Origin: a virus
Taxonomy: Duplodnaviria; Heunggongvirae; Uroviricota; Caudoviricetes
Strand: one strand, 5' to 3'
Length of the DNA stretch: 21,890 nt
Virus record (IMG/VR): IMGVR_UViG_2529293041_000014
Shown: positions 1 through 21,890 of the stretch, in pieces
Layout of the letters: each line of letters begins with the position of its first letter
How positions within the stretch are numbered: position 1 is the first letter of the stretch
Position numbers and translations under genes: made by a program
Notes under the pieces: model-generated
The model's input: the letters and a program-made list of their open reading frames with translations, nothing else
Told to the model about the DNA's origin: nothing
The model's database searches: none

Positions 1-1131
1 TCAAATGACCAGTTTTTTCCATTCCTTACCGCGTGCGTCGTTGTAAATATCGGTCATTTTTTGATTCGAATGGCCTAGCAAAATTTTGGTATCAACCCCC
101 TGCTCTCTGAACAATCGCTCTGATAAAGATCTCTGCTCATGGAAAGAGGGAGGGGTGCCATTAGCACGCCAGTTGTAATCCACAGAATCCCGGGCTTTTT
201 TAAATGCAACGGTTAATGTTGCTGGCTTAACCATCCCGCCGCGCTTAGCTGTCCCTTTCGCGTGATGGTGGTGCAATAGCCACGGACTAAGAACGCAATC
301 GCGGCAGGATGACACCACATCATCCAGGGTGAGATTTAATTTATCGCAACGCAGAGCCAGAGGGATGGCAATCCGGGTTCCTGTTTTTTGCTGTTCGACA
401 TGAAGATAACCATCCCGGATATCCGAAAATTGCATTTTGCAAATATCTGAAAGGCGCTGGCCTGTCATCAGTGCCAGCAGCATACCGCGCTGTAAAAAGT
501 AACCATCCTTTTCCGCTGCGTTATAAATCATCATCCACTCATCAAAAGTCAGTCGCTGTCTTGATATCCGCACCTGCGGTTTTTTTGCCGATTCTGCAGG
601 GTTAAAGCCTGGCGGGACATCGCCCGTTTGCTGAGCTTCCCGGAAAACATCGATCAGTACTTTCCTGAAAATTTGTCCCATTCTGTTATGTCCTCTGGCC
701 TTGTACTCTTCCAGTACTGATACCACATCTTTTACGGTTATGGCATCTAACGGTCTGGTGCCAAAACGTTCATCAAATACCCTGAGAGGGGCCGCTTTCT
801 GTTTCAGCGTGTTGAGTTTGATCTCGCCGTTTTCATATCTTTCCTGTTGAATTTTTCTGTAATTATTCAGAAAAATGGTAACGGTTGATGAACCGCCGGT
901 ATCACTAATAATTTTCTCCTGCAGACTGAGCATTTGTTCCATTTGCTGCCGGGCAAGACGGCTGTTCGCTTCTGCTGCAATAGTTTCTGCCAGTTTCTGG
1001 TCAATACTGCCGAGACCGTGATTTTTGCCTGTTATGGGATGCCTGTAACGCCAGTAAACTTTGTTATTTCTTTTGTCAAAATACGGAGATAATCCCGGAA
1101 CATCGGTTTTATATTTTCGCGGGCGCGCCAT
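1..1131 (-). CDS. int: Phage tyrosine integrase (site-specific recombinase), complete; stop codon is at window positions 1-3
   Basis: 376-aa ORF; C-terminal catalytic region shows the tyrosine-recombinase pattern (conserved R, H-x-x-R in FHEQRSLSERL, terminal Y in TDIYNDARG); sits at the prophage edge next to an excisionase-like gene. Confidence 0.85.
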   Translation of the reverse strand: MARPRKYKTDVPGLSPYFDKRNNKVYWRYRHPITGKNHGLGSIDQKLAETIAAEANSRLARQQMEQMLSLQEKIISDTGGSSTVTIFLNNYRKIQQERYENGEIKLNTLKQKAAPLRVFDERFGTRPLDAITVKDVVSVLEEYKARGHNRMGQIFRKVLIDVFREAQQTGDVPPGFNPAESAKKPQVRISRQRLTFDEWMMIYNAAEKDGYFLQRGMLLALMTGQRLSDICKMQFSDIRDGYLHVEQQKTGTRIAIPLALRCDKLNLTLDDVVSSCRDCVLSPWLLHHHHAKGTAKRGGMVKPATLTVAFKKARDSVDYNWRANGTPPSFHEQRSLSERLFREQGVDTKILLGHSNQKMTDIYNDARGKEWKKLVI

Positions 1132-1357
1132 CTTCCAGTATCCTCTTCAAAGCAGGGTGATCTGTGGCGATCACCTCCGGCTTGTTTACCATTCCGACAA
1201 AGCGAGCTTGCGGATCCACTCGCCAGCGTCTTCCAACTTTTTTGGGGAGAGGAAATATCATTCCGGCTTTAGCGTATTTACTTAACGTACTCGGAGTTGG
1301 GACCGGTTCACTGAATTCCTCTTTTGCCCACTCAGTGAGCAGAATAAGTCTTGCCAT
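1109..1357 (-). CDS. xis: Excisionase-like small DNA-binding protein
   Basis: 82-aa basic ORF immediately upstream of int and overlapping its start by 23 nt, the usual xis-int arrangement; assignment by position and size, not by a recognised motif. Confidence 0.55.
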   Translation of the reverse strand: MARLILLTEWAKEEFSEPVPTPSTLSKYAKAGMIFPLPKKVGRRWRVDPQARFVGMVNKPEVIATDHPALKRILEDGAPAKI

Positions 1358-1421
1358 GAGCGTCGTTCGCTAATCATGGTCGCCGCCACTATAGCTGGTG
1401 GGCAACGACCGGGGTTGAACA

Positions 1422-3893
1422 TTAAAAATCAGCCTGATTCGGGATCAGTTTTTGCCAGATAACTGAAACGTATTTTGCTTGGTAACGGGCGTCATCAAGT
1501 GCATTATGGCGCTCACCTTCGAATGGAATAGCCGTTCTGGCATCGAAGTCTATGGCTTTCCCCAGCTCAACGATTGTGCGTACATCGCGATCGTTGTAGT
1601 AACGCCACGGGCAGGGGATCCCCTGCCGTTCGTATGAACGGCGCAAAATCGTGTTGTCGAAGTTGGCTCCATTTCCCCAGACCTGAACAAAAAATTCACC
1701 GGAGTTTTCGTCGATAAATTCCCGCAATTGTAACAGTGCATCATCTAACGGGATTTCATCGGTCATAATGGCAGATTGCGCTTCGCGTGATTGCTTAAGC
1801 CACCATTTAATGGTGTCCCGATCAATGACCCCGCCAGCAGTTTCCAGATCGATAGTCTTACTAAATTCCGGTCCCATATCTCCGGTTTGCGGATCGAAAA
1901 ATATTGCACCTATTGAGATGATCGGGGCATCAGGATTTTTTCCCATGGTTTCAAGGTCGATCATTAGATGGTCACACGTCCTGCTGGTGGATGTGATTTC
2001 GTGATGACCGTTCACCTTAATTGAGTGATCTGCCGTCTCGCCAGTTTCATTATCGCTATCGTGATGCTGATTGCCGTCAGTGTTCTCCTTGTGTGGATGT
2101 TCAGCGCCTTCCATTTCCTCCGGATCATCTTCCTGAACTTCAACCTGATACTCTTCATCGAATGTTTCCTGGTATGTTGCGTCGCCCATCACCGCGCCAC
2201 AATCAGGGCAGTTGCCGCCGCCGGTCTGACCGCAGGCGGTGCAGACTTTTTCCACTTCCTGTTGCGCCACTGGTTCAGGCTGTTTCGTTTCTGGCTCGTT
2301 TTGTAACGCATTTGGGCTGTTTTGTTCCGCTTTCTGGCCGTTCTGTTCCGTTTCTTGCTGGTTCTGATTCACTGAATCGCGGGTTTCAATCCCCTTCACC
2401 CATTTCGGATCATTCTGGTCGCTAATCCCTGCAACAAATTCTCCGCGAGAGGCAGCAAGCAACTTATCGGCGTCAGGCTGGCTGATATTGGCTGCCTGCA
2501 TAATTTTGTTTACTTCGTCAGCGGTAACTTTTACCGGCTCTGGTTGTGCGGTCGTGTCAGATGCACCAGTATTTTGTTGTGAACCTGAGTATGTACTGTT
2601 TTTGCGGGCGAAATATTCTTCTTTCGTGATTTCAGTAGCCCCGGCAGCCAGCGCCTTATCCAGACCAGAAAGTTTGTTTGCGCGACCGTATTTTTCGCCA
2701 TCCTTGTCGGTGAAGAGGAAGTAGAACGGCCCTTCACGCTCTACAGATGGTTCGACTTCCACTTTGCATTCGGTTTTTTCGTTGTCCGGAATTGCCGTTT
2801 CCACTGCATCAGTTTCTGGTACTGGCGACGAGAGAGTATCAGTTGCGCTCTGATTTCTTCCTTCATCTTCAAACACGCCCTTTGTAGTCAGGTATTCAGT
2901 AATGTATTTGTTCAGTGCCACAGGGTCTTTGTGAATGTCGATCGGACGTTCACGGACAAGGCCAAAAATAGTCTGGCGGTCGTAGCGAAGGGCATCAGGC
3001 TGTTTGCGCATTGATGCCGAGATACGCTTCCAGTCTTCGCGGTCGTTGTCGATAACTTCATTTTTTGCCCAGCGATGGATGCTGCCGTCAATGTTTCCGG
3101 CATCCACATCACCAGGCCAGAGAGCGTAGGCCAGTTCGTCATCCAGTGTTTTCCATGTCTGCTTGTATTCGCGATGAATGGCAGCAATGACCGGGCTGAT
3201 TTTTCCTGTTGAATTTTCAGTGTGCTGTTGATTGGCTCTGGCGCGGGCGAGATCAACAACAGACGTGTATTTTCCGGTTTCCTTGCGTTCACCTTCGCGA
3301 CGTTTTTTCCAGATGCGCATCTCTGCCTGAATTTCGGGCCATTTGGCACCAGGCTTACATTTATGCTTAACCCACCCGATGGCATGCAGCTTAAGCTCCG
3401 GATACATGGCGTTAACTTCTGGCATTTTCATCAACGCTTCAACGATATGTCCGTCGAATGTTGCCATGTCTTCCTGCAACAATTCCTGTGCGCTAATAAC
3501 CATATCAACGGTGATGTTTTCACATGTGTCGAACTTAACCATGACAGCGTTCGGTACTTCAGGGGCCAGCTTGTCAAAAGTGACGTTCATCGGATCTGAT
3601 TCAGTCTCAACCGGGACAAAGGAAGCAGACTCCTCATCCCAGCGGTTTTCCTGCATATATTCAGCATCCCAGGAATCGAGGGCAGGGCGGGGTATGCCGG
3701 GTTTATCCTCACAGACAATAAATTTATAAGCGCAGTCCTGAGCTGCAGGGAATTGCTCCAGAAATTGCCAATGAAATTTTGCGCGTGCGCGACGCTCATC
3801 ACCAGCTTCAATGGCAGTGGCCACCGCAACAGCGCTATCTTCTTTTATGGCCTGTTCATCAGGAATAGCAGCGCAAATAAAGACTTTACTCAT
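1422..3893 (-). CDS. Prophage exonuclease (in the exo/RecE position) with C-terminal DEDDh DnaQ-like 3'-5' exonuclease domain, acidic linker and CxxC-x7-CxxC zinc ribbon
   Basis: 823-aa ORF; Exo I/II/III motifs readable in the translation (IDLET with D646/E648, WGNGANFD with D746, HNALDD with H796/D801); zinc ribbon C551/C554/C562/C565; sits between xis and the dicB module. Confidence 0.7.
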   Translation of the reverse strand: MSKVFICAAIPDEQAIKEDSAVAVATAIEAGDERRARAKFHWQFLEQFPAAQDCAYKFIVCEDKPGIPRPALDSWDAEYMQENRWDEESASFVPVETESDPMNVTFDKLAPEVPNAVMVKFDTCENITVDMVISAQELLQEDMATFDGHIVEALMKMPEVNAMYPELKLHAIGWVKHKCKPGAKWPEIQAEMRIWKKRREGERKETGKYTSVVDLARARANQQHTENSTGKISPVIAAIHREYKQTWKTLDDELAYALWPGDVDAGNIDGSIHRWAKNEVIDNDREDWKRISASMRKQPDALRYDRQTIFGLVRERPIDIHKDPVALNKYITEYLTTKGVFEDEGRNQSATDTLSSPVPETDAVETAIPDNEKTECKVEVEPSVEREGPFYFLFTDKDGEKYGRANKLSGLDKALAAGATEITKEEYFARKNSTYSGSQQNTGASDTTAQPEPVKVTADEVNKIMQAANISQPDADKLLAASRGEFVAGISDQNDPKWVKGIETRDSVNQNQQETEQNGQKAEQNSPNALQNEPETKQPEPVAQQEVEKVCTACGQTGGGNCPDCGAVMGDATYQETFDEEYQVEVQEDDPEEMEGAEHPHKENTDGNQHHDSDNETGETADHSIKVNGHHEITSTSRTCDHLMIDLETMGKNPDAPIISIGAIFFDPQTGDMGPEFSKTIDLETAGGVIDRDTIKWWLKQSREAQSAIMTDEIPLDDALLQLREFIDENSGEFFVQVWGNGANFDNTILRRSYERQGIPCPWRYYNDRDVRTIVELGKAIDFDARTAIPFEGERHNALDDARYQAKYVSVIWQKLIPNQADF

Positions 3894-3985
3894 TTTGTTT
3901 TACCTCATTACAGATTTAAGGGTGAACAAATCCCTGCCATTGCTGGCATATAAGAATGAAACCGGATGTTTATTACGGAACTGTT

Positions 3986-4177
3986 TTAAAGACCTGCCGG
4001 GATTTCGTTATTATCCTGGTGAATAACTTTATCGACCGGGTAACAGTTACCGGGAATTTTCTGTTCGGTTGCTGCAGTCACACACTCCTGCATTGTCCTG
4101 TGAACACTGACTGCAATATCAACTGGCTCTCCGGAAACAAGAAAAACTGTCAGAACAAGTGCAAATGCTGTATTCAT
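3986..4177 (-). CDS. ydfD: YdfD-like small membrane lysis protein (Qin prophage family)
   Basis: Translation MNTAFALVLTVFLVSGEPVDIAVSVHRTMQEC... matches my recollection of E. coli K-12 YdfD (63 aa); hydrophobic N-terminus; ATGA start/stop overlap with dicB as in K-12; alternative in-frame start at 4186. Confidence 0.65.
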   Translation of the reverse strand: MNTAFALVLTVFLVSGEPVDIAVSVHRTMQECVTAATEQKIPGNCYPVDKVIHQDNNEIPAGL

Positions 4178-4362
4178 TGCCAGCATCCTTTTTGTATCGG
4201 ACGTAAACGGGCCAGCATTGAAAGAATGCATATTTTATTTAATAGCTCCCGTTCGTGTTTTCTCTTGTTAATGGCATCTTCAGTAAATACAGGGTTACTG
4301 ATAGTGACACCAATTTCAAAACAACCTTCAGACGTATTAACGTTTGGTAATAACGTTTCCAT
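4174..4362 (-). CDS. dicB: Cell-division inhibitor DicB
   Basis: 62-aa translation METLLPNVNTSEGCFEIGVTISNPVFTEDAINKRK...KGCWQ is near-identical to K-12 DicB as I recall it; internal Met of the 97-aa ORF with GAGGA RBS 9 nt upstream; DicF lies just upstream. Confidence 0.8.
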   Translation of the reverse strand: METLLPNVNTSEGCFEIGVTISNPVFTEDAINKRKHERELLNKICILSMLARLRPIQKGCWQ

Positions 4363-4530
4363 TATCGCGTCCTCAACAATGAATTTTGTGATGTGGTGCC
4401 TGGTGCCTCCAGGTGACGTTAACCAGTTAACAATTAACGCCGGATACAGAGAATCCACCCATAACACTGTTTTTGGTTTTAACTGTTCCGCGTGCGCTCA
4501 GCCGCATTCACCGCATCACAAAATTCACTT

Positions 4531-4589
4531 TAAAAACGGCGGCAGAGCAGTCACGGAGTAAAACTGATACCGCCAAACGTCACCAGAAA
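4531..4589 (-). ncRNA. dicF: DicF small regulatory RNA (Hfq-dependent; targets ftsZ mRNA among others)
   Basis: Minus-strand sequence UUUCUGGUGACGUUUGGCGGUAUCAGUUUUACUCCGUGACUGCUCUGCCGCC followed by a U-tract matches the known 53-nt DicF; correct position and orientation upstream of dicB. Confidence 0.8.
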
Positions 4590-4920
4590 ATTGATAACAG
4601 AGGGCGTTGCAGCGGGGTTGTCGCTTAAGCGTATGGTCAACCTGACAACCCGGTGTCCTCAACGGGGAAGGAATAACCCCGCCATACTTACCGCCGCGCC
4701 ATTTCGCGGAGTGCCACAACCGGAAGCGCACGGTCGAACTAAATTTAACGACACCGTACAGAGAGACCAATTTCGCCGTGCGCTTTCGCGTTATGCCCTG
4801 ACTTTTCAGGGACATATCCTTTCAGTAAACTGTCAGTGCCGGATGTTCACCCGTGTCCGGCGCACGCACTCCACCTGACCCGTGGAGAACTCCTTAATTA
4901 CCAACCCTCAGGAGGGTGAA

Positions 4921-5199
4921 ATGGATAAAAAGCAAATTGAGGCCCTGCAATCTATTATTGAAAAACAAGATGAAGCTATCAGGATTCTTTCATATCGCAC
5001 TGATATGATACTAAATATGCTTTCTGCATTAACGGCTGCGCTTGGTGGTACAAAAACAAACGTATACCGCGAAGTTGTTATTCAACAGATAGATAAATTT
5101 GAAAAAACCATACCAGGTATTAATGCTCATCTTGCAGAACAAGAGAAAGACCATGCTCTTATGGCAATTTCTTCAGTAGCTCTCCCGAAAGTTGAGTAG
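4921..5199 (+). CDS. Hypothetical protein (92 aa, predicted helical), encoded antisense to the surrounding leftward early operon
   Basis: ORF with a near-ideal RBS (AGGAGG, 6-nt spacer, ATG at 4921); no recognisable motif; convergent 41-nt overlap with the 3' end of the 5159-5572 gene. Confidence 0.45.
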   Translation: MDKKQIEALQSIIEKQDEAIRILSYRTDMILNMLSALTAALGGTKTNVYREVVIQQIDKFEKTIPGINAHLAEQEKDHALMAISSVALPKVE

Positions 5200-5572
5200 T
5201 TTTAATTGTTGTTTTGAAATAATCACTGCTTTCACATTTGAGTGATTTCATGGCAATCCAAATGCGGGCCTCTGTGCCTGCATTTGGTTCCAGTTGCTGT
5301 AGACGTTTTGCGTCTTCCAAAAGTAAGGCGATAATGTGTTTCAGCTTCTCATCATTTGCTTGATTCTTGTTTTCAGGCGAATTCTGTCCGCCGAATAGGC
5401 GCTTCTCTTCATACAGACCTATAAAGGCACGACGCACGTTACCGGATATAGTATCGATGGTTTCTTTTTCTACGGTACTCAGGTCAAGAGTCGCCAGTTG
5501 AGAGCGAACCACATTCGATGCCATTTCCTGGAATGGTACTGGTAAATCTTTAAATTCCATCGTCAACCTCAT
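5159..5572 (-). CDS. Hypothetical prophage early protein (137 aa)
   Basis: ORF in the leftward operon; its ATG overlaps the stop of the upstream YdfA-like gene by 1 nt (TGATG coupling); no recognised domain. Confidence 0.5.
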   Translation of the reverse strand: MRLTMEFKDLPVPFQEMASNVVRSQLATLDLSTVEKETIDTISGNVRRAFIGLYEEKRLFGGQNSPENKNQANDEKLKHIIALLLEDAKRLQQLEPNAGTEARIWIAMKSLKCESSDYFKTTIKTTQLSGELLKKLP

Positions 5573-5724
5573 CAGTCAGTGTTTCTGGTTAACCAGCGAC
5601 GCGCGCCAGCTTCAGTTTTAAACGTTTTGCTTCTGGTATACGTCATCGCGGTAAACGTGCCGTCCTGGTTGGGGAACACGCCACATACCAGAGATTCGTT
5701 GTTGCCAAGATTGAGCATATCCAT
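5572..5724 (-). CDS. Small YdfA-like protein (DUF1391-type), 50 aa
   Basis: Internal Met of the 77-aa ORF with GAGGT RBS; translation MDMLNLGNNESLVCGVFPNQDGTFTAMTYTRSKTFKTEAGARRWLTRNTD resembles K-12 YdfA as far as I recall; first gene downstream of the OL-like operators. Confidence 0.5.
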   Translation of the reverse strand: MDMLNLGNNESLVCGVFPNQDGTFTAMTYTRSKTFKTEAGARRWLTRNTD

Positions 5725-5910
5725 GTTGACCTCATTTCCCCTTAACGCCGGGGTAGCGGAACAAAAACCTGCTGCATAGTTATTAAAGTTGAACCCTGCC
5801 GTCATGTTCTTACGCCTCGGGCTGGCTACTTAACCCCTGACCACTGCCTGGTAACTCGAAGTATTGCCCTGCATTCTGTGGGGCGGGGTGGGTTGGTATG
5901 AAAAGAAGGA

Positions 5911-5947
5911 TACCCATAGGTATTTAAAAGGTAAATACCCATGGGTA
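5911..5947. promoter_or_regulatory. OL-like operator pair: two 12-bp TACC-N4-GGTA palindromes 25 bp apart, downstream of the repressor gene and upstream of the leftward early operon
   Basis: tacccataggta (5911-5922) and the perfect palindrome tacccatgggta (5936-5947); the same half-site recurs in the repressor/cro intergenic region. Confidence 0.45.
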
Positions 5948-5989
5948 AATTTTTGCGGGGTCTTAACTGGTGACTAGTTGTTTGGTGAG

Positions 5990-6409
5990 CTATGATGCGT
6001 TTTGTGCTTTCTTTTTACGGATTTCTTCGTAGATCATATTGTAATACTGTTTTTTCTCTTCAAGAGTTTTTAATAATTTATCCGCTTCACTTTCTGGCAG
6101 TTCGTCTAAGAGATCTAAAAAAATACGTTGTCGTGGCGTTAGAACCCTTGTTTCATAACTGGAGGCTGTGTTCGTTGATGATGAAACGATACCATCCATC
6201 CATCCCCGGGGTAACCCAAAGGACTCTTCGATAATCTCCACCATATCATCAGCGATCCGTTTTTTTCCCTTTTTCCCCTCTGGGTACAACATTCTTGATA
6301 CATAAGAAGGCTCGCGCCCGATCTTTCTGGCCACGTTAACCGCTTTACCATCGCATTTCTCATCACGAATTTTGATGAGTTGCTGTCGTCTAAATTCATA
6401 TTTGTCCAT
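5990..6409 (-). CDS. Phage repressor, cI/DicA-like HTH protein
   Basis: 139-aa ORF divergent from a Cro-like gene; C-terminal segment LDLLDELPESEADKLLKTLEEKKQYYNMIYEEI resembles the DicA C-terminus (LELFNALPESEQD...); flanked on both sides by operator-like palindromes. Confidence 0.7.
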   Translation of the reverse strand: MDKYEFRRQQLIKIRDEKCDGKAVNVARKIGREPSYVSRMLYPEGKKGKKRIADDMVEIIEESFGLPRGWMDGIVSSSTNTASSYETRVLTPRQRIFLDLLDELPESEADKLLKTLEEKKQYYNMIYEEIRKKKAQNAS

Positions 6410-6477
6410 AGGTAAATAATAGATGCGATTACCGCAAGGTAAACAACCTGTGGGTATTGACTTTTGTTTACCTGCGG
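6404..6477. promoter_or_regulatory. OR-like divergent promoter/operator region between repressor and cro-like gene
   Basis: Repeated TACC-N4-GGTA-type sites (taccgcaaggta at 6430-6441; degenerate copies gtccataggta at 6404-6415 and tacctgcgggtg near 6466-6477) in the 100-bp divergent intergenic region. Confidence 0.45.
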
Positions 6478-6509
6478 GTGTTCTTTGCTGTGTTTACTAA
6501 GGAGTAGCT

Positions 6510-6791
6510 ATGGAAGAATTAAGAATATTTCTCAATTCTCTTTCGTCAGATGAACAGCGTATGTTTGCATGCGAGTGTGGTACCAGCATCGGTTATCTAA
6601 GAAAGGCATTGAGTAAAGGTCAAGTGTTAGGGGCATCGTTATGTGTCCTTATTGAGCGAGCCAGTAATGGTGAAGTTACACGTCAGCAACTAAGGCCTTT
6701 TGATTGGATGAATATTTGGCCCGAGCTGGAAGATACCAAAACGTTAACACAACCACTTTCTAGGAGCTTGATTCATGAAAATCAAGCATGA
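6510..6791 (+). CDS. Cro/YdaS-like small transcriptional regulator
   Basis: 93-aa ORF with AAGGAG RBS, divergent from the repressor gene, followed by ydaT; position and size typical of a cro analogue. Confidence 0.6.
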   Translation: MEELRIFLNSLSSDEQRMFACECGTSIGYLRKALSKGQVLGASLCVLIERASNGEVTRQQLRPFDWMNIWPELEDTKTLTQPLSRSLIHENQA

Positions 6792-7200
6792 ACACATCCG
6801 CATGGCGATGAATGTCTGGGCGCATCCGGACGGCGAAAAAGTGCCGGCTGCGAAAATTACCAAAGCGTATTTCGAGCTGGGAATGACGTTCCCGGAACTG
6901 TATGACGACAGCCATCCGGAAGCCCTGGCCCGTAATACCCAGAAAATTTTCCGTTGGCTGGATAAAGACACCCCTGATGCTGTTGAAAAAATGCAGGCTC
7001 TGTTACCGGCGATCGAAAAGGCGATGCCGCCTTTGCTGGTGGCCCGTATGCGCAGCCACAGTTCTGAATATTACCGTGAGATCGTCGAACGGAGGGATCG
7101 GCTGGTGAAGGATGTCGATGATTTTGTTGCGTCAGCGGTTGTTTTGTATGACCAGATGAATCGCGGCGGCCCGGCAGGGAATGCTGTGGTGATGCACTAA
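6775..7200 (+). CDS. ydaT: YdaT-family protein (toxin YdaT-like)
   Basis: 141-aa ORF; N-terminus MKIKHEHI and C-terminal half (...IEKAMPPLLVARMRSHSSEYYREIVERRDRLVKDVDDF...) match the Rac YdaT family as I recall it; 17-nt overlap with the cro-like gene. Confidence 0.65.
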   Translation: MKIKHEHIRMAMNVWAHPDGEKVPAAKITKAYFELGMTFPELYDDSHPEALARNTQKIFRWLDKDTPDAVEKMQALLPAIEKAMPPLLVARMRSHSSEYYREIVERRDRLVKDVDDFVASAVVLYDQMNRGGPAGNAVVMH

Positions 7201-7222
7201 AAGCACGGTGTTCGGGGGTTTT

Positions 7223-8185
7223 ATGAGCAGCAAGCTTCATGGTCTTGTCTGGGAAGGGTGCGCCTTCACCGGCATGATCTTATCCAGGGTGGCGGTTATG
7301 GCCCGTCTTGCAGACTACAGCAATGACGAGGGCGTGTCATGGCCTGCCATTGAAACTATCCGGCGTCAGATCGGTGCAAGAAGTGAATCCACAGTGAAAT
7401 CGGCTATTGCAGAACTGGCGAAAGAGGGCTGGCTGACGAAGGAAGAGCGTAAGGTCGGTGGGCGTAATGTAAGCAATATCTATCGGCTTAATGTGGAAAA
7501 ACTCGAAGCAGCTGCGGCGGCGGCGCGTGAGTCATATAAACCGAAAAGAAAAATTAGCCCGGCAAAAAATGACCCGTTAACAGTTGACCCGTCAAATATT
7601 GACCCCTCAACGGTTGACCCGTCAAATTTTGATGGATCAACTGTTGATAAAAAACTGCCGATTAGGGGGGCGATGATTGACCCCGATCCGTCAGTATTAA
7701 AACCTGATCCGTCAGATAAAAGATCTTCTTGTCCGGACGCTTCGCAACCGGACCCGCAGACGGCTGAACAGGATTTTTTAACCCGACACCCTGACGCGGT
7801 TGTGTTCAGTGCGAAAAAACGCCAGTGGGGAAGTCAGGAAGATTTGGTGTGCGCACAGTGGATCTGGGGACGAATCGTGAGTCTTTACGAGCAGGCGGCC
7901 AGCTATGATGGCGAGATCGCTAGACCGAAAGAACCCAACTGGACAGCATGGGCCAATGACGTTCGCACAATGCGGATGCTGGATGGCAGAACTCACAGAC
8001 AAATTTGTGAAATGTTTGGGCGTCTCCAGCGGGATTCGTTCTGGGTAAAAAACATCATGAGTCCGGCAAAACTCCGGGAAAAATGGGATGAACTGGTTAT
8101 CCGCCTGGGGCGTTCGCCTGCGCAGCGTTGCGTGAATCACATTTCTGAACCGGACACTGAAATTCCGCCGGGCTTCAGGGGGTAA
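7223..8185 (+). CDS. Replication initiation protein (lambda O-like / YdaU-like), with internal iteron repeats
   Basis: ORF of about 320 aa after the cro/ydaT pair; GGGGG RBS before ATG 7223 (the ORF could start at 7208); contains five 15-bp direct repeats encoding a (T/N)VDPS pentapeptide array, as ori iterons sit inside lambda O. Confidence 0.65.
   Translation: MSSKLHGLVWEGCAFTGMILSRVAVMARLADYSNDEGVSWPAIETIRRQIGARSESTVKSAIAELAKEGWLTKEERKVGGRNVSNIYRLNVEKLEAAAAAARESYKPKRKISPAKNDPLTVDPSNIDPSTVDPSNFDGSTVDKKLPIRGAMIDPDPSVLKPDPSDKRSSCPDASQPDPQTAEQDFLTRHPDAVVFSAKKRQWGSQEDLVCAQWIWGRIVSLYEQAASYDGEIARPKEPNWTAWANDVRTMRMLDGRTHRQICEMFGRLQRDSFWVKNIMSPAKLREKWDELVIRLGRSPAQRCVNHISEPDTEIPPGFRG
7570..7644. 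repeat. Putative replication-origin iterons: five tandem 15-bp repeats (TGACCCGTCAA core, partly palindromic) followed by an A-rich tract
   Basis: tgacccgttaacagt / tgacccgtcaaatat / tgacccctcaacggt / tgacccgtcaaattt / tgatggatcaactgt read directly from the sequence, inside the O-like gene. Confidence 0.55.
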
Positions 8186-8225
8186 GTGTTAATTTCTGGT
8201 CATGAGGTAATTTTCAGGAGGGCTT

Positions 8226-21890: not shown

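Follow-up and report, generated by a model that had tools for sequence, protein, structure and literature searches.

The RecE/RecT pair is the workhorse of recombineering, and to our knowledge two thirds of RecE are without known function. RecE of the Rac type has a head domain of family PF06630 and a 5'-3' nuclease of the PD-(D/E)xK fold, and its gene is followed by recT, lar and ydaC. Two other relevant nucleases, T4 DexA (227 aa) and EcD (189 aa), are stand-alone enzymes of the DEDDh family. The E. coli enzyme EcD, an early operon product of P2-like prophages, has been reported under the name 'HREX' as a nuclease that digests the DNA of T4 and gives protection from this phage (PMC12153337). 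The main text of Zheng et al. (Genome Res 2025, PMC12315714) treats DnaQ-like nucleases of lambdoid Rec modules and lists a nuclease-only 'Tritos' type, which has a nuclease and is without SAP, SSB and anti-RecBCD. It describes abundant Chi for this class (7-21 top-strand sites) and states that homologous recombination is usually inhibited by 3'-5' exonucleases; domain shuffling is there set outside its scope and the nuclease protein is not dissected.

The window analysed here, a stretch of 21,890 nt from a tailed virus (Caudoviricetes; IMG/VR record IMGVR_UViG_2529293041_000014), carries a lambdoid prophage remnant without late genes. Its leftward early operon includes a gene for an 823-aa protein which, judged by its sequence, is a RecE chimera, with a RecE/YdfE-type scaffold of about 620 aa and the last ~200 aa exchanged (Table 1). 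The product is near-identical to WP_000048378.1, and the names given to it by PGAP are 'exonuclease' and '3'-5' exonuclease', but also '3'-5' exoribonuclease'.

Table 1. Coordinates of the nuclease gene, its parts and its neighbours in the window
Feature	Position (nt)	Strand	Residues	Details and basis
Nuclease gene	1422..3893	(-)	823 aa	modular; ORF call and full-length phrog_2082 match
Head domain	3198..3893	(-)	1-232	Pfam YdfE_N, PF27430
Helical domain	2859..3197	(-)	233-345	Pfam YdfE_C, PF27432
Mini-domain	2592..2741	(-)	385-434	50 aa, conserved, beta-beta-alpha-beta-alpha; GPFYF...GRANK...EI(T/S)xEEYxARK
Shared 'hinge'	2028..2474	(-)	474-622	RecE identity and blastn boundaries
CxxC-x7-CxxC zinc knuckle	2199..2243	(-)	551-565	CTACGQTGGGNCPDC
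Acidic disordered linker	2028..2198	(-)	566-622	composition, pLDDT <50
Exchangeable DEDDh cassette	1412..2027	(-)	623-823	includes stop codon and 10 nt; blastn boundaries
xis	1109-1357	(-)		downstream neighbour of the nuclease gene
int	1-1131	(-)		downstream; integration adjoining ompW
ydfD (DUF1482)	3986-4177	(-)		upstream, operon member
dicB	4174-4362	(-)		upstream, operon member
DicF sRNA	4537..4588	(-)		Rfam RF00039, 72.5 bits; leftward operon of the nuclease gene

The C-terminal nuclease domain and the missing annealase

The protein ends in a DEDDh domain of the Rv2179c/DexA type. Pfam PF16473 (Rv2179c-like) matched aa 642-813 (nt 1455-1970) at E 2.2e-67, over positions 2-177 of the 177 in the profile; the score was 226.6 bits, where the cutoff lies at 27. 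All five residues that define the DEDDh class (Exo I D-x-E, Exo II D, Exo III H-x4-D) are present, and D646, E648, D746, H796 and D801 were invariant in an alignment with T4 DexA and EcD, which share both family and catalytic residues with the window protein. Identity to the domain was 38% for the EcD-type DNA exonuclease (E 2e-37) and 24% for DexA, and a PDB sequence search at E <=1 returned T4 DexA (8kel, E 1.5e-6) as the sole relative. Pfam and PDB sequence searches of the 823-aa protein detected no PF12684 or 3h4r-type PD-(D/E)xK domain. A preliminary description of this DNA had proposed a C-terminal DEDDh 3'-5' exonuclease domain, while allowing that homology might show it to be something else; the profile match and the invariant residues uphold the proposal. 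By family membership the polarity is presumably 3'-5', opposite to that of RecE.

DexA and EcD stand alone, whereas this domain forms the C-terminus of a much larger protein, and EcD belongs to P2-like prophages while the window gene is lambdoid. Members of the EcD family, retrieved via published primers, begin MIDTET and carry A78. EcD was also considered as a possible fragment of the window protein and rejected as such, since it has a 189-aa gene of its own and only 38% of residues agree.

Neither the 64-nt gap (nt 1358-1421) nor the 92-nt gap that flank the nuclease gene holds an ORF, and no recT, lar or ydaC was found between the gene and xis. Families RecT, Bet, Erf, Sak, Gam and SSB were not detected in the window by scans that covered the early-left ORFs with Pfam and PHROG, most larger ORFs with Pfam and a few others (to ~15.5 kb) through RefSeq annotation; the right third of the window diverges from the related prophage of E2348/69, whose RefSeq annotation is not applicable there. 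The preliminary description was therefore right that no annealase gene is adjacent, as it was in naming ydfD and dicB as the next genes, both upstream. It had considered nt 3894-4000 as the place where an annealase ORF might have been missed, and none lies there, but by analogy with recE-recT the annealase slot would be the downstream gap, nt 1358-1421, which is also empty.

Kinship with RecE and exchange at a fixed junction

The gene resembles that of Rac-type RecE in its slot within the leftward early operon, directly upstream of xis and int, and in the homologous N-terminal architecture of its product. From aa 474 to 621/622, knuckle and linker included, the protein is 74% identical to aa 471-611 of Rac-SA53 RecE, and NCBIfam PRK09709 matches aa 246-625. 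The RecE equivalog model NF007259 aligned with aa 246-625 only and scored 272.6 bits against a cutoff of 1269. The two proteins differ in their heads (PF06630 in RecE, YdfE_N here), in their nuclease folds, and in the genes that follow, none of recT, lar and ydaC being present after the window gene. The preliminary contrast with RecE thus stands for the nuclease domain but not for aa 1-622, where even the knuckle and linker are RecE-type.

Sister proteins of 900 aa in E. coli are 92-94% identical to the window protein over aa 1-622, then continue into the PF12684 PD-(D/E)xK domain of K-12 RecE, and recT comes next to their genes; the C-terminus of one of them, P0098, matches PDB 3h4r at 1e-177. 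Blastn homology spans nt 2474 to 2027 against recE and 4400 to 2027 against L004, a locus with the YdfE head and the RecE nuclease, whereas against L015, which joins an ExoVIII_N head to the DEDDh domain, it spans nt 2448 to 1412. The reading frame is kept across the swap at nt 2026/2027 (aa 622/623), where the linker ends in a conserved ETGExA motif. Both heads were found with both nucleases, and each of the four pairings has the hinge, in which a DADKLLAA..GISDPNDPKW helix segment and a Q/N/E-rich stretch are joined by the zinc knuckle and acidic linker. At least two C-terminal types, and probably four, occur at this one junction.

Gene order followed the nuclease type. L004 and L005 have the order dicB-ydfD-[YdfE head + RecE nuclease]-recT-lar-ydaC-xis-int, and Rac-SA53 has recE-recT. 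The order in L015 is kilR-ydaE-[ExoVIII_N head + DEDDh]-xis-int, without recT; phage Tritos has the layout of the window and no annealase, and phage 606R7, in which the gene is split into two ORFs, likewise has no annealase within its ydfD/dicB-to-xis/int layout. Among these loci and the window, RecT co-varies with the PD-(D/E)xK form only.

Within the scaffold, the head domain gave a confident model with an alpha/beta plus helical fold that has no solved relative, and the helical domain weakly resembles RecE aa 295-368; no DNA- or protein-binding fold was recognisable in aa 1-622. The four cysteines of the knuckle are kept in homologues at 43-76% identity while the flanks vary, so the knuckle is not a chance pattern; the structure model is of low confidence at this point. 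Between aa 561 and 620 there are 14-15 D/E against 0-1 K/R per 40 residues. Both of these features had been noted beforehand, the knuckle with exact coordinates, and the composition agrees with the long acidic low-complexity linker described there. Pfam families YdfE_N and YdfE_C, which cover aa 1-345, are named after YdfE of the K-12 Qin prophage. We take K-12 YdfE to be a 306-aa truncated remnant without hinge or nuclease domain, and its gene neighbours to be ydfD and dicB, as in the window. Among the papers listed in a literature search on ydfE, none was a functional study.

The DEDDh module was present in 4055 of 5426 complete E. coli genomes (~75%), in 8163 copies and up to 7 per genome; the K-12-type RecE nuclease with recT occurred in 1728 of the 5426. 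The gene is under purifying selection, with dN/dS values of 0.11-0.20 in the folded parts (0.19 in the DEDDh cassette) and 0.5-0.64 in the linker. The preliminary description had also raised the question of which family the proteins labelled 'exodeoxyribonuclease VIII' belong to: in phages Tritos, mEp460_ev081 and PhiR42_1 the label is attached to the DEDDh protein, with matches unbroken across the whole gene. Given how far the score against NF007259 falls below its cutoff, the label has been carried over from the shared N-terminal part. The Tritos gene is 94% identical in DNA to that of the window, with the order int-xis-gene-ydfD-dicB-DicF in both, and the window has the nuclease and is without SAP, SSB and anti-RecBCD, as described for the Tritos type. 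The gene is a variant already catalogued but unstudied in function, with a predicted biochemistry that is clear and a biological role that can only be inferred.

Possible roles of the chimeric nuclease

On balance this modular nuclease of the early left operon, built from a RecE-type scaffold and a DEDDh domain, probably acts as a nuclease-only Rec module, a reading that we favour with some reserve. The scaffold comprises YdfE_N, YdfE_C, mini-domain, knuckle and linker and is fused at aa 622/623 to a nuclease domain of DexA/EcD type; the gene would be co-transcribed with DicF, dicB and ydfD from the leftward operon. As in its family, the DEDDh domain presumably hydrolyses DNA inward from 3'-OH termini with the help of two metal ions. 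The scaffold, being shared, may bring either nuclease to one common target, for which linear DNA ends or intermediates of replication or recombination in lytic growth are the most plausible candidates. Conservation is what suggests this targeting role; that no DNA- or protein-binding fold is recognisable in the scaffold speaks against it. No single-strand annealing gene adjoins the nuclease gene in the window, and no nuclease domain was detected other than that of the DEDDh class, 3'-5' by family; an enzyme unable to make 3' tails and without an annealase would not be a SynExo single-strand-annealing recombinase. Its likeliest role would be the trimming or removal of 3' ends, with strand exchange left to host RecBCD/RecA. 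The usual inhibition of homologous recombination by 3'-5' exonucleases (PMC12315714) counts against this reading.

Chi sites were considered as support for a RecBCD-dependent lifestyle, and this was dropped. The window has 7 (5 on the plus and 2 on the minus strand) against 0.58 in shuffled sequences. In the ~46 kb of the related E2348/69 prophage there are 5 sites on the top strand, against the 7-21 described for the class, and 2 on the bottom strand, all in the early half and none in the late genes. The E. coli chromosome has roughly one Chi per 4.6 kb. The density in E2348/69 is about host-like, and the wealth of Chi that marks RecBCD-dependent phages is therefore not clearly in evidence.

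A role in exclusion or defence seems unlikely, in which an HREX-type nuclease would degrade 5hmC-type T-even DNA, spare unmodified DNA and so shield the lysogen, or the phage once induced, against competitors. In its favour, the DEDDh domain shares 38% identity with the EcD family of 189-aa proteins, for which digestion of T4 DNA and protection have been reported (PMC12153337), and the gene is very prevalent, multiply represented in single genomes and kept in defective prophages like that of the window. Against it, the two positions put forward for 5hmC recognition differ: Y766 stands in place of DexA W152 and K780 in place of D169, the latter assignment being less certain as the alignment is gapped near D169, while W and E are present in EcD. 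The gene is also buried in a repressible leftward operon, and a consensus scan, a weak test, found no promoter-like site of its own. PADLOC gave no match for the 823-aa protein. EcD itself is encoded in an early operon of P2-like prophages, which leaves plasmid expression as the basis of its defence role, and a defence function would leave the 620-aa RecE scaffold unexplained.

The chimeric DNA nuclease also has to be weighed against a 3'-5' exoribonuclease, for which transcripts of phage or host, or sRNAs from the DicF operon, would be possible targets. The founder of PF16473, Rv2179c, after which the family is named, is an RNase, which counts against a DNA exonuclease; one of the PGAP names points the same way, and DicF is encoded ~650 nt upstream. 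However, the PDB sequence search gave T4 DexA alone, the nearest characterised relatives, EcD and DexA, are DNases, and the domain stands in for a DNA exonuclease on a DNA-recombination scaffold, all of which make action on RNA improbable. Least credible of all is a true RecE (exodeoxyribonuclease VIII) orthologue or a functionless decaying remnant, in spite of the labels in phage records, the partial match to the RecE model and a prophage copy without late genes, since orthology is refuted by the missed NF007259 cutoff and the lack of both a PD-(D/E)xK domain and recT, while decay is contradicted by an intact frame, a dN/dS of 0.1-0.2, a 90% cluster (P0001) of 23183 member sequences and the presence of the gene in the viable phage Tritos.

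Implications for RecE and for lambdoid prophages

The N-terminal scaffold is conserved under purifying selection even where a nuclease of presumably opposite polarity stands in place of both the RecE nuclease and RecT, so it must serve some function independent of single-strand annealing. We tentatively suggest, as one possibility, that the N-terminal 620 aa of RecE and YdfE form an autonomous 'delivery platform' for interchangeable nucleases of opposite polarity, and that its own activity is the long-missing function of the RecE N-terminus. The platform might, for instance, bind DNA ends or a host factor (RecBCD, SSB), or its acidic linker might mimic DNA. The natural two-by-two set of chimeras, with a single fixed junction, is a ready experimental design for studying it.

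The finding bears on two claims made in 2025: that lambdoid Rec modules include DnaQ-like nucleases, and that DexA-like nucleases are bacterial defences, the EcD that was tested being an early gene of a P2-like prophage. Correcting the 'exodeoxyribonuclease VIII' label, which many phage records carry, changes the picture of what prophages, Stx-converting and effector-carrying ones included, can do in recombination. If the delivery platform is real, its DEDDh-loaded form, the commonest in E. coli, would define an unstudied, annealase-independent phage pathway acting on DNA ends.

Prophage setting of the gene

Between nt 1000 and 5000 the window was 99.9% identical to the ompW-adjacent prophage of E. 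coli O127:H6 E2348/69, and the first 12.6 kb matched that prophage with 16 mismatches, up to an indel. Beyond about 15.5 kb the content is unlike E2348/69, so the late genes are missing, and the lack of lysis, head and tail genes indicates that this prophage copy is a defective remnant. By the gene order of the left end, the 823-aa ORF is the final gene of the leftward early operon, ahead of xis and int. It fills the slot taken by exo/bet in lambda and by recE/recT in Rac, and a promoter of its own was not found. The next genes, ydfD and dicB, are those named in the preliminary description.

Features of the prophage stretch, with window coordinates
Feature	Position (nt)	Strand	Remark
int	1-1131	-	left end
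xis	1109-1357	-	left end
823-aa ORF	1422-3893	-	left end
ydfD (DUF1482)	3986-4177	-	left end
dicB	4174-4362	-	left end
DicF sRNA	4537-4588	-	Rfam, 72.5 bits
Small ORFs, function unassigned, then regulator gene	regulator 5990-6409	-	beyond DicF
Low-GC island	9854-12010	-	three ORFs
IS66-family element	15623-18238	-	three ORFs; departs from E2348/69 chromosome
Orphan 289-aa ORF	18288-19157	-	35% GC DNA; non-E2348/69 part
Truncated tyrosine integrase	19813-20553	-	non-E2348/69 part
OspG/NleH-like kinase	20970-21890	+	non-E2348/69 part
Region departing from E2348/69	15623-21890

With 33-38% GC, the low-GC island contrasts with flanks of about 50%; a Q-type antiterminator gene lies on either side of it (9324-9857 and 14370-15059), and hokD is nearby at about 12351-12506 (+). 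Pfam matched none of its three ORFs (197, 142 and 363 aa), and the sole PADLOC match was marginal (PDC-S54, E 0.0014); the island has the look of a moron or of a putative defence cassette.

A DEDDh domain on a RecE-type scaffold

The protein combines a RecE-type scaffold (aa 1-622) with an intact DEDDh domain of the DexA/EcD type, which stands where the RecE nuclease and RecT would otherwise be. The 3'-5' exonuclease domain claimed in the preliminary description is real: Pfam placed PF16473 (Rv2179c-like 3'-5' exonuclease) at aa 642-813 (E 2.2e-67), T4 DexA (8kel/8ken) was its sole sequence relative in the PDB, and D646, E648, D746, H796 and D801 align with the catalytic residues of DexA and of EcD, a DexA-like exonuclease of E. 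coli. The zinc knuckle CTACGQTGGGNCPDC likewise lies exactly where it had been placed (aa 551-565, nt 2199-2243), its four cysteines kept in relatives with diverged flanks, and the 60 residues after it form the acidic linker, with 14-15 D/E and 0-1 K/R per 40 residues. The earlier reading was correct but incomplete: the knuckle and linker, taken as features that distinguish the protein from RecE, are RecE sequence, since BLASTP against RecE of the Rac-type prophage Rac-SA53 aligned aa 474-621, both included, at 74% identity.

When aa 1-638 served as the query, most of the proteins retrieved were 823-826 aa long and had YdfE_N, YdfE_C and PF16473. Also retrieved were 900-aa E. coli proteins that share 92-94% identity over aa 1-622 and end in PF12684; their C-terminus matched, at E 1e-177, the nuclease domain of K-12 RecE in crystal structure 3h4r. 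At the DNA level, the match to L004, a locus with a YdfE head and a RecE nuclease, runs from dicB to nt 2027 and ends there; that to L015, with a Rac-type PF06630 head and a DEDDh domain, extends from nt 2448 to 1412, 10 nt beyond the stop codon; and that to Rac-SA53 recE covers nt 2474-2027 only. These boundaries define aa 474-622 as a hinge common to all forms, terminating at a conserved ETGExA motif; the hinge has alternative heads on one side and alternative nuclease cassettes on the opposite side. Both heads occur with both nucleases, giving all four possible pairings, and the scaffold bears two or more other C-terminal types that Pfam does not match. The exchangeable DEDDh cassette is bracketed by Chi octamers at 1394-1401 (+), just beyond the stop codon, and 1983-1990 (+), 37 nt inside the swap junction.

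Scaffolds with C-terminal modules having no Pfam or PDB match occurred in L016 and L017 6001-8927 and in proteins P0139, P0129, P0134, P0164, P0247 and P0126. One module is of the phrog_7838 'exonuclease' type, found in L016/L017 (P0139) and followed by a Sipho_Gp157 gene, and the other is of the phrog_26058 type. The proteins concerned may correspond to 'RecE-2', described by Zheng et al. (PMC12315714) as being without a nuclease domain. Thousands of database entries are 'partial' forms of 630-657 aa (P0002, with 8328 members alone, P0031, P0056-P0066 and others) that end near the swap junction, probably because draft assemblies break there, where prophages of one genome share the scaffold and differ downstream. 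Protein P0205 (703 aa) appears to be an in-frame RecE-RecT fusion, whose Rac-type RecE head and hinge extend halfway through the knuckle and give way directly to what reads, in an alignment judged by eye, as the C-terminal part of RecT. It resembles deletions of the sbcA type, which activate recET.

Linkage to RecT and prevalence

In each locus compared, the PD-(D/E)xK cassette was followed immediately by recT (dicB-ydfD-gene-recT-lar-ydaC-xis-int in L004 and L005, both with a YdfE head and RecE nuclease; recE-recT in Rac-SA53), and the DEDDh cassette directly by xis and int (the window; L015, with kilR-ydaE-gene-xis-int; and phages Tritos and 606R7). Tritos, a free phage genome record, carries this DEDDh gene in the same order as the window, and 606R7 has the gene as two separate ORFs within the same layout. 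The exchanged unit is thus either the RecE nuclease domain with recT (and lar and ydaC) or the DEDDh domain alone. The absence of an adjacent annealase, noted earlier, extends across the window: annealase, Gam and SSB families were found neither in Pfam/PHROG scans of the early-left and most larger ORFs nor, for the few other ORFs, in their RefSeq annotation.

At a coverage of at least 80%, the 605-nt DEDDh cassette was present in 4055 of 5426 complete E. coli genomes, at 8163 places and up to seven per genome; the K-12-type RecE nuclease with recT was found in 1728 genomes, at 1841 places. The scaffold family is narrow, with 248 clusters (50% identity) reaching E 0.001 among 1.84 billion representatives, and its function cannot be deduced from the fold. 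In codon comparisons, dN/dS was lowest in YdfE_N (0.11), nearly equal in the DEDDh cassette (0.19) and the middle part (0.20), and highest in the disordered linker (0.5-0.64), a pattern that would be expected of a working multi-domain protein.

Several deposited phage genomes (e.g., OV696610.1 Tritos, PV340562.1) label the DEDDh protein 'exodeoxyribonuclease VIII' or 'exonuclease VIII, ds DNA exonuclease', which settles the family of the proteins so named. These labels are mis-annotations, and the recombination equipment of such phages is overstated.

Possible role of the DEDDh form

The protein cannot be a single-strand-annealing recombinase. From its family, the DEDDh domain would remove nucleotides from DNA 3' ends, and the shared scaffold suggests that it acts where RecE acts, probably on DNA ends or recombination/replication intermediates in the lytic cycle. 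We favour a nuclease-only Rec-module role that would rely on host RecBCD/RecA. In Zheng et al. (PMC12315714), who leave domain shuffling out of scope, the 'Tritos' functional type has a nuclease and many Chi sites, without SAP, SSB or anti-RecBCD, and such 3'-5' enzymes are said usually to inhibit recombination. The window holds seven Chi sites, against 0.58 in shuffles: five (+) at 1394, 1983, 7035, 13177 and 15183, and two (-) at 13583 and 13635. Support from Chi for reliance on RecBCD is weak: overall the density resembles that of the host, and the late region of the E2348/69 relative has no Chi.

In the main alternative reading, the protein would work like EcD, as an exclusion nuclease against phages with modified DNA. 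Kang et al. (2025) solved the structure of T4 DexA and described EcD, which degrades 5hmC DNA and, when supplied on a plasmid, gives protection against T4 (PMC12153337). The DEDDh domain here shares 38% identity with EcD, and at the proposed 5hmC-recognition residues it has Y766 and K780 where EcD has W and E. The EcD family, recovered from IMG/VR via the published primer sequences, comprises 189-aa proteins that start MIDTET and have A78. In locus L013 (6401-6991, -) EcD belongs to a P2-like prophage and its early operon, with a cox-like gene to one side and dam/gpA to the other (integrase, cox-like gene, DUF4761, EcD, Dam methylase, DUF4406, GpA replication protein), so that EcD is also a phage early gene. 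The P2-like context also involves L006 and L008-L011; PMC12153337 calls EcD (HREX) a 'bacterial defence' exonuclease, and the word 'prophage' is absent from its text. An RNase role is unlikely, as is true RecE orthology, which is effectively refuted: the NCBIfam RecE equivalog does match aa 246-625, but at 272.6 bits against a cutoff of 1269.

The gene was already known from database annotation and one 2025 survey. It is new that the nuclease is swapped in frame at a fixed junction, that RecT pairs strictly with one of the two nucleases in the loci compared, and that the DEDDh form predominates in E. coli; by implication, the N-terminal two-thirds of RecE has an annealing-independent function.

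Follow-up and report, generated by a model that had tools for sequence, protein, structure and literature searches.

The window, the whole 21,890-nucleotide stretch of DNA that was analysed, is by sequence comparison a Qin/DicF-type lambdoid prophage, and its positions 4400-6000 are 99.8% identical to a prophage adjoining ompW in E. coli O127:H6 E2348/69. Read from right to left, the leftward (minus) strand carries a repressor-like gene (5990-6409), a YdfA-like DUF1391 gene that is the first of the leftward operon (5572-5724), a gene for a 133-aa protein and, as the next element downstream in the operon, the DicF sRNA (4537-4588; Rfam RF00039, 72.5 bits), beyond which lie dicB, a DUF1482/YdfD gene and an exonuclease VIII gene. 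This gene set is that of the dicBF early-left operon known from lambdoid prophages of the Qin type (PMC5069750). A plus-strand ORF of 92 codons (4921-5199), located between the 133-aa gene and DicF, runs against the leftward early operon, as the earlier note had described; RefSeq annotates the products of both the 92-aa and the 133-aa gene as hypothetical proteins. The match of the window to phage Tritos and to K-12 Qin stops at 4906 and resumes at 5593; in between, both of them carry ydfB-ydfC and no plus-strand gene. Relative to both, positions 4907-5592 form a variable cassette.

The 92-aa gene (RefSeq WP_000358771, phrog_18692) starts at the ATG at 4921 and ends at 5199, with a GTG-extended frame covering 4882-5199, and AGGAGG stands at 4910-4915, 5 nt ahead of the ATG. 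Its G+C content is 36%, against 46% for the window, and 92 codons stay open in just 0.08% of shuffles of the segment. Comparison with a Salmonella copy (72% amino acid identity) gave a dN/dS of 0.19-0.25 in this frame and of 0.4-3.1 in the other five, with substitutions distributed 20:11:32 over codon positions 1, 2 and 3. An exhaustive profile search retrieved further homologues of 90-93 aa at 33-44% identity, in which full length and the C-terminal SVALP motif are kept; length, Shine-Dalgarno (SD) sequence and start are conserved in the family across 33-74% identity. Given that constraint is found in one frame only, that homologue length is kept and that so long an opening would be very unlikely by chance, the ORF is, on this evidence, a real gene under purifying selection. 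Codon-level constraint, which the earlier note had named as a check on both ORFs, was found in each (omega ~0.2).

The family is narrow, occurring mostly in E. coli and Salmonella, and the gene is present in just 127 of 5426 complete E. coli genomes. No tblastn match to the protein was found in 50,697 isolated phage genomes, nor any copy of the family in a scan of one genome per species. STMMW_26411, an accessory gene of Gifsy-1 (PMC7067206), was considered as a homologue and set aside: it could not be linked to the 92-aa family, of which the species-representative genomes gave no copy.

The 92-aa protein is predicted to be small, soluble, slightly acidic and amphipathic, with an all-helical, three-helix fold and no membrane segments. 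AlphaFold models of the 92-aa and 133-aa proteins are of low confidence (pLDDT 68.6 and 66.3, respectively), and Foldseek searches of both against the PDB returned generic helical-bundle matches only (E > 0.1; none at E <= 0.001). Pfam, NCBIfam, PADLOC and PDB sequence searches of the two proteins gave nothing above noise, PHROGs placed both only in families without known function, and the one sub-threshold match was RelB-like (E 0.011; 15.9 bits against a cut-off of 50). Literature searches on the protein accessions, on KilS and on ymfI/ymfJ function returned nothing functional. The statement that neither protein is recognisable thus holds for the 92-aa protein and not for its partner, whose C-terminal part belongs to the YmfJ family of e14, itself uncharacterised. 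A membrane-toxin reading of the 92-aa protein was rejected because, at the place where the protein is most hydrophobic (MILNMLSALTAALGGT), its homologues are rich in polar residues.

On the minus strand, the ORF of the 133-aa gene (RefSeq WP_001339605, phrog_1363) reaches to 5572 and ends with a TAA at 5159-5161. The stop of the gene placed at 5159-5572 by the earlier note stands; its start is most likely the ATG at 5560 (MEFKDLP...) and not 5572, since RefSeq uses 5560, relatives begin MEFK[DG]LP and GAGG lies 7 nt upstream, which sets the gene at 5159-5560. By sequence comparison it is a conserved N-domain fused to a YmfJ-family motif. The N-domain (residues 1-62; 5375-5560; pLDDT 81-86) recurs in many prophage proteins with other C-terminal parts. 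The motif region (residues 69-107; 5240-5356) contains LKHIIALLLEDAKRLQQLEPNAGTEARIWIA, which is nearly invariant in ~100 small proteins (40-119 aa) from Escherichia, Salmonella, Citrobacter, Enterobacter, Cronobacter, Erwinia, Hafnia and others, and which forms the start of K-12 e14 YmfJ. Residues 69-103 align with K-12 YmfJ and ~100 Enterobacterales proteins, and the family motif near the domain start, ELKHVIALLLEDAKRLQQxEPNAGTEARI, is present in the 133-aa protein. The Salmonella partner is a YmfJ-like protein of 71 aa that stands by itself. Against the copy in L007, an E. coli locus (91% identical), the 133-aa gene has a dN/dS of 0.23, and omega falls to ~0.07 over the conserved motif in comparison with the Salmonella 71-aa protein. 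Its last 26 residues are predicted disordered and are fast-evolving (dN 0.7-0.8). The gene also shares the position of ymfJ, as first or second gene of a repressor-controlled leftward operon; e14 ymfJ shows late SOS induction under CI-like control (PMC11002266), as is expected for the first gene of a leftward early operon.

Candidate promoter and structured leader

Upstream of the 92-aa gene, the plus strand forms a hairpin at 4796-4811 (H1; CCCTGA-CTTT-TCAGGG), whose loop and 3' arm contain a candidate -35 element, TTTTCA (4803-4808). Homologous hairpins, with compensatory changes in their arms, lie upstream of Rac sieB, of e14 ymfI and of the 90-93-aa genes of two lambdoid contigs, L068 and L069, and the TTTTC loop is common to all of these and to the window gene. 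A first MAFFT alignment had set the e14, L068 and L069 hairpins against the next hairpin, H2; re-alignment identified them as H1. A nut-site (boxA/boxB) reading of H1 was dropped, as strand, element order and loop do not fit such sites.

The promoter sought at 4815-4920 on the advice of the earlier note did not appear in consensus-grade form. The best candidate lies slightly upstream, at 4803-4831, where TTTTCA-N17-TAAACT on the plus strand resembles a sigma-70 promoter in 8 of 12 positions, with a predicted start at ~4836-4838; the threshold of the promoter scanner was 9/12, hence it was not called. In a set of 45 distinct leader copies, conservation reaches 90% or more at the TAAACT positions and is lower in the flanking spacer. 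Positionally equivalent to the candidate are the extended -10 elements TGGTATGCT in e14, TGGTATGAT in L068 and TGTTATTAT in the P2-like locus L065, all of which are better than that of the window.

Downstream of the predicted start, RNA folding gives a plus-strand hairpin H2 of 10 pairs, four of them G-U (4836-4863), with compensatory changes in relatives, and a hairpin H3, CUCCAC/GUGGAG (4869-4887); in L065, H3 reads CCCAAC/GUUGGG, with two pairs altered on both sides, and 98% of cells in helix 2 of the alignment form a standard pair. In the RNAalifold consensus these are followed by H4 (4890-4915), in which an anti-SD, CUCCU(U) at 4890-4895, pairs with the SD, AGGAG(G) at 4910-4915. An A-U/U-A swap in H4 (CUCCU/AGGAG vs CUCCA/UGGAG) is found in 4 of the 8 distinct rows, and the single-sequence MFE fold pairs the same stretch otherwise. 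Across the leader alignment 94% of cells form a standard pair, compared with 37-54% in slid controls, and 9 pairs are changed on both sides; the alignment was model-fitted and includes two weak matches, so that these figures lean towards structure. The structure is kept in Salmonella, in the P2-like element and in an integrase island, and matches no Rfam family. Many of its pairs are G-U, which on the other strand become A-C mismatches, so the structure is strand specific.

Promoter, start and SD masking are sequence-based predictions. The strong ribosome binding site that had been noted earlier is real in that AGGAGG stands 5 nt before the ATG; since it pairs with the anti-SD at 4890-4894 in the predicted H4, with a compensatory change in relatives, it is probably masked. 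At the other end of the gene, a search for a plus-strand terminator downstream of 5199 in the window gave none; in L068 and L069 the homologous genes are each followed by one. In these two loci a pL-like promoter lies on the minus strand between the CI gene and the 3' end of the homologous gene, a position from which leftward early transcription would run antisense through that gene, and the geometry of the window is the same.

The cargo slot and its occupants

Used as a query against viral contigs, the H2 pattern brought up more than 120 loci. What follows the same leader and SD is in some of them the 92-aa family and in others a more distant homologue of 91 aa (hhalign 96%, 27% identity) or an unrelated ORF of 77, 73-74, 96 or 63-69 aa, every one of them an intact ORF set precisely after the SD. 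Searches with the cargo ORFs found no known function. The 92-aa gene is by these comparisons one of at least six unrelated small cargo ORFs behind one upstream unit. The leader is also found without any ORF in ~60 distinct sequences of the Qin type, as it is in Qin and Tritos. Most DicF prophages in fact have the leader without a cargo, so the leader may serve another purpose. More than 4,700 E. coli genomes carry it. In L007, an E. coli locus, it is followed by a different ORF of 57 codons with an in-frame TAG, beside an intact 133-aa gene.

Rac sieB and e14 ymfI are equivalently placed behind a related upstream element. The order in Rac is racR, ydaG, ydaF, sieB on the opposite strand, the KilS sRNA and kilR; sieB, a gene also of lambda and P22, is flanked by the first small early-left genes on one side and by the division-inhibitor/sRNA block on the other. 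Rac sieB further resembles the 92-aa gene in converging on and overlapping its DUF1391-type neighbour (ydaF/sieB, 4 nt) and in its homologous upstream hairpin, but the Rac upstream region is without leader hairpins H2-H4. The proteins themselves differ: SieB (162 aa, with a hydrophobic-rich N-terminal half) has no similarity to the 92-aa protein in sequence or size, SieB family members are about 160-190 aa with hydrophobic segments, and the 92-aa protein has no membrane-like segment and no Pfam, NCBIfam or PADLOC match that would make it a member. The e14 arrangement is likewise shared, with a repressor, a minus-strand gene with the YmfJ motif, a small convergent plus-strand gene, a 3' overlap (63 nt between ymfI and ymfJ) and a homologous upstream element. 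It differs in that the 92-aa protein has no relationship to YmfI (113 aa, phrog_8894), YmfJ stands alone and is not fused to an MEFKDLP N-domain, and the e14 leader is short, without H2-H4.

Other known systems were also compared. Like prophage morons, which are independent transcription units set between phage genes, the 92-aa gene has deviant base composition (here G+C), presence or absence in closely related prophages, opposite orientation and its own upstream element; unlike a moron, it is followed by no terminator that could be found in the window, and it sits in a slot used repeatedly behind a common leader, where a moron would be inserted once. With hok-type type I toxin mRNAs it would share a 5' leader folded onto the SD, by which the ribosome binding site is occluded, a predicted type I trait, as well as a fully complementary opposite-strand RNA, here the pL transcript. 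The product, however, is a soluble helical protein of 92 aa and not a short hydrophobic peptide, and a dedicated small antisense RNA gene was not identified here.

Both genes are real and constrained, the slot takes alternative cargos, its leader is conserved and each gene occurs without the other. The suggestion that the 92-aa gene acts as an independently expressed accessory insert is in keeping with its AT-rich composition, its patchy occurrence, its own promoter-like element and leader, and its sieB position, and we would regard it as an early-left prophage moron that is new and uncharacterised. With moderate confidence, we propose that the sieB slot here holds in it an accessory gene that is expressed on its own in the lysogen and silenced in antisense by pL on induction. 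For the promoter, the timing of expression, the silencing and an exclusion-type function, we infer the following.

The 92-aa gene would be a moron in a conserved cargo slot that lies antisense within the early-left (pL/dicBF) operon of Qin-, Rac- and e14-type prophages, and a weak promoter of its own, TTTTCA-N17-TAAACT (4803-4831), would drive its rightward transcription. The RNA would open with an 85-nt leader of three hairpins, the last of which is predicted to mask the SD, so that translation would be gated. In the lysogen the leftward operon would be repressed and the rightward transcript could accumulate. On induction, strong leftward transcription would pass antisense through the whole gene and silence it, much as P22 sieB is silenced by the pL-derived sas RNA (PMC12197685); two papers describe sieB as expressed from the prophage and modulated by antisense RNA (PMC10883804; PMC12197685). 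The 92-aa protein most likely would act on incoming phages or on the host, in the manner of an exclusion factor, and not in a lytic step. It is the position in the slot that, by analogy, suggests such an exclusion-type or host-modulating role, the protein having no membrane segment and no similarity to SieB or to defence models. The 133-aa gene would be an ordinary early-left gene, whose dispensable tail reads into the 3' end of the cargo and gives rise to the overlap.

The dicBF region is found in cryptic prophages of most E. coli genomes, and work on it concerns its toxic sRNA and peptide. The 'long untranslated region' that precedes dicF holds, on the opposite strand, a conserved promoter-like element and a predicted leader, behind which different strains carry different small genes. 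We know of no description of a shared structured leader with interchangeable cargos, and this computationally derived feature is of more interest than the 92-aa gene itself. One possible reading, which we put forward tentatively in each of its parts, is that the promoter and the three-hairpin, SD-masking leader constitute an undescribed expression platform that accepts interchangeable small-protein cargos; that it lies antisense to the early-left operon in the DicF-type prophages of most E. coli genomes; that the leader gates translation by temperature, by processing or by pairing with the leftward transcript; and that sieB and ymfI stand behind a related, shorter version. If so, the cargos would be a reservoir of uncharacterised exclusion or host-modulating proteins, the 92-aa family among them. 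If the cargos are lysogen-expressed exclusion or host-modulating factors like sieB, the slot would offer a simple route to new proteins of this kind and would explain part of the mosaic variation between otherwise similar prophages.

Alternative readings and the convergent overlap

The main rival to a lysogen-phase accessory gene takes the rightward RNA itself as the functional unit, a cis-antisense brake on leaky dicF-dicB transcription that would work by collision or RNase III cleavage and for which the cargo ORFs would be passengers. This reading would explain why the leader is retained without cargo in Qin-type prophages: the promoter region and H2/H3 are ~95% identical in Qin, in Tritos and in ~60 distinct cargo-free loci. 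It would also fit the strand specificity of the leader structure and the search result of no plus-strand terminator after the gene, by which the RNA would run on antisense to the early-left genes. Expression of DicF and DicB is toxic, and the dicBF RNA is processed by RNase III (PMC5069750). We nevertheless consider it unlikely that the RNA is the functional unit, given that the ORF is constrained as a protein (omega ~0.2), with length, SD and start kept across 33-74% identity, that every cargo is an intact ORF exactly after the SD, and that masking of the SD is meaningful only if translation matters.

The 92-aa gene could also be an early gene for anti-defence or for takeover of the host, at work during infection or induction and comparable to the small inhibitor proteins that cluster in variable loci. 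It lies among early genes, and one slot, with one regulatory element in front of it, receives many uncharacterised and mutually unrelated soluble proteins of 63-96 aa. An orientation against the early promoter makes this improbable, as strong early transcription would oppose the 92-aa gene; in addition, the gene is in no isolated phage genome (50,697 covered), and sieB, the sole characterised occupant of an equivalent slot, is an exclusion gene expressed in the lysogen.

The lysogen-phase accessory reading treats the two convergent genes as separate functions, and the overlap between them bears on this. The 3' ends overlap by 41 nt on opposite strands (5159-5199), as had been reported earlier from the ORF coordinates, and an overlap of the same length is found in Salmonella and in L065. 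It encodes the conserved SSVALPK end of the 92-aa protein together with 13 of the last 26 residues, predicted disordered, of the 133-aa protein. Members of the 92-aa family face the 133-aa gene, the 71-aa gene or an unrelated convergent gene for a 214-aa protein, or have no overlapping gene at all. In L065 the facing gene encodes the unrelated 214-aa HTH protein, with the same 41-nt overlap; in L066-L069 there is no overlapping partner, and the settings of the family include a gene adjoining an integrase and one that faces a CI repressor without overlap. The C-terminal motif of the 92-aa protein is kept even in loci without an overlapping gene, which indicates that the overlap is dictated by the cargo gene and that the partner's tail reads into the cargo.

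Conversely, the 133-aa gene is intact in 5 loci with a frameshifted 92-aa gene and in L007, where the 92-aa gene is replaced, and among complete genomes the C-terminal part of the 133-aa protein is present in ~169, against 127 for the 92-aa gene. At least four mutually unrelated cargos, A, C2, E and YmfI, lie opposite YmfJ-type partners. For cargos A' and C the partners have a common mid-domain and differ only in the tail that adjoins the cargo. In DicF-type prophages every cargo class is paired with one C-terminal class of the MEFKDLP protein, which at first suggests cognate pairing; on the comparisons above we conclude that the linkage of cargo and partner is physical, through cassette exchange between conserved arms, and not functional. 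The 41-nt overlap is best read as a by-product of such exchange and not as a coupling device.

These observations weigh on the view that the convergent genes form a cognate toxin/antidote or colicin/immunity module, in which an induced leftward protein with a variable, harmful C-terminal part would be neutralised by a constitutive rightward protein. Several features agree with such a module: the one C-terminal partner class per cargo class in E. coli DicF-type prophages, the presence or absence of the pair as a unit relative to Qin, and the retention of the 41-nt overlap across E. coli, Salmonella and the P2-like element. The layout also resembles pore-forming colicin operons, in which a small convergent immunity gene with its own promoter stands beside an SOS-induced, induction-controlled gene. 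Unlike there, the two proteins of the window are not obligatorily linked and the small one is not a membrane protein.

Since each gene is found without the other, a toxin/antidote pair is unlikely, and we accord it little probability. The 92-aa family occurs without an overlapping partner (L066-L069) or with the 214-aa HTH protein (L065); the 133-aa gene outlasts frameshift or replacement of the 92-aa gene; ~40 more genomes have the C-terminal part than have the 92-aa gene; four unrelated cargos stand opposite YmfJ-type partners; and A' and C differ in the partner tail alone, the overlapping tail being predicted disordered and fast-evolving. Neither protein matches TA or defence models, and traits of type II TA systems are missing, with genes that are convergent and not co-directional, co-occurrence that is not obligate and no recognisable toxin or antitoxin fold or family. 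The toxin and rescuing partner envisaged in the earlier note thus gave way to varied or missing partners, a 133-aa gene that is intact without the 92-aa gene and four cargos facing one type of partner, and the 92-aa gene is better treated as an accessory function in its own right than as one half of such a pair.

That the 92-codon ORF is a chance frame or a mis-annotation antisense to a long untranslated region, as the absence of functional annotation anywhere, the narrow family and some frameshifted copies might suggest, has next to no probability and is refuted by the codon-level analysis, with purifying selection in this frame alone, length kept down to 33% identity and an AT-rich opening that is unlikely by chance. 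Of 57 E. coli loci in IMG/VR, 51 have an intact ORF, and in one a contig end cuts it. The other 5 carry a +1 T frameshift in a T-run, a proportion that fits weak or conditional selection.

Leader copies and the sequence around dicF

Sequence comparison placed the promoter-like element and its leader at 4796-4915 in the window, at 3440-3547 in comparison locus L002 and at 2526-2633 (- strand) in comparison locus L070. In both Qin of K-12 and phage Tritos, the promoter-like element and the predicted leader hairpins H2 and H3 are present at ~95% identity to the window, and no cargo ORF, the small coding sequence otherwise found behind the leader, follows them. K-12 Qin may produce an unannotated antisense transcript here, its start being predicted on the - strand around NC_000913.3 position 1,649,132.

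A 96-codon ORF on the - strand (window 4525-4815) overlaps both DicF and the long untranslated region, and its first 52 residues match phrog_8854. The ORF is missing from the RefSeq annotation. It was probably mis-called in phage genomes from sequence that specifies non-coding RNA. In Qin and Tritos, the promoter-like element and H2/H3 are on the strand opposite the 'long untranslated region' that precedes dicF.

Variants of the cargo slot

In E. coli FHI_NMBU_10 (locus L007), the leader is followed by a different 57-codon ORF (MQVDIISPVTDPYACAH*ALLALINAGKIENSAMCFEELKQLVRLYEYIKKQSQDTA; 2243-2416), which is interrupted by an in-frame TAG. This ORF is either a decaying cargo gene or a shorter gene read from an internal ATG. 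At the same locus, the final ~40 nt of the 92-aa gene persist as the tail of the convergent 133-aa gene. In loci L058-L062 the 92-aa gene is frameshifted, each time with one additional T in the same short T-run, at about 4989-4991 of the window; two different backgrounds are represented among these loci. Recurrent slippage, shared ancestry or homopolymer sequencing error could each account for this insertion.

A 91-aa homologue adjoins an integrase in two island loci (L066, 5001-5276; L067, 415-690), where the island also holds a TacA antitoxin and a type II restriction-modification system. The leader copy at these loci is degenerate, with C-to-U changes that preserve G-U pairs.

Repeats in the early-left region and other RNA genes

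An 8-bp inverted repeat (CCAAATGC / GCATTTGG; window 5258-5287) falls exactly inside the stretch coding for PNAGTEARIW, the YmfJ motif that is almost without variation. The Salmonella sequence differs in one of the two arms, and the pairing that persists there is G-U only and confined to the + strand. An added contribution from an RNA or DNA element may help explain why the motif is so extremely conserved. The interval that separates the first leftward gene from the repressor gene contains a 16-pair palindrome (TACCCATGGGTATTTACC...GGTAAATACCTATGGGTA; 5911-5947), terminator-like by scanner call, which is more likely an operator (OL) for the 139-aa repressor than a terminator. The repressor itself had no Pfam match.

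In Rac (L064), the annotated sRNA KilS (4406-4503) occupies the place held by DicF in Qin-type prophages; a search for KilS found no paper in the literature collection covered. Elsewhere in the prophage are a sok antisense RNA of a hok/sok-type module (12181-12356; 117 bits) and two tRNA genes (15255-15327 and 15421-15494).

Follow-up and report, generated by a model that had tools for sequence, protein, structure and literature searches.

The palindromes that flank the repressor gene in a 21,890-nt stretch of viral DNA (the whole of which is called the window here) are, on the evidence of sequence comparison, most probably the operators of that repressor in a lambda-like immunity module of an E. 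coli prophage. We place the probability of this reading at about 0.88, and the figure jointly covers the reading of positions 5894-6762 as an immunity module in a Qin/Rac-like lambdoid prophage with dicBF and the view that the 139-aa repressor is a chimera, with an XRE-like HTH from the 'mEp043 cI' family at its N-terminus and a DicA-type domain at its C-terminus. A lambda-like OL/repressor/OR/cro layout had been proposed in the first-pass annotation, and it is supported by the fixed positions of the sites in 41 loci, by the absence of the motif from loci whose predicted recognition helix is altered, and by the boundaries of an immunity swap, inside which both clusters fall. The likeness to lambda is partial: OL opens the leftward operon and OR occupies the gap between divergent genes, but OL has two sites where lambda has three, and the repressor has no S24 domain.

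Candidate operators and predicted promoters

The repressor gene (5990-6409, minus strand) and a cro-like gene (6510-6791, plus strand) diverge from a gap of 100 bp. Exact copies of TACCNNNNGGTA (TACC-N4-GGTA) occur three times in the 21.9-kb window against 0.19 expected, none of 100 shuffles reaches three, and all three copies found in the window-wide search adjoin the repressor gene. When at most one mismatch is allowed, 10 sites are found against 4.55 expected; five of them fall inside 5911-6480, and the other five are scattered at chance density. Two of the one-mismatch copies (6445-6456 and 6469-6480) make OR a triplet in the repressor/cro gap. In addition, an unbiased scan for inverted repeats, covering all 4-mers with gaps of 0-11, returned TACC/N4/GGTA as the sole type common to both flanking intergenic regions. 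The earlier claims of clusters flanking the repressor, of a left pair downstream of it and of related sites in the divergent gap are thus borne out.

On the left, the promoter-proximal candidate OL1 (5911-5922, TACCCATAGGTA) and the distal candidate OL2 (5936-5947, TACCCATGGGTA, a perfect palindrome) both match the motif exactly; they are spaced by 25 bp, as had been claimed, and the pair lies 43 nt past the repressor stop codon. On the right, candidate OR3 (6430-6441, TACCGCAAGGTA) is exact and lies 32 bp 5' of the repressor ATG; candidate OR2 (6445-6456) reads AACCTGTGGGTA, or TACCCACAGGTT in the orientation of the repressor, and lies 47 bp 5' of the ATG; and candidate OR1 (6469-6480, TACCTGCGGGTG), at an offset of -71 from the ATG, is imperfect, with base 6480 being G and the half-site therefore GGTG. 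OR1 and OR2 are 24 bp apart, while the centres of OR2 and OR3 are separated by only 15 bp and lie on opposite helix faces, unlike in lambda, where the spacing is 23 bp; the occupancy logic may therefore differ. A further site had been placed over the repressor start codon (TGTCCATAGGTA, 6403-6414), but it carries two half-site mismatches and its position has no counterpart in any of 42 related loci, and this fourth OR site was dropped.

The candidate sites are interleaved with three predicted promoters, all of which are consensus readings of the DNA; transcription is predicted to start near 5900 (minus strand) from pL, near 6491 (plus strand) from pR and at 6409 (minus strand) from pRM. The predicted pRM (6416-6443, minus strand; -35 TTTACC at 6443-6438, 16-nt spacer, -10 TATTAT at 6421-6416) is the sole promoter-like match in 5500-6900 in a consensus promoter scan, pL and pR being below the threshold. 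The repressor ATG lies 7 nt past the -10 element, so that a leaderless repressor mRNA is predicted. OR3 overlaps the -35 element and the spacer of pRM, and the centres of OR2 and OR1 lie at -41.5 and approximately -65.5 from the predicted pRM start, positions that we take to match those in lambda. The CI protein of lambda activates pRM from a site centred at -41.5.

The predicted pR (6457-6484, plus strand) consists of a -35 element TTGACT at 6457-6462, which OR2 abuts, a 16-nt spacer and a putative -10 element TGTTCT at 6479-6484; OR1 lies within the spacer and the -10 element. This -10 element matches the consensus at 3 of 6 positions in the window, and other copies read TATTCT. The predicted pL (5907-5935, minus strand; -35 TTTACC at 5935-5930, 17-nt spacer, -10 TATCCT at 5912-5907), a likely analogue of dicBp, has a consensus score of 8/12, and its elements were read by analogy with a conserved family design of OL2, TTGACn, 7 nt, OL1 and TAnnnT. 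OL2 abuts the -35 element, OL1 occupies the spacer, and the final TA of OL1 opens the -10 element; the placement of OL1 relative to the -35 and -10 elements is the same in 29 related loci.

Conservation of the sites and their link to the repressor

The family was compared in 41 genome loci from gamma- and beta-proteobacteria (245.7 kb), which together with mEp043 make up the 42 related loci. In the genome loci, 114 exact TACC-N4-GGTA sites were found against 3.7 expected. More than half (59) lie in the 71-bp stretch from -90 to -20 relative to the repressor ATG, with most at -73/-72 and -33/-32; downstream of the repressor there are 54, of which 44 form 22 exact-exact pairs 24-27 bp apart; and only one lies elsewhere upstream. 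The spacing of the downstream pair is 25 or 26 bp in most family loci. The family OR sites are located approximately 73, 48 and 33 bp 5' of the ATG, compared with -71, -47 and -32 in the window. The site at the OR3 position (-32/-33) is exact in 22 loci, and the middle OR2 site has a degenerate repressor-side half (read in repressor orientation as GGTT, GGGA or GGTC) in essentially every locus, the window having GGTT. Promoter-like elements are conserved along with the sites: a TTGAC/T box abuts OR2 and a TTGAC box OL2, a TAnAAT box lies 5-7 nt before the repressor ATG, the family -10 elements start within the TA of OR1 and OL1, and the downstream pair brackets a TTGACn -35 box, where the window has TTTACC. 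Across Enterobacterales, Neisseria, Burkholderiales and Xanthomonadales, the operator half-sites and their geometry are preserved.

The repressor itself is identified by its open reading frame, its homologues and a match to phrog_5736 (transcriptional regulator, 6e-70). It comprises an XRE-like HTH (residues approximately 1-75), a disordered linker (77-87) and a C-terminal DicA-like helical hairpin (92-138); the AF2 model has a pLDDT of 84.7, and its best PDB matches in Foldseek are the phage SPC32H Rep, C-proteins and HigA. At E <= 0.01 no Pfam family, neither HTH nor S24, was matched, and the helical hairpin stands in place of an S24 peptidase domain. A PDB sequence search gave the Z-alpha domain of ADAR1 as its best match (E = 0.08), which was taken as chance. 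The N-terminal domain is 65-84% identical to those of 19 family members, with 26 invariant columns, carries the family signature MDKYE...REPSYVSRMLYPEGK.GKKRIADDM...LPRGWMDG, and shows 65-80% identity with the N-terminal domains of numerous phage cI repressors of the S24 type, among them that of coliphage mEp043. The C-terminal part aligns with DicA over 46 aa (33% identity, 61% positives, E = 2e-7, BLASTP). The earlier label of a DicA-like repressor is therefore apt for these approximately 46 residues only, the N-terminal part giving no BLASTP alignment with DicA.

The predicted recognition helix reads SYV[STLIG][RQ]M in every motif-bearing locus and is mostly SYVSRM; S35, Y36 and R39 of the window repressor are predicted to be candidate readers of TACC in the operator TTACCCATGGGTAA. 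In three loci with a changed predicted helix, namely L025 (SYVNRIFY), L041 (ASISHMLY) and L045 (ATISHLLL), the motif is absent and other palindromes are present instead.

It is scarcely credible that the palindromes serve the YdaS-like Cro or another co-inherited factor while the 139-aa protein binds elsewhere. Of the 42 related loci, 35 have a Cro homologue beside the sites, and since the two proteins are co-inherited in most loci, most of the comparative evidence cannot separate the two binders; moreover, the footprints of YdaS and PaaR2 overlap in CP-933P (PMC8630535). On the other hand, four Klebsiella loci without a Cro homologue (L006, L009, L010 and L012) keep the repressor domain and the upstream sites, and L006, L010 and L012 also have the OL pair, L009 having a single downstream site. 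As read from these four loci, the motif goes with the repressor and not with Cro, and the tracking of motif loss with the predicted recognition helix points the same way. To our knowledge, the repressor and Cro share operators in every studied lambdoid switch, and binding by Cro would thus be more an addition to the assignment of the sites to the repressor than a rival of it.

The mosaic boundaries of the module are consistent with this assignment. Homology to the heteroimmune phage Tritos ends at 5893 and resumes near 6763, so that only the flanks are shared and the exchanged segment, 5894-6762, encloses both site clusters. The Tritos repressor shares its C-terminal domain with the window repressor but differs in the HTH, and another 13-mer, ATGTACTAAAAGT, is common to both of its repressor flanks. 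No isolated phage with the entire module was found, the matches being limited to the flanks; the N-terminal domain of the repressor was found by tblastn in 12 records.

The genes around the repressor agree with a lambdoid switch. The Cro equivalent (93 aa, 6510-6791, plus strand) is a YdaS-like HTH protein of phrog_35, with a match to Pfam YdaS_toxin (25.8 bits, E 9e-6) that is below the gathering score of 30 bits. It is followed by a YdaT-like CII equivalent of 141 aa (6775-7200, plus strand; Pfam YdaT_toxin, phrog_163 CII-like), which is 31% identical to K-12 YdaT. The YdaT operator OM, TTGATTCATGAAAATCAA, occurs once in the window as an exact match, at the cro/ydaT junction (6768-6785); this site was defined by footprinting in CP-933P (PMC9986795). 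Under the predicted pL, the start of the leftward operon (4537-5805, minus strand) comprises a DUF1391 (ydfA-like) gene (5572-5805, minus strand; Pfam DUF1391), a 137-aa ORF (5159-5572, minus strand) and the DicF sRNA (4537-4588, minus strand; Rfam DicF, 72.5 bits), and dicB lies further left, as annotated in the near-identical locus L001.

Based on this arrangement, the switch may work as follows. Repressor dimers, presumably held together by the C-terminal DicA-type helical domain, would bind 12-14-bp palindromes with the consensus T-TACC-YRYR-GGTA-A at five sites. OR1 and OR2 would bracket pR, which would drive cro (ydaS), ydaT and the replication genes, and OL1 and OL2 would bracket pL, which would drive the operon from the ydfA-like gene through DicF and DicB to exo, xis and int. 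The two predicted promoters would share one geometry, in which the distal site abuts the -35 element and the proximal site fills the spacer into the -10 element. The overlap of OR3 with pRM, whose predicted leaderless transcript would begin at the repressor ATG, suggests negative autoregulation, and OR2 at -41.5 may activate pRM, as with lambda CI. The YdaS-like Cro probably binds the same sites, and YdaT acting at OM may provide a CII-like establishment input. We infer operator binding, the exact promoter elements, activation from OR2, dimerisation and the route of induction from these features.

The left hairpin and variation among E. coli copies

OL2 and OL1, together with the TTTA/TAAA ends of their spacer, can form a hairpin 43 nt past the repressor stop (5901-5947, minus strand), with a 16-bp stem followed by UCCUUCUUUU. 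A terminator scanner reports a terminator-like match here on the repressor strand (16-pair stem, 5-nt loop, then TCCTTCTTTT), and a 101-nt segment containing the hairpin folds at -22.9 kcal/mol (z = -4.2, with 1 of 200 shuffles equally stable). It could be argued from these values that the OL pair is primarily an intrinsic terminator of the pRM transcript, shielding the toxic dicBF operon, and that its operator role is secondary or absent. In the nine relatives with OL near the repressor stop, each has a separate GC-rich terminator right after the stop; the window module has none, and the TTTA/TAAA extension of the stem is unique to it. In the E. coli variant L049, CACG in OL1 and CGTG in OL2 make a compensatory stem pair. 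However, a hairpin arises automatically from any two copies of a palindrome, and the pair, complete with TTGAC box and 24-27-bp spacing, persists at loci that place it 400-2200 bp away from the repressor gene, so that termination is impossible there. The complementarity of the OL centres is not maintained throughout the family and is broken in the E. coli variant L050, and the stem contains only five G-C pairs, with an AU-rich base and an interrupted U-tract. In a set of 14 E. coli copies, the hairpin shows one compensatory pair, one wobble and one break, too few changes to decide. A terminator as the primary role is therefore highly improbable. It is a tentative possibility, though a doubtful one, that the OL1/OL2 pair also replaces the missing immunity terminator, the same 37 bp acting as pL operator DNA and as pRM terminator RNA; if so, it would stop read-through from pRM into the toxic dicBF operon.

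Among the same 14 E. coli copies, 9 of 20 positions are variable in the operator centres, 3 of 40 in the half-sites and 8 of 420 in the coding sequence. The half-site changes in other copies are C to T in OR3 (three copies) and T to C in OL2 (one copy). Base 6480, G in the window, is A in 12 of the 13 other copies, which gives a perfect GGTA; the change from A to G falls on the last base of OR1 and on base 2 of the predicted pR -10 element (TATTCT to TGTTCT), and would harm both. The 56-mer at 6457-6512 has an exact match in no complete E. coli genome, the nearest genome differs at three positions, all within the two regulatory gaps, and an IS66 element lies downstream of Q. These observations could mean that the sites are genuine family operators but that the switch in the window has decayed, with pR inactivated and the layout a relic in a cryptic prophage. 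We consider such decay unlikely: the reading frames of the repressor, cro and ydaT are all intact, pRM, OR2, OR3, OL1 and OL2 are intact, so that repression of the dicBF operon would persist, and a weakened pR leaves operator function in place.

Relation to known switches and implications

The module resembles lambda in its divergent repressor and cro genes, in a three-site OR over pR and pRM, in a second operator set at pL and in a CII-type establishment factor, which is YdaT-like here. The repressor mRNA of lambda is leaderless (PMC8630535), as is predicted for the window repressor. In contrast to lambda, the operators are 12-bp TACC-N4-GGTA palindromes instead of 17 bp, Cro is YdaS-type and CII YdaT-type, and pL directly follows the repressor gene, without rex genes. 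Since the repressor lacks the S24 self-cleavage domain and undergoes no RecA-mediated cleavage, lambda-style induction is impossible, and induction of the module is not via RecA self-cleavage.

In Qin, DicA (135 aa) is likewise a short, non-cleavable repressor with a homologous C-terminal domain, and its gene is likewise followed by an operator-controlled promoter of a DUF1391-...-DicF-DicB operon. An OR/OL operator set for DicA has been reported, and derepression of dicBp is RecA-independent (bioRxiv 10.1101/2023.04.14.536235). The N-terminal domains of the two repressors show no similarity detectable by BLASTP, the Qin intergenic regions carry other palindromes, Qin has DicC in the place of the YdaS-type Cro, and no homologue of the Qin antirepressor Rem was found in the window by tblastn.

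The mEp043 module is close in its DNA-binding domain (65% identity in cI) and in Cro (73%), and it has the same geometry, with three TACC-N4-GGTA sites in the cI/cro gap and, upstream of N, a further two spaced by 25 bp. Unlike the 139-aa window repressor, mEp043 cI has 228 aa; it aligns closely with P0114, one of the homologous repressors of 221-242 aa, which carry the S24 peptidase PF00717 according to precomputed annotation. The phage also differs from the window in possessing an N gene of the lambda type and a dedicated terminator that separates the cI operon from OL. The titles and abstract openings of the listed papers that mention mEp043 give no sign of its operators, and a search of literature text returned nothing for strings of the TACCNNNNGGTA type or for the RefSeq protein accessions, six operator sequences matching unrelated primers only.

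The lambdoid switch of CP-933P likewise employs YdaS as Cro and YdaT as CII, and its OM site at the ydaS/ydaT junction is identical to that of the window (PMC9986795). Its PaaR2/YdaS operators, at OR and at PL/OL beyond the repressor operon, were mapped by footprinting and reporters (PMC8630535); they differ from those described here, being 18-bp repeats with the consensus half GTTTAGTAA, and the paaR2 operon also holds a toxin-antitoxin pair. Rac of K-12 shares the order of repressor, YdaS, YdaT and replication genes, with ydaF (DUF1391) at the left; its YdaS matches the window Cro over 28 aa only. RacR was rejected as a relative of the window repressor (best BLASTP E = 2.3, no similarity).

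The module is thus an unsurprising fresh example of a classic genetic switch and leaves the lambda model unaltered. The analysis provides a base-level map of five candidate operators, three predicted promoters and one CII-type site in a module that governs the cell-division inhibitors DicF and DicB, and the comparison defines a DNA-binding domain family that has neither a Pfam entry nor a name and occurs fused to C-terminal domains of three or more kinds. Of 5426 complete E. coli genomes, 822 (approximately 15%) carry the immunity module, O157, O111 and O103 strains among them. Several predictions follow: SOS-inducible and non-inducible phages should show cross-immunity, the repressor mRNAs should be leaderless, and operator DNA may double as a terminator. 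A domain-swapped, SOS-insensitive repressor may keep the operator specificity of the S24-type repressors of the mEp043 family; if this is true, it would confer uninducible cross-immunity against mEp043-family phages in the E. coli genomes with the module (approximately 15% of the complete ones).

Predicted operator sites around the repressor gene

Perfect TACC-N4-GGTA palindromes occur at exactly three places in the window, 5911, 5936 and 6430 (0.19 expected from shuffles, 0 of 100 of which reach three), and all three adjoin the 139-residue ORF at 5990-6409 on the minus strand. Allowing one mismatch adds two sites, at 6445 and 6469, both between repressor and cro; the remaining five such matches are dispersed across the window at the chance rate (4.55). 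When all 4-mer inverted repeats with gaps of 0-11 were scanned without bias, TACC-N4-GGTA proved to be the sole one common to both flanking intergenic regions. The first-pass annotation had proposed a lambda-like operator layout; since all three scans agree with its coordinates and sequences, these are correct, and the interpretation is right in essentials: the finding is real. The predicted OL pair (OL1 5911-5922, OL2 5936-5947) begins 43 nt past the repressor stop codon, and the right operators (OR1 6469-6480, OR2 6445-6456, OR3 6430-6441) lie at -71, -47 and -32 from the repressor ATG.

The comparison covered 41 loci encoding the DNA-binding domain (245.7 kb; Enterobacterales, Aeromonas, Neisseria, Burkholderiales, Nitrosomonadales and Xanthomonadales), which together contain 114 exact sites against 3.7 expected from base composition. 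Fifty-nine fall at -90 to -20 of the repressor ATG, mainly at -73/-72 and -33/-32; 54 lie downstream of the gene start, 44 of them forming 22 pairs spaced 24-27 bp; and one lies elsewhere upstream. Most loci have a third site at -48, one half-site of which is always degenerate (GGTT, GGGA or GGTC). The site centre is YRYR, and a flanking T and A lengthen the palindrome to 14 bp. In coliphage mEp043, the cI-cro gap holds TACCTGTAGGTA, TACCCATAGGTT and TACCGGCAGGTA, and TACCTATAGGTA and TACCTGTAGGTA lie upstream of N, spaced 25 bp. One subgroup, to which mEp043, Pantoea, Dryocola and others belong, conserves a further element approximately 25 nt upstream of OL2 (3540-3575 in locus L003; also L011, L013, L016 and L022), namely TTACC-N14-GGTAA and then ACT(T/C)T; it is either operator half-sites at another spacing or a small hairpin, and is not present in the window. 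No description of these operators was found in the searchable literature, which is weak evidence of absence.

Predicted promoters and the role of the OL pair

In the family loci, a TTGAC/T box conserved with the sites abuts both OR2 and OL2, and the -10 element starts with the TA of OR1 and of OL1; from these shared elements, the predicted rightward and leftward promoters pR and pL would have one common design. Read towards the repressor gene, OR3 is overlapped by TTTACC, and the ATG has a TAnAAT box 5-7 nt ahead of it. The predicted repressor promoter of the window, pRM (TTTACC-16-TATTAT, the scanner's only promoter-like match within 5500-6900), ends 7 nt before the ATG, so the repressor mRNA is predicted to be leaderless. 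Counted from the predicted pRM start, the centre of OR2 lies at -41.5 and that of OR1 at -65.5, as do the corresponding operators of lambda with respect to its pRM. Leaderless mRNAs have been reported for lambda cI and paaR2 (PMC8630535).

Read on the repressor strand, the two OL sites make up a 16-bp hairpin with UCCUUCUUUU after it, and the 101-nt segment containing this hairpin folds at -22.9 kcal/mol (z = -4.2). Such a hairpin by itself proves nothing, because two palindrome copies always pair. That the pair is a terminator only is unlikely, since in other loci the same pair lies 400-2200 bp from the repressor gene. Two observations would be compatible with a double role as operator and terminator. 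First, all nine relatives with OL near the repressor gene have a separate GC-rich terminator directly after the stop codon, and none is present in the window module. Second, the window stem is lengthened by complementary spacer ends, which is unique compared to these nine relatives. We regard the double role as a tentative and somewhat doubtful reading.

The immunity module, its setting and its variation

The module lies in a Qin/Rac-like lambdoid prophage. On its left are a DUF1391 (ydfA/ydaF-like) gene (5572-5805, minus strand) and the DicF sRNA (4537-4588, minus strand), with dicB, exonuclease, xis and int further left. The YdaS-like HTH protein (Cro equivalent; 6510-6791) and the YdaT-like protein (CII equivalent; 6775-7200) are encoded on the plus strand, and to the right of the module lie RusA, DUF968, a sok antitoxin RNA (12181-12356; Rfam RF01794, 117 bits), Q (14370-15059) and, after Q, two tRNA genes (15255-15327 and 15421-15494). 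The sok RNA indicates a hok/sok module within the prophage, as in Qin. Beyond the tRNA genes, in the late-gene region, sits a complete IS66-family insertion with three minus-strand ORFs (15623-17194, 17214-17561 and 17561-18238).

Several coliphages, phage Tritos among them, resemble the window in the flanks of the module only. Read directly, the Tritos homology ends at 5893 and restarts near 6763; because these breaks enclose both palindrome clusters, the clusters are part of an exchangeable immunity segment. The Tritos repressor has the C-terminal domain of the window protein and a different HTH, and a different 13-mer is common to both its flanks, so that Tritos appears to have the same architecture with another specificity. 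Just inside the point where homology to heteroimmune phages restarts, at the cro/ydaT junction, lies an exact copy of the YdaT operator OM, TTGATTCATGAAAATCAA (6768-6785), which spans the ydaT start codon and has no second exact copy in the window; OM of CP-933P was footprinted at the corresponding junction (PMC9986795).

The 630-bp module is matched at a coverage of at least 80% in 822 of 5426 complete E. coli genomes. Among 14 E. coli copies, 9 of 20 positions are variable in the operator centres, 3 of 40 in the half-sites and 8 of 420 in the repressor coding sequence. The centre bases (5915-5918, 5940-5943, 6449-6452 and 6473-6476) are the most variable in the whole module, above its other intergenic DNA (about 12%), and may reflect affinity tuning or mutational hot spots. 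In one copy (JNEC-KY180), a TGGTTGTT unit is expanded in tandem by 24 nt directly downstream of the repressor stop codon (equivalent to ~5974).

The window itself has G at 6480, ending OR1 in GGTG; 12 of the 13 other copies have A (GGTA). This G also turns the predicted pR -10 from TATTCT into TGTTCT, a change in its second base, so pR may be weakened in this copy. The 56-mer 6457-6512 has no exact match among complete E. coli genomes; the nearest genome has three differences over 641 bp (6480, 5930 and 5959), which all fall within the two regulatory gaps and leave the repressor gene unchanged. The one other copy with G at 6480 (strain ETEC4068) differs in the adjacent operator centre, which suggests that the change has recurred.

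A chimeric repressor and its predicted specificity

The repressor is a chimera of two differently related domains. Its N-terminal ~75 residues share 65-80% identity with the N-termini of many 221-242-residue repressors bearing an S24 peptidase, and mEp043 cI is a further N-terminal homologue (65% over 86 residues). The C-terminal ~46 residues resemble DicA of Qin (33% identity, E = 2e-7) and the 'CI' of Tritos. In the AlphaFold model (pLDDT 84.7), four N-terminal helices (3-18, 23-30, 34-40 and 54-63) are followed by a disordered linker (77-87) and a C-terminal helical hairpin. The best Foldseek matches in the PDB (the Salmonella phage SPC32H repressor, R-M controller proteins and HigA) are all XRE/lambda-repressor-like HTH proteins; a sequence search of solved structures gave no match. 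The protein belongs to phrog_5736 ('transcriptional regulator'), and no Pfam family was found. RacR was considered as a relative and rejected as unrelated. RefSeq naming differs between genomes: most have a 139-residue 'hypothetical protein', one a 'phage repressor protein' with a shortened 114-residue start (7191-7535 in locus L001, compared with 5990-6409 in the window), and UMNK88 157 residues. Of these, the 139-residue start is supported as the probable one by the PHROG profile and by the alignment of the family.

The predicted recognition helix SYV[STLIG][RQ]M is kept in every motif-bearing locus (SYVSRM in most). Three loci have altered helices, L025 (SYVNRIFY), L041 (ASISHMLY) and L045 (ATISHLLL); they contain no TACC-N4-GGTA sites and have other palindromes instead. 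Four Klebsiella loci (L006, L009, L010 and L012) have no Cro homologue and keep the domain and the upstream sites, with the OL pair in three; L009 has one downstream site only. Because the motif is lost with the helix and kept without Cro, it appears to follow the repressor domain. These Klebsiella loci are a variant right-operator design, with the -73 and -33 sites kept and TTTGCTATATTTT in place of OR2. Both Advenella loci, which encode distant homologues, have a palindrome in the region from 40 to 70 bp ahead of the repressor ATG, ATACCGC-N8-GCGGTAT in L041 and the imperfect ATACCG-N10-CGGTGT in L045, and may keep the TACC/GGTA half-sites at N12 spacing. The YdaS-like Cro, 73% identical to that of mEp043, probably shares the predicted sites, by analogy with CP-933P, in which the footprint of PaaR2 overlaps that of YdaS (PMC8630535).

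Induction must differ from that of lambda, because the repressor has no S24 domain. For DicA, dicBp derepression is RecA-independent and can be driven by the antirepressor Rem (bioRxiv 10.1101/2023.04.14.536235); no Rem homologue was found in the window.

Lambda has the same layout as the window, but those of Qin (dicC-dicA-dicBp-ydfA...dicF-dicB) and CP-933P (PMC8630535) are closer. The module is a new, well-defined example of an already known kind of system. In its DNA-binding domain, its Cro and its operators, it is of the uncharacterised mEp043 immunity type. Across the family (P0031-P0118), the ~75-residue domain, itself without a Pfam family, is fused to a DicA-like helical hairpin, to two divergent groups of S24 peptidase (PF00717) or to other tails (P0108 and P0117). 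As judged from these sequences, such varied C-termini indicate domain shuffling around a putatively constant operator specificity.

Follow-up and report, generated by a model that had tools for sequence, protein, structure and literature searches.

The window, by which we mean the whole stretch of 21,890 nucleotides of viral DNA (Caudoviricetes) that was analysed, contains a gene for an O-like replication initiator, with the features listed in Table 1. RefSeq places the start of this gene at ATG 7223, and not at the alternative GTG 7208 that the earlier note had taken; the RefSeq protein WP_000095673 is 99.9% identical to the window initiator, and the gene is currently annotated only as a 'helix-turn-helix domain-containing protein'. 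HTH_36 (aa 30-76, numbered from the GTG 7208 start) is the sole Pfam match and NCBIfam gave none; no Pfam match falls within aa 100-200, hence no curated pentapeptide-repeat model covers this part of the protein. In the AF2 model, the N-terminal domain has the topology H-H-H-H-beta-hairpin-H, and its Foldseek neighbours are winged-helix (wHTH) regulators of the MarR/PadR/ArsR type, some with structures solved with DNA, while a family-profile sequence search of the PDB yielded no meaningful match. The domain is presumed to be the reader of the putative iterons described below. No N-terminal similarity to lambda O was detected by BLASTP, whereas the C-terminal domain, which is helical in the model, aligns with lambda O aa 171-277 at 39% identity (E=5e-26). 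Between the two domains, the linker (aa 112-200) is predicted to be disordered, with pLDDT <50. The phrog_391 assignment, the predicted wHTH N-domain and the lambda-O-like C-domain bear out the earlier proposal that the repeats lie within an O-like initiator gene.

Table 1. Features of the initiator gene and its embedded repeat region (positions in the window)
Feature	Position	Strand	Remarks
O-like replication initiator gene	7223..8185	+	320 aa; phrog_391 'replication initiation O-like', E=2e-115
N-terminal winged-helix DNA-binding domain (predicted)	7223..7537	+	about aa 1-105; AF2 pLDDT 78-92
A-rich leader	7538..7569	+	includes degenerate in-register unit 0 at 7555-7569 (TAGCCCGGCAAAAAA)
Five 15-bp units, putative iterons	7570..7644	+	in register
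Unit 1	7570	+	TGACCCGTTAACAGT
Unit 2	7585	+	TGACCCGTCAAATAT
Unit 3	7600	+	TGACCCCTCAACGGT
Unit 4	7615	+	TGACCCGTCAAATTT
Unit 5	7630-7644	+	TGATGGATCAACTGT; inverted centre TGATGGATCAA
Array-level dyad symmetry	7579..7645	.	33-nt arms, 79% complementary, centred on 7612
Degenerate sixth unit with A6 tract	7645..7657	+	TGATAAAAAACTG
Conserved block	7676..7729	+	core-like ATTGACCCC, two GATCCGTCAG motifs, moderately AT-rich tract
Inverted repeat GTCCGG...CCGGAC, also module joint	7724..7760	.
C-terminal domain	7766..8122	+	aa 182-300; homologous to lambda O C-terminal domain
DUF977 gene	8226..8648	+	Pfam DUF977 E=2.6e-30, phrog_142; directly downstream, in the place of lambda P

The five direct repeats of 15 bp that had been reported inside this gene are present at the given positions and in register, but only four of them have good cores; the fifth has at its centre TGATGGATCAA, which nearly matches the core read as its reverse complement. 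Units 1-4 share the core TGACCC(G/C)T(C/T)AA, which is partly palindromic as claimed, since TTGAC-CC-GTCAA has 5-bp inverted arms. A tandem-repeat search with TRF, the check that had been suggested, detects the array with a period of 15 and 5.0 copies (score 66) and also with a period of 30 and 2.5-3 copies (score 96-101), reaching back to 7549; the period of 30 alongside that of 15 indicates that two unit subtypes alternate. Allowing at most one mismatch, TGACCCGTCAA occurs four times in the 21.9-kb window, all four in the array and at exact 15-bp spacing, against a chance expectation of 0.49 per window and with none of 100 dinucleotide shuffles reaching four. With 15 bp, or about 1.4 helical turns, the period is shorter than the 20-24 bp at which classical iterons are spaced. 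In the reading frame of the gene, the array is translated as NDPLT VDPSN IDPST VDPSN FDGST VDKK, in agreement with the (T/N)(V/I/F)DPS pentapeptide pattern noted before. Of the A-rich stretch said to follow the array, only an A6 tract (7649-7654) was found, and the richer A tract lies upstream in the leader (7538-7569), which has an AT skew of 0.58 and a GC content of 0.40, with 70% AT at 7530-7559. The dyad symmetry of the whole array could potentially give a cruciform or hairpin, and the array was computed to fold into a 67-nt hairpin (DNA -16.9 kcal/mol, z=-5.05; RNA z=-4.3).

Searches for other signals in this region gave little. Relaxed DnaA boxes are not enriched in the window (54 versus 49 expected), the single exact box (7492-7500) and a box with one mismatch (7642-7650) can be put down to chance, and no IHF consensus site was found near the array region. 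A promoter/terminator scan of 7200-8300 detected no such sites, and Rfam gave no family over 6400-9000 at E<=1; its only hit, mir-250 (E=0.11), fell on the palindromic array and is a chance match.

Downstream of the array, the GATCCGTCAG motif occurs at 7685-7694 and again at 7706-7715 in the conserved block. GATC sites are found at 7685, 7706 and 7722 in the block and at 7635 in the array, a clustering of four in 91 bp (Poisson p=1.8e-4). Among 50 members of the family, the block codons GAT, TCA and AAA are conserved in 100% and GTA in 98%; the Asp codons are GAC in the array units and GAT in 100% of members at both downstream motifs, so that GATC is preserved there. The GTCCGG...CCGGAC joint that follows is common to the window, SfIV, mEp460 and the Rac-like relative L002 in the alignment, and is thus present even in an initiator with an unrelated N-domain (mEp460). 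Mosaic breakpoints also fall in this part of the gene, as BLAST matches begin at gene nt 478-511, inside the conserved block, and some of the strong conservation seen there could stem from a role of the block in recombination, as a joint. The AT content reaches 67% at 7620-7649 and 63% at 7690-7729, patches that rank in the 82nd-86th percentile of 30-mer instability; for the best AT-rich 30-mers (63-70% AT) the range is the 82nd-91st percentile of the window, with none in the top 5%. A lambda-type origin has a strongly AT-rich tract of some 40 bp beside its last iteron. The AT-rich element is therefore weak in the window, while lambda and mEp460 have obvious tracts. Inspection by eye also revealed, at 7713-7725 on the minus strand, an oriC-like 13-mer (GATCTTTTATCTG) that is present in the window clade only.

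Comparison with 50 dereplicated relatives from many Enterobacterales genera revealed strong synonymous constraint over the array and the block. The array is present in all 50 homologues; its absence from them had been named as one finding that would refute the reading, and this check thus does not refute it. The median normalised synonymous entropy falls from 0.88 for the N-domain, which is saturated, to 0.16 for the array and 0.09 for the downstream block (Mann-Whitney against the N-domain, p=7e-8 and 4e-10, respectively); it returns to 0.6-0.9 past 7763, and nucleotide constraint ends near 7790. The constrained element spans about 7570-7790 and is larger than the array; the extent of 7570-7660 given earlier does hold the repeats but falls short of the constraint. 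Linker Ser codons are TCA or TCT in 86% of cases versus 20% in the N-domain, and the family keeps the AAA AAA codons that close the array, with K encoded by AAA in 90% of members at that column. The family-wide unit matrix reads (A/T)TCTGAC-S-C-R-TCA-R-A-A with 15-bp spacing dominant, and the core TGAYNNNTCR occurs 166 times in the linkers versus 16 times in the remainder of the genes. The encoded peptides are less constant: the centre codon interchanges among Pro, Gly, Ala and Thr (also R/H), the pentapeptides vary between members (SDASK versus SVPSK versus VDPSN) while TGA...TCA and its flanks stay, and a protein change from DPS to DGS or EGS corresponds to a flip of CCCG to CGGG in the DNA. 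These sequence patterns show purifying selection at the level of the DNA, and the protein sequence is not what is kept. An overlapping ORF was excluded as the source of the synonymous constraint, as the other frames contain no ORF of at least 40 aa over 7570-7770.

The arrays nevertheless vary in composition. Five is the modal number of units, as in the window, but close relatives with only 2-3 units exist, and in close E. coli relatives point-mutated units are common (DPS to APS, DQS or DLS). Block duplications were observed, of 45 bp in an Edwardsiella member (L006) and of larger size in a Providencia member (L018). Several arrays carry units in both orientations; in SfIV, for example, unit 2 recurs in reverse complement as unit 4. 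The arrays of 45 of the 50 relatives fold better than mononucleotide shuffles (median z=-4.3).

The repeat sequence also changes together with the N-domain. N-domains of the STVRTAI/GNRN type pair with TCTGACnnnTCAAAA, those of the STVITAI/GQRN type with CTGAACGTTCAG, and those of the window clade with TTGACCCnTCAA. The repeat sequence co-varies with the N-domain clade, over sequences that represent just three to four clades and are therefore not phylogenetically independent. Module swaps are in keeping with this pairing: phiNP and SfIV have N-domain and repeats in common and differ in their C-domains, while mEp460 has the window-type C-domain with an unrelated N-domain and different repeats of 23-24 bp at the equivalent place. 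Altogether, each of three unrelated N-domain types (the window family, mEp460 and K-12 YdaU) comes with a repeat array of its own, located at codons ~115-150 of the O-like gene.

Several explanations other than a replication origin were considered for these patterns. The repeat might be only a protein feature, that is, a low-complexity xDPSx linker generated by slippage and recent duplication with no function in the DNA, and the predicted disorder of the linker, the enlargement of arrays by block duplication and the variable unit number among close relatives are in line with this. Such a linker would not explain why the same codons persist across genera with synonymously saturated N-domains, nor why codons are frozen also in the single-copy downstream block, which slippage cannot homogenise. 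In addition, the central amino acid varies (P/A/G/T/R/H) over a conserved TGA...TCA with its flanks, mEp460 has entirely different, non-pentapeptide repeats with a like C-domain and linker position, and no Pfam repeat family matches, so that a purely protein-level origin of the repeat seems to us very improbable. A selected secondary structure, whether a cruciform, a single-strand hairpin serving as a priming or primosome signal, or a translation-slowing mRNA hairpin, draws on the 67-nt window hairpin with its DNA and RNA z-scores, the better-than-shuffled folding of nearly all relatives and the units in both orientations. However, any array of dyad-arm units (TGAC/GTCA) yields such z-scores, which therefore do not discriminate hairpins from dyad binding sites; what is conserved are particular bases and the asymmetric flanks, with TC upstream and AAA downstream, and not pairing partners; the predicted structures change from member to member, and no Rfam family matches. 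We thus regard structure as the selected feature as quite unlikely, and a hairpin could in any case coexist with origin function, as lambda ori has a palindrome too.

A further alternative accepts a real protein-binding DNA element, bound by the initiator or by some other protein of phage or host, and assigns it another role, such as autoregulation, a transcriptional roadblock or copy control; or the conserved block may mainly be a recombination linker that promotes the exchange of N- and C-domain modules. The mosaic breakpoints lie exactly in the conserved block, the GTCCGG...CCGGAC joint recurs even in mEp460, the AT-rich unwinding element is weak and the window is without a loader gene, all of which would suit a role of this kind. 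An operator role is at odds with the distribution of the core, which outside the array has no copy close to the early promoter or in any other part of the window, and recombination joints leave unexplained a 15-bp periodic motif that co-varies with a DNA-binding domain. Moreover, three unrelated N-domain types each have their own array at the known position of lambda ori (PMC7466680). On balance, a binding element other than an origin appears unlikely.

We therefore consider that the region of about 7540-7760 is probably the replication origin of a lambdoid prophage, lying in that part of the initiator gene which encodes the linker, much as ori-lambda lies in O. Points against this reading are the weak AT-rich element, the short 15-bp period, the lack of enrichment for DnaA boxes and IHF sites, the missing loader gene, the rearranged state of the prophage and the existence of close relatives with only 2-3 units. 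In the model that we propose, a pR-type operon with Cro-like, CII-like and O-like genes would express the initiator, and its N-terminal winged-helix domain would bind the 15-bp units (TGAC-SS-GTCA with conserved flanks) cooperatively to form an O-some-like complex. The conserved block, with its two GATCCGTCAG motifs and moderately AT-rich stretch closed by GTCCGG...CCGGAC, may serve as the site of duplex destabilisation and/or couple initiation to Dam methylation and SeqA. The lambda-O-type C-domain would then recruit the helicase via a loader, which may be a phage DnaC-like protein in many relatives; in the window, this part would necessarily fall to a host factor or another protein. The repeats, the selection on the DNA, the co-variation with the N-domain, the match in position with ori-lambda and the C-domain homology are observed, and we infer from them that protein binds, that the duplex unwinds, that the region acts as an origin and that GATC may play a role. 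As the unit is exactly five codons long, units could be gained or lost without a break in the frame, and together with the disordered linker this would leave the DNA free to be shaped for binding while it reads xD(P/A/G)Sx.

The neighbouring genes and the state of the prophage bear on whether such an origin still works. In genes arranged as in the window, tblastn over the 2.5 kb that follow the initiator detected no P or DnaC-like loader gene; of 80 close relatives, 24 carry DUF977 alone, and in 56 a DnaC-like gene is present. The window prophage is rearranged: it carries two Q genes that differ from each other, an inserted IS66 element and an extra integrase in the late-gene place, and this copy may therefore be inactive. 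It is accordingly possible, though somewhat unlikely, that the element is an origin by descent that persists as a non-functional fossil in a possibly cryptic prophage, which would qualify the origin reading and not compete with it. The rearrangement, the missing loader gene and the point-mutated units common in close E. coli relatives fit a fossil. On the other hand, the ORF of the initiator is unbroken and recurs at 99-100% identity in about 1000 E. coli genomes, its array is of the modal length of five units, and the functional phage mEp460 shows the same pairing of C-domain and DUF977 as the window without a loader gene. Of 5426 complete E. coli genomes, 1514 (about 28%) carry the replication module, which also occurs across Enterobacterales prophages, including serotype-converting Shigella phages. 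Plasmid records were rejected as evidence of autonomous replication, as they are mostly prophage-like regions in very large plasmid-labelled records; the 16-kb pZ1322PEC0161-2 was likewise rejected, being a prophage early-to-lysis segment with homopolymer frameshifts in its ydaT-like and O-like genes.

The analysis thus assigns a probable origin to a module carried by more than a quarter of complete E. coli genomes. One stretch of DNA would here encode both a putative binding-site array and a protein linker, with frozen synonymous sites that can be measured, a warning not to regard such sites as neutral and not to recode them when phages are engineered. The pairs of repeat and N-domain may predict replication specificity or incompatibility groups of prophages, and suggest minimal-replicon fragments for vectors. 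A further idea, which we put forward as doubtful, is that the 15-bp period is itself an adaptation that makes the array frame-neutral and, with added dyad and GATC layers, amounts to a distinct origin architecture. If so, origin strength and specificity would be tunable by gaining, losing or inverting single units, and the dyad symmetry and invariant GATC pair would add a cruciform/hairpin and methylation-sensing layer that lambda is without. A large Enterobacterales prophage family would then have an origin with a chemistry unlike that of the lambda O-some, marked by a weak AT-rich tract and by many members without a phage loader, with DUF977 as a possible partner.

Among known systems, the iteron origins of plasmids P1, F, R6K and pPS10 combine winged-helix Rep proteins with tandem iterons of 17-22 bp (PMC4980987). 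The window similarly combines tandem direct repeats of initiator-specific sequence with a winged-helix initiator that would read them, and GATC clusters are found near some iteron plasmid origins, such as P1, as in the window. The plasmid iterons, however, are intergenic and about two helical turns apart, whereas the window repeats are coding and 15 bp apart; plasmid origins also have DnaA boxes and a strong AT-rich DUE, while DnaA boxes are not enriched in the window. The K-12 Rac prophage carries an active origin, oriJ (PMC3945230). We rejected oriJ/YdaU as an experimental counterpart because the YdaU N-domain (DUF1376) and repeats differ from those of the window, so that the oriJ data are not directly transferable. 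The in-gene arrays of mEp460 and YdaU lie, like that of the window, at codons ~110-150 of the initiator gene, but their repeats (23-24 bp and 33 bp, respectively) are unrelated to it, as are their N-domains, that of mEp460 having no Pfam match; mEp460 and the window have the C-domain, the joint and the DUF977 neighbour in common.

SfIV, SfII, phiNP and related Klebsiella/Yersinia phages carry the N-domain family of the window at 62-67% identity. Initiators of the Sf-type phages are annotated as 'replication protein O' or 'primosomal protein I'. Phages of the SfIV/SfII/phiNP type have a 15-bp array at the same place as the window, with the same core TGAC-SS-GTCA and the common downstream block GATCCGTCAG...GATCC(A/G)TCAGATAAAA. 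The flanks differ, being TCTGAC...TCAAAA encoding SD(P/A)SK in the Sf type and tTTGAC...TCAAnn encoding xDPSx in the window; the Sf-type arrays lack the 30-bp alternation of the window, and the phiNP C-domain is Phg_2220_C, unlike that of the window. In the papers searched on iterons and replication protein O, Sf phages, lambdoid origins, oriJ, ydaU and non-lambdoid Stx replication regions, we found no description of a window-type origin, nor of an origin in the Sf-type phages.

The closest parallel is lambda, to which the earlier note had already likened the array. In both cases, repeats with internal dyad symmetry lie inside the gene of the initiator itself, between its N- and C-domains: the window array occupies gene nt 348-422 (aa 116-142) and the lambda iterons nt 349-433 of O, the known position of lambda ori (PMC7466680). 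The likeness holds for the array position (nt 348 versus 349) and for the homologous C-domain but not for the N-domain, which is Phage_rep_O (PF04492/TIGR01610) in lambda O and HTH_36 in the window. The window gene is in the cro-cII-O operon position as in lambda (PMC8630535), and the order of repeats, AT-richer segment, inverted repeat and C-domain is alike, with the lambda palindrome (12-bp arms, after the AT-rich tract) analogous to GTCCGG...CCGGAC. The two differ in that the lambda iterons are 18 bp long with starts 20, 24 and 23 bp apart, whereas the window units keep a strict 15-bp period, and in that their cores are unrelated (TGACCCGTCAA in the window versus ATCCCTCAAAACGAGGGA in lambda). 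The AT-rich tract is strong in lambda and weak in the window, P follows O in lambda whereas no P gene follows the window initiator, and the window, unlike lambda, has a conserved pair of GATC-containing motifs. The Stx phages 933W and P27 have six-iteron origins of the lambda type, and the P27 iterons have been recoded synonymously (PMC7466680). The window element is best read as an origin of the iteron type within its own initiator gene, which is of a known kind and brings no conceptual novelty, being the lambda paradigm with another initiator family.

The region at ~7540-7760 is probably the replication origin of this prophage. Read in a 15-bp register from 7570, the array runs TGACCCGTTAACAGT / TGACCCGTCAAATAT / TGACCCCTCAACGGT / TGACCCGTCAAATTT / TGATGGATCAACTGT / TGATAAAAAACTG, and Tandem Repeats Finder detected it with a period of 15 bp (5.0 copies, score 66). 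A period of 30 bp scored higher (2.5-3 copies, score 96-101), indicating that two unit subtypes alternate in the array. The motif TGACCCGTCAA, with at most one mismatch, matched four times in the 21.9-kb window, always within the array and at a spacing of exactly 15 bp, against an expectation of 0.49; in 100 dinucleotide-preserving shuffles, four matches were never reached. The repeats are thus present where the earlier note had placed them, although its five units with a common core are better described as four good cores and a fifth that is nearly the reverse complement of the core. TTGAC and GTCAA half-sites alternate along the array, which has dyad symmetry over its whole length (centre, 7612). 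The A-rich stretch said to follow the array is merely A6, and a more A-rich tract lies upstream. Tandem Repeats Finder reported two further repeats, one of period 21 (3.7 copies) in an 823-aa exonuclease-like ORF and one of period 30 (2.1 copies) in an ORF starting at 20970.

The ORF around the array matched phrog_391 of PHROGs ('replication initiation O-like', E=2e-115), with HTH_36 as its sole Pfam match; its start was corrected to the ATG at 7223 given by RefSeq. It is preceded by genes for a repressor, a YdaS/Cro-like protein and a YdaT/CII-like protein, in this order, and occupies the O position of the lambdoid early-right operon (PMC8630535). An AlphaFold2 model, built from 22 sequences only, comprises a confident winged helix at aa 1-104 (pLDDT 78-92), a disordered segment at aa 112-200 (pLDDT <50) and a helical C-domain. 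Foldseek matches of the N-domain were confined to DNA-binding winged-helix proteins of a generic kind (MarR, PadR and ArsR types). With lambda O, the protein shares a homologous C-domain (aa 182-300; 39% identity, E=5e-26) but not the N-domain; lambda O matches Phage_rep_O/TIGR01610, and the window protein does not. Therefore, this is a domain-swapped O protein, in whose predicted disordered linker the array sits. An O-like initiator does host the repeats, as had been proposed, and the expected DPS-type pentapeptide array was recovered in translation (NDPLT-VDPSN-IDPST-VDPSN-FDGST-VDKK). Of 5426 complete E. coli genomes, 1514 carry the full-length gene.

Features of the window around the putative origin
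Feature	Coordinates	Strand	Remark
Exonuclease-like ORF	1422-3893	minus	
Period-21 repeat	2280-2355		in exonuclease-like ORF
Repressor	5990-6409	minus	upstream of O-like gene
O-like initiator gene	7223-8185	plus	
A-rich tract	7538-7569		upstream of array
15-bp unit array	7570-7644		
Conserved block	7676-7729		two GATC-containing motifs
13-mer-like match	7711-7729	minus	
Inverted repeat GTCCGG...CCGGAC	7724-7760		
DUF977 gene	8226-8648		directly after initiator gene
Q-type antiterminator gene	9324-9857		
Three contiguous/overlapping ORFs (234, 142, 365 aa)	9854-12010	minus	between Q genes
Q-type antiterminator gene	14370-15059		
IS66-family element	15623-18238		transposase and accessory genes; place expected for late genes
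Phage-type integrase	19813-20553		place expected for late genes
Period-30 repeat	21318-21379		

Codon choice indicates that selection acts on the nucleotides of the array and the conserved block. In a dereplicated set of 50 members (N-domain identity <93%), TCA and TCT made up 86% of Ser codons in the linker versus 20% in the corresponding N-domains. Scored in a codon alignment at columns with a conserved amino acid, synonymous choice was essentially random in the N-domain (median normalised entropy 0.88, 71 columns) and almost fixed both in the downstream block, which is single-copy (0.09; Mann-Whitney versus the N-domain, p = 4e-10), and in the array (0.16; p = 7e-8), where variable copy number makes the protein alignment columns approximate. 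Among members with the window's C-domain, the constraint extended from ~7583 to ~7762 and was relaxed beyond. Asp is encoded by GAC in the array units and by GAT in 100% of members in two downstream motifs, so that two GATC sites are kept; the window has four such sites within 91 bp (Poisson p = 1.8e-4). The amino acids of the units are not conserved, the centre codon being P, A, G, T, R or H, and a change from DPS to DGS/EGS amounts to a flipped site centre in the DNA (CCCG to CGGG). No overlapping ORF of at least 40 aa was found across the region.

A common plan was observed in all members of the sample (324 homologues, 80 close viral contigs and 80 diverse genomic loci spanning many genera of Enterobacterales): winged-helix N-domain, 15-bp units, AAAAAA tract, conserved block with two GATCC(G/A)TCAG motifs, and a C-domain of one of several unrelated types. 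The comparison with related prophages thus favoured the earlier note, as every member collected has an array of 15-bp, five-codon units in variable number. The family-wide unit is (A/T)TCTGAC-S-C-R-TCA-R-A-A, and the core TGAYNNNTCR occurred 166 times in linkers versus 16 times in the remainder of the genes, with a spacing of 15 bp far more frequent than any other. Genes carry a median of five units; the window's own lineage has mostly five, with four in several copies and about three and about two in two database proteins.

In addition, the repeat sequence follows the N-domain, a co-variation that rests on three to four clades. N-domains with STVRTAI / GNRN are paired with the unit TCTGACnnnTCAAAA, those with STVITAI / GQRN with the perfect palindrome CTGAACGTTCAG, those of the window clade, (R/K)S.(S/T)TV(K/S).AI / GGRN, with TTGACCCnTCAA, and a fourth clade with TCTGGnGGTTCAGA. 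Module swaps point the same way. Phages phiNP and SfIV have N-domain and repeats in common and differ in their C-domains. Phage mEp460 has the C-domain (86% nucleotide identity), the inverted-repeat joint and the DUF977 neighbour in common with the window; the N-domain of its O-like gene is unrelated to the window's and has no Pfam match, and the place equivalent to the array holds five different repeats of 23-24-bp period (..GGTCAAAATGnnnCG..; L167 2332-2461, gene nt 331-460), beyond which lies a clearly AT-rich tract containing two TACAGAGAATA(C/A)AA copies. A third type of N-domain, DUF1376, is found in YdaU of the K-12 Rac prophage, and ydaU contains four copies of AACAGATGTTCAA at spacings of 33, 33 and 12 (L168 2172-2263, gene nt ~353-444). 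These copies may form the core of oriJ, the origin of Rac, which is described as active but not mapped to sequence in the literature searched (PMC3945230).

We infer binding, unwinding and origin activity for the array region, which has no competing annotation. The winged-helix domain of the initiator would bind the 15-bp units cooperatively, the duplex would open in the adjacent block, possibly with Dam/SeqA coupling, and the lambda-type C-domain would bring the helicase. As the unit equals five codons of a disordered linker, the DNA could be optimised for binding, and gain or loss of units would stay in frame. A repeat that serves the protein linker alone is highly improbable, since the codon data and the case of mEp460 leave essentially no room for it. 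It is unlikely that the array is a DNA-binding element with a different role or a recombination linker; mosaic breakpoints inside the block and the weakness of the AT-rich element argue in its favour, but a periodic motif co-varying with the DNA-binding domain would be left unexplained, and the core has no copies elsewhere in the window.

A hairpin or cruciform, which could be compatible with origin function so that both hold together, is very unlikely as the explanation. The window array folds with z ~ -5, and 45 of 50 relatives fold better than their mononucleotide shuffles, but arrays of dyad-armed units give such folding by construction, the predicted structures vary from member to member, and the conserved items are specific bases and asymmetric flanks. 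Whatever the nature of the element, the window copy may be inactive, as suggested by the two Q genes, the IS66 element and integrase at the expected late-gene place, and the absent loader gene, although the functional phage mEp460 is likewise loader-less. As for the origin itself, PHROGs already labels the protein family 'O-like', and no description of this origin or its 15-bp units was found in the literature searched, whose coverage omits some relevant older work. The proposal is unlikely to surprise specialists; the codon-phased array with its very clear signature of synonymous constraint is tidy and directly testable.

The DUF977 gene ('Ren-like', phrog_142) is paired with an O-like gene in mEp460 as well (L167 3008-3409). 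Neither P nor a DnaC-like helicase loader was found in the window, although the C-domain is of the lambda O type, which reportedly binds P; a DnaC-like gene occurs in 56 of 80 close relatives, and the other 24 have DUF977 alone. The two Q-type genes are different (Pfam Phage_antitermQ and Phage_antiter_Q) and lie ~5 kb apart, which suggests a composite or rearranged prophage. The three ORFs between them have no Pfam or PADLOC match, and the PHROGs that they match are all of unknown function (phrog_9664, 11490, 12777); they resemble a moron or a candidate defence cassette. In a relative (L001), the DUF977 gene is followed downstream by an ATPase and a cytosine methyltransferase, and both come ahead of any Q gene in the stretch examined. 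The window prophage is probably truncated or adjoins another element. A 15,977-bp circular 'plasmid' (NZ_CP148542.1, pZ1322PEC0161-2), with no plasmid replicon typed, consists solely of a lambdoid early-to-lysis segment: repressor, cro, the same O-like gene as in the window with an identical array, a DnaC-like gene, DUF977, Q, holin and lysozyme. Homopolymer frameshifts affect its ydaT-like and O-like genes; a lambda-dv-like episome and an assembly artefact are the two readings of this record.

It is textbook knowledge that an O-type gene can harbour the origin (PMC7466680, PMC6022878). In lambda, four iterons at nt 349-433 of O are followed by ~43 bp of AT-rich sequence and then a palindrome whose arms measure 12 bp; in the window, the array at gene nt 348-422 is followed by the GATC block, which is moderately AT-rich, and by the inverted repeat, which doubles as the joint of module exchange. 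As both positions and order match, the layout is the same, and the likeness to ori-lambda within gene O noted earlier is upheld, the C-domains being homologous. However, the units differ from the lambda iterons in size as well as spacing, the period being 15 bp instead of 20-24 bp, the core sequence is unrelated, the N-domain falls outside the lambda O family, the AT-rich element is weak (63-70% AT, outside the least stable 5% of window 30-mers), and the P gene found downstream in lambda has no counterpart. The minus-strand sequence GATCTTTTATCTG agrees by eye with the oriC 13-mer consensus GATCTnTTnTTTT at 9 of 11 specified positions, a match confined to the window clade. The lambda ori palindrome GTCAGAGAATTCTGGCGAATCC (L166 863-890, encoding SSENSGES) resembles CCGTCAGAATCTGGCGGGGATCC, conserved in the family (SfIV, L003 ~1577-1606, encoding PSESGGD) and missing from the window clade; this likeness may be a remnant of shared linker/ori ancestry despite unrelated N-domains. 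We propose that the window origin works like ori-lambda, with the C-domain in common.
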